64,000 nt of DNA from Promethearchaeota archaeon (GTDB lineage: Archaea > Asgardarchaeota > Hermodarchaeia > Hermodarchaeales > Hermodarchaeaceae). The stretch is from NCBI GenBank assembly GCA_048939625.1, contig JBHLPH010000010.1, forward strand, positions 1 through 64,000, in the 5' to 3' direction. The notes below the pieces were generated by a model. It worked only from the letters and a program-made list of their open reading frames with translations, did not search any database and was not told where the DNA came from. A program made the translations under genes and the position numbers. How positions within the stretch are numbered: position 1 is the stretch's first letter; the number at the start of each line of letters is the position of its first letter. Of the stretch, positions 1 to 64,000 are shown one piece after another.

Positions 1-11
1 GCTGGATAAGT

Positions 12-785
12 GTGCAGACCTGGAAGCAATGGGAACAAAAGATTCTGCGTAGTGCTCCTACAATAACTGTCAGTCACGAAGTTGCCCAGTCGTATAAACG
101 GGTGCAGCCAAAGACTTTCGTTGTCCCCAACCTTCCAAATAAGCGCGAAATTTCTTTGATTCCTTCGAATCGAAACGTCGATTCCGAATTTCGGATTGCT
201 TACATTCGTCGCATGGCACCGCAGGTCTCCTCATCGGTGCTTCAATTACGGTTCTTGTCCCGCTTTGCTCCATCCATGCAGAAGCATTTGGGGGCATATG
301 CGAAATCTGATGCTGAGGTATTAGAATTGTGGGAAACACAACGCCTTGGCGCTAAGCTAGTGTTTGTGGGGCATCCAGTCATTGACACTGAGGAAGTAGA
401 GAATCATGGCTTTTGTTCACACGAGGATATGCTATCCATTATTGCCGACTGTGATGCGGCTTTGTTAGGCAAACAGATACGATTCCCGTTTTATTCCTTT
501 CAAAATACGTATTCGCTAGTGATGCATGCCGGGCTCAAAACGCTGGTTCATGATACCATGTTATTGCAGTCACAATTCAATCAACAGCACAACACAGGAT
601 GGACTTGGTCAACCGGTGCGGACTTGAAGCAGCTGGTACAGCGACTGGTCAAAGAATATTTTTCGGATGTTGCAGCGTGGAATGCTGAGAAACAACGGGT
701 CCGGGCTATTGCAAAGAAACACCTAATCTGGGAAAAGTATGCAGATCAATTGAAGCAAGCCTACGAAGCAGTCCAGCAAATGTAG
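12..785 (+). CDS. Glycosyltransferase-like protein (GT-B/GT4-like, probably 5'-truncated by the window)
   Basis: ORF with GT4-like C-terminal pattern (GFCSHEDML..IADCDA..G, TGW, HLIWEKYA..L..AY); next to GT2 and epimerase genes. Confidence 0.5.
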   Translation: MQTWKQWEQKILRSAPTITVSHEVAQSYKRVQPKTFVVPNLPNKREISLIPSNRNVDSEFRIAYIRRMAPQVSSSVLQLRFLSRFAPSMQKHLGAYAKSDAEVLELWETQRLGAKLVFVGHPVIDTEEVENHGFCSHEDMLSIIADCDAALLGKQIRFPFYSFQNTYSLVMHAGLKTLVHDTMLLQSQFNQQHNTGWTWSTGADLKQLVQRLVKEYFSDVAAWNAEKQRVRAIAKKHLIWEKYADQLKQAYEAVQQM

Positions 786-884
786 TGTCTAGTCGGTAAA
801 TTGAAAAACCGAAATGGTAATCGAGTCTTAAACGCTAAGGTTGGCTAAGTTGGAGTTGAATGCGACCTGACGTCGGCGAATCCG

Positions 885-1658
885 TTGAAAGATTTTAGCA
901 TTGTTCTTCCGCTGCATGATGAAGAGGAGATTTTACCCTATACCTTTCCTCGATTGCTTGCTTTGGGTGCTAAGGAGCTTGTGGTGGTTTTGGATCGCTG
1001 TACGGATCGGACATCAGAGCTGGTTCAACGGATTTGGGATCATACAGCCGAACCGAAACCCAAACTAGTGGTTGTGCAAAATCAAGCGCAAACTGATGCA
1101 CCTAATCATGTGAACTATCTGTATCATCGTGGGATCGAGAAGGCCTCAGCTTCCTTTGTAATATTAGTCCAGGCCGATATTCTCATGGACCCTCGAATCG
1201 GTGATTGGATGCCAGATATTGCAGAGGGGAAAATGGCGTCTTTTGAGGATGTGGGGCACCCGCATGATACGCCCTATAATTCGGTGATTACGCGTCTGTT
1301 GCGTATGTATCCACGATTTGGGAAAATGCTGGGAGTGGAAGGATTTGCGGGGACCTTGGCGTTTAGTAAAGAATTGTACGCCCAGTTTCCTTTTGTGCAA
1401 GAGAAATTTTACTATGATACATATTATCACCAGGTTGGTAAGCGGTTGGGCATTTACCGATTTGTTCGCACGCGGAGTTACAACCTTCGAAATCGGCGTC
1501 GAGTGAATTTACGGTTCGATGTGATTATGTGGCGGTTGGGCGTAGAAAAACAGCGAAAAGGGAGTTCTCTAATCAAAGTGTTTGTGTATAGCCTTTTGCG
1601 GTTAAATCCGTCTGTGATGGTGGGCTGGTTTCACTCCAAATTGGCTACACGCAAATAA
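885..1658 (+). CDS. Glycosyltransferase family 2
   Basis: N-terminal FSIVLPLHDEE...VVVLDRCTDRT GT-A signature. Confidence 0.8.
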   Translation: MKDFSIVLPLHDEEEILPYTFPRLLALGAKELVVVLDRCTDRTSELVQRIWDHTAEPKPKLVVVQNQAQTDAPNHVNYLYHRGIEKASASFVILVQADILMDPRIGDWMPDIAEGKMASFEDVGHPHDTPYNSVITRLLRMYPRFGKMLGVEGFAGTLAFSKELYAQFPFVQEKFYYDTYYHQVGKRLGIYRFVRTRSYNLRNRRRVNLRFDVIMWRLGVEKQRKGSSLIKVFVYSLLRLNPSVMVGWFHSKLATRK

Positions 1659-1696
1659 CACGGAATAAAAAATTTAGCTAGATCAAGGAGTAATTA

Positions 1697-2605
1697 TTGA
1701 TGTCCTGGAGTACCCGTGCCGCCATTATCATCTCCTTTCTTGGTTGTTTATTTGGCGCGGTAGTGGGTATTGGCATATTACCATCTGTCCTTCTGTTTGT
1801 TATTGGATACACGCTTCTTGGAACTTTGAATGTGGTGCGAAAGGGCTATCGGTGGTATAATGATTTTCCGAACTCATTTCGAGTGCTCTTAGCAGCGATT
1901 GGTGGATGGATTGCCTGGTATAATCTTATTGTAGGCATAGTCTTGGTTATTCTTGGATTCGTTTTAAACGATGAATCACTTCGTCGCACGATTAGACAGT
2001 CCGGTGTCATTGTGTTATCGGGTGTCGATGGTACTGGAAAAAGCACATGGACCACACGAATCTGCCACGAATTACGTAAAAAAGATTACAAATGTCACAT
2101 CGAACGATTTTACAAATATCTCATCATTAGCCAAATTCGGAAACCTCCATCTACGGAGGGGCTGAGTAAGACACCGCCACGAAAACGGAGTCGGTTGTTC
2201 TTCCTACGCCCATATCTGGCATTGGTGGATAATTTTTTGTTATATTTGACCCGTGTGTTTTTGCCAAATTGGCGAGGTGAATTTGTTGTCTGTGATCGTT
2301 TTATTTGGGACAACTATGTGAAGCACAAAGCGTTGGGTTATCGAATGCTACGCATTCTTGTTCTACTTGTGAAGCCGAAGCATGGCATTATTCTTGATGT
2401 CAGTCCTGCGGTATCCCGACAACGTACGGATCAACGTGATTTTCATTATGAGTATACCTTTGATGAGTTGAATCAAGAACGTCGAGTTTTCGCCGCCATT
2501 GGTCATCAACTGGGTTATCCGGTTATCTCCACTGAACAATCCCAGTCTAAAACTTGGCAGGAAATTAAGACTGCGTTGATGAAAAGTGGAGTGCCACTTA
2601 CTTAG
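1697..2605 (+). CDS. Membrane-anchored thymidylate-kinase-like P-loop kinase
   Basis: About 4 hydrophobic N-terminal segments, then SGVDGTGKST and CDRF motifs of the TMPK fold. Confidence 0.65.
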   Translation: MMSWSTRAAIIISFLGCLFGAVVGIGILPSVLLFVIGYTLLGTLNVVRKGYRWYNDFPNSFRVLLAAIGGWIAWYNLIVGIVLVILGFVLNDESLRRTIRQSGVIVLSGVDGTGKSTWTTRICHELRKKDYKCHIERFYKYLIISQIRKPPSTEGLSKTPPRKRSRLFFLRPYLALVDNFLLYLTRVFLPNWRGEFVVCDRFIWDNYVKHKALGYRMLRILVLLVKPKHGIILDVSPAVSRQRTDQRDFHYEYTFDELNQERRVFAAIGHQLGYPVISTEQSQSKTWQEIKTALMKSGVPLT

Positions 2606-3572
2606 CAACCTCTAGAGCATTGACCGTCTTGATTAATCCGTCGTGAAGTGAATGGCGGGGTTCAAATTGGAGGTGGGTTCTCATTCGGGTGACGTTGCCT
2701 ACGCTATGGTAGATGTCACCTGGGCGGGGCTCTTCAAAGACGAGTTCAGGGCTACAACTGGGTACGATCTGTTGTATCTCTTCGGCAAGTTCTAAGATGC
2801 TGACAGCTTTGCCACAACCGATATTGATGGGTTCGGATGGTACATCGCTAAGAATGGCCGCACGAATGAAGGCTTCAACAGCATCTTCGACAAAGATGAA
2901 ATCTCGGGTTTGGTGCCCATCATCAAAAATCACCAGGGGAAGACCCTGCCTGGCACGATGGATGAAAATGCTGACTACGCCTGCTTCGTTATCTTTAGCT
3001 TGTCGTGATCCATAGATATTGAACAGACGTAATTGGGGGGCAACAAGACCTTTCTCTGCTGCTTTTACGCAGAGCCGCTCACCTTCCAATTTGCTTGCTC
3101 CATATGGTGAAAGTGGTTGGGTTGCAGCATCCTCTGGGATGGGCACGATTTCAGGCGTGCCATAAACTGCAGCGCTTGATGCAAACACGAACCGCTTCAC
3201 TCCTGCTTTGATAGCCCCCGTGATTACATTCTGAGTTCCGGTAACATTGATGTCTGTATATTTCTGTGGATCACGCACCGATTCGGCTACCTTGGTCACG
3301 GCAGCTAAATGGAAGACAACGTCGCAGTCGTTGCAGGCTTGATCAATAGCTTTCGCATCACGAATATCGCTTTCAATCAGCGTGAACGCATCGTTGAATT
3401 CTGCATTTTCAAGGTTTTGTCGGGTGCCGGTGGTGAGGTTATCAAAACCGATGACGCGAACCTGGTTTCTGAGCAGCGCATCCACTAGGTGGCTGCCAAC
3501 GAATCCTGCAGCTCCGGTGACTAATGCCGTTTGTAGGGCTAGTTTGGTCGTAGGATCCCCTCGACGCTTCAT
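2598..3572 (-). CDS. NAD-dependent epimerase/dehydratase (UDP-glucose 4-epimerase-like)
   Basis: VTGAAGFVGS, ASSAAVYG, YGASK, RDFIFVED motifs. Confidence 0.9.
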   Translation of the reverse strand: MKRRGDPTTKLALQTALVTGAAGFVGSHLVDALLRNQVRVIGFDNLTTGTRQNLENAEFNDAFTLIESDIRDAKAIDQACNDCDVVFHLAAVTKVAESVRDPQKYTDINVTGTQNVITGAIKAGVKRFVFASSAAVYGTPEIVPIPEDAATQPLSPYGASKLEGERLCVKAAEKGLVAPQLRLFNIYGSRQAKDNEAGVVSIFIHRARQGLPLVIFDDGHQTRDFIFVEDAVEAFIRAAILSDVPSEPINIGCGKAVSILELAEEIQQIVPSCSPELVFEEPRPGDIYHSVGNVTRMRTHLQFEPRHSLHDGLIKTVNALEVAK

Positions 3573-3698
3573 CCACTCCTCTCTCTGGCTTTAACCGTTT
3601 GCCCTTGCCCGCCTCAGAGGATACAACAAGGAGCAATCCTTAAAAGTAGGTGACTGTACCCAACAGCTGTACCCCACAACACCATTCGGGTCATCATC

Positions 3699-4103
3699 AT
3701 GGTCAAGAAATTCACCTACCGCGGATTCGGATTAGAAGAACTCCAACGCATGCCTATGGACCAGTTCATCAACCTACTCCCCGCCCGCCAACGCCGCAGC
3801 CTCCGCCGCGGCCTCCCACCCCGTCAAAAGAAACTCCTCGAACGCCTCCGCAAAACCCGCCAAGCCATCGGCAAAGGCAAATCCCCCATGATCCGCACCC
3901 ACAACCGCGACATGATCATCCTCCCCGAAATGGTCGGCCTCACCCTCGGCATCCACAACGGCAAAGAATTCCTCCCCCTCGACATCAAAGTCGAACACAT
4001 CGGCCACTACCTCGGCGAATACGCCCCCACCAACAAAGCCGTCCGCCACGGCAACCCCGGAATCGGCGCAACACGCGGAAGCCAATATGTACCTCTCAAG
4101 TAA
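3699..4103 (+). CDS. rps19: 30S ribosomal protein uS19
   Basis: [15 protein letters not shown]...[19 protein letters not shown]. Confidence 0.97.
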
Positions 4104-4129
4104 TATATAGATTAAGTAAAATCTATATA
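4104..4129. repeat. 10-bp perfect inverted repeat (TATATAGATT-N6-AATCTATATA)
   Basis: Read directly, between the rps19 stop and the LAGLIDADG gene. Confidence 0.7.
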
Positions 4130-4191
4130 GATATGTTTTCAAGGAATTGTGGGGTTTAAGTACCTCCTTTTAATGCGCCTATTGATGTGCT

Positions 4192-6051
4192 ATGGGAAGA
4201 CAACACCTACGTCACTTCCACCTTACTGATTTCCACACACGCGACATATATGTTCAACTTGACCCAGATTTTGGCAAAAGCTTCTTTTCAAAAATACTTG
4301 ATCAAATCTCCTTGAAAACTCTCGCTGAGGAACTCGACTCCAAAATCGACCTTTTAGCTCGATACGCTGTGAACTATCGTGAGGATTTAGTGAATCCCGT
4401 TTTCATCGAACTTGGCGTTTTATTGAAGCTTATTAGTACCCACAAGAAATTTCATAGGAATTCAGATATTCTTTCAGATGTGGAAAGAAATGTTCGCGCA
4501 ATTAAAGGGTACGGAAGGTCAGGGCTGCTACGAAATCCACGAATACCAATTAAAGAAGATAACCATCTTGTTCGATTGGTGGTTCATCTAATAGGAGACG
4601 GCACCTTAACAGAGGAATATGGAACAACTAAGACTCCACACTACACAAATGGAAATGCAGTGTTACTTAATCAGTTTCATAGCACTTTGGGACAGGTATT
4701 TGGAGATGTTACTTGTTGTACTCGGAAATATATTGACAGACATGGAAAATCCCGTTCATATGTTGCTTTCACAAAATGGCTCGGTTATCTTCTCCGCCAT
4801 TGGTATCCAGACGCAGGATTTGATGAACTACATGGTTCTCTTCCCAGTGCATTTCTACAACTTCCTTTAGAACTAAAGCGCGAAATTGTTCAGACGTTTG
4901 GGGATGATGATGGGCATGTGGGAGCACATTCTATTCGGTTTACGTCGGGGGGTTCAACGATTCTTGAGCAGATTCGTAGTTTAATTGTGGAGTTGATGGT
5001 GGCGACGTTACCTGTGGAGGAGTTTCAGGTTCTGTTGAAGTCCGTGGGTGAGGTGAAGGCGTGTCGGAGTTGGTTTATTTTGGACGTGTATCGACCGGTG
5101 TTTGGGTGGTATGTGGAGCATATTGGGTTCTCGCATCCGGAGCGGGCTGAGAGGTTGCGGTTTCAGTTAGCTTGTGATAGCGCGTGGGTGGAACGGGGGT
5201 TGGATGGGTTTGATTTGGATTTTCTCACCTTGATTGGGTTGCGAGAGGTTGGGTCGGTGGCGGATGTAGCGCGGCGTTTTGTGTTGCGTGAGGATTTTCT
5301 GTTTCGGGTGGTTGAGCGGTTGCGGCAGTTGGGGTGGATTCGGCGGATGACAAAGCAGAAGTTTACAACGGTGTATCAGACGACATCAAAAGGCGAGGAT
5401 TTCTTAAGGCGGATTTGGGCTCGTGGGTGGTGTGAGCCAGATCGGGTCGTGATGGATGATGCGTGGTGGTCTGAGTTGCGGGGGCAGTTGTTGGATGAGT
5501 ATGGCACCGCTGCAGCAGTGGCGCGGGTGGCGGGGATGCCGGAGACGACGGTGCGGCTGTATTTGCAGGGGCGGCGGCAGTGGATGGATGCGCGATGGGT
5601 AGTGGCGTTAGCGAAGGCGGTGGGGTGGGGGGTGGATGCGGTGTCGAAGGGACTTGTCGTGGGGTTTACACGGAAGTTGGCCCCGCGGTATGAGCAATGT
5701 GATTTCTTGAAAAAGCAATTGGAAGTGTATCGGCAGTTAAGCGATGGACGCCTTGGGTTTGAGGGTTGGCTGTTGAGTCATCGACGAGATGGAGGGCGAT
5801 CGGAGCAGCTGTTAGATGTGGGACATTCGGTGAAGCTGCAAACGGCGTCGGCGATCAGAAATCGAATCGTTGAATTGGCTAGAGTGAATGGGGGAACGAT
5901 TGCTTTGGAAGCGTTGAAGGGTGATGCCGTGTTGCAGGAGTTAGTTGCGAATCGGTATGCGGCGTATTTGGCGGATCGGATGGCGAAGCTGATTAAGCAG
6001 GGGGTGTTTGTGCGTGTGCAGAAGGGACGGTATCAGTTGGTTGAGTTCTGA
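4192..6051 (+). CDS. Free-standing LAGLIDADG (DOD) endonuclease-like protein with multiple HTH/wHTH domains
   Basis: Motifs LVVHLIGDG and IVQTFGDDDG about 100 aa apart; wHTH-like VVERLRQLGWI..YQTTSKG; XRE-like AAAVARVAGMPETTVRLYLQG; no intein splicing motifs. Confidence 0.7.
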   Translation: MGRQHLRHFHLTDFHTRDIYVQLDPDFGKSFFSKILDQISLKTLAEELDSKIDLLARYAVNYREDLVNPVFIELGVLLKLISTHKKFHRNSDILSDVERNVRAIKGYGRSGLLRNPRIPIKEDNHLVRLVVHLIGDGTLTEEYGTTKTPHYTNGNAVLLNQFHSTLGQVFGDVTCCTRKYIDRHGKSRSYVAFTKWLGYLLRHWYPDAGFDELHGSLPSAFLQLPLELKREIVQTFGDDDGHVGAHSIRFTSGGSTILEQIRSLIVELMVATLPVEEFQVLLKSVGEVKACRSWFILDVYRPVFGWYVEHIGFSHPERAERLRFQLACDSAWVERGLDGFDLDFLTLIGLREVGSVADVARRFVLREDFLFRVVERLRQLGWIRRMTKQKFTTVYQTTSKGEDFLRRIWARGWCEPDRVVMDDAWWSELRGQLLDEYGTAAAVARVAGMPETTVRLYLQGRRQWMDARWVVALAKAVGWGVDAVSKGLVVGFTRKLAPRYEQCDFLKKQLEVYRQLSDGRLGFEGWLLSHRRDGGRSEQLLDVGHSVKLQTASAIRNRIVELARVNGGTIALEALKGDAVLQELVANRYAAYLADRMAKLIKQGVFVRVQKGRYQLVEF

Positions 6052-6092
6052 GTTCATGGGAGTGGTGTGGGGTGAATTGGTCGAAGTGGCTG

Positions 6093-8084
6093 TTATGCTT
6101 TGAAGGTTGGGGTAGGTGAGGTTTCGTTGAACAGGATTTCACCAAGGGGGGTGAAGTCGGTGAGGTTGTGGAAGCGGAGTGTGGAGGGGGAGAGGGTATA
6201 GAGGACTTCGTTGATGTAAAGGGAACGGGTGATGAAGTGTGATTGCCATTTGTAAATGTCATCGTGGAGGACGTCGGGATCGGCGAGGTGGGTAATTTGA
6301 TGTCGGATGGTAAGGGTGGCGGTTGCGGGGTTGAGGTAGAAGATGTAGGCGCCTTGCCAGACGTAGTCGCCATGTTCAAAGGGTTCGTGGGTGTAGTTGT
6401 CGGTGTATTCTGCGAGTAGAACGGGAATGATGAGGAGCTGTTGGTCGGGATGGTAGAGGACAGCGTGATGGTCGTTGAGGGCGGGGGAGTCAGTGCCTCG
6501 TACGCCAAGAATTAACTTTGCATTTTCTTTGGGGGTGTAGGGGTCGGTGGCATTGAATAGGCTGAGTTTGAGTCCCTCATACCACCACCAGTCTTCTGCT
6601 TCAGAAACCTGGACCTCTTTTCCGATGCCTACTAACTGGTTGTCACCCAGTGGGTGGAGGTAATTCGAGTAACCGGGAATTATCAATTCTCCTTGAAGGT
6701 GGGGTGTAGTGGGATCAGAAAGATCAATGATAAAGAGGGGATCGGTTTTCCAGAAGGTCACTAGATAACATACGCTTTCTAGGAATCGAACAGAGTAGAT
6801 GCTTTCGCCAGGGGCTAAGCCTTCGAGAAGCCCAACGGTGTCGAGTTGTGCGTTTAGAATATAGAGATTGCTATCTTGTGTCCAGGAGGTTACAAATAAC
6901 ATTGGTGTCGACGTGAAGTTGGCGATTCGCCGTGTTGTAGCTACGCGTAGATAGCCCTCATGTTCATCGAGGGCGAATTGGTTAATTAGTAAGCCTGGAA
7001 CTTTTCCACTGGCTTCATATAATACCTGACCTTCACAGATCGCAAAGCGATGTATGGCTGTTGAATGGTGAGATATGGCGTTAGTACTGAAGTCGAAATG
7101 CGATATAGCAAGGTAGAGATTGACAAGTGATGCGTAGATCGTACAGGTGCCCGTTCCGCCCAGGAAGGTTTCACTGGTGGGAGGATTATCCGGATTGCTG
7201 ATATCTTGGGCTAGAATATGATAGTAGCAGAATCTGTAATCATACGTGTACAGATCATAATAGATGGTTTCAGCTGGGATGATGTGTGTGGAGTTTCCTA
7301 TTGTTATTGATGGTAGCTCGACGGTTCCATTCTCCTCGCTTATCCAGTCTTGGACGATGAGGTATAGATATTTGCCAATTAGGCGGGCACTGACATAGTA
7401 ATTCTCAAGGTCGATTCGTTGAAGTAAGGTAATGGATGAAGGTTGAGATACATCATAAACTTGAAGTGAAATTGTGTCGGGGCTCCATGGGTCTCCGTGG
7501 TGCGTGACTCGGCTAATCACGGCTAGCCTGGATGTATCCCATAAGAATAACGCAAGCGGTGTTCCCTCAGGGTAAATCCAATTGACTATGTTCGCCATAG
7601 CCACAGGGTATGCTTTAACAACTGCAACCTTCTCTTCAGTAATGGTGTAAATGTAAGTTCCGTCGGTTTTGACAATGTCGGGCTCATCAACGCCTTCAAC
7701 TTGAACATTGGTGGTCGAATACCCTGATGTCCCCTGCAATCCACTAGGAGTATCTCCGGACGTAAACAAGTTGATATCTTCCAGCCACAATCCCCATCCA
7801 TAGCCTTGCGGTGGGTGATGATTTTGCACATACAATGCCAATTCCGCTTGTGATCGAAAACGCTGTAGTTGAACGGGGGAATTAAGTTGAAAATCCAAAT
7901 AAAGGCCTGCTATGGCGAACCCACCGATGATCGTTGATAATAAAAGCACGACTTTTACTGGTTGGCTTCGGACTTGTCTTAACCAATTACTCCCAAATCG
8001 GGTCCTTATGTGAGGCATATACTTACCTCTTACCCTCTGGGTCATTAATCTAAACTTTAGAACAGGAAAATCCATTGTGTTCAA
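6093..8084 (-). CDS. Secreted/membrane-anchored beta-propeller domain protein (Beta_propel family)
   Basis: YSTTNVQVEGVDEPDIVKTDG, NQFALDE..GYLRVATT, TDPLFIIDLSDP, IPGYSNYLHP; N-terminal TM segment. Confidence 0.85.
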   Translation of the reverse strand: MNTMDFPVLKFRLMTQRVRGKYMPHIRTRFGSNWLRQVRSQPVKVVLLLSTIIGGFAIAGLYLDFQLNSPVQLQRFRSQAELALYVQNHHPPQGYGWGLWLEDINLFTSGDTPSGLQGTSGYSTTNVQVEGVDEPDIVKTDGTYIYTITEEKVAVVKAYPVAMANIVNWIYPEGTPLALFLWDTSRLAVISRVTHHGDPWSPDTISLQVYDVSQPSSITLLQRIDLENYYVSARLIGKYLYLIVQDWISEENGTVELPSITIGNSTHIIPAETIYYDLYTYDYRFCYYHILAQDISNPDNPPTSETFLGGTGTCTIYASLVNLYLAISHFDFSTNAISHHSTAIHRFAICEGQVLYEASGKVPGLLINQFALDEHEGYLRVATTRRIANFTSTPMLFVTSWTQDSNLYILNAQLDTVGLLEGLAPGESIYSVRFLESVCYLVTFWKTDPLFIIDLSDPTTPHLQGELIIPGYSNYLHPLGDNQLVGIGKEVQVSEAEDWWWYEGLKLSLFNATDPYTPKENAKLILGVRGTDSPALNDHHAVLYHPDQQLLIIPVLLAEYTDNYTHEPFEHGDYVWQGAYIFYLNPATATLTIRHQITHLADPDVLHDDIYKWQSHFITRSLYINEVLYTLSPSTLRFHNLTDFTPLGEILFNETSPTPTFKA

Positions 8085-8191
8085 TGCTTTTGAACAACTT
8101 CAGACTTCTCAGACGCTATTGATCGGCTCTGAAAGAGCTACTTTTAATAAGGGCAGTTAGCGTAGACAGGTTGCGTGTTGAGGTGTTTATT

Positions 8192-8689
8192 GTGAAGCCG
8201 TGGTTGTTGAATATTTTGGCGTGTCCGATTTGTAAGGAGCATCCGTTGACGACGTATGTGGTGGGTGTGAAGCGGAATCGGCTTCGGGACAAGAAGGGAT
8301 TAGCCGGAGAACTGGTCATCCATTATCAGCGCGGAGTGCTGAGTGAACCGTCTTTGAAGCCGGTCTATAATTTGTCAAAGGACAAAGTCTTTGATCAGCG
8401 GCTGGCAAAGGCGCGGAAGGTGTTTGCCTCCTTTTCGAAGAAAAAGCCTGATTCCCAGGATGTGGTACCTCTCGTGGAGTACTTCCATGGCATCGAAATT
8501 GTAACGGGAGCGATGCGGTGTGAGAAGTGTGAAAGATGGTACCCGATTGGGTCCCGCGTGGAGACGATTCCGGAGCTGTTGCCGGATGCGGGGCGAGATA
8601 GGAAGGCGGATGTGGCGTTTCTCCAGAAGCATCGTGAAGTGCTTCCGAAAGTGATTTTAACCGAGTCTAAGCCCTTCGTCTTGGAATAG
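8192..8689 (+). CDS. Trm112 family methyltransferase activator with long internal insertion
   Basis: LLNILACPICK ... CEKCERWYPI..IPELL; GTG start after GAGGTG. Confidence 0.8.
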   Translation: MKPWLLNILACPICKEHPLTTYVVGVKRNRLRDKKGLAGELVIHYQRGVLSEPSLKPVYNLSKDKVFDQRLAKARKVFASFSKKKPDSQDVVPLVEYFHGIEIVTGAMRCEKCERWYPIGSRVETIPELLPDAGRDRKADVAFLQKHREVLPKVILTESKPFVLE

Positions 8690-8857
8690 GACGACATCGA
8701 AGCCGAGACTAGCAGAATTCTTATATAGGGCACATGGCATCGCTTCATCGCTCTCACGTTGTTTGGGAGTGCGGACCAGCACCGAGGGTCACATGATTCT
8801 CGTTCTTGCTGCTGCAACCTGCAAAGTGAGTGTTGTAATTCCCAGAGTGGATACCTT

Positions 8858-9319
8858 ATGCCCAACTATGGTTACTCGATTATTGGTCTAGATCCAGACA
8901 AAACCGCACGAGCTAGTGGACGCGAGCTTCGGATGTCACCAAAGGCAGCCCGGGAAATTTGTAATGAATTGCGTGGGCTCCGCTTAGAAGCTGCGAAAAC
9001 CTACCTCGAGGAGGTTATTGCCATGCGTCAAGCCGTCCCCTATCGACGCCATGACAAGAAAGTCGGGCACAGGAAAGGGCTACATAAGGCCGATTCTGGA
9101 CGGTACCCCGTGAAAGCCTCGAAAGAGATTATGCGGATCTTAACCAATGCTGAAAACAATGCGGATTACAAGGGCCTAGACCTTGATCGACTCCGAGTAA
9201 CCCATATTTCAGCGTATCCTGGGAGAGTTCTCAAACGTTTTATAGAACGAGCCCATGGACGCTCCACCAAATTCGATGAACAACTGGTACATGTTGAGGT
9301 TGTATTAACGGAGGAGTAA
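8858..9319 (+). CDS. rpl22: 50S ribosomal protein uL22
   Basis: SPKAAREIC, GRYPVKAS, RAHGRS; ATG at 8858. Confidence 0.97.
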   Translation: MPNYGYSIIGLDPDKTARASGRELRMSPKAAREICNELRGLRLEAAKTYLEEVIAMRQAVPYRRHDKKVGHRKGLHKADSGRYPVKASKEIMRILTNAENNADYKGLDLDRLRVTHISAYPGRVLKRFIERAHGRSTKFDEQLVHVEVVLTEE

Positions 9320-9321
9320 AA

Positions 9322-10500
9322 ATGCCAGCTGAAGATCATTTTATCAATCGTGGATTGCTCAAAGTCAAAGTAAATGACTTTTTACGCCAGGAACTTCGCC
9401 GTGCCGGCTATGCTGGCGTAGATCTCCAAAAGACTCCACTGGGGATGCGCGTTGTTGTCTATGCATCACGCCCAGGAATGGTCATTGGCCGTCGTGGAAC
9501 CACAGTCCGTGAACTAACGGAAACCTTAGAGCACGAATTTGGCTTAGAAGCTCCACAGATTGAAGTTAGCGAAGTGGAAGTCCCCGAACTCAACGGACCC
9601 ATCATGGCTGAACGATTAGCCCAGCGACTTGAACGCGGTGACCATTTCCGTCGTGCTGCCTATGGGGTGCTTCGCCGCATCATCAGTGCTGGAGCGAAAG
9701 GCGTGGAAATCTCCCTTTCTGGGAAACTGACCAGCCGCCGTGCACGATATCAAAAATTCCGAAGTGGATTCGTAGCCAAAACTGGTGAACCAATCCGCAC
9801 TGCTGTGAGTCACGGTTGGGCTTTTGCGATTATGAAACCTGGTGTCTTGGGGGTACAAGTTCGAATTATGCTCCCCGACGCCGTAGCACCGGATCACCCT
9901 GTCATTGTAGAGCGAGAGGTAGTAGTTGAAGCTGTTCCAACGCCTACTCCAACAACCACAGAACCCTCTGAAACCCCTGAAGCTGCGGATATTGAAATTA
10001 TTGAAGAAGAGCTACCTATCGAGGAAGCTTCATCAATAGAAGAGTTTGTTGACGAAAGCACTGAACCAGTCCCCGAACCAACTCCTGCACCTACTCCAGA
10101 ATCAGTTCCGAAAGAAGTTCCTTCCGAAGAGGAAAAACCTGCTCCTGAAGAACCGAAGGCGAAGCCCAAGGCCAAATCCAAAGAGGAACCTGAAAAAGCC
10201 CCAGAGAAACCGAAGGCGAAGCCCAAGGCAAAGAAGAAAGAAGTAGAAAAAGCGAAGCCGAAGGCGAAGAAGGAAAAAGCCGAGACGAAGCCTAAGGCGA
10301 AACCGAAGGCGAAGAAAAAGGCTGAACCCAAAGAAAAGGCAAAGAAAGAGAAAAAAGCCGAATCTAAGGCAGCCAAGAAAGAAGAAAAACCAAAAGCGAA
10401 AGCCATGACCAGCAAAGCTGCTGAGAAGGAAAAGAAGTCGAAATCCAAGGAAACCAAAGCAAAGGCTTCAAAATCCAAGAAGGAGTCTTCGAAGAAGTGA
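9322..10500 (+). CDS. rps3: 30S ribosomal protein uS3 with about 190-aa acidic then Lys-rich tail
   Basis: KH domain RPGMVIGRRG, GAKGVEISLSGKL. Confidence 0.97.
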   Translation: MPAEDHFINRGLLKVKVNDFLRQELRRAGYAGVDLQKTPLGMRVVVYASRPGMVIGRRGTTVRELTETLEHEFGLEAPQIEVSEVEVPELNGPIMAERLAQRLERGDHFRRAAYGVLRRIISAGAKGVEISLSGKLTSRRARYQKFRSGFVAKTGEPIRTAVSHGWAFAIMKPGVLGVQVRIMLPDAVAPDHPVIVEREVVVEAVPTPTPTTTEPSETPEAADIEIIEEELPIEEASSIEEFVDESTEPVPEPTPAPTPESVPKEVPSEEEKPAPEEPKAKPKAKSKEEPEKAPEKPKAKPKAKKKEVEKAKPKAKKEKAETKPKAKPKAKKKAEPKEKAKKEKKAESKAAKKEEKPKAKAMTSKAAEKEKKSKSKETKAKASKSKKESSKK

Positions 10501-10520
10501 GATGAGGAGGCGAGTGGGGT

Positions 10521-10754
10521 ATGGCATTACTGAAAATGAAAGAAATTCGGAGTATGACTGTTGAAGAACGAGATCGAAAGCTCGATGAACTCAGGGCTGA
10601 ACTTGCCAAACAACGCGCTGCAATGTTATCTGGCGCTGGAATGGAAAATCCAGGGGTCATTCGGGGTATTCGAAAAAACATTGCTCGGATTCTTACTGTA
10701 AACAATGAAGAAGCGCGGAAAGCTGCTGCTGAAGGTCTAGGAGGTGGCGAATAG
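10521..10754 (+). CDS. rpl29: 50S ribosomal protein uL29
   Basis: ENPGVIRGIRKNIARILT. Confidence 0.95.
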   Translation: MALLKMKEIRSMTVEERDRKLDELRAELAKQRAAMLSGAGMENPGVIRGIRKNIARILTVNNEEARKAAAEGLGGGE

Positions 10755-10756
10755 CA

Positions 10757-11038
10757 ATGCAGTATACCTCTCGGTTAGCACTTCGCCCCCTCATTGGTCT
10801 ATCTGCTATAGTAAAGCAGGCAACAAATCCTACACTCCACCGAATTACCGGTGTCATTGTGGATGACACTCAGAATATGCTGACACTCTTTGATGGTCAT
10901 CGAACCCGCCACGTTCCCAAGACCTCAAGTCTGTTTGAACTGTCTTTACCAAATGGTGAGACAGTCGAAATTCCCGGGAAGGCTCTTTTAGGGCATCCCG
11001 CAGAACGCTTAAGGAGGGCGAAAAAACTACAATGGTAG
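10757..11038 (+). CDS. rnp1: RNase P protein subunit Rpp29/Pop4
   Basis: LIGL..GVIVDDTQNML..VPK..G..L.GHPAERL; syntenic position. Confidence 0.88.
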   Translation: MQYTSRLALRPLIGLSAIVKQATNPTLHRITGVIVDDTQNMLTLFDGHRTRHVPKTSSLFELSLPNGETVEIPGKALLGHPAERLRRAKKLQW

Positions 11039-11376
11039 CTCGAAATATCGGCTTAAAAGTCACTCCACCCGAACAGGAATGTGAAGATCCTAATTGTCCA
11101 TTTCACGGAACTCTGCCTGTTCGTGGTCGGGTCCTTGAAGGCGTGGTAGCCAGTACAAGGATGAAAGGCACCATAACGGTTCGCCGTGAGTACCTCCGAT
11201 TTATCAAGAAATACAAACGATACGCACGCAGTCACTCAATGACAGCGGCCCATCATCCCCCTTGTATTCCTCTTGAGGTAGGAGATACTGTTCGAATCGC
11301 CGAATGTCGACAAATCAGTAAGACGGTATCCCATGTCGTTGTCGAACGAATCAAAACCAAGGAGGCAACCGAATAA
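11032..11376 (+). CDS. rps17: 30S ribosomal protein uS17
   Basis: CEDPNCPFHG, ECRQISKT. Confidence 0.97.
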   Translation: MVARNIGLKVTPPEQECEDPNCPFHGTLPVRGRVLEGVVASTRMKGTITVRREYLRFIKKYKRYARSHSMTAAHHPPCIPLEVGDTVRIAECRQISKTVSHVVVERIKTKEATE

Positions 11377-11798
11377 TGGTCAAACGAGGAAAGAAGACCG
11401 CAGGCGTAGCTCGAACACGAATTAGTCGCGGGCTTCCCACTGGCGCCCGCCTCATCGTCGCAGACAACAGCGGTGCCCGAATCGTCGAAATTATCTCAGT
11501 CATTGGCTGGCATGGACGCCTTCGCCGACAACCCGCAGCTAGCGTTGCGGACATGGTCGTGGTCTCCTGTAAAGCAGGAACCCCCAAAATGCGACGCCAA
11601 GTCCTTCGCGGGATTATCGTCCGACAACGCCGACCATATCGCCGAAAAGGTGGGCAATGGATTCGCTTTGAAGACAATGCCATCGTCATCACCTCAGAAA
11701 CAGGTGATCCCCAAGGGTCAGAAATCCGTGGACCCATTGCTAGAGAAGCCGCTGAACGCTGGCCCCGAATTGCCAGCGTAGCAAGCATCATCGTTTAG
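11376..11798 (+). CDS. rpl14: 50S ribosomal protein uL14
   Basis: ADNSGA, FEDNA, GPIAREAAERWP. Confidence 0.97.
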   Translation: MVKRGKKTAGVARTRISRGLPTGARLIVADNSGARIVEIISVIGWHGRLRRQPAASVADMVVVSCKAGTPKMRRQVLRGIIVRQRRPYRRKGGQWIRFEDNAIVITSETGDPQGSEIRGPIAREAAERWPRIASVASIIV

Positions 11799-11811
11799 GA
11801 GTCGAACAAAA

Positions 11812-12198
11812 ATGACCTCACGAAAACCCAAGAAACAACGTAAAGCCCGATACACCGCACCTTGGCATCGTCGCCACAAACACCTCACAGCGAAGCTTGC
11901 TCCTGAACTAGTGGATAAACACGGCATCAAACGAATTCCAGTTCATACAGGAGACACCGTCTATATTACTCGTGGAGCGTTCCGTGATTCCGAAGGCGAT
12001 GTCCTTGAAATCGATATGAAGAACCTCAAACTGAGCATCGAAAACATCACCATCGAAAAAGTGGATGGCTCAGCGGTTCCTTTTCCCATTCGCCCCGAGA
12101 ACGTCATGATCACCAAACTCAACATCGACAAGACTCGTCAAGCCGTCATTGATCGTAAAGCGGCAGCACGAGCAGAACTCGAAAGCAAGGAGGATTAG
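11812..12198 (+). CDS. rpl24: 50S ribosomal protein uL24
   Basis: SRKPKKQRK, GDTVYITRG, PIRPENVMITKL. Confidence 0.96.
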   Translation: MTSRKPKKQRKARYTAPWHRRHKHLTAKLAPELVDKHGIKRIPVHTGDTVYITRGAFRDSEGDVLEIDMKNLKLSIENITIEKVDGSAVPFPIRPENVMITKLNIDKTRQAVIDRKAAARAELESKED

Positions 12199-12202
12199 AA
12201 CC

Positions 12203-12943
12203 ATGGCAAAAGGTCCAAGAAAACACATGAAACGATTGGCTGCACCTGGTCACTGGCAAATCAAACGGAAAGTTCGTCCCTTCACTATACGTGCCAACCC
12301 AGGATCCCACGCACTACACGAAGGCATCCCGTTAGGTGTAATCATCCGTGATATGCTTAACCTAACCACAACCCTCGCTGAAACTCGACGTGTCCTCGCT
12401 CAAGGTCATGTGAAAGTCGATGGAAAAATTCGCAAAGACTACAAATATCCCGTTGGGCTCATGGATGTCATTCAGATTCCGACATCGAAAACACGAGTAC
12501 GTGTCGTCCCAGATTCTCAACACCTTCTGCAACTCTATAATATTGCAAAGAAAGAACAGGACATCAAACCCTGTAAAATTACAAGCAAGAACACGGTGGC
12601 AAAAGGGAATATTCAACTCCATCTCCATGATGGTCGAACAATCTTACTCGAAGTGAAAGATCCCAAGGCTAAGCCCAAGATACCCTACAAACCAGGTGAC
12701 ACCGTGCTCATCAAAGTCCCCGATCAGACCATTCAGGAACATATCCCACTCAAGGAAGGTATCATCGCTGTTATCACAGGTGGCGATCATACAGGAAACG
12801 TGGGTAAACTTACGAAAATCGACACAGAAAACCGCTTGGGTACCATCAAAACCGCCGGTGACAAATCCATTCTCACCGCGATTCGGTACGTATTCCCCCT
12901 CGGTAAAGATGCACCTTTGATTTCCATTCCGGAGGCTGGCTAA
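12203..12943 (+). CDS. rps4e: 30S ribosomal protein eS4
   Basis: KHMKRLAAP, VDGKIRKDYKYPVGLMDVI, LHDGR. Confidence 0.97.
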   Translation: MAKGPRKHMKRLAAPGHWQIKRKVRPFTIRANPGSHALHEGIPLGVIIRDMLNLTTTLAETRRVLAQGHVKVDGKIRKDYKYPVGLMDVIQIPTSKTRVRVVPDSQHLLQLYNIAKKEQDIKPCKITSKNTVAKGNIQLHLHDGRTILLEVKDPKAKPKIPYKPGDTVLIKVPDQTIQEHIPLKEGIIAVITGGDHTGNVGKLTKIDTENRLGTIKTAGDKSILTAIRYVFPLGKDAPLISIPEAG

Positions 12944-12945
12944 TC

Positions 12946-13602
12946 ATGTCAACAGCAAAGAAAACATCATCATCAAAAAGCACAACAAAGCGGACAACAT
13001 CAGCGAAAGCTACAACTGAAGCTTCAGCTGCCAAGCCAGCAAAACCTGCCCCCAAACAGAAAGCGAAAAAAGACAACGTAATGCGACAAATCTTCATTTC
13101 CAAAGTTGTTGTCAACATGTCCCTGGGAACCGCGGGCGAACCCCTAGCAAAAGCTAAAACAATTCTCGAAGAATTGACGGGACAAAAACCCACAGAAGTG
13201 CTAGCAAAACGCACCAATCGGGATTTTGGCCTCCGACAAGGCGAACCCATGGGATGCAAAGTTACCCTACGCGGAGAAAAAGCAAAGGAATTCGCTAAAC
13301 GCGCCTTAGATGTCTCTGATTTCCAAATTCCAATCAGCGCGATAGATCACGCAGGCAACGTCAGTTTCGGAATCTCCGAACACATACAGATACCTGGCGT
13401 CAAATACGACCCGAACCTAGGTATCTTCGGCATGGATGTCTGTATCTGCACCGAACGCCCCGGATTCCGCATAAATCGTCGACGTCGGGCACGCCACAAG
13501 GTTCCACGCCGTCATCGGATTACACCCGATGAAGCCATGACTGTACTCTCATCTGAGTTGGGAATTCAATTTACCCGACCAGAACTGGAGGATGAATACT
13601 AA
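12946..13602 (+). CDS. rpl5: 50S ribosomal protein uL5 with Ser/Thr/Lys-rich N-terminal extension
   Basis: KVVVN, GCKVTLRG, YDPNLGIFGMDV. Confidence 0.97.
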   Translation: MSTAKKTSSSKSTTKRTTSAKATTEASAAKPAKPAPKQKAKKDNVMRQIFISKVVVNMSLGTAGEPLAKAKTILEELTGQKPTEVLAKRTNRDFGLRQGEPMGCKVTLRGEKAKEFAKRALDVSDFQIPISAIDHAGNVSFGISEHIQIPGVKYDPNLGIFGMDVCICTERPGFRINRRRRARHKVPRRHRITPDEAMTVLSSELGIQFTRPELEDEY

Positions 13603-13751
13603 TGTCAAAAGAGAAGAAACAGGGTAAAGGTCACCGCACGTGCAAACGCTGCGGAACCCACCGTGCAATCATTCGAAGCTTCAATATTGGATTATGCAGA
13701 CGATGCTTCCGAGAAGTAGCCGAAGAGCTCGGATTTCGGAAATTCAGCTAG
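13602..13751 (+). CDS. rps14: 30S ribosomal protein uS14 (49 aa, not in the ORF track)
   Basis: Hand translation [49 protein letters not shown]; Zn-finger; between rpl5 and rps8. Confidence 0.96.
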
Positions 13752-13758
13752 AGGTGAA

Positions 13759-14157
13759 ATGGTAATGACTGTAAAGAATCCATTAGCAGATGCGTTTTCA
13801 ACCATCATGAATCACGAAGCCCTTCGAAAATCCGAGGTTATCATCGCCCCTGCATCAAAGAAAATTGGGGCCGCCTTGCGCATTATGCAACGCATGGGCT
13901 ATGTCGGTGAATTCGAATTCATCGATGATGGAAAAGCCGGAATGCTCCGAGTGGAACTGTTAGGTCGGATTAACCAATGTGGTGTAATTAGTCCACATCA
14001 TCCAGTCAAACGAACTGCCTTCGAGGAATGGGAGAAGCGCTTTCTGCCTTCCCGAGCATTTGGGTTTCTCATCGTTTCAACACCCAAAGGCTTCATGACA
14101 CATCGTGAAGCCATTGAACAAGGTCATGGAGGACGCCTCATCGCTTACGTTTACTAA
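13759..14157 (+). CDS. rps8: 30S ribosomal protein uS8
   Basis: [30 protein letters not shown]. Confidence 0.97.
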
Positions 14158-14177
14158 CCTCTGGAGCGGATTAAGAA

Positions 14178-14741
14178 ATGCCACCAAAAACAACTCACTT
14201 TGAAAGAACGACTCCAATCCTGGAAGGCACCGAAGTCAGTATTGAGAATAAACGTGTGACCGTGAAAGGTGAAAAGGGTGAGCTCGTCCGTGACTTCAGT
14301 CACGCTGATGTTGAAATCAAAAAGTCGCGTAACGACATCGTCGTCTCTGTAGAATATCCACGAAGTCGTCAAATCGCATTAGTTGGCACCGTTCTGTCAC
14401 ATATCAAAAACATGATGCTTGGTGTAACCTATGGGGTCACCTACAAGATGAAAGTGGTCTTTGCTCACTTTCCCCCCTCAGTGAAAGTAGAAGGCGATCG
14501 GCTCATCATCGAAAACTTCTACGGCGAAAAAGCCCCACGCCGCGCCAAAATTCCGCCTGGAGTGACCGTGACCGTTCAAGGTGATGATGTCATCTTAGAA
14601 GGCATTGATATTGAACTCGTCGGACAAACTGCCGCCAACATCCAGCGTTCCACGAAACTCCGACGAAAAGATCCCCGCAAGTTCCATGATGGAATTTACG
14701 TATTCGAAAAACAACTAGGTGAACGTCACTGGAAGATTTAG
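14178..14741 (+). CDS. rpl6: 50S ribosomal protein uL6
   Basis: AHFP, NFYGEK, KDPRKFHDGIY. Confidence 0.97.
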   Translation: MPPKTTHFERTTPILEGTEVSIENKRVTVKGEKGELVRDFSHADVEIKKSRNDIVVSVEYPRSRQIALVGTVLSHIKNMMLGVTYGVTYKMKVVFAHFPPSVKVEGDRLIIENFYGEKAPRRAKIPPGVTVTVQGDDVILEGIDIELVGQTAANIQRSTKLRRKDPRKFHDGIYVFEKQLGERHWKI

Positions 14742-14762
14742 CCGAAACGGATGTGACCAGCT

Positions 14763-15209
14763 ATGAGTAAGAGTAAACGAATCAAAAAACTTCAACGTGA
14801 ACTCAACAAGAAGCGTTTACACAATCAGCGTAAGCCTAAATTCCGTCGTCCGGAGAGTTGGCGATATAAGCGCCTAGATACCGGTTGGCGGCGACCTAAG
14901 GGAATTGACTCCACGATTCGGAAACGTGAGAAGAGTCAGCCCAAAATGCCTACCATCGGCTATCGCAGCCCTACCAAGCTTCGAGATTATCATCCGTCTG
15001 GCTATAAAGAAGTCATCGTTCACAATCTTCAGGAAATGGAAGGATTACATCCCAAAATCCATGTGGTTCGCATTGCCCACCGAGTGGGTGATCGAAAGCG
15101 CTTAGCCATCATTGACCGCGCAGATGATCTTGGTCTCCGTGTACTGAATCCCCAACTGAAATCCGAGGTTCGCGAACTCCTTGACCTCGAAACTGAGGAG
15201 ATCCTCTAG
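14763..15209 (+). CDS. rpl32e: 50S ribosomal protein eL32
   Basis: WRRPKGIDS, PTIGYRSP, HPSG. Confidence 0.97.
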   Translation: MSKSKRIKKLQRELNKKRLHNQRKPKFRRPESWRYKRLDTGWRRPKGIDSTIRKREKSQPKMPTIGYRSPTKLRDYHPSGYKEVIVHNLQEMEGLHPKIHVVRIAHRVGDRKRLAIIDRADDLGLRVLNPQLKSEVRELLDLETEEIL

Positions 15210-15223
15210 AAGGTGAAGAAGAA

Positions 15224-15673
15224 ATGAATGTCAGTACCCAACGTGAATTGGCTGCTCGAATCCTCAAAGTCGGAGTTAACCGGGTCTGGATAGATCCAGA
15301 CCGGCTTGATGATGTAGCGTTAGCTATACGTCGTGATGACATCCGGAAATTAATCCACGAAGGCGCTATCCGCAAGGTTCCAATTCAAGGTGTCAGCCGA
15401 GGACGAGCTAAGGTCGTCCATGAAAAACAAAAACGTGGCCTTCGCTCAGGTCCCGGCAGTCGAAAAGGTAAGCGAACTGCCCGACTCTCAAGCAAAGAAA
15501 GTTGGATGATTAAAATCCGGGCAATACGCCTACACCTCAAAAAACTACGAGCTAGACGCATTATCAAACCACGGGATTACCGACGATTATACCGGCTCTC
15601 AAAGGGAGGAGTATTCCCCTCAATCCGACGAGTCGACATGTACATTCAAGAAAATAAAATGAAGAGGCGATAA
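15224..15673 (+). CDS. rpl19e: 50S ribosomal protein eL19
   Basis: RVWIDP, GPGSRKG, YRLSKGG. Confidence 0.97.
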   Translation: MNVSTQRELAARILKVGVNRVWIDPDRLDDVALAIRRDDIRKLIHEGAIRKVPIQGVSRGRAKVVHEKQKRGLRSGPGSRKGKRTARLSSKESWMIKIRAIRLHLKKLRARRIIKPRDYRRLYRLSKGGVFPSIRRVDMYIQENKMKRR

Positions 15674-15676
15674 AAT

Positions 15677-16285
15677 ATGGCACACGGACCACGATACAAA
15701 GTTCCCTTTAGACGGCGCCGAGAAAGCAAAACCGATTATCATGCACGACGACGCATGGTCGGTTCTGGACGACACCGGCTAGTTGTCCGAAAGACAAGTA
15801 CACGAATTATTGTCCAAGTAATGGAAGCCCTACCGGAAGGAGACCGCTGCATAGCTGTAGCTGACTCGCGGCAACTCAAAAAATTTGGGTGGCGGGCAGG
15901 AGTAAAAAATCTTCCAGCAGCTTATCTTACCGGTTTCCTCGCCGGTCATCTAGCTCTGAAATCGGGAACGAATGCAGCGATAGCCGATATTGGGTTAACT
16001 CAACCCATCCCTGGCTCTCGGGTGTTCTCGGCAGTTAAGGGTGCAATTGATGCTGGGCTCGCTGTTCCATGCTCGGATAAAATGTTTCCCAAAGACAAAC
16101 GCATTCGAGGCGAGCACATTGCCAACTACGCCAAGGACTTGAGTGAAAATCAACCATCCAGCTTCCAACGGCAATTCGGAAAAGTGTCTAAGGGACGAGT
16201 AGAGCTCACTCAACTCCCCAACATGTACGATACAACCAAGAAGAGTATTGAATCGAATTTCACTCGCGGGAGGTCAACGAAATGA
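15677..16285 (+). CDS. rpl18: 50S ribosomal protein uL18
   Basis: [20 protein letters not shown]. Confidence 0.97.
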
Positions 16286-16941
16286 GTCGCTCTCGTCCAC
16301 AACGTCCACGACAATTCGAAATCGATGAATGGGAACCAGTCACCAAAGTCGGACGTCAAGTAAAAGCTGGTGAAATTACCTCTCTGGAGGACCTATTCCA
16401 ACTCGCTTTACCCATTAAAGAACCTGAAATTATTGACGTCCTCCTCCCTAATCTGCAAGAAGAAGTCATTGACATCAACTTGGTGCAAAAGCAAACCGAT
16501 GCCGGGGAGAAATCCCGATTTAAAGCCACAGTTATAGTAGGCAATGAAAACGGGTTTGTGGGTATTGGTGAAAGTAAAGCTCCAGAAATTGGTCCTGCCA
16601 TCCGCAAAGCCATCCTTCGGGCGAAGCTAAACCTTATCTCGGTTCGCCGTGGATGTGGAAGTTGGGAATGTGGCTGTAACGATCCCCACTCGGTTCCATT
16701 TGAGGTAGATGGAAAAACCGGAAGTGTTCGGCTCAAACTTATCCCTGCACCCAAGGGTGTTGGATTGGTAACGGCTGACACCATTAAAGTCGTCTTACGA
16801 CTTGCCGGCATTAATGATGTGTGGTCTCGAACCCGCGGGCATACCCGAACAACCCTTAACTTCGCCCATTCAGTCTTTCGAGCACTGAAAAAAACCAATC
16901 AAATTATGACACCACAAGATTGGACACGGAGAGACGAATAA
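16282..16941 (+). CDS. rps5: 30S ribosomal protein uS5
   Basis: [25 protein letters not shown]. Confidence 0.97.
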
Positions 16942-16942
16942 C

Positions 16943-17437
16943 ATGGCAACAGAGGCAAACAAGACTCATCCACTGCTTGCAGTCATTCGGATACGTAGTA
17001 GCATTGGATTACGTCAAGAAACCAAGGATACCCTTTCGTTGTTAAGCCTGTCCCGGGTTAATCATGCTGTAATTCTCGATAAGCGCCCGACCTTTCTAGG
17101 AATGCTCCAACAAGCCAAGGATGCACTTACCTGGGGTGAAATTGATGCCCCCACATTATCCCGTCTACTTCGAAAGCGAGGTCGATTACTTGGTGATAAA
17201 CCGGTTACAGATGAGTATGTGGCAAAGCATTCTCAATACAAGACCATTGATGAATATGCCAAAGCCCTTGTCTCGAAAAAAGAGGAAACCTTAGCACTTC
17301 CAAAATTGAAGAAAGTCTTTCGGCTTCATCCACCTTCCAAGGGCTTTCATGGAAGTCTTAAACGCACAATTCAACAAAAAGGAGAACTAGGATATCGCGG
17401 TGAGGATATCAACGCCCTCCTCAAACGAATGTCATAA
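16943..17437 (+). CDS. rpl30: 50S ribosomal protein uL30
   Basis: TWGEID, FRLHPPSKG, GELGYRG. Confidence 0.96.
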   Translation: MATEANKTHPLLAVIRIRSSIGLRQETKDTLSLLSLSRVNHAVILDKRPTFLGMLQQAKDALTWGEIDAPTLSRLLRKRGRLLGDKPVTDEYVAKHSQYKTIDEYAKALVSKKEETLALPKLKKVFRLHPPSKGFHGSLKRTIQQKGELGYRGEDINALLKRMS

Positions 17438-17469
17438 GAGGACTGATACGGAAACAGGAAGGACAAATT

Positions 17470-18009
17470 ATGGCTGAAGATGACGATCGCCGAAAGCGCA
17501 AACGCTGGTGGGACGATGAATCCACCGATGCTCAATTCGAAGCTCTTCAACGCATGTTCGAAGAAATCATGAAAATGTTCTCTGATGTAAATCCTGAAGA
17601 CATGTTTGGACCCGATGCCCAACATCAGCTTGAAGAGATTATGAAACAATTGGAAAAGAACCCCATGGTATGGGGCTTTTCTGCTGGCATCGGCCCAGAC
17701 GGCAAGATGCGCTTAAATCCCTTTGGCAACTTAAAACCCGAAGGTGCTCCTCCTGCCGTTCGCTCTGAACGCGAACCCCTCATTGATGTCCAGGAACAAG
17801 AAGACAGCATCATAATCATCGCCGAACTTCCTGGCGTCAAACATGATGAAATCAATATCAAAGTAACAGATTATGCGGTAACTCTTCAGGTTGAATCCAA
17901 GGATCGGAAATATGCGAAAAACATCGATCTTCCAGCTCCAATTGATATCGACCAAGTTACCTCGAATTATAACAACGGCATCCTTGAAATTCAACTTCAA
18001 AAACGGTGA
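17470..18009 (+). CDS. Small heat-shock protein (Hsp20/alpha-crystallin)
   Basis: GFSAGIGPDGK..FGN, REPLIDV, AELPGV, YNNGILEI. Confidence 0.92.
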   Translation: MAEDDDRRKRKRWWDDESTDAQFEALQRMFEEIMKMFSDVNPEDMFGPDAQHQLEEIMKQLEKNPMVWGFSAGIGPDGKMRLNPFGNLKPEGAPPAVRSEREPLIDVQEQEDSIIIIAELPGVKHDEINIKVTDYAVTLQVESKDRKYAKNIDLPAPIDIDQVTSNYNNGILEIQLQKR

Positions 18010-18016
18010 AATGAAT

Positions 18017-18715
18017 ATGGCACAACGGAAACCCAAGAAGGTCCGGAAACGTCGTGGCTACCGTCAGCATGGATATGGACGAATAGGTCAACACCGCAAA
18101 GGTGGCCAACGGGGTGGTAAAGGTAAAACCGGTGGCAAGAAACATGACTGGACCTACGTCACCGCCCATGATCCCAATCGCTTTGGAAAACATGGGTTCC
18201 ATCGTCAAGACGAGCTCCGTCAATCACACACGACTATTAATGTTGGAGACATTGTCCGAAATCTCTCCCACTTCACAGAGGGCAAGGCCTCCACTAAAGC
18301 TGCTCCTATCTCTATCGATCTAGCTGCTCATGGTTATGATAAAGTGCTTGGTGCAGGTCGAATCAGTATTCCCCTCACTATTTCTGCCCCGCTTTTCACT
18401 CACCGAGCCGCGGAAAAAATTAAGGCTGCGGGAGGGAAAATCAAAGGGACTGTGCAGGATCCAACCAAACACACGGCGCCTTCTTTGCGAGAACCTCCGA
18501 AACCTTCACCAAAACCAAAAACCGCACGCGTTACTAAACCTAAAGTTAAACCCAAGAAAGCAATCAAGGCTAAGTCCAAGTCTGCAACCAAAACGAAACC
18601 GAAATCTAAGGCAAAGACTACAACGAAAAAAGCTGCTTCAAAAGCGAAGTCTAAATCAGCTTCGAAACCAAAAGCGAAACGAGCGACAGCTACAAAAGGA
18701 AAAGCGAAGACCTGA
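18017..18715 (+). CDS. rpl15: 50S ribosomal protein uL15 with Lys-rich C-terminal tail
   Basis: HGYGRIGQHRKGG, FGKHGF, KVLGAG, KIKAAGG. Confidence 0.96.
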   Translation: MAQRKPKKVRKRRGYRQHGYGRIGQHRKGGQRGGKGKTGGKKHDWTYVTAHDPNRFGKHGFHRQDELRQSHTTINVGDIVRNLSHFTEGKASTKAAPISIDLAAHGYDKVLGAGRISIPLTISAPLFTHRAAEKIKAAGGKIKGTVQDPTKHTAPSLREPPKPSPKPKTARVTKPKVKPKKAIKAKSKSATKTKPKSKAKTTTKKAASKAKSKSASKPKAKRATATKGKAKT

Positions 18716-18796
18716 ACCAAAACATAATTAAACTGCAATTACCTCCGCAGTTCAACTTCGACACGGATTTATTTAGAATATTGTGGGGCAAAAGGC

Positions 18797-20332
18797 ATGA
18801 GTCGATTTCTCAACGCGCTGCGTCCATTGATTCGTATCATGCCTGAGGTCAAGGCACCTGACCGGAAGGTTTCCTTCCGGGAAAAAGTAATCTGGACAGC
18901 TGTAATCCTCGTTCTCTATCTGATCATGGCTAGCCTGCCACTTTATGGAATTAGTCTACAACTAGGATTTGACTACTTTTTCTGGCTCCGGACTATCCTT
19001 GCCTCTTCACGTGGAACCCTCATGGAACTCGGTATCGGTCCCATTGTGACTGCCGGGCTCATCATGCAGCTCCTCGTGGGCTCCCAGCTCATCCGCGTCG
19101 ACATGTCCGATCCTTATCAGCGTTCGCTCTACACAGGCGCCCAGAAAGTCCTCGCCGTCTTAATGACCGCATTCCAAGCTTTCGCCTACATTTTCGCAGG
19201 CGCCTATGGGCAAGTTCCTTCGCAATTAAGGTACGATCAGGCTGTTCTCGTCTTTATCCAACTTATGTTCGCTGGCATCGTCGTTATCATGATGGATGAA
19301 GCTATCCAGAAAGGCTGGGGACTTGGGAGTGGTGTTAGCCTCTTCATCATGGCCAACGTTTGTACCCAAATCCTCTGGGGAATGTTTTCAATAGCACCTG
19401 CACAAAATTTGGATCTTCCCAGTGCTCCGCTTGGATTTACGGGCATCATCCCATATTGGATTCAGAACTTGGGTGGCTGGTCTGTCAATGATTGGAATCT
19501 GGGGGTCGTCTTCAATCCAGATACTAATCCTGCTGGTTTCATCGCTGACCCTGTTACTATCTGGTTCAGACCGCAAAATCCCCGCTCTAGCATGCTCGGT
19601 CTCTTTACTACATTCATCACCTTCGTCCTCGTCATCTACATGGAATCCTACCGTGTGAATATTCCGCTTCAATACGCCCGCTATCGTGGATTCCGTGGGC
19701 AGTATCCCATCAAACTCCTTTACGTCTCCAATATCCCCGTTATCTTTACTCAAGCCCTGTATGCCAACATCCTCTTCATCACCCAAATCCTATGGGTTCA
19801 ACTCCCGTGGCTCCAAACCTCCTTTTGGTTTAACCTCATCGCTAGCTATACGGCAGCCCCTGGTGGAGGAAACTACTTGGTTCCCGATCCATACTGTTTC
19901 GTTTGGTTCCTCACACCCCCCATTGGCATCCTTTCCCTCCTTGACACTGGTGGATGGATCCGTGCCATCGGTTATGCCCTCCTCCTCATCGTCTTCTGTG
20001 CAGGTTTCGCCCGACTTTGGATTGATGTCTCCGGCATCTCACCACGAGATGTCTCTCGCCAACTCATCGGCGCTGGCATGCAAGTACCTGGCTTCCGCCG
20101 TTCACCCCAAGTCATCGAAAAAATCCTCAATCGCTACATTCCTACGGTAGCCCTCCTCGGTGGCATCATTGTAGGTGGACTCGCCGCGTTCGCCGACTTT
20201 CTCGGCGCTCTCACCACTGGTATCGGAATACTTCTTGCTGTAGGCATTATGCGGCAATACTTCGAGTTGCTTGCGAAGGAGCAATTGGGTGAGATGCATC
20301 CAATGATGCGTGGTCTCCTTGGCGTTGGATAA
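18797..20332 (+). CDS. secY: Preprotein translocase SecY/Sec61alpha
   Basis: GTLMELGIGPIVTAG, GSGVSLFI, YPIKLLYVSNIP. Confidence 0.98.
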   Translation: MSRFLNALRPLIRIMPEVKAPDRKVSFREKVIWTAVILVLYLIMASLPLYGISLQLGFDYFFWLRTILASSRGTLMELGIGPIVTAGLIMQLLVGSQLIRVDMSDPYQRSLYTGAQKVLAVLMTAFQAFAYIFAGAYGQVPSQLRYDQAVLVFIQLMFAGIVVIMMDEAIQKGWGLGSGVSLFIMANVCTQILWGMFSIAPAQNLDLPSAPLGFTGIIPYWIQNLGGWSVNDWNLGVVFNPDTNPAGFIADPVTIWFRPQNPRSSMLGLFTTFITFVLVIYMESYRVNIPLQYARYRGFRGQYPIKLLYVSNIPVIFTQALYANILFITQILWVQLPWLQTSFWFNLIASYTAAPGGGNYLVPDPYCFVWFLTPPIGILSLLDTGGWIRAIGYALLLIVFCAGFARLWIDVSGISPRDVSRQLIGAGMQVPGFRRSPQVIEKILNRYIPTVALLGGIIVGGLAAFADFLGALTTGIGILLAVGIMRQYFELLAKEQLGEMHPMMRGLLGVG

Positions 20333-20439
20333 CCTAGGGAATTTTCCATGTATGGATATTAGGTCTGGACCTGTTGTGGGCTCGAAAAGCTCTTAAGGTT
20401 GTGACAGTGAGTGTGCCCGTTCAGGTGGAGGTCTGTTGA

Positions 20440-21027
20440 TTGCAAGTGCGTAAGGTCGTTGTAGTCAGTGGCGTGCCCGGTGTTGGCAAAACCACCGTGG
20501 TGACCGATGCGATTCGTAAGGTTGAGAACCGTCTCAACGTTTCACTAATAACCTATGGTTCTGTGATGTTTGAGATTGCGCAAAAGAAGCGACTTGTCGA
20601 GAATCGTGATGAACTACGAAGATTGCCTGTGAAAAAACAGCGTGAGGTTCAAAAACTCGCTGGCGAGCGTATCGCAGCAATGAGTAAAACTCAAGTCGTA
20701 ATCGTCGATACCCATACTTTAATTCAAACTGCTGATGGTGGATTTCTAATAGGGTTACCAAAATGGGTAGCAGAAGCCATCCGTCCTGCCTCCATTGTGC
20801 TCGTAGAAGCCGATCCAAAGAACATTGCTTCTCGACGCGCTAAGGATCCGACCCGTACACGGGATGAGCAGTTGATCGACAACATTGCAGCACATCAGTT
20901 GTTATGTCGTTCAGCGGCAGTGGCGGTAGGAACTCTAACAGGGGCAACCGTAATGATTCTTAAGAACATAGAGGGTAAATCTGAGGAAGCAGCGACCGCC
21001 TTTGCCGAGTTACTGTTAAAAGTGTGA
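20440..21027 (+). CDS. adkA: Adenylate kinase (archaeal type)
   Basis: GVPGVGKTT, VDTH, GLP; follows secY. Confidence 0.93.
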   Translation: MQVRKVVVVSGVPGVGKTTVVTDAIRKVENRLNVSLITYGSVMFEIAQKKRLVENRDELRRLPVKKQREVQKLAGERIAAMSKTQVVIVDTHTLIQTADGGFLIGLPKWVAEAIRPASIVLVEADPKNIASRRAKDPTRTRDEQLIDNIAAHQLLCRSAAVAVGTLTGATVMILKNIEGKSEEAATAFAELLLKV

Positions 21028-21677
21028 TAGCCGTGCAGAGTATTTTCATCGATATTGCTGTAGCCATTCGCAATGCCTTAGGTCCATGGGCGTATCCGCC
21101 TCTATCGTCAGTTGTAGTGCTGCTGGTTAGCATCATTATTTCCCTGACTTCAAACCTAGTCAATCGACATTTCATCGATTATGATCGCTTGAAACGGTCA
21201 CGGGAAGAGATTAACAAGTACAATGAAATGAAGAAAAAGGTCAAAGAGGAGACTGATCCCAAAGCCCGGCGAAAATTGGAACTCAAGATTAAACGTCGCG
21301 AACGGTATATTATGAAATTACAAGGTGATGTAAGCAAGCAGTCATTCATTCCTATGCTGGTTACAATTATCCCTTTCATGTTGGTGTATACCATCATGAA
21401 CGGCGTCTTTGTTGATCCTGGCCTGGCATTTCCTTCTGCTGCGGTTCCTGCTCCTGTGATTTGGTCTCCTCTTAACTTCGGTCAGCTTCTAGGACCCTTT
21501 GGTCTGGGTTTCGGATGGCAATATGGGCAATGGGTCGATACAGGGCTGTATTTCCCTGGAGTGCCCCTCGGTGGAATGGGATTACTCTACATCTATTGGT
21601 ATATCATTTGTAGCTTCACAATGAACCTCATTATTCAGAAATTCCTTGGCACAACCATGACCACCGGCTTATCGTAA
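21024..21677 (+). CDS. DUF106/EMC3/TMCO1 (Oxa1-superfamily) membrane protein
   Basis: TM-coiled coil-TM architecture ending WYIICSF; syntenic after adk. Confidence 0.85.
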   Translation: MIAVQSIFIDIAVAIRNALGPWAYPPLSSVVVLLVSIIISLTSNLVNRHFIDYDRLKRSREEINKYNEMKKKVKEETDPKARRKLELKIKRRERYIMKLQGDVSKQSFIPMLVTIIPFMLVYTIMNGVFVDPGLAFPSAAVPAPVIWSPLNFGQLLGPFGLGFGWQYGQWVDTGLYFPGVPLGGMGLLYIYWYIICSFTMNLIIQKFLGTTMTTGLS

Positions 21678-21695
21678 TCTCGGACGTGTATTGTC

Positions 21696-22250
21696 GTGGA
21701 CTTGTCAATTGCGGTCAGTGGCATGCACGGAGCAGGCACTACCACGGTTGCCACCGCCCTCGCTGAGGCCTTTAATCTCCGATACATCTCCGCTGGAATG
21801 ATTTTTCGCCAACTCGCAAAAGAAAAAGGAATCTCCTTGGCGGAATTAAGTAAAATCGCTGAAGATAATCCTCAAATCGATCAAGAAATTGATGATCGAA
21901 CCCAACACGAAGCAGAAGCTGGCAACGTAGTTATTGATGCCTATATTGCTGGTTGGGTTGCCCGAAGGCACGCTGATATTGCCATCTACCTTCACGCACC
22001 ATTGGAGATTCGTGCTCTCCGCATTGCAGAACGGGAATCTCGGAATTACGAAGAAATCCTAGAAGAAACGCAAATTCGCGAAAATAGTGAAAGAAGCCGG
22101 TTCCGGGAGTTTTATGGCATAGATGTCACAGACACCCGGCTTTTTGATCTCGTACTTAACACCGAGCACTTCAACGCTGTTGCTACGATAAGTATTTGTA
22201 CCGCAGCTGTAAAGGCGTATCTTGCGTCCTCCGGGACGACAACCGAATGA
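21696..22250 (+). CDS. cmk: Cytidylate kinase (archaeal)
   Basis: ISAGMIFRQLAKE, RIAERE, YGID; P-loop variant GMHGAGTTT. Confidence 0.9.
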   Translation: MDLSIAVSGMHGAGTTTVATALAEAFNLRYISAGMIFRQLAKEKGISLAELSKIAEDNPQIDQEIDDRTQHEAEAGNVVIDAYIAGWVARRHADIAIYLHAPLEIRALRIAERESRNYEEILEETQIRENSERSRFREFYGIDVTDTRLFDLVLNTEHFNAVATISICTAAVKAYLASSGTTTE

Positions 22251-22302
22251 TGTTGTGGTGGCAACACCCAGCTGACTGTCAACCGGTGGAGGAAACATCC
22301 CC

Positions 22303-22578
22303 ATGAGTCTAGTTGAAGTTGGAAGAGTTTGCGTGAAAACGCGCGGTCGAGAGACCGGAAAGAAATGTGTTGTTGTTGAACGTGTGGACAAAAATTTCGT
22401 CCTTGTATCCGGACCCCAAGAAATTTCTGGAGTCCGTCGTCGCCGAGTGAACGTCGACCATTTGGATCCGACGAAAAAGAAAGTCGACATCAAAGCTGGT
22501 GCAGAAGACGCTGCCATTGTGAAGGCTATCAAGGACGCTAAACTTACACCGTTCATGAAAGAAGCTGGAAAAGAATAA
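22303..22578 (+). CDS. rpl14e: 50S ribosomal protein eL14
   Basis: EVGRVCVKTRGRETGKKCVV, RRRVNVDHLDPT. Confidence 0.96.
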   Translation: MSLVEVGRVCVKTRGRETGKKCVVVERVDKNFVLVSGPQEISGVRRRRVNVDHLDPTKKKVDIKAGAEDAAIVKAIKDAKLTPFMKEAGKE

Positions 22579-22612
22579 CACACCGCTCCCTGTACGGGAG
22601 TTGAGGAGGACA

Positions 22613-23672
22613 TTGGATCTGACAAAATCGCGGCTGCCTGCAGATAAGAAACGGAAATTAGTAACGCGAGCTGAAGACACCACAAACCCTACTTATGGTC
22701 GGATTCCTGCGAAGCGAACTATCCTGGAATTATTCCAGGATGGCATCATTAACCTGGATAGCTTGGCTTAAGGGGTTTCAACCCTTTCCAAACCCAGAAA
22801 AACCACCAGGACCGACCAGTCACGAAGTAGTGTCTTGGATCAAACGCATTCTAGCCATATCTCGTGCAGGCCATTCGGGAACATTGGATCCCCAAGTCAC
22901 AGGTGTACTCCCAGTTATGTTAGGGAATGCCACAAAAATTGCCAATGCCCTGCTAACGTCAGGTAAAGAATACATTTGCATAATGCGCCTTCATCGGCAA
23001 GAAGAACCTCAGAAGGTTCGGGAAGCTGCCACAGAATTCGTTGGGACAATTTATCAACGTCCGCCTGTCCGTTCTTCAGTAAAGCGACGTGTACGCACAC
23101 GTCACATCTATTATCTGGATATCCTTGAAATCGAGGACCAAAACGTACTCTTTCGTGTTGGATGCCAAGCTGGCACCTATATTCGGAAACTCGTTTATGA
23201 TCTTGGTGAAGTTCTCGGCAGTGGAGCCCATATGGCTGAACTCCGACGAACACGCACGGGACCATTCAAAGAAGACAATACGTTAGCAACCTTGTATGAT
23301 GTTAAGGATGCCTATCAGTTTTGGCACGAAGACAAGGATGATCGGCTACTCCGGCAATATCTACAACCTCTCGAAAATGGCGTCCAACATCTACCCCAAA
23401 TTATAATTCGAGACACAGCAGTGGATGCCATATGTCACGGTGCGAACCTAGCGGTTACCGGAGTGTTACAGCTTCATGACGATATCGAACCAGGTGATTA
23501 CGTTGCGCTGATGACCTTGAAGGGTGAGTTGGTCGCCCTCGGAATTGCTCAACAAAAGAGTCAGCAAATATTACAAGCTTCATCAGGGATTGTAGCAGAT
23601 ACCAAGCGGGTTGTGTTAGCAGCAGGAACCTATCCATCCAGTTGGCGAAAAAAAACTAAAGACACTGGCTAA
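22613..23672 (+). CDS. cbf5: H/ACA pseudouridine synthase Cbf5; exon 1 22613-22759, exon 2 22800-23672 (339 aa spliced)
   Basis: Exon 1 (TTG after GAGGAGG) ends YGRIPAKRTILELFQDGIINLD; exon 2 starts KPPGPTSHEV in another frame; catalytic GHSGTLDP and PUA domain are intact. Confidence 0.93.
22760..22799 (+). other. Putative archaeal pre-mRNA intron (40 nt, BHB/BHL type) in cbf5
   Basis: Central helix CUGG(22754-57)/CCAG(22794-97), bulges AU^A and AA^A, internal hairpin; contains an in-frame UAA; excision restores motif I. Confidence 0.88.
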
Positions 23673-23697
23673 CAAACACCTTTTAGGAAAAATATAA

Positions 23698-23813
23698 TGG
23701 CGCCGCGGACGAGATTCGAACTCGTGCGACCCGAGAGTCACAGGCTATATGAGCATCGCCAAATTAGTGACGAGATTCCAGGCCTGCGCCGTAAACCACT
23801 TGGCTACCGCGGC
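23698..23813 (-). tRNA. tRNA-Ser(GGA) with 29-nt intron at 37/38 (23747-23775), encoded CCA
   Basis: GCCGCGG acceptor stem, AGCCAAGTGG D-arm, CAGGC-CT-GGA-A anticodon arm, long variable arm, GTTCGAATC T-loop. Confidence 0.96.
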
Positions 23814-23977
23814 TCGCGAGTTCCTTCAGAAGCGTGCTTATTAAAGATTTAGTTACAACTTCCTTTCTTTGTGTGCTAGAATTACCTCAAAAGGATTCGG
23901 ACTTTGGCAACACATTTAAAAGCGGTTCTGTATTTCGATTGCGATAGCTCAGAGCTAGTGCTACTTGAGGTGCTAAC

Positions 23978-24433
23978 TTGTCGTCGTCATATCGATACAT
24001 AATCCGAGTTGCTCGTACCGACCTCGATGGAAGCCTAAAACTTGACAGAGCTTTAAGCAATGTCAAAGGAGTTGGTCGAAGGCTAGCCCGTGCCATAGTT
24101 GAGGCTGCAGGGCTTAATCCAGATCAACGGACAGGATATATCACCGACCAGGATGTTGCCAAAATCGAGGAAGTACTTGAAGCTCCTGGAAAATTTGGTA
24201 TTCCTTTCTGGATGCTGAATCGTCAAAAGGATATGGCTTCTGGGCAAAATAAGCATCTCATTGGCGCAGACCTTGACTTTCAACTGAAAATGGACATTGA
24301 CCACATGATGAAGACAAAGAGCTGGAAGGGTATCCGACATGGACTCGGATTAAAGGTTAGAGGCCAACGAACACGCTGTACCGGGCGCAGAGGACGAACA
24401 GTCGGTGTCACCCGGAAACGACGGGCTCCCTAG
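23978..24433 (+). CDS. rps13: 30S ribosomal protein uS13
   Basis: WMLNRQKD, GIRHGLGLKVRGQRT. Confidence 0.97.
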   Translation: MSSSYRYIIRVARTDLDGSLKLDRALSNVKGVGRRLARAIVEAAGLNPDQRTGYITDQDVAKIEEVLEAPGKFGIPFWMLNRQKDMASGQNKHLIGADLDFQLKMDIDHMMKTKSWKGIRHGLGLKVRGQRTRCTGRRGRTVGVTRKRRAP

Positions 24434-24443
24434 GTGACGAAAT

Positions 24444-25172
24444 ATGGGCGGAATACGCAAACCAAAGAAGAAATACGTTGCACCCGGACATCCCTGGCAG
24501 AAGACTCGGTTAGCCGAAGAACTAATTTATGTAGGTGAATATGGTCTCCGCAATAAACGGGAGCTCTGGAAACACCGAACCCAGCTGACCCATTTCCGTG
24601 GCACAGCCCGTGATCTTGTGGCCCTTTCCATGGAAGAAAGGGACGTTCGTGAAACTCAACTTCTAAACCGATTGGCTCGACTAGCTCTTATTGATGAGAA
24701 TTCCCAATTGGATGATGTTCTCAATCTGACGATTCGTGACGTCTTAGAACGCCGATTGCAGACGCAGGTGCTACGTCAGGGCTTGGCAAAGACAATGCAC
24801 CATGCAAGGCAGTTAATCGTTCACGGTCATATCATACTTGATCAACATCGTGTTACTTCTCCCGGTATGCTCCTTTATCGTGATCAAGAAAAAGCGCTCA
24901 AATATGCTACAAAAAGTCCCTACACTAATCCTCTGCATCCAGAAATTCCAAAAGGCGAAACAGTTGCTCCAGCTCCTGAAGTCCGGGAACCAGTTTCGAA
25001 AGAAAAAATTGAAGTAAAAATCCCTCAAGTCCGTGAAATCAAAGAAGTTGAACTTGAAGAAGAGGTCGACTTAGACGAAGACCTTGCTGAAGAGGAAAAC
25101 GTTCAGGAAGAAACTGAAAAACCGCCTGCAAAGGACCAGAAAGGTGCAGCCAAAGAAAAAGAAACAAAATAA
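24444..25172 (+). CDS. rps4: 30S ribosomal protein uS4 with acidic C-terminal tail
   Basis: YGLRNKRELW, LERRLQT, ARQLIVHGHI. Confidence 0.97.
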   Translation: MGGIRKPKKKYVAPGHPWQKTRLAEELIYVGEYGLRNKRELWKHRTQLTHFRGTARDLVALSMEERDVRETQLLNRLARLALIDENSQLDDVLNLTIRDVLERRLQTQVLRQGLAKTMHHARQLIVHGHIILDQHRVTSPGMLLYRDQEKALKYATKSPYTNPLHPEIPKGETVAPAPEVREPVSKEKIEVKIPQVREIKEVELEEEVDLDEDLAEEENVQEETEKPPAKDQKGAAKEKETK

Positions 25173-25201
25173 TTGAGTTGGAAACAGAAAGGTGATGGGA
25201 A

Positions 25202-25870
25202 ATGGCAAAAGACGAGGAAAAGAAACCGGAACCGGAAAAAGCCCCTGAAGAAAAACCTAAGAAAACTCCCAAAGCGAAAGAAGCACCTAAGAAAAAAGCA
25301 GAAACCAAAGAGGCACCCGCTGAACCCACTACAGCAGAGGAACCTTCTAAAGAGAAAAAGCCCGTCAAAGCGAAGAAAAAAGCCAAACCCGAAGCGGAAG
25401 AGGAAGAAAAGAAACCAACTCGTCGCACTCGAACCCGTTCACCACGTTCAGGTGGGCGCGCTCGCACCCCCACCCCTGTTGATAGTAAGGAAAAATGGGG
25501 CGTGGCTCATATTTACAGTTCCTACAACGATACAATTGTTCATATCACCGATATTACGGGTGCAGAAACGATTGCCCGTGCTTCCGGTGGCATGATAGTC
25601 CGCGCGGATCGAGACGAAAGTTCTCCCTATGCAGCAATGCAAGCCGCTTTTCGTGCCGCTCGCGCAGCTATGGACAAAGATGTCACTCGAGTCAATATTA
25701 AGGTCCGAGCTCCCGGTGGGCATGGTCCCAAAACTCCTGGGCCTGGGGCTCAAGCAGCCATCCGCGCACTAGCACGTGCTGGTCTTCGAATAGGTCGAAT
25801 TGAAGAAGTAACCCCCGTACCTCATGACGGAACACGCCGTCCTGGAGGTCGGAGAGGTCGCAGAGTATAA
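25202..25870 (+). CDS. rps11: 30S ribosomal protein uS11 with about 95-aa K/E/P-rich N-terminal extension
   Basis: [31 protein letters not shown]. Confidence 0.97.
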
Positions 25871-25910
25871 TGGTGATTATCACTGGGCATCAACAAGAGG
25901 TGAACTGAAA

Positions 25911-26855
25911 ATGAAGATAACCATCCTTGAAAAAACCGAAGACACCCTCAAGCTTCAAGTGGAAGGAGTTCAACCTGGTTTAATGAATGCCCTGCGCCGC
26001 ATCATTATAGCTGAAACTCCATCGATGGCAATTGAAGAAGTTGTGATTCTTGAAAACCAGTCGCCACTCTTCGATGAAATCATTGCACACCGTCTTGGTC
26101 TTGTCCCTCTTCGGACGAATTATGATACCTATGTTTTGCCATCTGAATGCACCTGTCAAGGCGCTGGTTGTCACCTCTGTCAGGCAGGCTTTACCATGGA
26201 GGTTGAAGCACCTGAAGATGGCTATCTAGCCACAACAGGAGACCTCAAACCCCAAGACCCGGACACGGTACCAGTAAGTGATAAGATTCCCATTGCCAAA
26301 ATGGCGAAAGGACAGCGCATTGTTGTCGAAGCATATGCTCGGTTGGGGGTTGGGCTTGATCATGCCAAATGGCAACCCGTATCTACCATGGCCTACAAAA
26401 TGATCCCTCACGTGGAGGTCGATCCTAAGAAGTGTGATGGATGTAAAGAATGCATCGAAGCCTGCTTTCGAAAGGTTTTCGAAATGCAAAACGACAAAGC
26501 TGTTGTCGTTGATGAAATGAATTGTACCATATGTAATCTCTGTGTGGAAACTTGTGATGTTCAAGCCATTAAAGTAACATACGAAGAAAACAGCTTCATC
26601 GTGACGATTGAATCCACTGGAGCAGCACCGCCTGAGCAAATTGTTGAGAAAGGCTTTGACGTATTTCGCGCAAAATATGAGAATCTTATTAAACTACTTC
26701 CAGGTCGTGCACCAAAAACCTCTACGAAACCAAAGAAGACAAAGAAAGCAGCTGCCACCAAACCCAAAATCACTAAAAAAACACCCGCAAAGAAAAAGAC
26801 CACTAAGGCTAAGTCGACCACGAAATCGAAAGCCAAGAGCAAGAAATCCAAATGA
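25911..26855 (+). CDS. rpoD: RNA polymerase subunit D (Rpo3) with ferredoxin-like domain and Lys-rich tail
   Basis: NALRR, AHRLGLVPL, HAKWQP, two CxxCxxCxxxC motifs. Confidence 0.96.
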   Translation: MKITILEKTEDTLKLQVEGVQPGLMNALRRIIIAETPSMAIEEVVILENQSPLFDEIIAHRLGLVPLRTNYDTYVLPSECTCQGAGCHLCQAGFTMEVEAPEDGYLATTGDLKPQDPDTVPVSDKIPIAKMAKGQRIVVEAYARLGVGLDHAKWQPVSTMAYKMIPHVEVDPKKCDGCKECIEACFRKVFEMQNDKAVVVDEMNCTICNLCVETCDVQAIKVTYEENSFIVTIESTGAAPPEQIVEKGFDVFRAKYENLIKLLPGRAPKTSTKPKKTKKAAATKPKITKKTPAKKKTTKAKSTTKSKAKSKKSK

Positions 26856-26867
26856 GTGTGAGTCACG

Positions 26868-27227
26868 GTGAACTTAAAAACAACCAATGAAACTCGACAA
26901 CAACTTATCATTAAACTGAAGCGTCAATCACGAAACCCAGGAGGGCGTATTTGGCGAACATTATACAAGGATTTGCAATCCGCTCGCCGGAAACGAATTA
27001 CTGTGAATGTAAGTGATCTTCAACGATACCATAGCCGGGGATATACTATGGTTGTGCCTGGTAAAGTTCTTGGTGATGGAGTAATCGAAGATAAGTTAAA
27101 TGTCGCAGCAGTTAGCTTCTCTGAACAAGCCCGTACAAAAATTGAGGGCAAGGGTGGTCAATGTCTTACAATTGAAGAACTAATGGAAAAGAACCCGACG
27201 GGTAAGAATGCTCGAATCATCAGCTAA
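26868..27227 (+). CDS. rpl18e: 50S ribosomal protein eL18
   Basis: VVPGKVLGDG, FSEQARTKI, NPTG. Confidence 0.95.
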   Translation: MNLKTTNETRQQLIIKLKRQSRNPGGRIWRTLYKDLQSARRKRITVNVSDLQRYHSRGYTMVVPGKVLGDGVIEDKLNVAAVSFSEQARTKIEGKGGQCLTIEELMEKNPTGKNARIIS

Positions 27228-27240
27228 GGAGAAATAACAA

Positions 27241-27717
27241 ATGGTAAAACAATCCACTAAATCAAGCAATGAGGCACCAATCTCAATCGACCCACTCCTA
27301 GTTGATGCAAATAACGCTGTTGCTGGCCGATTAGCCACCCTTGTTGCTAAGCAACTCTTACAAGGCGAACATGTTGTTGTAATTAATGCCGAAAAAGCCG
27401 TGCTTTCAGGAAATCGCTCAAGTCTAATTTTACAATATAAAGAAGCCTTGGGTCGTCGAACCAGATCAGCACCCTGGAAGGGACCATTACATCCCCGACA
27501 ACCCGATCGCTTACTGCGACGAATAATCCGCGGGATGGTTCCATGGAAAAAAGACCGAGGACGAAAAGCTATGAAACGGCTGCGCGTTTATACTGGCACT
27601 CCAGAAGGGCTGAAAACGAAACGTTACATCGACATGTCCGAATTTGAAAGGACAGGGCGTCGAACAATTTACTTAGGTGAAATCGCCCGCGAACTTGGAT
27701 GGAAGGGATCCGCATGA
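27241..27717 (+). CDS. rpl13: 50S ribosomal protein uL13
   Basis: GRLAT, INAEK, RRIIRGMVP. Confidence 0.96.
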   Translation: MVKQSTKSSNEAPISIDPLLVDANNAVAGRLATLVAKQLLQGEHVVVINAEKAVLSGNRSSLILQYKEALGRRTRSAPWKGPLHPRQPDRLLRRIIRGMVPWKKDRGRKAMKRLRVYTGTPEGLKTKRYIDMSEFERTGRRTIYLGEIARELGWKGSA

Positions 27718-28115
27718 AAATAACTGTAAGCTCAGGAAAACGAAAAACCGCCATTGCCCGTGCCACGGTACGTGAAGGCACTGGACGAATCCATGTTAAC
27801 AAAACCTCACTGGAAACTTTTACTCCGTTAATGGCCCGCCAAATTATCGAAGAACCGCTCTTAATCGCAGGAACCGATATTACTTCAAAAATTGACATCC
27901 GGGTTAATGTACGGGGTGGGGGGACAATGGGACAGGCCCAAGCCTCTCGAATCGCTATCGCTCGCGGACTTGTGGATTTCACGAAGAGCGCTGATCTTCG
28001 GAAGCAGTTTGTTGAATATGATCGAACACTCATGGCTGGCGATTCGCGTCGAAAAGAAAAGAAGAAATTTGGTGGTCCCGGCGCTAGAGCCAAGAGACAG
28101 AAAAGTTATCGTTAG
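27714..28115 (+). CDS. rps9: 30S ribosomal protein uS9
   Basis: [31 protein letters not shown]. Confidence 0.97.
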
Positions 28116-28129
28116 AGGAGAAAGATTAC

Positions 28130-28330
28130 GTGATAATTCCAATTCGTTGTTTCACTTGTGGTCGGCTCGTTGCAGATAAGTGGGAAGAATATAGCCGCCG
28201 TGTACGTCAAGGGGAAGACCCTGCAGCGGTCTTAGACTCGATGGGATTGAAACGCTACTGCTGCCGGAGAATGCTTCTAAGCCATGTTGATATCATCGAT
28301 GCGGTTCTTCAATTTGCGGAGCGGACATGA
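28130..28330 (+). CDS. rpoN: RNA polymerase subunit N (Rpo10)
   Basis: [18 protein letters not shown]. Confidence 0.98.
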
Positions 28331-28947
28331 CCATGACAGAAGATCTACTTGTTGCCCTTGACCAATATCTTGCCGCTGGAATCCACATTGGCACTCAGGT
28401 AAAAACGGTTACAATGGAACCCTACATTTACCGGGTACGTCAGGACGGACTCTATGTTCTTGATATTCGTAAATTTGATGAAAGGGTACGGGTTGCTGCA
28501 CGAATGCTCGCTCGAGTCGAACCAGCTTCAGTAGCTGTTGTCGGTGCTCGGCAATATGCCCAAAAACCCATTAACACCTTTTGTACGGTCATTGGTGCAA
28601 CCCCGCTCTCTGGGCGGTTCATTCCTGGAACTTTTACAAATCCCCGGCTTCCCCAATATACCGAACCTTCTCTTATCTTTGTGACAGATCCACGAGCTGA
28701 CGCCCAAGCCGTCCGTGAAGGCGCAAAAATCCGGGTTCCCGTTGTAGCATTGGTCGACACCGACAACTCTCTCCAATACATTGACCTTGCTATTCCCTGC
28801 AATAACAAAGGACGAAAATCTCTCTCTCTGACCTATTGGCTCCTTGCCCGCCAAGTACTACGCGAACGTGGACAATTAGCACCAGAAGTCGAGTTTCCAT
28901 TCAAAGTCGAAGACTTCGAGGCAACTTTGCGTCGCACTGAAGCCTAG
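28327..28947 (+). CDS. rps2: 30S ribosomal protein uS2
   Basis: [27 protein letters not shown]. Confidence 0.97.
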
Positions 28948-29078
28948 CACACTCCCTCTTGTTTTCATCGAGTCATGGAAAGGCTCTTAAGCATTCAACT
29001 CAGAATCGACTCGTAATTCCCTACCACACATGAGGTCATCCCCTCATTCCAGCATGAAATAGCTGGAGGCAAATTTCC

Positions 29079-30017
29079 ATGGGTAAAGGCTCAGGCTTTG
29101 GTAAAACAATTCTTTTTGGTGAACACTTCGTTGTTTATGGATTTCCCGCGATCGCAGCGGCAATCGGATCCACAACGACCGCGATTGTACGAAGAACACC
29201 CGAGCCAGGATGGTCATTAAAGGATAATCGTCCTGCAGTTCCTGGGTATAAGAAAAAGAAAAAAGATGAACAAAAGGCGTCCATTGAGAATATTCTTCGG
29301 TTCGCTGACATCAATCTCGATGAAGCAGGGATTACAATCACCTTAGGCGGAAAATTAGTTTGTGCGAGTGGCATTGGAGCAAGTGCGGCTAGCTGTACAG
29401 CTATTGCCCGTGCACTCAACGATGAATTTCGCTTAGGCTGGGATGACAACCAAGTAAATGCTTGTGCTTTTGAAGGCGAAAAAGGCTATCACGGAACCCC
29501 AAGTGGTATCGATAATACAGCAGCCACCTTTGGCGGCATTGTTTGGTATAAACGCGATCCCAGTGGTGGTGCTCCAACAATTGAGACCATCAAAATGAAA
29601 GCACCGACCGACATCGTAATTGCTAGCACTGGGATCACGGCTAGTACTAAGGAAGTAGTTGCAGATGTCCGCCAAATGAAAGACGAGAAAGGTAACTGGT
29701 TTAATCAAATCACCGAGGACTATCTTGACATTGTAAACACAGCTAGACAAGCCCTAATTGATAATGACCTCCAGCTTGTTGGTCTGTTGATGAACCAGAA
29801 CCATAATCTTCTCATTGAAATTGGAGTCTCGTGCGTGGAATTAGAGGAGCTTGTGGGTGTGTCCCGTCAAGCAGGAGCATGGGGCGCAAAATTGACGGGA
29901 ACAGGGCGGGGAGGAAATATGGTTGCTTTAACCCCAGGTCGAGAGTTGCAAAACAACATCTTTGGCGCAGTCAAACAACGTGGGTTCTCGGCTTGGCGGT
30001 ACCAGATTGGCGTATAA
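29079..30017 (+). CDS. mvk: Mevalonate kinase
   Basis: GKTILFGEHFVVYG, SGIGASAA, HGTPSGID, KLTGTGRGG (GHMP kinase). Confidence 0.93.
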   Translation: MGKGSGFGKTILFGEHFVVYGFPAIAAAIGSTTTAIVRRTPEPGWSLKDNRPAVPGYKKKKKDEQKASIENILRFADINLDEAGITITLGGKLVCASGIGASAASCTAIARALNDEFRLGWDDNQVNACAFEGEKGYHGTPSGIDNTAATFGGIVWYKRDPSGGAPTIETIKMKAPTDIVIASTGITASTKEVVADVRQMKDEKGNWFNQITEDYLDIVNTARQALIDNDLQLVGLLMNQNHNLLIEIGVSCVELEELVGVSRQAGAWGAKLTGTGRGGNMVALTPGRELQNNIFGAVKQRGFSAWRYQIGV

Positions 30018-30038
30018 AAAATTATGAGGTGAAAGGTA

Positions 30039-31346
30039 ATGGGTTTACGTGACCATTTAGCGAAACTTGACAAAGAAGGCACCCTTCTTAAAATAGCTAA
30101 ACCGGTGTCTAAACGCCTTGAAGCCAGTGGTATTCTCAAGGCGGTAGAACCTCGACCGGTTCTCTTTGAAAATGTCAAAGATTCAGATTACCGGATAATG
30201 GGAAACCTGTTTTGTAGTAAAGAAAGTGTAGCTAACTATCTAGGAATTTCAACCAACGAGATAATTCCTACCCTAAGCAAAGCCATTGAAGAGCGGTCAG
30301 TTCCTGAAGAAATTCAAGATGCTCCCTGCCAAGAGGTCGTTGAAACGGATGTTGACCTTGATAAAATTCCTATCATCTTTCATAACGAACGTGATGGGGG
30401 ACCTTATATCTCTTCAGCTGTCGTCGTCGTTACTCATCCTAAATTTGGTCAGAATCTTGACTTCCATCGTGCAATGCAAATCAAAAAAGATATGATGAGC
30501 ACTCGGGTCGTTGCCAAACGCAATTTTCATACATTCTTAGAAGACATTGGCGAAGTCAATGTCGCCTTTTGTATTGGCAATGCACCAAACGTTCTTGTTG
30601 CTGCGGCCACAAGTGTAGAAATCGGAATAAATGAATTAGAAATCGCAAATGCCCTTGAACCAATACGCGTTGTCAAGGCTAAGACCTCTGATTTACTCAT
30701 ACCGGCTGATTGCGAGTGGGTAATTGAGGGCAAGGTGTATCGGGATAAACGTCATGACGAAGGACCTTTCATTGATTTAACTGAGACTTATGATGTAATC
30801 CGTAACGAGCCGATATTCGAAGTCAGCTGTATCACGCATCGAAAGGACGCAATCTGGCAGGCCCTTCTCCCTGGTGCTTTTGAACATAAACTACTCATGG
30901 GCATGCCCCGAGAGCCAACAATCTTCCGAAAAATCAACGAGAAAGGGGTTCGTTGTCTTGACGTGAATATCAACCCAGGTGGTTGCAGCTGGCTACACGC
31001 CATCGTGAAAATTGACAAACAGCGAGAAGAGGATGGCAAATTAGCAATTCAAGGCGCATTCGAAGGACATACCAGCTGTAAACATGTGTTCGTCGTTGAC
31101 AAAGACATTGACATCTATGATCCCTTCGATGTTGAATGGGCGATGGCAACCCGATTCCAAGGCGATGTCGATATGGTGGTTAAAGACAAAGAACGAGGAA
31201 GTAGTTTGGATCCGAGTGCAGAACCTGGCACCTATCTGACTACTAAGATCGGGTTTGACCTGACTCATCCTTTGAAGACTGAAGGTAAAAACTTCGCTAA
31301 AGCTAGTTTTCCAAAAGTAGACCTCTCCAAATTCCTGAGGGAGTGA
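30039..31346 (+). CDS. UbiD-family decarboxylase (likely anhydromevalonate phosphate decarboxylase)
   Basis: DGGPYI, EGPFIDLTETYD, VVDKDID, WAMATR, GSSLDPS; context of mvk, PMDh and fni. Confidence 0.88.
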   Translation: MGLRDHLAKLDKEGTLLKIAKPVSKRLEASGILKAVEPRPVLFENVKDSDYRIMGNLFCSKESVANYLGISTNEIIPTLSKAIEERSVPEEIQDAPCQEVVETDVDLDKIPIIFHNERDGGPYISSAVVVVTHPKFGQNLDFHRAMQIKKDMMSTRVVAKRNFHTFLEDIGEVNVAFCIGNAPNVLVAAATSVEIGINELEIANALEPIRVVKAKTSDLLIPADCEWVIEGKVYRDKRHDEGPFIDLTETYDVIRNEPIFEVSCITHRKDAIWQALLPGAFEHKLLMGMPREPTIFRKINEKGVRCLDVNINPGGCSWLHAIVKIDKQREEDGKLAIQGAFEGHTSCKHVFVVDKDIDIYDPFDVEWAMATRFQGDVDMVVKDKERGSSLDPSAEPGTYLTTKIGFDLTHPLKTEGKNFAKASFPKVDLSKFLRE

Positions 31347-31354
31347 AAGATAGA

Positions 31355-32545
31355 ATGAAGTTATCTACCCTGCAAATGGAGATGCTCAATGGAAAGCATG
31401 GGCTTGCGAGCCAAAAGAGCATGGAAATCCTCAATGCACTTGGCGAAATTTTTGGTGCCAAGACGATGGTGCCTGTTACCTCCGTTCAAATTGCTGGCGT
31501 CAGTTATGCAAATCTCGGCGAGCCAGGTCTCGATTGGCTTGCGCAGATGGCGGAAGATGGACGGGTTCGTGTACTAACCACTCTAAATCCGGCAGGTATG
31601 GACTTGGAGAACTGGAAGGTCTTAGGTATTGATCCTGAATTTGCGAAAAACCAGGAACGTGTTGTCAACGCTTTTGCCAAGATGGGTATCATTACAACAT
31701 GTACATGTACACCCTATTTAGTGGGCAATCTTCCTCATTTTGGTGAACACATTGCTTGGGCTGAGAGTAGTGCAGTTTGTTTTGCCAATTCAGTAATTGG
31801 CGCAAAAACAAATCGTGAAGGTGGACCTAGCGCCTTAGCTGCGGCGCTCACTGGGTACACTCCGAAGTATGGGTATCACTTAGAAGAAAATCGTCACGCT
31901 CATATTAGCTTCAAGATTGAACCTAAAATCGAAGGCACCGCCCAGTTTGGTACACTAGGAAAGGCTATTGGAGATATCTTAGATTCAAAAACTGAATGGA
32001 CAATTCCTTACATTACTGGAATTCCCTCCGCGAATACGGATGAGCTTAAATCCTTCTGTGCTTCAATTGCAACATATGGGGGGACTGCCCTCTTCCATAT
32101 GGAGGGCTTGACACCGAATAAAACCAAAACACCAAAAGAAACCATCACCATCACAGCTGCTCAGTTAAAGGATGCAGAAGAGGAACTCAACGAGGCTGAT
32201 GCAGCAATTGATTTTGTAAGTATTGGCTGTCCTCATGCCTCATTACGCGAAATTCGGTATATCGCTGAACTGGTTGAGAGCAAACAAGTGAAGAAGGAAA
32301 CTTGGATTACTACTGCGCGCCCTACCAAACAAGTTGCTGACCGTATGGGCTATACCCAAATCATTGAAGCCGCTGGCATCAAATTTGCTTGCGATACATG
32401 TTGTGTTGTAGCTCCAATTAAGGGACGGTTCACCGGGTTATGTACCGATTCAGCGAAAGGTTGCTACTATGGCCGTGGACGCAATAAATTCCAGACCAAA
32501 CATTGTACCCTGGAAGAATGTATCGAGGAGGCGTTAACGGAATGA
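31355..32545 (+). CDS. Aconitase X catalytic subunit (phosphomevalonate dehydratase large subunit)
   Basis: TCTPY, ESSAVCFANSVIGAKTNREG, GCPH, DTC. Confidence 0.9.
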   Translation: MKLSTLQMEMLNGKHGLASQKSMEILNALGEIFGAKTMVPVTSVQIAGVSYANLGEPGLDWLAQMAEDGRVRVLTTLNPAGMDLENWKVLGIDPEFAKNQERVVNAFAKMGIITTCTCTPYLVGNLPHFGEHIAWAESSAVCFANSVIGAKTNREGGPSALAAALTGYTPKYGYHLEENRHAHISFKIEPKIEGTAQFGTLGKAIGDILDSKTEWTIPYITGIPSANTDELKSFCASIATYGGTALFHMEGLTPNKTKTPKETITITAAQLKDAEEELNEADAAIDFVSIGCPHASLREIRYIAELVESKQVKKETWITTARPTKQVADRMGYTQIIEAAGIKFACDTCCVVAPIKGRFTGLCTDSAKGCYYGRGRNKFQTKHCTLEECIEEALTE

Positions 32546-32937
32546 CCATGAAATTCGAGGGTCGAAAAATATCTCCTGGCAAAGCAAGCGGGGAAGCCTT
32601 AGTCACCACTCAAGGCATCTCCTTCTACGGCGGAGTTGACCCAGAAACCGGAGTTGTCGTTGAAAAAGACCATGAGCTAGAAGGTCAATCCATCACAGGC
32701 AAGGTTCTCATCTTTCCCAGCGGAAAAGGATCAACTGTTGGATCCTATGTACTCTACCAATTAGCAAAGACCGGTAAGGGACCCGTAGCCATTATTAACC
32801 AAGAAACCGAAACTATTGTAGCTGTTGGCTGTATTATCAGTGAGATACCTGCAATCGATAAAATCCCAATCAACAAAATCTCAACGGGTCAACAACTTCG
32901 CGTTGATGCGACGAACGGATTGGTCGAAGTCATCTAA
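32542..32937 (+). CDS. Aconitase X swivel subunit DUF126 (phosphomevalonate dehydratase small subunit)
   Basis: SFYGGVDPETG, GKGSTVGSY. Confidence 0.92.
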   Translation: MTMKFEGRKISPGKASGEALVTTQGISFYGGVDPETGVVVEKDHELEGQSITGKVLIFPSGKGSTVGSYVLYQLAKTGKGPVAIINQETETIVAVGCIISEIPAIDKIPINKISTGQQLRVDATNGLVEVI

Positions 32938-32994
32938 TCTACTATAACTAATCCGAATCAATAGAACGCCATTGCCACCTCGGAGGGACAATCC

Positions 32995-34143
32995 TTGGCA
33001 AAAACACGATCTAAAACAGAATCGAAACAAAAAGAGAAACTCACCGAAAGTCGAAAACTGGATCATATCCGCATTTGCCTAGAGCGCGAAGTAGAATCCA
33101 GTATCCCTACCGGCTTTGATGATATTACGCTCATCCATAATGCTGTCCCAGAACTGAATCTCGAGGATGTTGATATCCAAACCTCCTTCCTTGGGCACAA
33201 ACTTCAAGCTCCCATCATGATAACGGCTATGACTGGAGGACATCAAGAAGCACTCCCAATTAACAAACACATTGCTCAGGCTGTGGAAAAATTGGGGTTA
33301 GCGATGGGTGTTGGTAGCCAGCGTGCTGCCATCGAAGACATCTCCTTGGCTGATTCTTTTACTATCACTCGAGAAGTCGCCCCAACGGCATTTCTTGTCG
33401 GTAATATTGGAGCGCCTCAACTCTCACTTGGCTGGGGCGTTGACGAAGTCCAAAAAGCAATTGACATGATCAAGGCAAATGCCGTAGCCATTCATTTCAA
33501 TGCCACGCAGGAAGCGGTGCAACCGGAAGGTGAGGCCAATTTTGCTGGAGTGCTTCAATCGATAAAAACTCTCAGTGCTGAGATATCGACCCCGGTTATT
33601 GCAAAAGAAACTGGGGCTGGGCTGAGTCAGAGTACAGCCACGGTCTTGATGGCTGCTGGGGTAAAAGCACTGGATGTTGCGGGTTTAGGGGGCACTAGCT
33701 GGCCAGCTGTAGAAGTGGAACGCGCCAAACCAGGGGATGTCTTGAAAGCGACACTGGGTCGATGGTTCACCAACTGGGGAATTCCAACAGCTGTAGCTAC
33801 CTTTGAAGTAGCATATGCAGTAAAGAAGCGGGTTCCCATTATCGCTTCGGGTGGGATACGTACGGGTATAGATGTTGCGAAAGCAATTGCTATTGGAGCG
33901 AACCTAGTGGGAGTGGCTCTTCCAGCTTTATCCCCCGCTATTCTCGATGCGAAAGCAGTGCAATTGTACTTAGAGAGTCTTATTCAGGGATTAAAAGCTG
34001 CGATGTTTCTTGTTGGTGCAGCCAATCTTAAAGAGCTCTCGCAAGCGCCTTTGGTGATTTCAGGACGTACCAGGGAGTGGCTTGAATATCGCGTTTATGA
34101 GGACCTCGTTGAATTCAAAGCTGACCGGCGTATTCGCAAGTAA
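32995..34143 (+). CDS. fni: Type 2 isopentenyl-diphosphate isomerase
   Basis: RKLDHI, AMTGG, GSQR, KETGAG, GGTSW, SGGIR. Confidence 0.95.
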   Translation: MAKTRSKTESKQKEKLTESRKLDHIRICLEREVESSIPTGFDDITLIHNAVPELNLEDVDIQTSFLGHKLQAPIMITAMTGGHQEALPINKHIAQAVEKLGLAMGVGSQRAAIEDISLADSFTITREVAPTAFLVGNIGAPQLSLGWGVDEVQKAIDMIKANAVAIHFNATQEAVQPEGEANFAGVLQSIKTLSAEISTPVIAKETGAGLSQSTATVLMAAGVKALDVAGLGGTSWPAVEVERAKPGDVLKATLGRWFTNWGIPTAVATFEVAYAVKKRVPIIASGGIRTGIDVAKAIAIGANLVGVALPALSPAILDAKAVQLYLESLIQGLKAAMFLVGAANLKELSQAPLVISGRTREWLEYRVYEDLVEFKADRRIRK

Positions 34144-34254
34144 TTTTCGTCTATTGGGGCTGTGAGAAGAAAAAGCTTTAAATGCCGTGTTGTTTGCTAC
34201 TCTGTCGCCACAGCCACGGGTCGTTTAATTACTGGCTGCTGGCCTCGACAAGAC

Positions 34255-34275
34255 CCGATGAATACCCATGAGGTG
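34255..34275 (+). promoter_or_regulatory. Putative K-turn/K-loop overlapping the L7Ae Shine-Dalgarno
   Basis: CC-GAU-GA-AU-ACCC-AU-GA-GG; the GAGGUG SD is part of the motif. Confidence 0.55.
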
Positions 34276-34281
34276 TTCTTG

Positions 34282-34650
34282 TTGTCAAAACCACATGTCA
34301 AATTTACTGCACCCAAAGAATTGCAAGACATTGCATATGAAATAATTGAGATTGCTCGGGATACTGGTAAGGTTCGAAAAGGGACCAACGAAACTACCAA
34401 AGCCGTTGAACGAGCAATTGCGAAATTCGTTGTTGTTGCTGAAGATGTAGATCCTCCGGAAATCATCTTTCATCTTCCTGTTATGTGTGAAGAAAAGAAC
34501 ATACCCTACATCTACGTCGCCAGTAAAAACAAGGTAGGGACCTCCCTCGGTATCGATGTTCCTTCGGCCTCTGCTGCAATAATTGATGCGGGTGATGCAC
34601 AGAAACTCATCGATGACCTCGCGAAAAAATTGAAAGACCTTCAAAAATAA
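34282..34650 (+). CDS. rpl7ae: Ribosomal/K-turn-binding protein L7Ae
   Basis: [21 protein letters not shown]; TTG start after GAGGTG. Confidence 0.96.
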
Positions 34651-34675
34651 ACACCATCCAATAGGTGACAAATAA

Positions 34676-34891
34676 ATGAGTTCAGAAGACGCGGGCATTC
34701 CAGCCGAAGTAGTTCAGGTCGTAGGACGAACTGGACTCACAGGAGAAATCATTCAGGTACGTGTCCGTGTATTAGAAGGTCGTGATCAAGGACGCATTCT
34801 TACTCGGAACGTCAAAGGCCCAATTCGTGAAGGCGATATTCTCGTTCTTCGTGAAACTGAACGCGAGGCACGGAAAATCCGAACTCCCTAG
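34676..34891 (+). CDS. rps28e: 30S ribosomal protein eS28
   Basis: [23 protein letters not shown]. Confidence 0.97.
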
Positions 34892-34914
34892 AATTAGGTA
34901 AGCTGGGAAAATAA

Positions 34915-35292
34915 ATGGTCAAAAAATACACATGCACTTTCTGTGGCACGGATGTAGAGCCAGGCACAGGATCGGTCTTTGTAAAAAATGATGGAACCCT
35001 ATTTTACCTGTGTTCAAGTAAGTGCCGACGTAATCAACTAATTTTGAAACGAACGGCACGACGTCTTAAGTGGACAGAAGTTTATGAGGAGCGGATTCGT
35101 CGCCGGTCCCAAGCCACGAAAAGGAAAAAGGCGAAATCCAAGCCTAAAGCTAAAGCCAAGGTTAAGAAAGAGACGAAAGCGCCTGCAAAGAAGAAAGCCG
35201 CACCAAAATCCAAGTCTAAGAAAGAAACAAAAGCTCCATCTGAGAAACCAGCGAAAAAATCCAAACCCAAATCTAAATCCAAGAAAGAATAA
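34915..35292 (+). CDS. rpl24e: 50S ribosomal protein eL24 with Lys-rich tail
   Basis: CTFCG..EPGTG, CSSKC, LKWT. Confidence 0.96.
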   Translation: MVKKYTCTFCGTDVEPGTGSVFVKNDGTLFYLCSSKCRRNQLILKRTARRLKWTEVYEERIRRRSQATKRKKAKSKPKAKAKVKKETKAPAKKKAAPKSKSKKETKAPSEKPAKKSKPKSKSKKE

Positions 35293-35348
35293 CTTCAAGA
35301 CCGCTTTCCGCTAGTTTGGTGCTTCTTTTCCTAAGATCCGAGGACGTA

Positions 35349-36017
35349 TTAGGTCTTATCACGGTCTAAATCCATGTTTCCCAAGATTGCATTCGCCAGA
35401 TTATTCAAATCTTGTTCTGTCCAATCTGGACATTCGTCAATGAGTAATTCAGCGATCTCTGATTTGTAGGTGTCTCGATTCATGTATTCTAGTGCGTATT
35501 CCTGGCAGATCTGTCGAATTTGTTCAGTTGCAATCACAGGCGTTTCCACCCATTTAGTGATATAAGCCTCAATCGCCTCTCGCCCATCCTGTTCGAGGTT
35601 GAGTTGGGCTTCTTCTTGCCAGAGTGCTATTTCCTTTTTTGCATTGATGGGCTCATCAGAAGCATGGGCAACATTGACTCCTCCAACAATACCATATTTG
35701 CCACGAAGGCTCTCTGGATCGGCTTTTTCTACAAACGTAGCTCCCAAGACTTCTCGAAGCCGGGACACGATATTTTCACCTTCTAAGACCGTAGCGACGA
35801 CATTACCCACTTCGATGAATTGCAGCAACCAGGGGTAGAAGAACTTTCCCTCATGAATCGCATAATGCTTCTCGGCAAGATGGTGCGAGACTGGGATCTC
35901 AAGAAATCCTTTGAACACTACATCAGGGAGAGCACTGAGGATTTGTTCAAAGACCGCAGCACCTACTCCTCTCCGCATTGTAGAATCCGGTTTGAGGATA
36001 AGAAGAGTCTGTTCCAT
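35349..36017 (-). CDS. ndk: Nucleoside diphosphate kinase with C-terminal extension
   Basis: QTLLILKPDS, HYAIHEGKFFY, GAT, SLRG, NVAHASD. Confidence 0.88.
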   Translation of the reverse strand: MEQTLLILKPDSTMRRGVGAAVFEQILSALPDVVFKGFLEIPVSHHLAEKHYAIHEGKFFYPWLLQFIEVGNVVATVLEGENIVSRLREVLGATFVEKADPESLRGKYGIVGGVNVAHASDEPINAKKEIALWQEEAQLNLEQDGREAIEAYITKWVETPVIATEQIRQICQEYALEYMNRDTYKSEIAELLIDECPDWTEQDLNNLANAILGNMDLDRDKT

Positions 36018-36181
36018 TTCAAACGCCTCGTGAAGGCACAAATCAGTTTACACACAAAAACCTTCCCTCAGCTAAAAATCTGGTTGGGCTTTTAGTTCCA
36101 GTGACATAAGCCTTAAATATCGTAGACCAGTCGATGCCAATGACAGCCCTATGTTGTTGTTCTTGAAGGACGGTGTCGAGG

Positions 36182-37963
36182 ATGCCGATTCGCCAACCTA
36201 TTGTTACCATGTTGGGTCATATCGACACAGGCAAGACCAGTCTCCTTGATAAAATTCGCGGTACTGGCGTCCAGGCACGTGAAGCAGGAGGTATCACTCA
36301 ACAAATCGGGGCAAGCTTCTTTCCCCTATCTACGGTAAGTGAACTCGTTGGTCCACTGATGAAATCGCTCAAACGGGAAATCAATCTTCCTGGATTACTT
36401 ATCATCGATACTCCCGGGCATGCAGCTTTTTTTAATCTGCGTAAACGCGGGGGAGCTGTAGCTGATATTGCTATTCTGGTAGTAGATATTGTCGACGGTC
36501 TACAACCACAAACCTATGAGTCAATCCGAATTCTCCGAGCACGAAAAACTCCCTTTCTGATTGCCCTGAACAAAGTGGATAGGTTACCGGGATGGAAACC
36601 CCAAAATACGTGGGTCATTTCTCAATCGATTACTAGCCAATCTGAGTACGTCAAGAGCGAGCTTGATAACAAAATCTACGAAGTTATGGGAGAATTATCG
36701 CGGGAAAATATCCAATCTGATCGGTATGATCGTATCACCGACTTTGCAAAAACAGTGGCCATTGTACCAACCAGTGCAAAGACCGGTGAAGGGCTGTCTG
36801 AATTACTACTCGTCCTTGTTGGGTTAGCTCAACAATATCTCGAGGCGCAATTGCAAACAACAGAAGGCCCAGCGAAAGGGGTTGTGCTTGAAGTTAAAGA
36901 AGAACCGGGACTTGGCGTAACCGTTGATACAATCATCTATGATGGCGTTCTCAAACACGGTGACACAATTATTGTAGGCGGACTCCAAAAACCCATTGTC
37001 ACCCATGTCCGTGCCCTTTTGATGCCTAAACCACTTGATGAAATCCGGGATCCCCGTGAACGATTCTCGCCCGTAAAAGAAGTTGTAGCAGCTGCTGGTA
37101 TTAAAATTGCAGCTCCTGAATTGGAAACCGCTATTGCAGGTGGAGGTCTGTTCGTCGCGAAGACAGAAGAGGAAATCGCCACCATCAAAGAGCGCATAAT
37201 TCAAGATATGGAAGCTGTGCGTTTTGAAACCGATAAAATCGGTGTTCTCCTCAAAGCAGATACTCTAGGCTCGCTAGAAGCCCTAATCGAATACCTCAAA
37301 GAACGGGAAATCCCAATTCGTCGAGCAGATATCGGGGATATCTCAAAAAAGGAAGTTAAGGCCATCTCAACAGTCTATGAACACGATCCCTTTGTAGGGG
37401 TTATTCTCGCTTTCAATGTCCGTCCCCTACCTGATGCCGCTAGTGAAGCCGACACCTTGGGAGTTCCCATCTTCCAAAGTCAAATCATCTACGACCTAGT
37501 TGATCAATACGAGAATTGGGTAGCAGATAAGCGGCAGAAACTTGAAGAGGCCATGCTTGAGGAGCTCATCTTCCCCGGCAAATTCGAAATCCTTCCCGGT
37601 TATATTTTCCGCCAAAGCAATCCCGCGGTTGTTGGAGTTAAAGTAATTGCCGGACGAATTAGTGCGAAAAGCAACCTCATCACTCCTGAGAATCGGCGCA
37701 TCGGCTCAATCCAACAAATTCAAGATAAAGGTGAAACTATACCTGTTGCCCGGATAGGCGCTGAAGTTGCGGTTTCAATTCGTGGAGCCACTGTCGGGCG
37801 ACAAATAGACGAAGGCGACATCCTCTATATTGACCTGCCCGAAGGAATGGTAATCCGACTCAACCAAGAATTCAAGGATCAACTCTCTGCAGATGAACAG
37901 GAATTATTGCAAGAATTCCTAGAACTCAAAAGAAAACATGTGCAACCATTTTGGGGCGTCTGA
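36182..37963 (+). CDS. infB: Translation initiation factor aIF5B (IF-2)
   Basis: RQPIV..GHIDTGKT, EAGGITQ, DTPGH, NKVD. Confidence 0.97.
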   Translation: MPIRQPIVTMLGHIDTGKTSLLDKIRGTGVQAREAGGITQQIGASFFPLSTVSELVGPLMKSLKREINLPGLLIIDTPGHAAFFNLRKRGGAVADIAILVVDIVDGLQPQTYESIRILRARKTPFLIALNKVDRLPGWKPQNTWVISQSITSQSEYVKSELDNKIYEVMGELSRENIQSDRYDRITDFAKTVAIVPTSAKTGEGLSELLLVLVGLAQQYLEAQLQTTEGPAKGVVLEVKEEPGLGVTVDTIIYDGVLKHGDTIIVGGLQKPIVTHVRALLMPKPLDEIRDPRERFSPVKEVVAAAGIKIAAPELETAIAGGGLFVAKTEEEIATIKERIIQDMEAVRFETDKIGVLLKADTLGSLEALIEYLKEREIPIRRADIGDISKKEVKAISTVYEHDPFVGVILAFNVRPLPDAASEADTLGVPIFQSQIIYDLVDQYENWVADKRQKLEEAMLEELIFPGKFEILPGYIFRQSNPAVVGVKVIAGRISAKSNLITPENRRIGSIQQIQDKGETIPVARIGAEVAVSIRGATVGRQIDEGDILYIDLPEGMVIRLNQEFKDQLSADEQELLQEFLELKRKHVQPFWGV

Positions 37964-38109
37964 TTTTTTCCCAACTAGTAGATGCTTCTCATCAATCCCT
38001 CATTTGACGGTAAGATTCATAAGCCCATATCCCATGCTACGCATTAATCTTAGCACACCTCTCTAAGTGGAAGCGATACTCAACGCATAGAATATCTTGA
38101 GGTCAAAAT

Positions 38110-38505
38110 ATGACGCGAATTCGATTAGTCATCGGTGATCCCCAAACAGGAAAGACAATTCAACTAGAACTCAGTGAACAACGTAGTCGCATCCTACAAG
38201 GCAAAGTCATTGGCGAAATCGTCGATGGCGATTCCCTAGGATTTGGTGGTTACCAATTCAAAATTACAGGCGGCAGTGATGGTACAGGTACACCAATGCG
38301 CCCCGATGTACATGGTGCTGTCCGAAAACGCCCTCTCCTATCAGGTGGCATCGGGTATAAACCCAAAACCTCAGGAGAGCGTCGACGTCGCCGAGTTCGT
38401 GGAAACGAAATCACTGATGAAATCGTTCAAGTAAATGCAAAAGTAATCACTCAAGGACCCAAACCCATCCTTGAATTAATCGAACAAAGCTCCGCCTCCT
38501 CATAA
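38110..38505 (+). CDS. rps6e: 30S ribosomal protein eS6
   Basis: ITGGSD..G.PMR, GERRRRRVRG. Confidence 0.96.
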   Translation: MTRIRLVIGDPQTGKTIQLELSEQRSRILQGKVIGEIVDGDSLGFGGYQFKITGGSDGTGTPMRPDVHGAVRKRPLLSGGIGYKPKTSGERRRRRVRGNEITDEIVQVNAKVITQGPKPILELIEQSSASS

Positions 38506-38545
38506 GAATTATACACAGAAGCAGCACAAGAGATGACGATCCAAT

Positions 38546-39805
38546 ATGCCTCCCCGGAAAACAATGCCCAAACAGGCAGAAGTCAATATAGGATTAGTGG
38601 GCCATGTTGATCACGGAAAAACCACCTTAGCCAAGGCCCTTTCTGGGGAATGGACGGATCGCCATTCAGAAGAAATTCGCCGAGGAATCTCGATTAAATT
38701 AGGCTACGCTGATGTCACCTTCTATAAATGTACAAAATGCCGTGGACCAGCAGCCTATTCAACCTCCTCCAAATGTGCGAAGTGTGGAGGGACCGCTGAA
38801 CCACTCCGACGAATATCACTTGTAGATGCACCTGGTCATGAAGTCTTGATGGCTACGATGATTTCGGGTGCGGCTTTAATGGATGGTGCATTGCTTCTTA
38901 TTGCCGCTGATGAGAAATGCCCCCAACCCCAAACAAGAGAGCACCTTGCTGCTCTCGAAATCATCGGTGTTGACAAAATTATAATCGCCCAAAACAAGGT
39001 AGAAGTTGTCTCCGAAAAAGAGGCTTTAGCAAATTACAAAGAAATCAAGCGATTCGTGACTGGTTCTATTGCTGAAAACGCCCCAATAATCCCAATCTCT
39101 GCTATGTTTGGTACCAACATCGATTTCCTCATCCAAACCATCGAAGAAGTCATTCCGACTCCGAAACGGGATTTACAGAAACCCGGATTATTCTATGTAG
39201 CTCGATCCTTTGATATTAACAAACCAGGGACACGACCAAAGGAATTACACGGAGGAGTAATTGGTGGAACCATCATTCAAGGCAAAGTCTCCGTAGGCGA
39301 TGATCTTGAAATCCAACCCGGTATTCCTGTAAGGAAAGATAAGGGCGGGCTTTCATTTGAACCAATTCACACCACAGTCAAAAGCATTCAAACTGGAACG
39401 GGTATAGCCCTAAAAATAGCCCATCCTAGCGGACTTATCGGAATGGGAACCAACCTTGACCCCTCCGTAACTCGCGCTGACGCCTTAATTGGGAACCTCG
39501 CTGGACCCGTCGGTCAGCTTCCCCCAATAGTTGAGGAAGTAACACTAGAATCCCACCTACTGAAACGAGTTGTCGGATCAGTTGAACAGACTGCGGTACA
39601 ACACATTAAGCAAAACGAAACTCTAATGCTAATTGTGGGATCCTCGGCAACAGTAGGAGAAGTCAAAAAGATAGGCTCGAAAAACCGGATTACATTTGTA
39701 CTCCGAAAACCCGTTGCAGTCATTTCTAATCAACGAGTAGCGATTAGTCGCCAAATCGAAATGCGGTGGCGATTAATTGGATGGGGCACCGTCATTGCTA
39801 ATTAA
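38546..39805 (+). CDS. eif2g: Translation initiation factor aIF2 gamma
   Basis: GHVDHGKTT, RGISIKLGY, DAPGHE, RSFDINKPG, WRLIGWG. Confidence 0.97.
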   Translation: MPPRKTMPKQAEVNIGLVGHVDHGKTTLAKALSGEWTDRHSEEIRRGISIKLGYADVTFYKCTKCRGPAAYSTSSKCAKCGGTAEPLRRISLVDAPGHEVLMATMISGAALMDGALLLIAADEKCPQPQTREHLAALEIIGVDKIIIAQNKVEVVSEKEALANYKEIKRFVTGSIAENAPIIPISAMFGTNIDFLIQTIEEVIPTPKRDLQKPGLFYVARSFDINKPGTRPKELHGGVIGGTIIQGKVSVGDDLEIQPGIPVRKDKGGLSFEPIHTTVKSIQTGTGIALKIAHPSGLIGMGTNLDPSVTRADALIGNLAGPVGQLPPIVEEVTLESHLLKRVVGSVEQTAVQHIKQNETLMLIVGSSATVGEVKKIGSKNRITFVLRKPVAVISNQRVAISRQIEMRWRLIGWGTVIAN

Positions 39806-40220
39806 TTCGAATACTCCTCGGGGCATCCAAGTCTTATTGGATACTAACTTTCTTCTGCTCCCTTTCCAACGCCAAATCGACATTTATGAGGAAATTCCCC
39901 GCCTATTAGGTGGTCAGGTGCAATTTCTTATTCTCCCTCAAATCCTAACTGAATTAAAATGGTTGAAAACAAAAGCATCAGCTAAGGATAAAATTGCAGT
40001 AAAGAGTACAATGACAATGATTTCTCAACATTGCCAAATTGTCGAAAACCTTCCTCCCGCCATTCAGGATTTGGATGCTGATTCAGCCCTATTACGTTTA
40101 GCCCAAGAAACCGGTGCCATTGTTGCCACAAATGATAGCGAATTGCGACGAAAACTGGTGAATCAGGGTTCTCGCGCCATATTTTTACGAAAACTAGCTG
40201 TACTAGCGCTTACTGAGTAG
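39795..40220 (+). CDS. PIN-domain protein (Fcf1/Utp24-like)
   Basis: LLDTNFL, DAD, VATNDSELR; conserved eif2g-PIN-rpoE position; start uncertain. Confidence 0.85.
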   Translation: MLINSNTPRGIQVLLDTNFLLLPFQRQIDIYEEIPRLLGGQVQFLILPQILTELKWLKTKASAKDKIAVKSTMTMISQHCQIVENLPPAIQDLDADSALLRLAQETGAIVATNDSELRRKLVNQGSRAIFLRKLAVLALTE

Positions 40221-40337
40221 GATTGCTCCCAAAATCAGCTTCAATTCCATAAAATAGAAAAGCTTATCAGCCCGACTTGTAATCCGTCCGAAATCGGAGG
40301 CAAGACTATCTACCAAGCTGTTACCATTAAAGGGCAT

Positions 40338-40916
40338 GTGCGCATTCCGCCGAACCGATTCAGCGAAGACCTCTATGAGGTCGCCGAGGAAATTCTCCGC
40401 GAACAATACGAAGGCATCATTGATGTTGACCTCGGATTCATCATCGCTGTCACAAATGTCGAAGATATCGGCGTGGGCAAAATCATTCCTGGTGACGGTG
40501 CCACCTACCACGATGTTAAACTCACAATTCTAACCTTTGAACCAAAGGTCAATTTCCTTACTCAAGGTGAAGTTGTTGAAGTAGTAGATTTTGGCGCATT
40601 CATTCGCCTCGGACCTCTTGATGGGCTCTGCCACGTAAGTCAAATCACCGACGACTTCTTCTCCTACGATCCTCGAAGTGCTGCCCTGGTGGGGAAAGAA
40701 ACCGGTCGAGTAATCTCTGAAGGCGATTTAGTTCGAACACGAATTGTAGCCGTAAGTATCGATGGTGGCGCGCGAAGTGGAAAACTGGGCTTGACAATGC
40801 GACAGCCTTTTCTTGGCAAGTTCGAGTGGATTAAAGAAGAAATTGCCAAATTAAAAGAATCCAAGCGAAAAGCAGAGAAAAAGAAAGAAGGTAAGGACAA
40901 ACCGAAGGATAAATAA
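40338..40916 (+). CDS. rpoE1: RNA polymerase subunit E' (Rpo7)
   Basis: RIPP, GDGATY, FGAFIRLGPLDGLCHVSQI, LTMRQPFLGK. Confidence 0.97.
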   Translation: MRIPPNRFSEDLYEVAEEILREQYEGIIDVDLGFIIAVTNVEDIGVGKIIPGDGATYHDVKLTILTFEPKVNFLTQGEVVEVVDFGAFIRLGPLDGLCHVSQITDDFFSYDPRSAALVGKETGRVISEGDLVRTRIVAVSIDGGARSGKLGLTMRQPFLGKFEWIKEEIAKLKESKRKAEKKKEGKDKPKDK

Positions 40917-40960
40917 CAGCTGTTCCTTGTTCTCCATCCGATTAACAGAGAGTGATGTAA

Positions 40961-41149
40961 ATGGCAAAGCGAAAAGCGTGTAAAGTCTGTCATGTCATGA
41001 CCACCAAGTCCCACTGCCCAGTCTGTAAAAGCACCAATCTTTCTGAAAGCTTTTCCGGGCTCGTACTGATTTTTGATCCGGAGCATTCGATGATCGCAAA
41101 GAAGCTTAACATCACGAAAGATGGAGAATACGCTCTCCAAGTCCGTTAG
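40961..41149 (+). CDS. spt4: Transcription elongation factor Spt4 (RpoE'')
   Basis: ACKVC..CPVC, S.IAKKL, GEYALQV. Confidence 0.95.
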   Translation: MAKRKACKVCHVMTTKSHCPVCKSTNLSESFSGLVLIFDPEHSMIAKKLNITKDGEYALQVR

Positions 41150-41158
41150 GTGAAGTAG

Positions 41159-41722
41159 TTGGCTGCCACGCAGCTGCGACAATGTACTTTAGTTCTCCCA
41201 AAACATCTCCGTGAATCCCTAAAAGGCCCCAAGGGTAAACTCTTTTCACGAAAAGACTTAGGCGCAGCGAAAGATGCCTGTACCTATATTCGCAAACACA
41301 AACTAAGTCCAGTCATTGCAGTCGGTGACCTTGTATCGATTAATCTCATGAAAGTTGATTGCCAAGCCACTCTGTCAATTATAGATGGGAAAACCAAGCG
41401 AAATGATTCTATCGAGTATGGTATTCCGACAGATGTAACTTTCACCGCGACCAACGCTGCTACAGAAATTCGACCTGAGGTGTGGATAGCTATTGAACTT
41501 GCTCTTGCAGCAGGACAAACTGGGAAAACTGCGAAACTCTTAATAGAGGGCGAAGAGGACCTAACGGCACTACCCGCAGTGGCTCTTGCACCCAATGGGT
41601 CTGCCGTTGTTTATGGACTTCCTGATCAAGGCATCGTTGTTATCAAAGTAGCCTCAGAGCATAAACAGGCGGTTCACACAATACTGCAAAAAATGGTGCA
41701 AAAAAATGAAAATCAAGATTGA
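41159..41722 (+). CDS. DUF359 GTP-dependent dephospho-CoA kinase
   Basis: AVGD, DGKTKR, GEEDL, YGLP. Confidence 0.88.
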   Translation: MAATQLRQCTLVLPKHLRESLKGPKGKLFSRKDLGAAKDACTYIRKHKLSPVIAVGDLVSINLMKVDCQATLSIIDGKTKRNDSIEYGIPTDVTFTATNAATEIRPEVWIAIELALAAGQTGKTAKLLIEGEEDLTALPAVALAPNGSAVVYGLPDQGIVVIKVASEHKQAVHTILQKMVQKNENQD

Positions 41723-42248
41723 AGAAAAACAGGAGAACCCCCTCCTCAACCGACAGGACATCTCATTCCAAGTTGACCATTCTGGGGTAGCAACCCCTCC
41801 ACGTATTGATGTCCGAGCTAAACTTGCTGCCATGCTGAACTGCAAGGAAGATCAGCTTTACATCGTGAAATTGAATGGCCTGTACGGGCAATCCGTCGCC
41901 CATGGTTATGCCCATCTTTATCCCTCAAAGGAAGTTGCCCTCTTACAAGAACAGAAACATTTGATTAAGCGGCATGCTACCAAAGAAGAAGCTGCTACTC
42001 CAGCAATGGAAATCCCCGAGCCTGCTCCAAAGGAAACACCGGAAGAAGAAAAACCTGAGCCAAAAGCAGAGAAACCAGTAAAAGAAAAAGAGCCAAAAAA
42101 GCCTCCTGCAAAAGAAGCCCCGAAGGAAGAGCAAAAGAAAGAGGAACCCAAGGCCGCTCCCCCTAAAAAGGCCGCTCCTCCTAAAGAGAAGCCGAAGCCT
42201 AAAGAGAAGAAGGCAGAAAAGCCTTCTGGGGAGAAGACCACTTCATAA
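41706..42248 (+). CDS. rps24e: 30S ribosomal protein eS24 with K/E/P-rich tail
   Basis: ENPLLNRQ, ATPPR, GYAHLY. Confidence 0.94.
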   Translation: MKIKIEEKQENPLLNRQDISFQVDHSGVATPPRIDVRAKLAAMLNCKEDQLYIVKLNGLYGQSVAHGYAHLYPSKEVALLQEQKHLIKRHATKEEAATPAMEIPEPAPKETPEEEKPEPKAEKPVKEKEPKKPPAKEAPKEEQKKEEPKAAPPKKAAPPKEKPKPKEKKAEKPSGEKTTS

Positions 42249-42274
42249 TCAAAAATCCCGAAAGGTGAACTCTG

Positions 42275-42457
42275 ATGACAAAAACCCATGAATATTACTC
42301 AGTTGGAAAGGATGGGAAACTCGAACGCAAACGAAGGTCCTGCCCCCGATGTGGTGAAGGGTCCTTCATGGCCGAACATAGCAACCGATTCCACTGTGGT
42401 AGCTGTGGCTTCACGGAATTTAAACACTCCAAGAAGGAAAAGGAGAAAGAAACTTAG
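42275..42457 (+). CDS. rps27ae: 30S ribosomal protein eS31 (S27ae)
   Basis: CPRCG..FMAEH..R.HCGSCG. Confidence 0.96.
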
Positions 42458-42542
42458 ACAATCCGACCCAATAATCATTTCGTGGGTCATTACCGTTACA
42501 TCCAATAGGAATCAACTTGCTATTAGGTCTGGATAAATCACA

Positions 42543-43529
42543 ATGGCTGTTCTTGGGATTGAAAGTACCGCACATACACTTGGCATTGGAATTGTCGATA
42601 CTTCTGGGCAAATACTAGCGGATATCAAATCAGTATACACGCCTCAAGAAGGCGGTATCCACCCTCGAGAGGCTGCTGAACACCACCAGAGAAATGTGCT
42701 AGCTGTGTTGCAGGAAGCATTTGAGCAATCTGGCCTTCTCTCCACCCAACTTAAAGGTATTGCATTTTCTCAAGGTCCAGGTCTGCCACCTGCCCTCCGT
42801 ATTGGCGCTGTCCTTGCCCGAAGTCTTGCAAGAAGCTTGGATGTCCCACTTCTCGGGGTCAACCATTGTGTTGCCCATATTGAGCAAGCCCGATTCTTTA
42901 CAGAAGCAAAGCACCCGCTTGTAATTTATCTGTCAGGTGGAAATACTCAGATAACCACCCTTGCGGCTCACCGATATCGAATTTTCGGAGAAACCCTCGA
43001 TATTGCTCTCGGTAACATGCTTGATATGTTCGCTCGAGAAGCCAATCTCGCACATCCCGGTGGTCCCAAAATCGAACAATTAGCTAAACAAGCAAAGAAT
43101 GGATACCATGTCTTACCATATACAGTGAAGGGCATGGATCTAGCCTTCTCTGGACTCTTAACTGCAGCAAAGCATCTGCTTGAAAATGGAGTTCCTCTCG
43201 AAGAAGCCTGTTATAGTCTTCAAGAAACGGCTTTTTCCATGGTTGCAGAGGTATCCGAACGAGCTTTAGCCCATACTCAACGTAATGAAATGATCGTGAC
43301 GGGTGGAGTAGCTGCTAATTCACGCCTTAAAGAAATGCTACAAATCGTTGCAGAAGAACACTCAGCTCAATTCGCTTCAGTTCCTCCTAAATACGCAGGT
43401 GATAACGGTACAATGATTGCCTATAATGGTCTGCTCCTATTACAATCGGGAGGACAGACCTCGTTCTCTGAAAGCATGATTTTACCTAAATGGCGATTAG
43501 ATCAAGTCGATATTCCATGGGAGGCATGA
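42543..43529 (+). CDS. kae1: KEOPS t6A synthase Kae1
   Basis: LGIESTAHT, GGIHPRE, VNHCVAH, SGGNTQ, DNG. Confidence 0.97.
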   Translation: MAVLGIESTAHTLGIGIVDTSGQILADIKSVYTPQEGGIHPREAAEHHQRNVLAVLQEAFEQSGLLSTQLKGIAFSQGPGLPPALRIGAVLARSLARSLDVPLLGVNHCVAHIEQARFFTEAKHPLVIYLSGGNTQITTLAAHRYRIFGETLDIALGNMLDMFAREANLAHPGGPKIEQLAKQAKNGYHVLPYTVKGMDLAFSGLLTAAKHLLENGVPLEEACYSLQETAFSMVAEVSERALAHTQRNEMIVTGGVAANSRLKEMLQIVAEEHSAQFASVPPKYAGDNGTMIAYNGLLLLQSGGQTSFSESMILPKWRLDQVDIPWEA

Positions 43530-43536
43530 AATCTCG

Positions 43537-44178
43537 ATGTCCAAATTAATCGCTAAAGGCGCGGAAGCATCCCTTTATCTCGAGACCTTTTATGGACATG
43601 CAGTTATTCGCAAACACCGTCGTCCCAAACCGTATCGGCTTCCCCAACTTGATTCCAAACTCCGCGGTGAACGTACCATTCGTGAAGCTCGCCTGCTTTC
43701 TGCAGCGCGTCAAATTGGTGTAGCCACGCCCGTACTCTATCAGATTGATGTGGACTCAGCAACCATTATCATGGAATATATTGATGGCGACCGAGTGAAG
43801 GAAATGATTCCCGGAATCCCACCAGCTAAGCGACGCACACTATTCCAAAAGATTGGTCAATCCGTGGGGACTTTACACCGCAATGAAATTGCTCATGGTG
43901 ACTTGACCACCTCTAATATACTCATGCGCAATCCGCAGTGCATTTATTTCATTGATTTTGGTTTAGCCATGAACACACAAAATATTGAAGATTTTGGAAC
44001 GGATATCCATTTGCTGCATCGAGCACTTCTTAGTACTCATTATCCCCACTGGGAAGACTGTTATAGGGCATTTCAAGAAGGGTACCGCACTACCTTCGGA
44101 GAAAGCAGTGATGATGTTTTCCGCAAGGTAGAAGCGATTGAAAGTCGAGGACGATACATTACTGAGAGAATCCGGTGA
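43537..44178 (+). CDS. bud32: KEOPS kinase Bud32
   Basis: GAEA, HGDLTTSN, IDFGL, RGRY. Confidence 0.96.
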   Translation: MSKLIAKGAEASLYLETFYGHAVIRKHRRPKPYRLPQLDSKLRGERTIREARLLSAARQIGVATPVLYQIDVDSATIIMEYIDGDRVKEMIPGIPPAKRRTLFQKIGQSVGTLHRNEIAHGDLTTSNILMRNPQCIYFIDFGLAMNTQNIEDFGTDIHLLHRALLSTHYPHWEDCYRAFQEGYRTTFGESSDDVFRKVEAIESRGRYITERIR

Positions 44179-44183
44179 ATTGC

Positions 44184-44762
44184 ATGCCACAACCTCTCCT
44201 CCTGTTTGTAACCGGGAACAAAAATAAATTCGCAGAAGCACAAAAAATCACAAATCGTGCTGGTATTCGTATTAAACAGTTTCATGAGCGTCCAACCGAA
44301 ATCCAATCCAGCTCTTTGCACGACATTGCCTACCACAGTTGCCAAGAAGTCCTCAAACAAGTTCAACAGCCTCTGTTTGTCGAAGATGCTGGTATGTTCA
44401 TTAATCGGTTCAATGGCTTTCCGGGACCCTACTCGTCCTATGTTTTGAAAACACTCGGTAATCCAGGACTTCTAAAACTCATGGAGAGAGAGAAGAACCG
44501 GGTCGCTGCTTTTCGCAGCGTGATTGCTTATGGAGAACCTAATCGTGAAATCCAGCTATTCGAAGGAGAAACTCGAGGTACCATTTCCCATAGACTTCGT
44601 GGAACCGAATGGGGATTTGATCCGATTTTTGTTCCCGATGAAGGGGATGGCTCCACTTATGCCGAGATGCCTGATGACATGAAAAACCGTATTTCTCATC
44701 GAGCCAAATCCTTAGCCAAGTTTGTCCAATGGTACCTGAAGTATGGTCCACAGACCACATAA
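44184..44762 (+). CDS. rdgB: XTP/dITP diphosphatase (Ham1/RdgB)
   Basis: TGNKNK, EDAG, GFPGPY, GFDPIF, SHR. Confidence 0.95.
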   Translation: MPQPLLLFVTGNKNKFAEAQKITNRAGIRIKQFHERPTEIQSSSLHDIAYHSCQEVLKQVQQPLFVEDAGMFINRFNGFPGPYSSYVLKTLGNPGLLKLMEREKNRVAAFRSVIAYGEPNREIQLFEGETRGTISHRLRGTEWGFDPIFVPDEGDGSTYAEMPDDMKNRISHRAKSLAKFVQWYLKYGPQTT

Positions 44763-44767
44763 CAGGG

Positions 44768-46043
44768 ATTTTCTTCGTGTACTTTTAAAGCCATTTTAGT
44801 GAAACAAATAATGTTGAAATGAATATTCATAAGGGGTATAAGACTGAGTTAAAGCTGAATGAAAGGCAAAAAGAGTTATGCAGAAGACATGCAGGTTGTG
44901 CTCGGTTTGCATATAATTGGGGATTACTTAGAAAAATTACTGAATACAAAGAAACCGGTTCTCAGATTAGTGCGATTGATCTTCACAAAGAGTTGAATCA
45001 ACTCAAGAAAACACATTACAAGTGGATGTATGAGGTTTCAAAATGCGCTCCCCAAGAAGCGCTACGAAATCTTGACAAAGCATTTATGCAATTTTTTCAA
45101 CGCATTCAAAGGGATGAGAAGCCTGGGTTTCCAAAATTTAAATCGAGAAAACGGGGCATCGGCTCTTTTAGATTAACAGGGGTGATTCGAGTTTTTCAAG
45201 ATTCAATTCAATTACCTCGACTTGGGAGGCTTCGGCTAAAGGAATCTGGATACCTACCCCCTGAATCGCAATGTATTCATATTCTCTCAGCAACTATTTC
45301 AGAAAAAGCGGGTCGCTGGTTTGTATCACTTCAGGTGCAGGAAGATATACTTGTAAAACAAAATTTCGGTCCCGTTGTTGGTATAGATGTTGGAGTTTGT
45401 TCATTGGTTACAATTTCTGATAGAACTGTTGTTGAAAATCCAAAAGCTCTGAATCGATTTGAGAGAAAAATAAAACGAAATCAAAAGGAGTTAGCTAGAA
45501 GAAAGCATGGGAGTAAAAATTGGGAAAAGACTCTTCACAGATTAAGGAAAACCTATTCACGAATCACACGGATTCGAAAGGATGCAATTCACAAAGTAAC
45601 GACTAAATTGGCGAAAACCAAGTCAATTGTAGTTATTGAGGATCTTAATGTGGAAGGCATGCGTAAGAATCGTCGTCTATCGAAATCAATCTCTGATGCA
45701 GGATTCTCCGAGATTCGTCGTCAATTGGAGTATAAAACAAAATGGTATGGATCAAAACTCAAGTTAGCACCTAGGTTTTATCCATCATCCAAAAGATGTT
45801 CACGGTGTGGCTTGATTAAGAATAAACTCTCTTTGTCAACAAGAATTTATCAATGCAAAAACTGCGGATTAGAAATTGATCGTGATCTAAATGCAAGTTT
45901 TAATTTAGAATTAGTCGCCGTGAGTCCCACGGAGACGATAAATGCCTGTTTTGAGATGGAAGGTTACAGCCGTCTGGCAGTGCCATCAATGATGCAGGAA
46001 CCGAGAAGGAGTTCAAATGAACTCTAAAGGAATCGGGGGACGG
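44768..46043 (+). mobile_element. Solo tnpB (IS1341/IS607-like) insertion, no tnpA; ends approximate
   Basis: AT-richer segment interrupting the rdgB-rps15 junction; structured 3' end. Confidence 0.65.
44819..46027 (+). CDS. tnpB: TnpB RNA-guided endonuclease (IS200/IS605/IS607 family)
   Basis: N-terminal HTH_OrfB (GCARFAYNWGL), RuvC GIDVG / IEDL / DRDLNA, zinc finger CSRCG..CKNCG. Confidence 0.95.
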   Translation: MNIHKGYKTELKLNERQKELCRRHAGCARFAYNWGLLRKITEYKETGSQISAIDLHKELNQLKKTHYKWMYEVSKCAPQEALRNLDKAFMQFFQRIQRDEKPGFPKFKSRKRGIGSFRLTGVIRVFQDSIQLPRLGRLRLKESGYLPPESQCIHILSATISEKAGRWFVSLQVQEDILVKQNFGPVVGIDVGVCSLVTISDRTVVENPKALNRFERKIKRNQKELARRKHGSKNWEKTLHRLRKTYSRITRIRKDAIHKVTTKLAKTKSIVVIEDLNVEGMRKNRRLSKSISDAGFSEIRRQLEYKTKWYGSKLKLAPRFYPSSKRCSRCGLIKNKLSLSTRIYQCKNCGLEIDRDLNASFNLELVAVSPTETINACFEMEGYSRLAVPSMMQEPRRSSNEL

Positions 46044-46063
46044 ATACAATTAAATAGCGTTGT
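45905..46063 (+). ncRNA. Putative TnpB omegaRNA (scaffold overlapping tnpB 3' end plus guide)
   Basis: Hairpins CCGTGAGTCCCACGG, CCTG...CAGG and GAGTTCA-AA-TGAACTC; position typical of omegaRNA. Confidence 0.55.
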
Positions 46064-46136
46064 CTATTCCTGCTCTCCGGTGCTCTGCACCTAAAGCTCC
46101 TGTTCATGCAGGTTACTCATCAAATTGGTGTATTGA

Positions 46137-46592
46137 ATGGCTCGAATGCATTCACCCCGAAAGGGCAGGTCTCATTCCAAACGCCCAATCCGGCTGGAAA
46201 CCCCTGATTGGTGTCAACGGACACCAGAGGAGGTTGAAGAGCTAGTTGTGAAATTAGCAAAGGAAGGTCATCAACCATCCATGATTGGGCTTAAACTACG
46301 GGATCAATATGGTATTCCACTCACTAAGGCTATTACCGGAAAAACCATCACACAGATTCTCAACGAGAATGAGCAAGCACTTCGGGTTCCTGAAGATCTC
46401 TTCCACCTCATTAATCGGGCCGTTACCCTTCGACGACACCTTGAAGAGTCGAAAAAGGACCTACACTCTCGATACGGGCTTCGGCTAATTGAGAGTAAAA
46501 TTCGACGCCTAGTGAAATATTACCGTCGACGAGGTGTTCTCCCTCAAGACTGGAAATACACACCAGAGCAAGCCGCGCTCCTCATTCGCTAG
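46137..46592 (+). CDS. rps15: 30S ribosomal protein uS15
   Basis: [31 protein letters not shown]. Confidence 0.97.
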
Positions 46593-46618
46593 GCGTAGAG
46601 GATTGTTGGCTGATTTCC

Positions 46619-48115
46619 TTGACAAAAGATTTAGACCGCCTTTTAGAAGTTGCAGATTCGGCAGCCGGTCGAATCAATGACTGGATTGAAGCAAACGAAC
46701 CTGTTTTTATCACATCACACCTTGATGCTGATGGTATTTCCGCTGCTGGCATCATCGCCTCAGCTCTACATCGTCGAAATGCATCATTTCAGCTTCGAAT
46801 CACTCGCCAGCTTGACCAACTCTTTTTGTCTGAATTACGTACTAATGGTTCTAAACGACTCATTTTCTGTGATTTAGGTAGTGGACAACTGCCGCTAATA
46901 GAGAAAGAATTGAATGATGCAGAGATACTAATCTTAGATCATCATCCTCCACACAAAAAGAAACCTGCATCCAATATCCGGCAAGTCAACCCACACGAGT
47001 CAGGTTTTGATGCAACCTATGAGATATCAGGCGCAGGTGTCGCTTATCTTGTTGCCCGACATCTTGGCAACTCAAATGAAGATTTAGCTGGATTAGCAGT
47101 CGTTGGGGCGCTAGGCGATATTCAAGATAGAGGAAAACAGCATGATTTCGTAGGTCTGAATCGCGAAATTATTGTCGAAGATGCTATTGCTAGCGGTGTC
47201 ATCGACCGCTCCATTGATATGCGTATTTTCGGACGCGAAACTCGTCCTATTCATGTTGCCCTCCAATATAGTAGTGATCCCTATATTCCTGGAATTAGTA
47301 ACGACCCTGAAGGGGCCTTGAATTTCCTTGCTGACCTCGATATTGACCTGCGAGATGGTGATGAATGGCGAACTATAGCATCTCTCTCAAAGGAAGAAAA
47401 ACGTAAACTCAACTCTGAACTTGTCACTTATATGCTCAAACAGAATATCCCTCCACGAGAAGCCCAATCGCTTATCGGTGTTGTCTTTACTCTTACCCGT
47501 GAAGAAAAAGGGAGCTATCTCCGAGACGCTCGGATGTTCTCCACACTACTCAACGCAACAGGGCGGTCTAATCAAGGAGGAATCGGCGTCGCAATCTGTA
47601 TGGGTGACAGACAAGACCTCCTCCGGAAAGCTGAAACTATTCTGAAAGAATACCGCGAACAACTGGCTTTAGGCCTCCAATGGCTAACAGATGATGCTGA
47701 CGCTGTAACGAAGATGCAACTGATACAGACATTCCATGCCAAAAATCGTGTTCCAGATACAATTGTCGGATCCATCGCAGGCATGGCTCTAAACTCGCGA
47801 ATTCTTGACTGGTCCAAACCAGTCATCGCCTTTGTGTATTCCCGAGATGGCCGAGTTAAAGTATCAGGACGAACGACACGCCGAATCGTTGAAGCAGGAG
47901 CTGATCTTGGCCAAGCCATGAAACAGGCAACAGAGGAAATCGGTAGTGGCTCAGAGGGAGGTGGTCACAACATCGCCGCTGGTGCTACCATTCCGCGCGG
48001 TCAAGAAGAGCAGTTTCTAAAAATTATCGAAAGGATTCTCCGAAAACAATTGGGTCGAATGAAAGAGCTCAGTGTTCAACCTGATGAGAATGCGAATGAG
48101 GAAACAATTAAATAG
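46619..48115 (+). CDS. RecJ/Cdc45-like DHH phosphoesterase
   Basis: SHLDADG, DLGSG, DHH, GGGHNIAAGA; conserved rps15-DHH-rps3ae synteny. Confidence 0.9.
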   Translation: MTKDLDRLLEVADSAAGRINDWIEANEPVFITSHLDADGISAAGIIASALHRRNASFQLRITRQLDQLFLSELRTNGSKRLIFCDLGSGQLPLIEKELNDAEILILDHHPPHKKKPASNIRQVNPHESGFDATYEISGAGVAYLVARHLGNSNEDLAGLAVVGALGDIQDRGKQHDFVGLNREIIVEDAIASGVIDRSIDMRIFGRETRPIHVALQYSSDPYIPGISNDPEGALNFLADLDIDLRDGDEWRTIASLSKEEKRKLNSELVTYMLKQNIPPREAQSLIGVVFTLTREEKGSYLRDARMFSTLLNATGRSNQGGIGVAICMGDRQDLLRKAETILKEYREQLALGLQWLTDDADAVTKMQLIQTFHAKNRVPDTIVGSIAGMALNSRILDWSKPVIAFVYSRDGRVKVSGRTTRRIVEAGADLGQAMKQATEEIGSGSEGGGHNIAAGATIPRGQEEQFLKIIERILRKQLGRMKELSVQPDENANEETIK

Positions 48116-48178
48116 CCGCGGCAAGGTTTTGCCCTTCACACTTCCCAAAAAAGACTAGACTTTGAAAGGTAACTAATT

Positions 48179-48772
48179 ATGAGCCGACAATCCCGAGTTC
48201 GTGACAAATGGCGTGAAAAACGCTGGTACATGATGGTAGCCCCCTCATCCTTCGGAAACGTGGAAATCGGAGAAACTCCTGCTGCCAATGCGAAGGTTTT
48301 GGTTGGGCGAAGGGTCGAAACCACGCTCTATGCCATTTCAGGAGATTTTAATCAGATTCACATCAAGCTGTATTTTCAAATCAATGAAGTAAAAGGTGAC
48401 AAAGCCTACACCTACTTTGCTGGTCATGATTTTACACGGGATTATCTTCGAAGTCTAGTTCGCCGAGGAAGTAGTCGAATCGATGGCATCTTCGACGTAA
48501 AGACCAAAGATGGCTATGAAATTCGTGTCTACGCCATCGCCTTCCCGATGCGACGAGCCAAAACCACCCAACAATCAGCGATTCGTGAAGTCATGCAAAA
48601 AATCATCACTAAACGTGCCAAGCAACTCAACTTCGATGCCTTCATTCAGGAATGTGTTCTCGGCAAAATCGGCAGCGACATCTATAATAAAGCTAAAACC
48701 ATCTTCCCGTTACGGAAGAGCGAGATTCGGAAAAGTAAGCTTCTCGCTCCACCCGCCGCTGCTGCGAGCTAG
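48179..48772 (+). CDS. rps3ae: 30S ribosomal protein eS1 (S3Ae)
   Basis: DKWREKRWY, DYLRSLVRRGSSRID, IFPLRK.EIRK. Confidence 0.97.
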   Translation: MSRQSRVRDKWREKRWYMMVAPSSFGNVEIGETPAANAKVLVGRRVETTLYAISGDFNQIHIKLYFQINEVKGDKAYTYFAGHDFTRDYLRSLVRRGSSRIDGIFDVKTKDGYEIRVYAIAFPMRRAKTTQQSAIREVMQKIITKRAKQLNFDAFIQECVLGKIGSDIYNKAKTIFPLRKSEIRKSKLLAPPAAAAS

Positions 48773-49038
48773 CCTCTCCTGATTTTTACCTAATGGGTTT
48801 CTTTGCAGTACATTTAAGGTGATATTACCTCCTTTAAGCGCGCGCATGTTATGGAGATATTAGCAGGTTTTTATACAAGCTTAGTTTCAGTAATCCTGCT
48901 TAAGTAAGGGGTTTGAAAGCTGGGGTTAAGCTTGAATTTAACTTCGAAAATTGAACCGACTTAAAACGGTTTTCTACAAAAGCGAACCGGTAAGGCTTAT
49001 TAGCGATAGAAGCGCGTACTAGCGAGGGTCTGGCTAGT

Positions 49039-49323
49039 ATGTTTGCTCGAACACTCCAGCGGCAGGGTTTTTGGAAAGCTCGAAACGTAGAGAATGAATC
49101 AGGGCGCCGAATTTTCTTAAAACACGATTTGTATCTCGGCGGCATCTATGTTGAAGTCATGAATCGCGTCGCGGTTCTCCGCATTACCGAGTTAGGCATT
49201 GTCAGGGTCTTCAAACGGGCGAAGGCTCTCAGAACCTTTCTTGCTGAACTCGAAGCCATGAAAGGTCGTATTGCAGTGGAATCTCCTTCCCTTCATTCCC
49301 TTGTTCAACTCTCCAGTGATTAG
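49039..49323 (+). CDS. Hypothetical protein
   Basis: 94-aa ORF with upstream GAGGG and TATA-like element; no recognised motif. Confidence 0.5.
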   Translation: MFARTLQRQGFWKARNVENESGRRIFLKHDLYLGGIYVEVMNRVAVLRITELGIVRVFKRAKALRTFLAELEAMKGRIAVESPSLHSLVQLSSD

Positions 49324-49484
49324 ACTTCCTCATTCGTTTCTTTACTTCGAACTAGATCCATGAATGGGTCCTGTTCTACTTACTCTTAGTTAGTCAGAAA
49401 GCTTTTGTAACGCGGATAATGGGCTATGCAGGAGAATAACTCCTTTCCACCTGTTTCATGCTGACTATTAAGTCCGTGATTCTG

Positions 49485-51044
49485 ATGTCCACACAATTTC
49501 GGGAACGCAATGTGATCCAAAAGGACTGGCGCAAAGTTCAACTTCGTATCGCGTTGTGTTATCCAAATGCTTATCGTGTTGGCATGACCAGTCTTGCGAC
49601 CCATATGCTATACGCCCTATTCAACTCACGTCCTGAGGTGGCTTGTGAACGCGTTTTTTATGTTCCTGGTGAGGTGCCTCGATCGTTAGAATCTGGGCAA
49701 CCGCTTTCTAAATTTGATATCATTGCTTTTTCGCTTCAGTTTGAAACTGATTATGTCCATGTTGTTGAAATGCTAATCCGCTCTGACATTCCACCCCTAG
49801 CCATTAATCGGCAACAACCAAGGATTATTGTGGGGGGACCTTGTGCGACATCAAACCCCTTTCCTCTTCTACCCTTCATTGATGTTGTTCAAATCGGAGA
49901 CATTGAACCAGTCTTTTCACAATTGCTTGAGGCTCTGCTTGTAGCCAAAAGCCGGACGGAATTAAACGAGAAGTTAGGTAATCATTTCTTGGTTGCTGAA
50001 AGGAATCATGGTTCACGAGCCTTTGTTTCCGATTTAGATTCCGCTTTTCATCCGACTTGCCAGATTCTTCCTGAAGCACCTTATCCTTCGGAACTTGAGC
50101 CCACATTTGGTCAAAGCTTGTTGGTAGAGATTTCTAGAGGGTGTGATCGGCGGTGTAATTTCTGCATGACAACATACCACTGTGTTCGACGCCGAGAGCG
50201 TTCAGTGGGCATCCTCAAAGAAATAATCAATGAGGGCACTCGGTGTTCACAGGTGGATAAGATTGCGCTCTTAGCTTCCGGTTTTACTGATCATTCCGAG
50301 TTGCTTCCTCTATTGACCAATATCATTAGCGATGGACATCAGCTTTCGGTTCCCTCTTTGCGGGCTGATCTGAAAGACCCTGACATTTTACCTCTTATTT
50401 TTCAGGGAGGACAACGCACTCTCACCTTTGCTCCTGAAGCGGGTTCTAAGCGACTTCGAACTCTTATTGGTAAGTCCATTTCAGATGACACTTTTTTACA
50501 GACGTTCCAATCCGCCATTGAAGTAGGCTTTTCCCAATTCAAACTCTACTTCATGATTGGGCTACCCACTGAGTCCGATAATGATATCCAAGCAATTCAT
50601 GACTTTTGTAAACGGCTTCTAATGCTGACTGACAAAAAGCACCGAATTCATGTTAGCGTTGCACCGTTCATTCCCAAACCCCACACACCTTACCAGTGGA
50701 TAGGTCTTACTCCACTCAAAACGCTGAAGAGGCGCCTTAATCTTCTTAGAAATCTGCGTCGATATGGACGAATTCAATTAGATCTGCCAAATCCGCGGTG
50801 GAGCGTTATACAGGCAGTTCTTTCAAGAGGATCAAGTGATTTAGCAAGGCTACTCTTAGACGTAGCACTGAAAGGAAAAACCACAGCTGGAACATGGTTC
50901 CAAGCAGCCAAGCAGCTGGGATTGAATCTAGAAACCCTTGCAACTGCGGATTATCCCCCTGATGCTACCTTTGCATGGAACCGAATTGATGTAGGTGTCA
51001 ATCGTAAACTTTTATTGCAACGGTTTGCCAAACTTGAACAGTAA
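49485..51044 (+). CDS. Radical SAM protein (TIGR03960/B12-binding-like family)
   Basis: YPNAYRVGMTSL, EISRGCDRRCNFC, TFAPEAGS, FIPKPHTP. Confidence 0.88.
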   Translation: MSTQFRERNVIQKDWRKVQLRIALCYPNAYRVGMTSLATHMLYALFNSRPEVACERVFYVPGEVPRSLESGQPLSKFDIIAFSLQFETDYVHVVEMLIRSDIPPLAINRQQPRIIVGGPCATSNPFPLLPFIDVVQIGDIEPVFSQLLEALLVAKSRTELNEKLGNHFLVAERNHGSRAFVSDLDSAFHPTCQILPEAPYPSELEPTFGQSLLVEISRGCDRRCNFCMTTYHCVRRRERSVGILKEIINEGTRCSQVDKIALLASGFTDHSELLPLLTNIISDGHQLSVPSLRADLKDPDILPLIFQGGQRTLTFAPEAGSKRLRTLIGKSISDDTFLQTFQSAIEVGFSQFKLYFMIGLPTESDNDIQAIHDFCKRLLMLTDKKHRIHVSVAPFIPKPHTPYQWIGLTPLKTLKRRLNLLRNLRRYGRIQLDLPNPRWSVIQAVLSRGSSDLARLLLDVALKGKTTAGTWFQAAKQLGLNLETLATADYPPDATFAWNRIDVGVNRKLLLQRFAKLEQ

Positions 51045-51073
51045 ACTTACAGAAGCTAGCTGGGGCTAATCAA

Positions 51074-51517
51074 ATGGGATCAAAACGAAAACCATCCAAA
51101 AAAGAAACTTCAGAGATTCCACTCAAGCTAGAAAAAGAGGTGAAGGGTGCAACTGATTCTGAATGCGAGGATTTGACCGAACGAATTCTCGAGCATCTTC
51201 CAAACCTAGCCAATGAGATGAAGACATCAGAAGCTGAAGTTCAAATTGATGGTGTGCGATGGGAAGAAACTGACCGCACTCGTCAGCCCGTTCGAGGCGG
51301 TGAGGACCGCTTTTCAGGTTATTCTCCGGATGTTATTGATTTTCTTAGGCGTTGTGCGACAGATGATGAAGCATTAGAAATTATCTCTTTCTTAGAGAAA
51401 CGGGGAGAAATCAATTCAAATCATGCTGAAGAACTCCGGAAACAATTACAGAATCAAGGTCTTCGCAGTTTCGGAACGAAGAAATCTTGGGGCCATTACG
51501 AACGGGAAAGCTCATAA
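51074..51517 (+). CDS. DUF2095 family protein
   Basis: GYSPDVIDFLRRC.T.DEALEII.FLEKRGEI, RSFG.KK.WG.Y. Confidence 0.8.
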   Translation: MGSKRKPSKKETSEIPLKLEKEVKGATDSECEDLTERILEHLPNLANEMKTSEAEVQIDGVRWEETDRTRQPVRGGEDRFSGYSPDVIDFLRRCATDDEALEIISFLEKRGEINSNHAEELRKQLQNQGLRSFGTKKSWGHYERESS

Positions 51518-52726
51518 CTAATGGGTGGCCCCTGCAGCAACAATCCGGATCACATCATCACGTTGTAATTCATAGGTTTCCGCTAATCGTTTTTTGGTTC
51601 GCGCATCGATAGCATGGATAAAGGTATCGCCTAACTCGGTATGAATCCTATAGGCCAGCTGTCGAGCGGTAGTACCCTTTGGAACTAAGTAAACATCAGG
51701 AAGCACGTTTCCATCATGGTCTGCGAGTTTTCCCGCGTCCTCAACGGGATATACAGGAATGAGCTCTAAGACATCGAATACAACGGTATTCAGTACCTGT
51801 TGTACACCAGTTGATCCATACTTATCTAAAATTTCTACTTGTAACCGGTGTAGCTGGGATTGTTCTTTCTCCCCTAAGACGCCAGGTGTGATGATATCGA
51901 ATCTTGGTGCACCAGGTTGGTAAGCGATGATGCCTTTTTCACTCAGACTTCGGAGCACAAACTCAGCTTCTGCACTACATGGAATGACAATCTCATCGGT
52001 GTTCTGCTGCAAGGTTTCCAAATATTTGGCTGCGTGCTCACGATCTATCTTATTGGCGGCAATAATCATCGGTTTTGCTCGACGCCGAAGGAACTGTACA
52101 AATCGCTCCAAATCACTCTCCGACCATGAGGTTGGATTGGCGGTAGATAGGTCTGAATCCTTGATTGCGGCTTTGATGGCTAATTCAGTGATTTGTAATC
52201 CAGAAAGTTTCTCTCCTAGGAGGCTGCTGATTTTTAATTTCTCAGTTTCAGCTCTTCGTGAAAGTCGTCGCCAGTCTCGTTGTAAGATTTGCACGAGCCA
52301 CATGTTGATTTCTCGTTCTAGAAACGCAACATCTTCTTGGGGATCCCAACTACCGGGTTCCACATCACGTCCCTCGGCATCCAGTGATCCCGAAGTATCA
52401 ACAACATGAATGAAGGCGTCTGCACGGCTCAGCTCATTTAAAAACTCATTTCCTCGCCCCCTCCCAAGATGAGCATCCGGAACGAGTCCAGCCACATCTA
52501 GCATATCAACAGGGATTAACCTCACACCATCTCGGCATACGGAATTCTTTGGATTACACGTGACTTCGAATTCTTGACATAAACAATCTACGCGCACATA
52601 GGCCGTGCCAGGATTGGGTTCAATGGTAGTGAAGGGATACGCTCCAACTTTCGCTGCGGTTCGACACGCTGCGTTTAAGAATGTGCTTTTTCCGGATGAT
52701 GGTTTACCCACAATTCCTACCAACAA
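51518..52726 (-). CDS. ychF: YchF/Obg-family P-loop NTPase with TGS domain
   Basis: GKPSSGKST, YPFTTIEPN, DVAGLV, ANKID, IHTELG. Confidence 0.92.
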   Translation of the reverse strand: MLVGIVGKPSSGKSTFLNAACRTAAKVGAYPFTTIEPNPGTAYVRVDCLCQEFEVTCNPKNSVCRDGVRLIPVDMLDVAGLVPDAHLGRGRGNEFLNELSRADAFIHVVDTSGSLDAEGRDVEPGSWDPQEDVAFLEREINMWLVQILQRDWRRLSRRAETEKLKISSLLGEKLSGLQITELAIKAAIKDSDLSTANPTSWSESDLERFVQFLRRRAKPMIIAANKIDREHAAKYLETLQQNTDEIVIPCSAEAEFVLRSLSEKGIIAYQPGAPRFDIITPGVLGEKEQSQLHRLQVEILDKYGSTGVQQVLNTVVFDVLELIPVYPVEDAGKLADHDGNVLPDVYLVPKGTTARQLAYRIHTELGDTFIHAIDARTKKRLAETYELQRDDVIRIVAAGATH

Positions 52727-52844
52727 GACAGGTTACCTCCATGCTCTAATAATAACGATAACAAATAAATCACAGCGATTGATGCATTCGCAGATAACAA
52801 TACTTTCATCCTATGGAAAAAGTAGTGTGGGATACACAAAGTAG

Positions 52845-53786
52845 GTGAGAAAATTGACAACAGGTCGTATCTTAGTTGCTGATCCAATACATAACGATGC
52901 AGTCAAGCAGTTACAGGATGCTGGTTTTAACCTTGACTTGAAAACAGAAATTACTCCTGAGGAACTGCTGAAATCAATTAGTGATTATGCTGGGCTTGTG
53001 GTGCGGAGTCGAACCAAAGTCACCAAAGAAGTAATTGCTGCTGGGACATCCTTGAAGGTAATCGCACGTGCAGGGGTGGGATTAGATAATGTTGATCGTG
53101 AAGCGGCACAGGAGAAAGGCATCCATGTCATCAATTCGCCGGAAGGTCCTTCGGTTAGTGTTGCTGAGCTAGTATTCGCCTTAGCACTTAATGTACTGCG
53201 AAAGATTGCCTTTGGTGATTCAGGTATTCGACGTGGTGAGTGGTTGAAGAAGCAAAGTAAAGGTGGCGAAATGCGTGGACGACGAATTGGTATTTGGGGA
53301 TTTGGCCTCATCGGTGAAGAAGTAGCCAAACGGGCGTTGGCTTTTGGAATGGAGGTATATGGCTTTGATTTAGTTTCTCAACGAATCGAAGTAATGAAAC
53401 AACTGGGAGTCCACTATGTTCCAGTTGAAGAGTTGCTTTCAGTTTCTGATGTACTCACCGTACATGTCCCACTTACCCCCAAAACTCGGGGACTAATTGG
53501 AAAGAAGGAGCTGGAAGCATTGCCTCAAGGGGCGATATTAATTAACACCGCTCGTGGGGGAATTGTTGACGAAGAAGCCCTTTACCAAAGTTTGGTTGCA
53601 GGTCATTTGGGCGGAGCAGGCATTGATGTGTTCACCTATGAACCACCATTCGGGAATGACCTGTTAGAAAAACTCGTTGCACTGCCAAATGTAGTATCCA
53701 CTCCCCATATTGGTGCTCAAACCATGGAGGCGTCACGAGCAAATTCAATGATAATCGCCAAGAAACTGATGTCGTTACTGAAGTAG
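52845..53786 (+). CDS. D-2-hydroxyacid/phosphoglycerate dehydrogenase
   Basis: VRSRT, RAGVGLDNVD, GFGLIG, INTARG, TPHIGA. Confidence 0.9.
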   Translation: MRKLTTGRILVADPIHNDAVKQLQDAGFNLDLKTEITPEELLKSISDYAGLVVRSRTKVTKEVIAAGTSLKVIARAGVGLDNVDREAAQEKGIHVINSPEGPSVSVAELVFALALNVLRKIAFGDSGIRRGEWLKKQSKGGEMRGRRIGIWGFGLIGEEVAKRALAFGMEVYGFDLVSQRIEVMKQLGVHYVPVEELLSVSDVLTVHVPLTPKTRGLIGKKELEALPQGAILINTARGGIVDEEALYQSLVAGHLGGAGIDVFTYEPPFGNDLLEKLVALPNVVSTPHIGAQTMEASRANSMIIAKKLMSLLK

Positions 53787-53851
53787 TAGCATAACAATTT
53801 TATAGGCAATGGCGGTTCGCTATCCCTTATTACGCGGAGGCGTCTACATCA

Positions 53852-54427
53852 ATGTACAAGCATATCAGCGAGTTATATGCCAGCCACGATAAAGATTTCA
53901 AAGCCCTTATCCGTTCCCGGTTAATTGAGTGGCGGAAAGAAGCGGCAACGACTCGCATTGACAGACCAACGCGCCTTGATCGAGCCCGACAAATCGGGTA
54001 TCGTGCCAAACAGGGCTTCATTGTCGTACGCCAACGTATTCCTCGCGGCTCTCGACGGAAACAAAGGCCAATAATGGGGCGTAAGCCCAAGAAAATGGGA
54101 ACGGTGAAAATCACTCCCAGTCGTAGTCGTCAATGGATTGCCGAGGAACGAACTGCTCGTAAATATCCAAACATGCGTATTTTAGGTTCATATTACATCG
54201 CCGAAGATGGTAAGAACCTCTGGTACGAAATTGTTCTTGTAGACCCTACCCATCCTGCAATTCAAGCAGATTCGCGAATTAACTGGGTTTGTGATCCTAC
54301 CCACAAAGGCAGAGTGTTTCGGGGTCTTACGCCTGCAGGAAAAACCTCTCGCGGACTCCGTCATCGTGGCACTGGAGCAGAGAAACTCCGTCCCAGTATT
54401 GGCAAATATGGCCGGCGTGGAAAATAA
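53852..54427 (+). CDS. rpl15e: 50S ribosomal protein eL15
   Basis: PTRLDRAR.IGYRAKQG, FRGLTPAG. Confidence 0.97.
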   Translation: MYKHISELYASHDKDFKALIRSRLIEWRKEAATTRIDRPTRLDRARQIGYRAKQGFIVVRQRIPRGSRRKQRPIMGRKPKKMGTVKITPSRSRQWIAEERTARKYPNMRILGSYYIAEDGKNLWYEIVLVDPTHPAIQADSRINWVCDPTHKGRVFRGLTPAGKTSRGLRHRGTGAEKLRPSIGKYGRRGK

Positions 54428-54455
54428 CAACCACAGGTTGGAGTGTGGGTAATCC

Positions 54456-54914
54456 GTGGCCGCATCTGAAAGCGGACCGGTTCGTCTGGAAATGCAAGCT
54501 TCTGTTCATGCAACAGAAGATGAAGCTAAAGTTCGACAAGCCATAGAGAACCTTTTTCCTGGCGATGTGCGCAACACGCTTGAATTTAACATCACAACCC
54601 TCCGGGGCCATTATCACAATCCGATTATTCGTATCGTTACTCAACTCACAGAGCCGCTACTCATTGAACAAACACTTACGGCAATTGGACAGCAACTGCC
54701 TTCTGAGGACTGCAGGGAAATAGAAGCTACCTTAGCCTCGCGGATAAACCAGAAAGGCCAACTGTTTCTCCGGCTTAATAAACAGGAGGCTTATCAAGGA
54801 CGCGTTCGATTAATAAATCGTGGTGACTCAATTCGCTTGGTTGTTCGGTTTTCCGGACGGAAACTCTCTCAAAAAACATTTGAAAATCTGTGTCGGCGGT
54901 TTAACCTCATCTAG
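54456..54914 (+). CDS. DUF54/RNA-binding protein of the exosome superoperon
   Basis: VHATEDEAKV, GHYHNPI, LFLRLNKQ. Confidence 0.85.
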   Translation: MAASESGPVRLEMQASVHATEDEAKVRQAIENLFPGDVRNTLEFNITTLRGHYHNPIIRIVTQLTEPLLIEQTLTAIGQQLPSEDCREIEATLASRINQKGQLFLRLNKQEAYQGRVRLINRGDSIRLVVRFSGRKLSQKTFENLCRRFNLI

Positions 54915-54926
54915 GATTGGAAGAGA

Positions 54927-55601
54927 ATGCGTACATATGATCTCCACATTCGTTTCAACCCAAACAAAAACGAAGAGGAGTTCAGGCGTATCAAAGAAAT
55001 GGCTATGAAATTAGGATTTAGAGGAATCGCCGTTGAATCTCCAACGAGAGGCAGGTTTGAAGAGAACGCTTCTCCATTTGAGGTTCTCCATCGAATAACC
55101 CTTGCTCCTCGGAGTGCAGCCCGTCTTCGGATGCGGGCAAAGAAACACGCACAAGAGACTGACCTTCTTGTCATTCGTGGGCGCTCTAAGCCAATTTGGC
55201 ATGTTGCGGCTGAAATTCCCACTATTCACATGGTAATGCTGAATGATGTTGAGGATTACATGACAGTTGATTCCAAAGTCGCACGAATAATGGCGAATCA
55301 CAACAAACCTGTGGAATTGTGTCTTCACAATCTTCTGACACTAACCGGCTCCATTCGGTCTAGGTTAATGCGCGTTATGAATACGGCCATTGATTATTTA
55401 GAACGGGCGAACTGCCCTTTGGTTCTTACTTCTGGAGCTAGTTCTCTCTACGAACTTCGTGCTCCTAAAGAACTGGAAGCACTCGGTTATTTGGCATCTG
55501 TTTCTGAAAAAACCGCTAAGAATGCCATACATGAAATGCCATCAACTCTTGTAGATTCGCTTGGCATTTCTCGGGATACAAAGTCGGGGAGGGACCAATA
55601 A
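54927..55601 (+). CDS. rnp3: RNase P protein subunit Rpp30
   Basis: YDLH, LVLTSGASS.YELRAP; synteny. Confidence 0.85.
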   Translation: MRTYDLHIRFNPNKNEEEFRRIKEMAMKLGFRGIAVESPTRGRFEENASPFEVLHRITLAPRSAARLRMRAKKHAQETDLLVIRGRSKPIWHVAAEIPTIHMVMLNDVEDYMTVDSKVARIMANHNKPVELCLHNLLTLTGSIRSRLMRVMNTAIDYLERANCPLVLTSGASSLYELRAPKELEALGYLASVSEKTAKNAIHEMPSTLVDSLGISRDTKSGRDQ

Positions 55602-55603
55602 TC

Positions 55604-55960
55604 GTGCAACCGCGTCAAAGGTATTTGGCTCTCCGGATTTATTCCTCAGAGAACCTCCCCTCAGAAGCAGACTTTCGAAATGCGATTTGGCAGCAGTTAA
55701 CCCAGTTATACGGGGAGTTGGGAGTAAGTCTGATTGGATTTTGGTTAACCTCATATCATCCTGACGAAACCAGTGCAATCCTCCGTTGCCAACACACACA
55801 AGTTCGACCCCTCCGAGCCGCTCTTGCAACGCTTACCCACGTCAATTCCAAACCATTACTAATTCATGTTGTAGCTGTCAGTGGTACCATCCGAAAAGCA
55901 GTTTCGCATCTGCCTGAACTCGAAACAGGCAAAGTCATCAGAGCCCGAAAACATCGCTAG
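55604..55960 (+). CDS. rnp2: RNase P protein subunit Pop5
   Basis: RQRYL, LYGELG, ILRC, VSGTIRKA. Confidence 0.9.
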   Translation: MQPRQRYLALRIYSSENLPSEADFRNAIWQQLTQLYGELGVSLIGFWLTSYHPDETSAILRCQHTQVRPLRAALATLTHVNSKPLLIHVVAVSGTIRKAVSHLPELETGKVIRARKHR

Positions 55961-56026
55961 CACAAGAACTAATTCGTATACTGAGAATTTTATTGAGCTT
56001 CAGGTTTCCAGCCAAAACAGATAAAA

Positions 56027-56125
56027 CGCGCCCTGCCGACACCTTTCCGGGGTTCAGTGAAGCCCCGCCGCTCCAAACTGAGCCTTGTGCTATGACGATC
56101 TCGCGACGAGCCGAGAGCCCCCGCC
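56027..56125 (-). ncRNA. Candidate structured GC-rich ncRNA of unknown family
   Basis: About 68% GC intergenic island with a closing stem and three hairpins; G-U pairs favour the minus strand. Confidence 0.4.
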
Positions 56126-56133
56126 TTTTCGTT

Positions 56134-56571
56134 TTATACAGGCATAGTATTAATCTCGACAGATATCAGGAATCCTTCCCATAACTGATATGCTTTCATT
56201 CGAAACCTCAGTTTTTTCAATCCATCTATGACCCAAACACACGGGTTATATTGCATGAATTCCAAGTCGCTAGCGGAGGGTTCAGGGGGTGCGGGATGGG
56301 AATGATATATACCCACTTGTTCGAGTCCTTCCTCCGCTGCAGCCGAGAGGATGGAGAATTGGTGTTCAGGGTCGATTTCAAATGCAGCCATCGACTGTGC
56401 GATATTTTTTGTTTCGGCAACCCGAACAACCTTGGCGGTTAAGCCATTGTCAGTATAGGTTCCAAGAAGTAGAGCACATCCTTCTTTGGGGAAAGCCCGG
56501 CGGCGAATGCCATAGAGCTGCCGTCTTTGTAGTGTGGTGAACTGGATTCGCGCAATCCGGGGTGTAATCAT
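56134..56571 (-). CDS. JAMM/MPN+ (JAB) metalloprotease
   Basis: PKEGCALLLG ... YHSHPAPPEPSASD (E-x-HxH-x7-S-x2-D). Confidence 0.9.
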   Translation of the reverse strand: MITPRIARIQFTTLQRRQLYGIRRRAFPKEGCALLLGTYTDNGLTAKVVRVAETKNIAQSMAAFEIDPEHQFSILSAAAEEGLEQVGIYHSHPAPPEPSASDLEFMQYNPCVWVIDGLKKLRFRMKAYQLWEGFLISVEINTMPV

Positions 56572-56656
56572 TGGTGAACCCCCAGCCAAAGACTTAAAAG
56601 CCTCTCACCTTTTGAGTCTTCGCATCTAAGCCGCCTGAGCGAGGTTGCTCCCAGGG

Positions 56657-57037
56657 ATGTCCAAAGATAAAGATCGAGATCGCCAATATATGCGTCGCAG
56701 TATGATAATTAGTGCTGTAGCTATTATTATCTTCAGTCTTCTCATTTTCTTAATGATTACCCGCTGGGGTCCCTTTGGACCATTTCTAGACCTGCTTGGT
56801 CCCGTTGGCACTGGAGTGATTGCTATTTTACTCCTTGTTCTCATTTTTCTTGGGCTGGTCATTCTGTTCGGCAATCTACGCGAATTTTATGGTGAAACGG
56901 CCGGATGGTTTGAACTCATCATCTTTCTTATCATTGTAGTTGTGATTGCCTTTGTTGGCTTCAGCTGGTTGCATGCTCTATTAACTGGGCTCCTTTGTAT
57001 CGGCATCATATACTATCTTCACACTGCTCAAGATTAA
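56657..57037 (+). CDS. Hypothetical 4-TM membrane protein
   Basis: Four hydrophobic segments. Confidence 0.65.
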   Translation: MSKDKDRDRQYMRRSMIISAVAIIIFSLLIFLMITRWGPFGPFLDLLGPVGTGVIAILLLVLIFLGLVILFGNLREFYGETAGWFELIIFLIIVVVIAFVGFSWLHALLTGLLCIGIIYYLHTAQD

Positions 57038-57171
57038 CTATAGCATCTCCCTTCCAGAAACTTGATACAACTAATAACAAGATTTTAAAGGCGTTGCTAC
57101 TAATCGGCAAACCTGCAAGACCAACGAAAAGTAAGAGGGCTTTCAAACAACTCCCTTCTTATTAGGCGTTT

Positions 57172-57894
57172 ATGGAGGACCCCTCATTGTTCGGTAACAC
57201 CCAAAGCTATGATATTGCCCTGACTACATTTAGTCCAGAGGGACGCCTATTTCAGGTTGAATACGCCTTTGAGGCGGTTCGAAAGGGTACGCCGATTTTG
57301 GGGATTCGCAGCACTGATGGCGCGATTTTAACTGCTCTACTCAGAAAGCATCCGCTTCAAGAACCACACCATAATGATAAAATCTACATGATCGATGAAT
57401 CAATTGGCACCGCCATTGCAGGATTATCAGGCGATGCGCGAACACTTGTTCGGTATGCTCGTGAGCTTGCTCAAATCAACCGATTAACCTTCGATGAACC
57501 CATCCACGTGAAAACGCTTAGTAAGAAACTCAGTGATCACATTCAATCTTACACCCAACAGGGTGGAACGCGACCATATGGCGTTTCGATGCTCTTTATT
57601 GGCGTTGATACTACTCCCCAACTCTACCTAAACACACCCATCGGGGCCTTTTGGAGCTATAAAGCTCAGGCGGTTGGGATGGACGCCGATCAAATGAACG
57701 CTAAACTTGAACAAGTGTATTCTCCTAACCTCACAACAGATGCTGCTCTCCAGTTGGCAGTTCGAATCCTTAAGGAAACGGCTTCCTCTCCTTTACAACC
57801 CGAAGGACTTGTGGCAGCAAAAGTAACGACCGCTGAAAAAAGATTCGTCAAATTAGAAATAGAGGAAGTACAACAACTGCTGGATTCGGTTTAA
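57172..57894 (+). CDS. psmA: Proteasome alpha subunit
   Basis: YD..TTFSPEGRLFQVEYA, YTQQGGTRPYGVS. Confidence 0.95.
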   Translation: MEDPSLFGNTQSYDIALTTFSPEGRLFQVEYAFEAVRKGTPILGIRSTDGAILTALLRKHPLQEPHHNDKIYMIDESIGTAIAGLSGDARTLVRYARELAQINRLTFDEPIHVKTLSKKLSDHIQSYTQQGGTRPYGVSMLFIGVDTTPQLYLNTPIGAFWSYKAQAVGMDADQMNAKLEQVYSPNLTTDAALQLAVRILKETASSPLQPEGLVAAKVTTAEKRFVKLEIEEVQQLLDSV

Positions 57895-57911
57895 AGAACA
57901 ATGAGGTTTTT

Positions 57912-58655
57912 ATGATGTCTGGAATGGGTGGAATTCGTGGCGATAAACGGGTTGATTTAGGCGATGCGGCGTTGGCACGATTAGATTCACATGGGCATCG
58001 CTTCGAGATAATCGTTGATCCGAAACTAGCCTGGAGTTTTAAACAAGGAGAGGCAGTCGAATTTCGTGAAATTCTCCGTGGTGATACCATTTTCGAAGAC
58101 GCACTTCGAAGCAAAAAGGCCCCTACAGAATCATTAGAAGAGGCGTTCGGAACCACTGACGAACGTGAAATAGCCCGAATCATTCTTGAAAAAGGCTCAC
58201 TCCAGCTCACAACTGAACAACGCCGCGAGATGGTTGAGAAACGGCGACGTCAAGTAATTGACATCATTGTGCGGAACTCAATTAATCCTAAGACCGGTTT
58301 ACCCCATCCACCTGCGCGAATCGAATCAGCTATGGATGAGGCTAGTGTAGTAATTGATTCTACTCAGACAGCTGAAGAACAAGCTCGCGATGTTGTCAAG
58401 GCATTACAACCCATTATTCCAATTCGAATGGAAGTTCAACAAATTGCTGTAAAGATTCCGCCCGACTTTGCCCCCAAAGCCTATGGCATCGTAGAGCGTC
58501 AAGCTCATATCGCAAAGGATGAGTGGCAAAAGGACGGGTCTTGGATCGCAATTGTTGAAGTCCCTGCTGGACTCCGTGGAGACCTCATTGATGCACTCAA
58601 CAATCTTACGCGTGGTCGTGCTGAAATCAAGATACTAAAAAAGGAAACACTATAG
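57912..58655 (+). CDS. Ribosome maturation factor SBDS/Sdo1
   Basis: FEIIVDP, AFGTTD, NPKTGLPHPPARIE. Confidence 0.95.
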   Translation: MMSGMGGIRGDKRVDLGDAALARLDSHGHRFEIIVDPKLAWSFKQGEAVEFREILRGDTIFEDALRSKKAPTESLEEAFGTTDEREIARIILEKGSLQLTTEQRREMVEKRRRQVIDIIVRNSINPKTGLPHPPARIESAMDEASVVIDSTQTAEEQARDVVKALQPIIPIRMEVQQIAVKIPPDFAPKAYGIVERQAHIAKDEWQKDGSWIAIVEVPAGLRGDLIDALNNLTRGRAEIKILKKETL

Positions 58656-58670
58656 GAGGCTTTACCGAAC

Positions 58671-59381
58671 GTGTCAATCCACTTTGAACAACAAGATATT
58701 GTCGTTCCTGGGCAGCTCCTTGCTGAAGGCGATTTTCGCAACGGGGAGGGAGCTTTCAAGGAACAAGAGAAAGTCTTTGCCTCTGTTATTGGTGTGGCGA
58801 AGATGAAAGGTAAAACGGTATATGTTGTTCCCTTGAAAGGGCAATACATACCCAAGGTTCGTGACATCATAATTGGAACGATTGTGGAAGTAACCCTGAA
58901 TGGCTGGCTTATCGACTTCCATAGCCCCTATCCTGCCATGCTTCCAGTGATGCACGCACTATCCCGACGTGATGCAGTTCACGCAAAAGAAAATCTTCGG
59001 AAATATTACGATATTGGAGAAACTGTCGTAGCAGAAATCATTGCTGCAGATCGAACACGAGATCCCCTGATAACCACACTTGGTCGTGGGCTAGGAAAAG
59101 TCCGAGGGGGTATTCTGATGCATATTATCCCAACGCGGGTTCCACGGCTGATAGGGCGTAAGGGATCCATGATTAATATGCTAAAATCAGACCTTCAAGT
59201 CGATATCGTTGTAGGGCAAAACGGGATTGTCTGGCTAAAAGGGAACCCAAACCGGATGTCAATCGCTATTGAGGCGATTCATCAAATCGAACGCGAAGCT
59301 CACACCAGTGGGCTCACTGATCGCATTCGTGACTTCATAAATGAGAAGCTTGCTGAATTAAACGGTGAGAAAAATGAGTGA
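58671..59381 (+). CDS. rrp4: Exosome subunit Rrp4
   Basis: VVPGQ, YIPKVRD, RLIGRKGSMI, VGQNG, HTSGLT. Confidence 0.95.
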   Translation: MSIHFEQQDIVVPGQLLAEGDFRNGEGAFKEQEKVFASVIGVAKMKGKTVYVVPLKGQYIPKVRDIIIGTIVEVTLNGWLIDFHSPYPAMLPVMHALSRRDAVHAKENLRKYYDIGETVVAEIIAADRTRDPLITTLGRGLGKVRGGILMHIIPTRVPRLIGRKGSMINMLKSDLQVDIVVGQNGIVWLKGNPNRMSIAIEAIHQIEREAHTSGLTDRIRDFINEKLAELNGEKNE

Positions 59382-60285
59382 TAAAAAAGCGGAAGCAGAA
59401 CAACCATTGATAGACGCTAAGGGGCTACGGACTGATGGTCGCAAGTTCAACGAGCTCCGACCAATCCGATTAGAAGTAGGATATCTTAGTCGCGCTGATG
59501 GATCTGCTTACATTGAACATGGCCGAAACAAAATCGTTGCTGCAGTATACGGCCCTCGCGAACTGCATCCACGACATCTTGCTCAATCCGATCGAGCTCT
59601 CCTCCGAGTGATTTATCGGATGGCAACCTTTTCGGTTTCTGATCGAAAACGTCCTGCTCCCAGTCGTCGAGAACATGAAATCTCTATGGTTCTTCGTCAA
59701 GCCCTTGAACCTATGTTGTTCCTGAAGATGTATCCTCGCGCTGTGATTGATGTCTTCATCATGGTCTTAGAAGCAGATGGCGGTTCACGGTGTGCAAGTG
59801 CCACTGTTGCCTCACTAGCCCTTGCCGATGCAGGAATACCCATGCGAGGCTTGGTCGCTGGTTGCGCCGCTGGGAAAATTGATGGCAAGGTGGTAGTAGA
59901 CCTGAACGATATCGAAGATAAAATCGGGGACGCTGATGTGCCTTTGGTAATGGCTCCCGATCGGGGTGATGTTACTCTCTTGCAAATGGACGGAAAACTT
60001 ACATCCAAAGAATTCGCTGAAGCGCTTCGAATGGCGGAAGAGGGAATTGCACAAATACAAGATATGCAACGGGCAGTCCTTCTAGATAAATATGCGAAAA
60101 TTCGGGAAACAATTGGAGATGAAGACGAAGAGGCACCTAAAGAAAAGGAACCCGAAGAAAAACCGAAGCCTACCAAAAAGAGAGCCAAACGCACTAAAAC
60201 TGAAAAAACCGAGACAAAGCCTAAGACCACGAAAAAGAGTAAACGCTCCAAATCTAAGGACGAAGACCAAGAAGCAAAGGAGTGA
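59374..60285 (+). CDS. rrp41: Exosome subunit Rrp41 with acidic/Lys-rich tail
   Basis: RTDGR, ADGSA, YGPRE, ADGGSR, LLQMDG. Confidence 0.96.
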   Translation: MSDKKAEAEQPLIDAKGLRTDGRKFNELRPIRLEVGYLSRADGSAYIEHGRNKIVAAVYGPRELHPRHLAQSDRALLRVIYRMATFSVSDRKRPAPSRREHEISMVLRQALEPMLFLKMYPRAVIDVFIMVLEADGGSRCASATVASLALADAGIPMRGLVAGCAAGKIDGKVVVDLNDIEDKIGDADVPLVMAPDRGDVTLLQMDGKLTSKEFAEALRMAEEGIAQIQDMQRAVLLDKYAKIRETIGDEDEEAPKEKEPEEKPKPTKKRAKRTKTEKTETKPKTTKKSKRSKSKDEDQEAKE

Positions 60286-60291
60286 GTAAAA

Positions 60292-61086
60292 ATGGATATT
60301 GTTACTGATATCGAACGAGAACAGATTCTTAACCTTCTCCGAGAAGGAAAACGCATTGATGGTCGAGGATTCGATGATATTCGTCCCATCAAAATAACAC
60401 AGAACATTATCACAAAAGCCGAGGGATCCGCTGAAGCTTGGCTAGGAGAGAGCCGCGTACTGGCAGGTGTAAAAATACAGGTTGGAAAACCATTTCCCGA
60501 TACTCCCGATGAAGGAGTAGTCATTACATCGTCAGAGCTGTCTCCAATCGCGTCCCCAACCTTTGAATTGGGACCTCCGGATGAGCAGTCCATTGAATTA
60601 GCTCGGGTTGTAGATCGAGGCATTCGTCATTCTAGTGCAATCAACCGCCAAGATTTGTGCATTCAATCTGGTGATGCAGTCTATATGGTCTTGGTGGATT
60701 TGTATGTACTTGCAGATCATGGCAATCTCATTGACGTGGCTACTCTTGCTGCCGTGGCAGCTTTACTCGACACTAAAATGCCAACGGTTAAACTCACTGA
60801 AAATGGTGAACCCGAGATTCAAGAAGAGACCACAAATCTCAAAGTAGGACCGCCACCACTAACAATCACTTTTGCAAAAATTGGTAATCACATCATAGCT
60901 GATCCAAATCATGAAGAAGAACGGGTTTTGGATGGACGGCTATCAATTTCTATTGATGGCGATGATGCAATCTCCTCAATGCAAAAGTGGGGAACCGTTC
61001 CATTCTCTATTCAAGAAGCCACCGACTGCGTAGAACGAGCGAGCAAAATCGTTAAAAAGATGCGTAAACAGCTTCCCAAAAGGTGA
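60292..61086 (+). CDS. rrp42: Exosome subunit Rrp42
   Basis: [28 protein letters not shown]. Confidence 0.96.
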
Positions 61087-61094
61087 ATATTCAC

Positions 61095-61370
61095 ATGGGT
61101 CGTACGAAGAAAGCTGGAACAGCAGGTCGATTCGGTGCTCGCTACGGAGTAACCCTCCGGCAGCGGGTAGCAAAAATCGAATCAAACATGAAGATAAAAC
61201 ACAAATGTCCCAACTGTCAAACCAAGGCGGTTCGCCGAGTCTCTACAGGTATTTGGAGCTGTCGAAAATGTGGACACATCTTTACAGGTGGAGCATACAT
61301 GCCCACCACAGATGCACAGAAAGTTCTTCGCTCCTTCCGTGAACGCTCGGTCAGCCGGCGATCATCGTGA
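61095..61370 (+). CDS. rpl37ae: 50S ribosomal protein eL43 (L37Ae)
   Basis: [25 protein letters not shown]. Confidence 0.97.
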
Positions 61371-61927
61371 TTGCCATCGGTACTACTCGAAAACCGACCC
61401 AACGGATTCGGAGTTTCATCAAGGAACTCAGCCATGTTATTCCTAGTTCAGTGCGTCTTACTCGAGGAAAGCAGGGATTTGCTGAGTTCTGCGAATCGGC
61501 ACAGGAATACGGAGCTTCACGCCTCCTCCTTGTTGGCGCATTTCATGGAAATCCAGGCCGAATCGGCTTCTTAAATTACTCTGAAGATGGCTGGAATTTT
61601 TATCCACCCACAATCATCATTACCTCCACTCAACTTCTTCGAGAGAGAAATAATAATCCGCCACGAAAAATCAGAAAACTATTTGTTCTCGCTGATTTAC
61701 CCAACGACCAATCCAAGGCCCAACTTCTCGCCCAAGCGCTGAATGTACCTTGTATTGAACGAGATGCGCTCTCAGGCTTAGAATCTCAGGCAGCAGTGTT
61801 ACGCGTGGCACTAACACAATATAAGGCACTGGATTTTGTTTCACCAGACGAATCTCACCTACTCGGTCCCGCAATGCGGGTGAAACACTTTCTTACACGA
61901 CCAATAGGAGAAGCTAAACGATGGTAA
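61367..61927 (+). CDS. Brix/Imp4-domain rRNA maturation protein
   Basis: [19 protein letters not shown]; synteny. Confidence 0.85.
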
Positions 61928-62190
61928 ATCCTTCGCAGTATGCGCTCACAATCCAAATTCATCCGAAAACCCCCAAAAATCATCAGGCAATCTTGTCCGC
62001 GCTCGAACCAGAATTTTCGTCGATAGATTCAAAAAGAGTCAAGTTTCACAATAAATCCAACAAGAATGAAATTGTGTTTCACCTCACTGCCCAAGATGTA
62101 AATGCGCTTCGTGCTGCAGCAACCACACTGATGCGTCTCTACACGGTGGCTGATGGTGTACACCAATTTACGGTGAAGAAAAATGGGTGA
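61921..62190 (+). CDS. pcc1: KEOPS subunit Pcc1
   Basis: ALEPE, AQDVNALRAA. Confidence 0.8.
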   Translation: MVNPSQYALTIQIHPKTPKNHQAILSALEPEFSSIDSKRVKFHNKSNKNEIVFHLTAQDVNALRAAATTLMRLYTVADGVHQFTVKKNG

Positions 62191-62548
62191 AGAGCTTCCA
62201 CCGCGTGTTCGTCAGCAGCTCGTACGAGTCCAACAAACACGTGATAGCCTACAATACGTAACTGCCCTACTGCTTCAGGTAAAACAGCAACTGGCTGAAA
62301 CCAAGAACGCCCAAGAGCAGATCAAGGGGTTGACTGCCAAAAGCGTAATCTATCAAGCTTCTGGACCAATGCTTTTCAAGACAACCAAAACAAAAGCGAA
62401 TAAGAATCTAAAAGAGCAAATCGAATCTTTGGAGCTTCGAGTTAAATCCCTTGAAAAACAAGAAGCCCAATTACGCAAACAGTATGATAGCCTCCAAGAA
62501 ACCCTCCGAGGAATGCTTGGACAACCCGGTACCGCTCCTGCTGGCTAA
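62183..62548 (+). CDS. pfdB: Prefoldin beta subunit
   Basis: ELPP, coiled coil with IYQASGPML hairpin, LELRVKSLEKQE. Confidence 0.9.
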   Translation: MGEELPPRVRQQLVRVQQTRDSLQYVTALLLQVKQQLAETKNAQEQIKGLTAKSVIYQASGPMLFKTTKTKANKNLKEQIESLELRVKSLEKQEAQLRKQYDSLQETLRGMLGQPGTAPAG

Positions 62549-62602
62549 TCGCCCTTGTTGATAATGCCGCCTAAATAAATTTCAAAGACAGCGGGACCTT
62601 CC

Positions 62603-63640
62603 TTGAAACAACTGAATCCTTCCCAATTTTGGCAAACCCTATTAGAAAAAATACAAGATTCAGTTGCCCTCGTTCTCCACCAGAGTGCTGATCCTGACGC
62701 TATAGGAAGTGCAGCTGCGCTAGTCCAGCTTCTTCAAATTGATGCAAAGATCGATATCCAAATTTTTGCCGAAAGCCTGAATCGGTCTGCCAACAATTTA
62801 GCCACGTTCTTCGATATCGAAATTGCTGCTCCAGAAGATTTGGAAAAACATTCGACCGTTATTTTACTGGATTTGAATAATTTGGAGCAAATCGGCGTAC
62901 TTGCACCACATCTATCTACAAAAACCGCAACCGTATTTTGCATCGACCACCATGCACCACATAAAGATCTCCCTAAACTTGCAGAATACACGCTCCTTGA
63001 TGACCAAATTCGATCAACAGCAGAGCTAATTTTAGATCTATGGACGGTGAGTTCCCATACAATGCCACCGGCTGTAGCAACACAACTAGCTTGTGGGCTT
63101 GTATATGATTCACGGCACTTTCACATCGCCATAAAAAGTACTTTTGAGCATTTTCTTACCCTACTACATCACGGGGCAGATTACACTCAAGTTCTTCAAC
63201 TCCTATCAACACCACTAGACAAATCTGAACGCGTTGCTCGTTTGAAAGCGGCCCAACGTGTTGCGGTCTACGATGAATTTAATTTACTCATAGCCGCCAC
63301 AACCATTCGCTCATACGAAGCTAGTGCCTGTCGGGCACTCATTGCCTTGGGAGCTGATATCGCCATCGCCTGCGCTGTAAAAAAAGATGAAGTTCGCCTA
63401 AGTGCCCGTTCATCGCTTGCTGTCAATAAGGAACGGGGACTGGACCTCGCCCGAGATGTGATGGAACCTTTAGGTGAATTGATCGGAGGAGCAGGCGGTG
63501 GGCATCCTTCAGCGGCGGGTGCAAATGGAGTCGCCACCAGTGATCATGCGTTGGGTCTAGCACTCCAATTACTCCGGAAAACTCTAAAAGCTCATCGTGC
63601 CCAATCTCCGCCAGTCTCAGATCAAAGTGCTGACGGGTGA
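62603..63640 (+). CDS. DHH family phosphoesterase (NrnA-like)
   Basis: HQSADPDA, IDHH, GGGHPSAAG. Confidence 0.9.
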   Translation: MKQLNPSQFWQTLLEKIQDSVALVLHQSADPDAIGSAAALVQLLQIDAKIDIQIFAESLNRSANNLATFFDIEIAAPEDLEKHSTVILLDLNNLEQIGVLAPHLSTKTATVFCIDHHAPHKDLPKLAEYTLLDDQIRSTAELILDLWTVSSHTMPPAVATQLACGLVYDSRHFHIAIKSTFEHFLTLLHHGADYTQVLQLLSTPLDKSERVARLKAAQRVAVYDEFNLLIAATTIRSYEASACRALIALGADIAIACAVKKDEVRLSARSSLAVNKERGLDLARDVMEPLGELIGGAGGGHPSAAGANGVATSDHALGLALQLLRKTLKAHRAQSPPVSDQSADG

Positions 63641-63646
63641 CGAAAT

Positions 63647-64000
63647 GTGAGCATCGAAATTAATCAGCTTTCTTTCACCTACTCTGGTTCTGAGACCAAA
63701 GTACTCGAAGATATCTCACTGACTATCCCTCAAGGTACATTCATCGGACTCGTTGGACCCAGTGGATGTGGAAAAACCACTCTAGCCCGCTGTTTGAATG
63801 GCTTGATTCCTCATTTTCATCCTGGTGAACTTGAAGGTTCTGTGATAGTCGAAGGACTGAATTCCCAAGAACATCATGCCCATGAGCTTGCACAAAAAGT
63901 AGGGCTTGTCTTTCAAAACCCCGAAAATCAATTGGTTGCTCCTACGGTGGAACGCGAGTTGGCTTTTGGGCCCGAGAATCTCGGAGTTCCTCGAGATGAA
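63647..64000 (+). CDS. ECF transporter ATPase (CbiO/EcfA-like), truncated by window end
   Basis: Hand translation [14 protein letters not shown]...GPSGCGKTT...NGLIPHF...[23 protein letters not shown]. Confidence 0.9.

What the first reader, a model, noticed from the sequence alone, without database searches (positions are those of the whole stretch)
22613..23672. Pre-mRNA intron in cbf5 with a tRNA-endonuclease (BHB-like) splice motif, inside motif I
Seen: the Cbf5 N-terminus (TTG 22613) reads ...GIINLD-SLA-stop, and the remainder (KPPGPTSHEV...) is in another frame. The intervening 40 nt (AGCUUGGCUUAAGGGGUUUCAACCCUUUCCAAACCCAGAA) fold as a 4-bp central helix CUGG/CCAG, a 3-nt bulge AUA closed by G22761-C22793, an opposite AAA, and an internal UUGG/CCAA plus 7-bp UUCA-loop hairpin. 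Cutting after the second nucleotide of each bulge (the EndA rule) removes exactly 22760-22799 and gives GAU-AAA = D-K, the invariant GIINLDKPPGPTSH, and a normal 339-aa protein. The exon-side helix is unpaired, so this is a relaxed HBh'/BHL substrate. Established: cbf5 mRNA introns spliced by EndA are known in some Crenarchaeota. Inference: a functional mRNA intron in a probably non-crenarchaeal (Asgard-like) lineage, apparently upstream of the catalytic-Asp region and possibly an independent gain. It would couple H/ACA pseudouridylation to tRNA-splicing capacity and would be misannotated as a truncated or frameshifted gene.
Basis: partly seen in the sequence, partly recalled or inferred. Interest (0 to 1): 0.93.

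Follow-up and report, generated by a model that had tools for sequence, protein, structure and literature searches.

The report
tRNA-type intron splitting Asgard cbf5
The only gene for the pseudouridine synthase Cbf5 in this Asgard (Hermodarchaeota) archaeon is broken by a 40-base insert shaped like an archaeal tRNA intron; the insert is kept in all 15 related sequences examined and lies at a different site from the cbf5 intron long known in Crenarchaeota, so it is very probably a second, independently gained mRNA intron, though no RNA data could be obtained.

Summary
Observation confirmed. cbf5 reads ...GIINLD (22613-22759), then a 40-nt insert (22760-22799), then KPPGPTSHEV... in another frame (22800-23672). 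It is the only cbf5 in the genome.

All 14 genomes of the genus with the region assembled, plus one metagenomic relative, carry a 40-43 nt insert at exactly D|K. Its length falls in all three phases and it contains stops. The sister genus and about 76 other archaeal cbf5 loci are continuous there.

RNAalifold independently predicts the proposed structure: a 4-bp helix CUGG/CCAG, a 3-nt bulge AUA, an intron helix and hairpin, and AAA at the 3' site. Across the 15 sequences, 94.5% of cells pair, 7 pairs show compensatory changes, and 0 of 500 shuffles reach these values.

Exon 1 is under purifying selection (pN/pS 0.20). The genome encodes alpha and beta EndA paralogues; the alpha is closest to Aeropyrum pernix EndA and keeps the specificity-loop lysine. 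RtcB is present.

The classical crenarchaeal intron sits 30 codons downstream, in the catalytic Asp codon. I also found it in other Asgard, Bathyarchaeia and Culexarchaeia genomes. The Hermodarchaeota site is therefore new and independent.

No RNA evidence was obtainable. This scan has already noted tRNA-type mRNA introns on other DNA and in three other genes of this genome. I file this as a new member of a known kind.

The parts
22613..22759 (+). cbf5 exon 1 (49 codons; the start could instead be TTG 22601). It encodes the DKCLD-domain N-terminus and ends with ...GIINLD.
   Evidence: Translation. Pfam DKCLD PF08068, E 1.2e-08. pN/pS 0.20 across 12 genomes of the genus.
22754..22757 (+). 5' strand of the central 4-bp helix H (CUGG; Leu-Asp codons CTG GA.).
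   Evidence: Pairs with 22794-22797. The pairing is 4/4 in 15 of 15 sequences. The CTG Leu codon is invariant in intron-bearing genomes but varies (CTC, ATC, ATA, GTG) in the intron-less sister genus.
22758..22760 (+). 5' three-nucleotide bulge AUA. The predicted EndA cut is between 22759 and 22760.
   Evidence: AUA in 14 of 15 sequences and ACA in 1. It is flanked by H and by G22761-C22793.
22760..22799 (+). 40-nt bulge-helix-bulge (HBh') intron.
   Evidence: Present at D|K in 14 of 14 genomes of the genus and in one metagenomic relative. Lengths are 40-43 nt, fall in all three phases, and contain stops. Absent from the sister genus and from about 76 other archaeal loci.
22761..22793 (+). Intron helix h' (22761-22766 with 22788-22793, one C.A mismatch) enclosing a 7-bp hairpin (22770-22776 with 22781-22787, loop UUCA).
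   Evidence: Predicted independently by RNAalifold. Seven pairs carry compensatory changes, for example UU/AA becoming GC/GC in the JGI relative.
22794..22797 (+). 3' strand of central helix H (CCAG; CCGG or CUAG in relatives, all still pairing).
   Evidence: 100% of cells paired, and the changes are G-U wobbles on the intron side only.
22798..22800 (+). 3' splice-site triplet AAA. The predicted cut is between 22799 and 22800. It is not closed by an exon helix, so the motif is relaxed.
   Evidence: AAA in 15 of 15 sequences. No conserved pairing between columns 1-9 and 60-73 of the alignment.
22800..23672 (+). cbf5 exon 2 (290 codons plus stop). It contains KPPGPTSH, the catalytic GTLDP, and the TruB_N, TruB_C_2 and PUA domains.
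   Evidence: Translation. Pfam PF01509, PF16198 and PF01472. It is the only full cbf5 match in the genome.

Best explanation
The 40 nt at 22760-22799 are an archaeal bulge-helix-bulge intron in the cbf5 pre-mRNA.

Proposed mechanism: in the transcript, exon bases CUGG (22754-22757) pair with intron bases CCAG (22794-22797). This presents a 3-nt bulge (AUA) closed by the intron's own helix, and an AAA triplet at the 3' end. This is a relaxed HBh' substrate.

The host's two-subunit splicing endonuclease (alpha/beta EndA carrying the crenarchaeal-type specificity loop) cuts after the second nucleotide of each triplet. RtcB then joins GAU to AAA. The product is an mRNA for a normal 339-aa Cbf5 with NLDKPPGPTSH intact, and the intron is probably released as a 40-nt circle.

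Unspliced mRNA would yield only a peptide of about 52 aa, so Cbf5 and H/ACA pseudouridylation depend on the tRNA-splicing machinery.

The intron was gained within Hermodarchaeota, after or near the split of the window's genus from its intron-less sister genus. It lies at a site different from the classical cbf5 intron.

Shown here: the sequence anatomy, conservation, covariation, selection on the exons, and presence of the enzymes. Inferred: cleavage, ligation and circularisation in vivo.
For: 1. The insert sits exactly between the codons of the invariant D and K. Fourteen of 14 genomes of the genus with the region assembled, plus a JGI metagenomic relative at 73% identity, have it. Lengths are 40, 40, 41, 41, 40, 41, 42, 43, 41, 42, 42, 40, 42, 42 and 42 nt, so all three phases occur, and there are in-frame stops. 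An RNA-level removal fits this; a translated insertion cannot.
2. The sister genus (4 genomes) and about 76 other archaeal cbf5 loci read INLDKP... without a break.
3. RNAalifold, given only the alignment, returns H, the 3-nt bulge, h' and the hairpin. On 15 sequences, 94.5% of cells pair, 7 pairs have compensatory changes, 0 of 500 shuffles reach these values, and slid controls drop to 64% paired or less.
4. The bulge rule is met in 15 of 15 sequences; only 0.05% of shuffled introns meet it.
5. Exon 1 has pN/pS 0.20 and exon 2 has 0.14, so both are translated.
6. There is a single cbf5 in the genome.
7. There are two EndA paralogues. The alpha (186 aa) has its best PDB match to Aeropyrum pernix EndA alpha, 3P1Z_B, at 4.8e-47. 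It has RKPK aligned to EKPR, which holds K44 and R46 of the specificity loop shown to confer cleavage of relaxed motifs (PMC3241643). The beta lacks the catalytic His. RtcB is present.
8. Three other broken genes in the same genome (a Rab-like GTPase, an EF-2 paralogue and dnaG) obey the same geometry with A-rich bulges and weak or absent h, and give conserved motifs when spliced.
9. The precedent is crenarchaeal cbf5 introns with unconventional BHB motifs, cut by hetero-oligomeric EndA (PMC2738675).
Against: There is no RNA-level evidence.

The single-sequence fold is not better than shuffles (z = 0.40), and its MFE uses a competing exon-exon helix.

The 3' cut site is not in a closed bulge, so cleavage depends on a broad-specificity EndA. 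That specificity is inferred from sequence only.

Central helix H shows only one-sided (wobble) changes, because its 5' strand is coding.

The related genomes are not independent samples.
Confidence: 0.88

Rival explanations
1. cbf5 is a pseudogene, or the insert is an assembly or sequencing artefact, and nothing is spliced.
For: The genome is an 87.6% complete MAG with 6.3% contamination. The unspliced gene is frameshifted.
Against: Fifteen independent assemblies from different studies carry an insert at the same codon boundary. Both exons are under purifying selection. The insert's structure covaries. No other cbf5 exists in the genome.
Confidence: 0.03
2. The ribosome gets across the insert by recoding (a +1 frameshift or a gene-60-like bypass), with no RNA cutting.
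For: In the window, the exon-2 frame is open through the insert (ORF 22695-23672). The insert also has a hairpin.
Against: Insert lengths fall in all three phases, and several inserts carry stops in the entry frame and in the in-frame reading. One recoding rule therefore cannot serve all species. There is no GAY landing codon at the 3' end and no stop directly after the take-off codon. A read-through would put about 13 non-conserved residues inside motif I.
Confidence: 0.02
3. Cbf5 is made as two polypeptides, a roughly 52-aa N-terminal piece and a 290-aa body, that assemble.
For: Exon 1 ends in a stop three codons into the insert. Databases annotate the body alone.
Against: There is no conserved start codon or ribosome-binding site at the head of exon 2; the callers' starts differ between relatives and lie inside or far from the junction. 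The break falls inside the contiguous motif NLD|KPPGPTSH. This rival does not explain the covarying bulge-helix-bulge structure.
Confidence: 0.02
4. The insert is removed from the RNA, but by something other than EndA and RtcB, for example another nuclease, or with boundaries shifted from those predicted.
For: The 3' site lacks a closing helix. There is a 1-nt boundary ambiguity (A22760 equals A22800).
Against: At 40 nt the insert is too short for a group I or group II ribozyme, and it has no Rfam match. Its geometry equals that of the classical cbf5 intron, whose cleavage by EndA is published (PMC2738675), and of the 15 classical-site inserts tested here.
Confidence: 0.04

Closest known systems
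Classical cbf5 pre-mRNA intron of Crenarchaeota (Aeropyrum, Sulfolobales, Desulfurococcales; Watanabe 2002 as cited in, and Yokobori 2009, PMC2738675)
   Same: It is in the same gene. It has the same kind of short intron (20-41 nt in the loci I examined) and the same unconventional bulge-helix-bulge, with cuts after the second bulge nucleotide. It depends on the same hetero-oligomeric EndA. Its bulges are also A-rich (AGA and AAA), and it also follows a Leu-Asp codon pair.
   Different: The site differs. The classical intron lies inside the catalytic Asp codon of GTLD|P (cut CUAG|A), which is residue 30 of exon 2. The present one lies 30 codons upstream, between D and K of motif I, in phase 0. 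The central helices differ (CYCU/GGGG or CUCU/AGAG versus CUGG/CCAG), and I saw no sequence similarity between the introns. The lineage is also different (Hermodarchaeota).
Non-canonical tRNA introns of Asgard archaea and Thermoproteales, cut at relaxed HBh'/BHL motifs by (alpha-beta)2 EndA (PMC3241643; PMC11291895; bioRxiv 10.64898/2026.10.13.758758)
   Same: It has the same motif grammar and the same enzymes. This genome is itself rich in tRNA introns: 13 of 26 ARAGORN tRNA calls have one.
   Different: The host RNA is an mRNA coding sequence, so the exon half of the motif is made of codons and splicing restores a reading frame rather than a cloverleaf.
Other candidate mRNA bulge-helix-bulge introns noted by this scan (dnaG, an EF-2 paralogue and a Rab-like GTPase in this genome; Jordarchaeia and DPANN genes elsewhere)
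   Same: The geometry is the same; I checked it here for the three in this genome. The phylum, or the genome itself, is the same.
   Different: The genes differ. None of these is published, and they are AI notes apart from what I re-derived.

Membership tests
Archaeal bulge-helix-bulge (EndA-dependent) introns | A 4-bp central helix with a 3-nt bulge on each strand, each bulge 3' of its helix strand. | tested here: met
   CUGG/CCAG with AUA and AAA. This holds in 15 of 15 sequences and is predicted by RNAalifold.
Archaeal bulge-helix-bulge (EndA-dependent) introns | Both flanking helices h and h' present (the strict hBHBh' form). | tested here: not met
   h' is present and covaries. The exon helix h is absent. 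This is the relaxed HBh' form, as for most crenarchaeal cbf5 introns (PMC2738675).
Archaeal bulge-helix-bulge (EndA-dependent) introns | Cutting after the second nucleotide of each bulge yields the functional mature RNA. | tested here: met
   The cuts give GAU-AAA, which restores NLDKPPGPTSH. This matches about 80 intron-less homologues.
Archaeal bulge-helix-bulge (EndA-dependent) introns | The host encodes an EndA type able to cut relaxed motifs, and an RtcB ligase. | tested here: met
   Alpha and beta paralogues are present. The alpha has the specificity-loop Lys aligned to A. pernix K44. RtcB scores 570 bits. This is sequence evidence only.
Archaeal bulge-helix-bulge (EndA-dependent) introns | Excision and exon ligation observed in RNA or in vitro. 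| not testable with these tools
No spliced-form protein is on record.
Classical cbf5 intron lineage (common-origin intron of Sulfolobales and Desulfurococcales) | Insertion inside the catalytic Asp codon of GTLDP. | tested here: not met
   The window reads GHSGTLDPQVTG without a break. Its intron is 30 codons upstream.
Classical cbf5 intron lineage (common-origin intron of Sulfolobales and Desulfurococcales) | Intron sequence conserved with the crenarchaeal introns. | tested here: not met
   The helix sequences and intron bodies differ on inspection. No formal alignment statistic was computed.

The most novel reading that the evidence does not exclude
cbf5 has been invaded independently at two different conserved motifs in different archaeal phyla because splicing-dependent expression of Cbf5 is selected for. 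It would act as a checkpoint tying H/ACA pseudouridylation to EndA/RtcB capacity. In this reading the Hermodarchaeota genus runs a small set of EndA-spliced mRNAs (cbf5, dnaG, an EF-2 paralogue and a Rab-like GTPase), so mRNA splicing by the tRNA machinery would be a regular layer of gene expression in a close relative of eukaryotes.
Probability: 0.2. Interest if true: 0.85.

Novelty: new member of a known kind. Interest (0 to 1): 0.62.

Why it matters
In the papers I could search and read, cbf5 of Crenarchaeota is the archaeal coding sequence reported to need the tRNA-splicing endonuclease (PMC2738675).

This finding puts a second, independently gained intron in the same gene, at a new site, in Asgard archaea, the closest prokaryotic relatives of eukaryotes. 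No paper in the searched library combines cbf5, intron and Asgard.

Three consequences follow:
- The machinery and substrate grammar for mRNA splicing are in use in that lineage.
- Gene callers systematically truncate these Cbf5 proteins: about 35 database clusters of 247-281 aa lack the DKCLD domain.
- The recurrence in cbf5 raises the question of why this gene is hit twice.

It also gives a clean gain event to study, because intron-bearing and intron-less sister genera are both available.

Tried and rejected
- **Single-sequence folding.** It was not significant (z = 0.40), and the MFE uses an exon-exon CCUGG/CCAGG helix. That helix is not conserved in relatives (CCTGG replaces CCAGG in several), so I rejected it.
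- **Spliced-form proteins.** I searched the protein collection with exon 2 and with exon 1 against longer proteins. Neither found one. The only long hit, P0123, is exon 1 fused to unrelated dockerin-like sequence on a 964-nt contig and is probably a chimera.
- **Intron copies elsewhere in the genome.** blastn-short found nothing better than 14 nt at E 0.2, so there is no sign of a repeated mobile element.
- **Rfam.** No match around the intron.
- **Genome-wide scan.** I scanned for bulge-helix-bulge geometry that fuses two open frames of at least 50 codons. It gave 40 real hits against 40 decoy hits, so it has no power at this stringency. It did recover cbf5 and the EF-2 paralogue.
- **tRNA-Ser mimicry.** Both share CCUGGA, but the tRNA intron has no CCAG partner, does not fold into a canonical motif in the MFE, and is unrelated in sequence. 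I do not consider this supported.
- **Other readings.** Pseudogene, recoding, split-protein and ribozyme readings are covered under the rival explanations.

Full report
**What is there.**
The window carries the archaeal cluster cmk (21696-22250), the L14e-like gene (22303-22578) and cbf5, followed by a tRNA gene and then the S13 and S4 genes.

From TTG 22613 (an alternative TTG lies at 22601) the cbf5 frame reads 49 codons ending GIINLD. It then runs SLA-stop. From 22800 a different frame reads KPPGPTSHEV... for 290 codons to TAA 23670-23672.

Pfam places DKCLD on the first piece and TruB_N, TruB_C_2 and PUA on the second.

**Is it more than chance?**
On the single sequence, folding energy says nothing. 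The z-score is 0.40, and the MFE prefers an exon-exon CCUGG/CCAGG helix. The test has to be comparative.

The genome (2.31 Mb, 83 contigs, 87.6% complete) has one cbf5. Among 40 relatives, every genome of the same genus with the region assembled has an insert at exactly the D|K boundary. That is 12 loci plus two fetched.

The insert lengths are 40, 40, 41, 41, 40, 41, 42, 43, 41, 42, 42, 40, 42 and 42 nt. A JGI metagenomic relative at 73% identity has a 42-nt one. The lengths fall in all three phases, and the in-frame ones contain stops.

The four genomes of the sister genus, and every other archaeal locus examined (about 76, spanning methanogens, DPANN, Thermoproteota and other Asgard), read INLDKP... 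continuously.

**Structure.**
RNAalifold on 12 sequences returned the proposed structure unprompted:
- helix H, columns 10-13 with 53-56;
- a 3-nt bulge;
- helix h';
- an inner hairpin.

Counting pairs on 15 sequences gives 94.5% of cells paired and 7 pairs with changes on both sides. None of 500 shuffles reaches these values, and slid registers fall to 64% paired or less.

H is paired in 100% of cells, with intron-side wobble variants CCGG and CUAG. In the JGI relative h' is GCGCG/CGCGC instead of GCUUG/CAAGC.

A rule check used H 4/4, bulges cut after the second nucleotide, and boundaries fixed by protein homology. It is met in 15 of 15 sequences and by 0.05% of shuffled introns.

The Leu codon that forms H is CTG in all intron-bearing genomes. 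In the intron-less sister genus the corresponding codon is CTC, ATC, ATA or GTG. This is a synonymous-site constraint expected of an exon half-site.

**Are the exons used?**
Exon 1 has pN/pS 0.20 and the first 80 codons of exon 2 have 0.14, at pS of about 0.6-0.7. Both pieces are therefore translated in their own frames in all species, which requires that the insert is taken out.

**Enzymes.**
The genome has two tRNA_int_endo genes.

The 186-aa one has both EndA domains and the Y/H/K catalytic residues. Its best solved relative is the catalytic alpha subunit of Aeropyrum pernix EndA (3P1Z_B, 4.8e-47). In that alignment, RKPK lies opposite EKPR. EKPR holds K44 and R46 of the Crenarchaea-specific loop. 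Mutagenesis showed that loop to be needed for cutting relaxed motifs (PMC3241643).

The 198-aa one lacks the catalytic His and matches beta and structural subunits. RtcB is present.

Two paralogues are the rule in the Asgard genomes sampled. This agrees with a recent preprint that found two paralogues in 44 of 60 genomes. The enzyme is thus a permissive background, not something specific to this genus.

**Taxon.**
The closest public records are titled Candidatus Hermodarchaeota, with some labelled Promethearchaeota or Thorarchaeota. NCBI places Hermodarchaeota in Promethearchaeati.

**Comparison with the known cbf5 intron.**
Yokobori et al. 2009 describe the intron of Sulfolobales and Desulfurococcales as having an unconventional bulge-helix-bulge cut by hetero-oligomeric EndA.

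In the Sulfolobales, Desulfurococcales and Ignisphaera loci fetched here, that intron lies in GTL-D|P, inside the catalytic Asp codon. This is residue 30 of my exon 2.

All 15 classical-site inserts I found obey the rule in the register CUAG|A, with H of CYCU/GGGG or CUCU/AGAG. Besides Crenarchaeota, they occur in:
- Asgard Borrarchaeum;
- Asgard Atabeyarchaeum;
- one further Asgard family;
- four Bathyarchaeia;
- Culexmicrobium.

The Hermodarchaeota genomes lack that intron and have theirs 30 codons upstream, in phase 0, with a different H. The two are therefore separate gains in one gene.

With all outgroups and the sister genus intron-less at D|K, one gain on the lineage of the window's genus is the most parsimonious history. 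A gain in the family ancestor followed by loss in the sister genus costs one more step and is not excluded.

**Context in this genome.**

Earlier notes of this scan pointed to inserts in a Rab-like GTPase, an EF-2 paralogue and dnaG. I located all three and checked them with the same rule. Each has H 4/4, A-rich bulges, a strong h' and a weak h. Each gives a conserved motif when spliced: YIMTVGTSF, EEQRRGITIKSAN and GQTEGLLGEDL.

The cbf5 intron is thus one of at least four candidate mRNA introns here. The scan has also reported the same kind of thing on other DNA, in Jordarchaeia and DPANN. Those notes are leads, not evidence.

**What is not shown.**
There are no RNA data. Cleavage of a 3' site without a closing helix is inferred from the EndA type.

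**Rivals.**
- Artefact or pseudogene is excluded by 15 assemblies, selection on the exons and covariation.
- Recoding fails because phases and stops differ among species and no landing codon exists.
- A two-polypeptide Cbf5 lacks a conserved start and does not explain the RNA structure.
- A ribozyme is ruled out by size.

**Verdict.**
This is a real feature and very probably (0.88) an EndA/RtcB-spliced mRNA intron. In mechanism it is a new member of the known kind. It is new in site, lineage and origin, and unreported in the searchable literature.

Noticed in passing
window 23701-23813 (-): A tRNA-Ser(GGA) gene with a 29-nt intron at 37/38. Default ARAGORN missed it; Rfam and ARAGORN with introns allowed found it. 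Its intron does not form a canonical bulge-helix-bulge in the MFE fold.
   Followed up: partly
L116 (G005:C30:47300-50300, minus strand) and L117 (G010:C9:49900-52900, minus strand): In two genomes of the genus, cbf5 carries an in-frame intein as well as the 42-nt D|K intron. The intein is about 540 aa, is inserted after GTYIRKL (Cys...SN/Cys), and has LAGLIDADG-type motifs. One gene therefore has both an RNA-level and a protein-level intervening sequence.
   Followed up: partly
L026, L031, L079, L081, L099 (Asgard); L046, L070, L084, L094 (Bathyarchaeia); L064 (Culexmicrobium): The classical cbf5 intron site, inside the catalytic Asp codon of GTLDP, is occupied by 20-41 nt inserts that fit the bulge-helix-bulge rule. 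This extends well beyond Sulfolobales and Desulfurococcales, including Borrarchaeum, Atabeyarchaeum and another Asgard family. I found no paper reporting this.
   Followed up: partly
G000 C12 (-) near 41433; C28 (-) 25996-26026; C63 (+) near 5080: Three further protein genes of this genome are broken by inserts of 30, 31 and 28 nt with the same geometry: a Rab-like GTPase, an EF-2 paralogue and dnaG. Each restores a conserved motif when removed. The leads came from earlier scan notes.
   Followed up: partly
protein collection, P0004-P0040: About 35 clusters of close relatives of this Cbf5 are annotated as 247-281 aa proteins without the DKCLD domain. The window's own call (P0003, 310 aa) starts in the wrong frame and translates the intron. 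This is systematic misannotation caused by the intron.
   Followed up: yes
P0123 (ENA contig of 964 nt): A 100-aa protein joins a Hermodarchaeota-type cbf5 exon 1 (77% identity, ending GIINLE) to unrelated dockerin-like sequence. It is probably a chimeric contig.
   Followed up: no
G000 whole genome: Half of the tRNA genes that ARAGORN can call (13 of 26) are interrupted. Only 26 are called at all, which suggests more are hidden by multiple or non-canonical introns.
   Followed up: no
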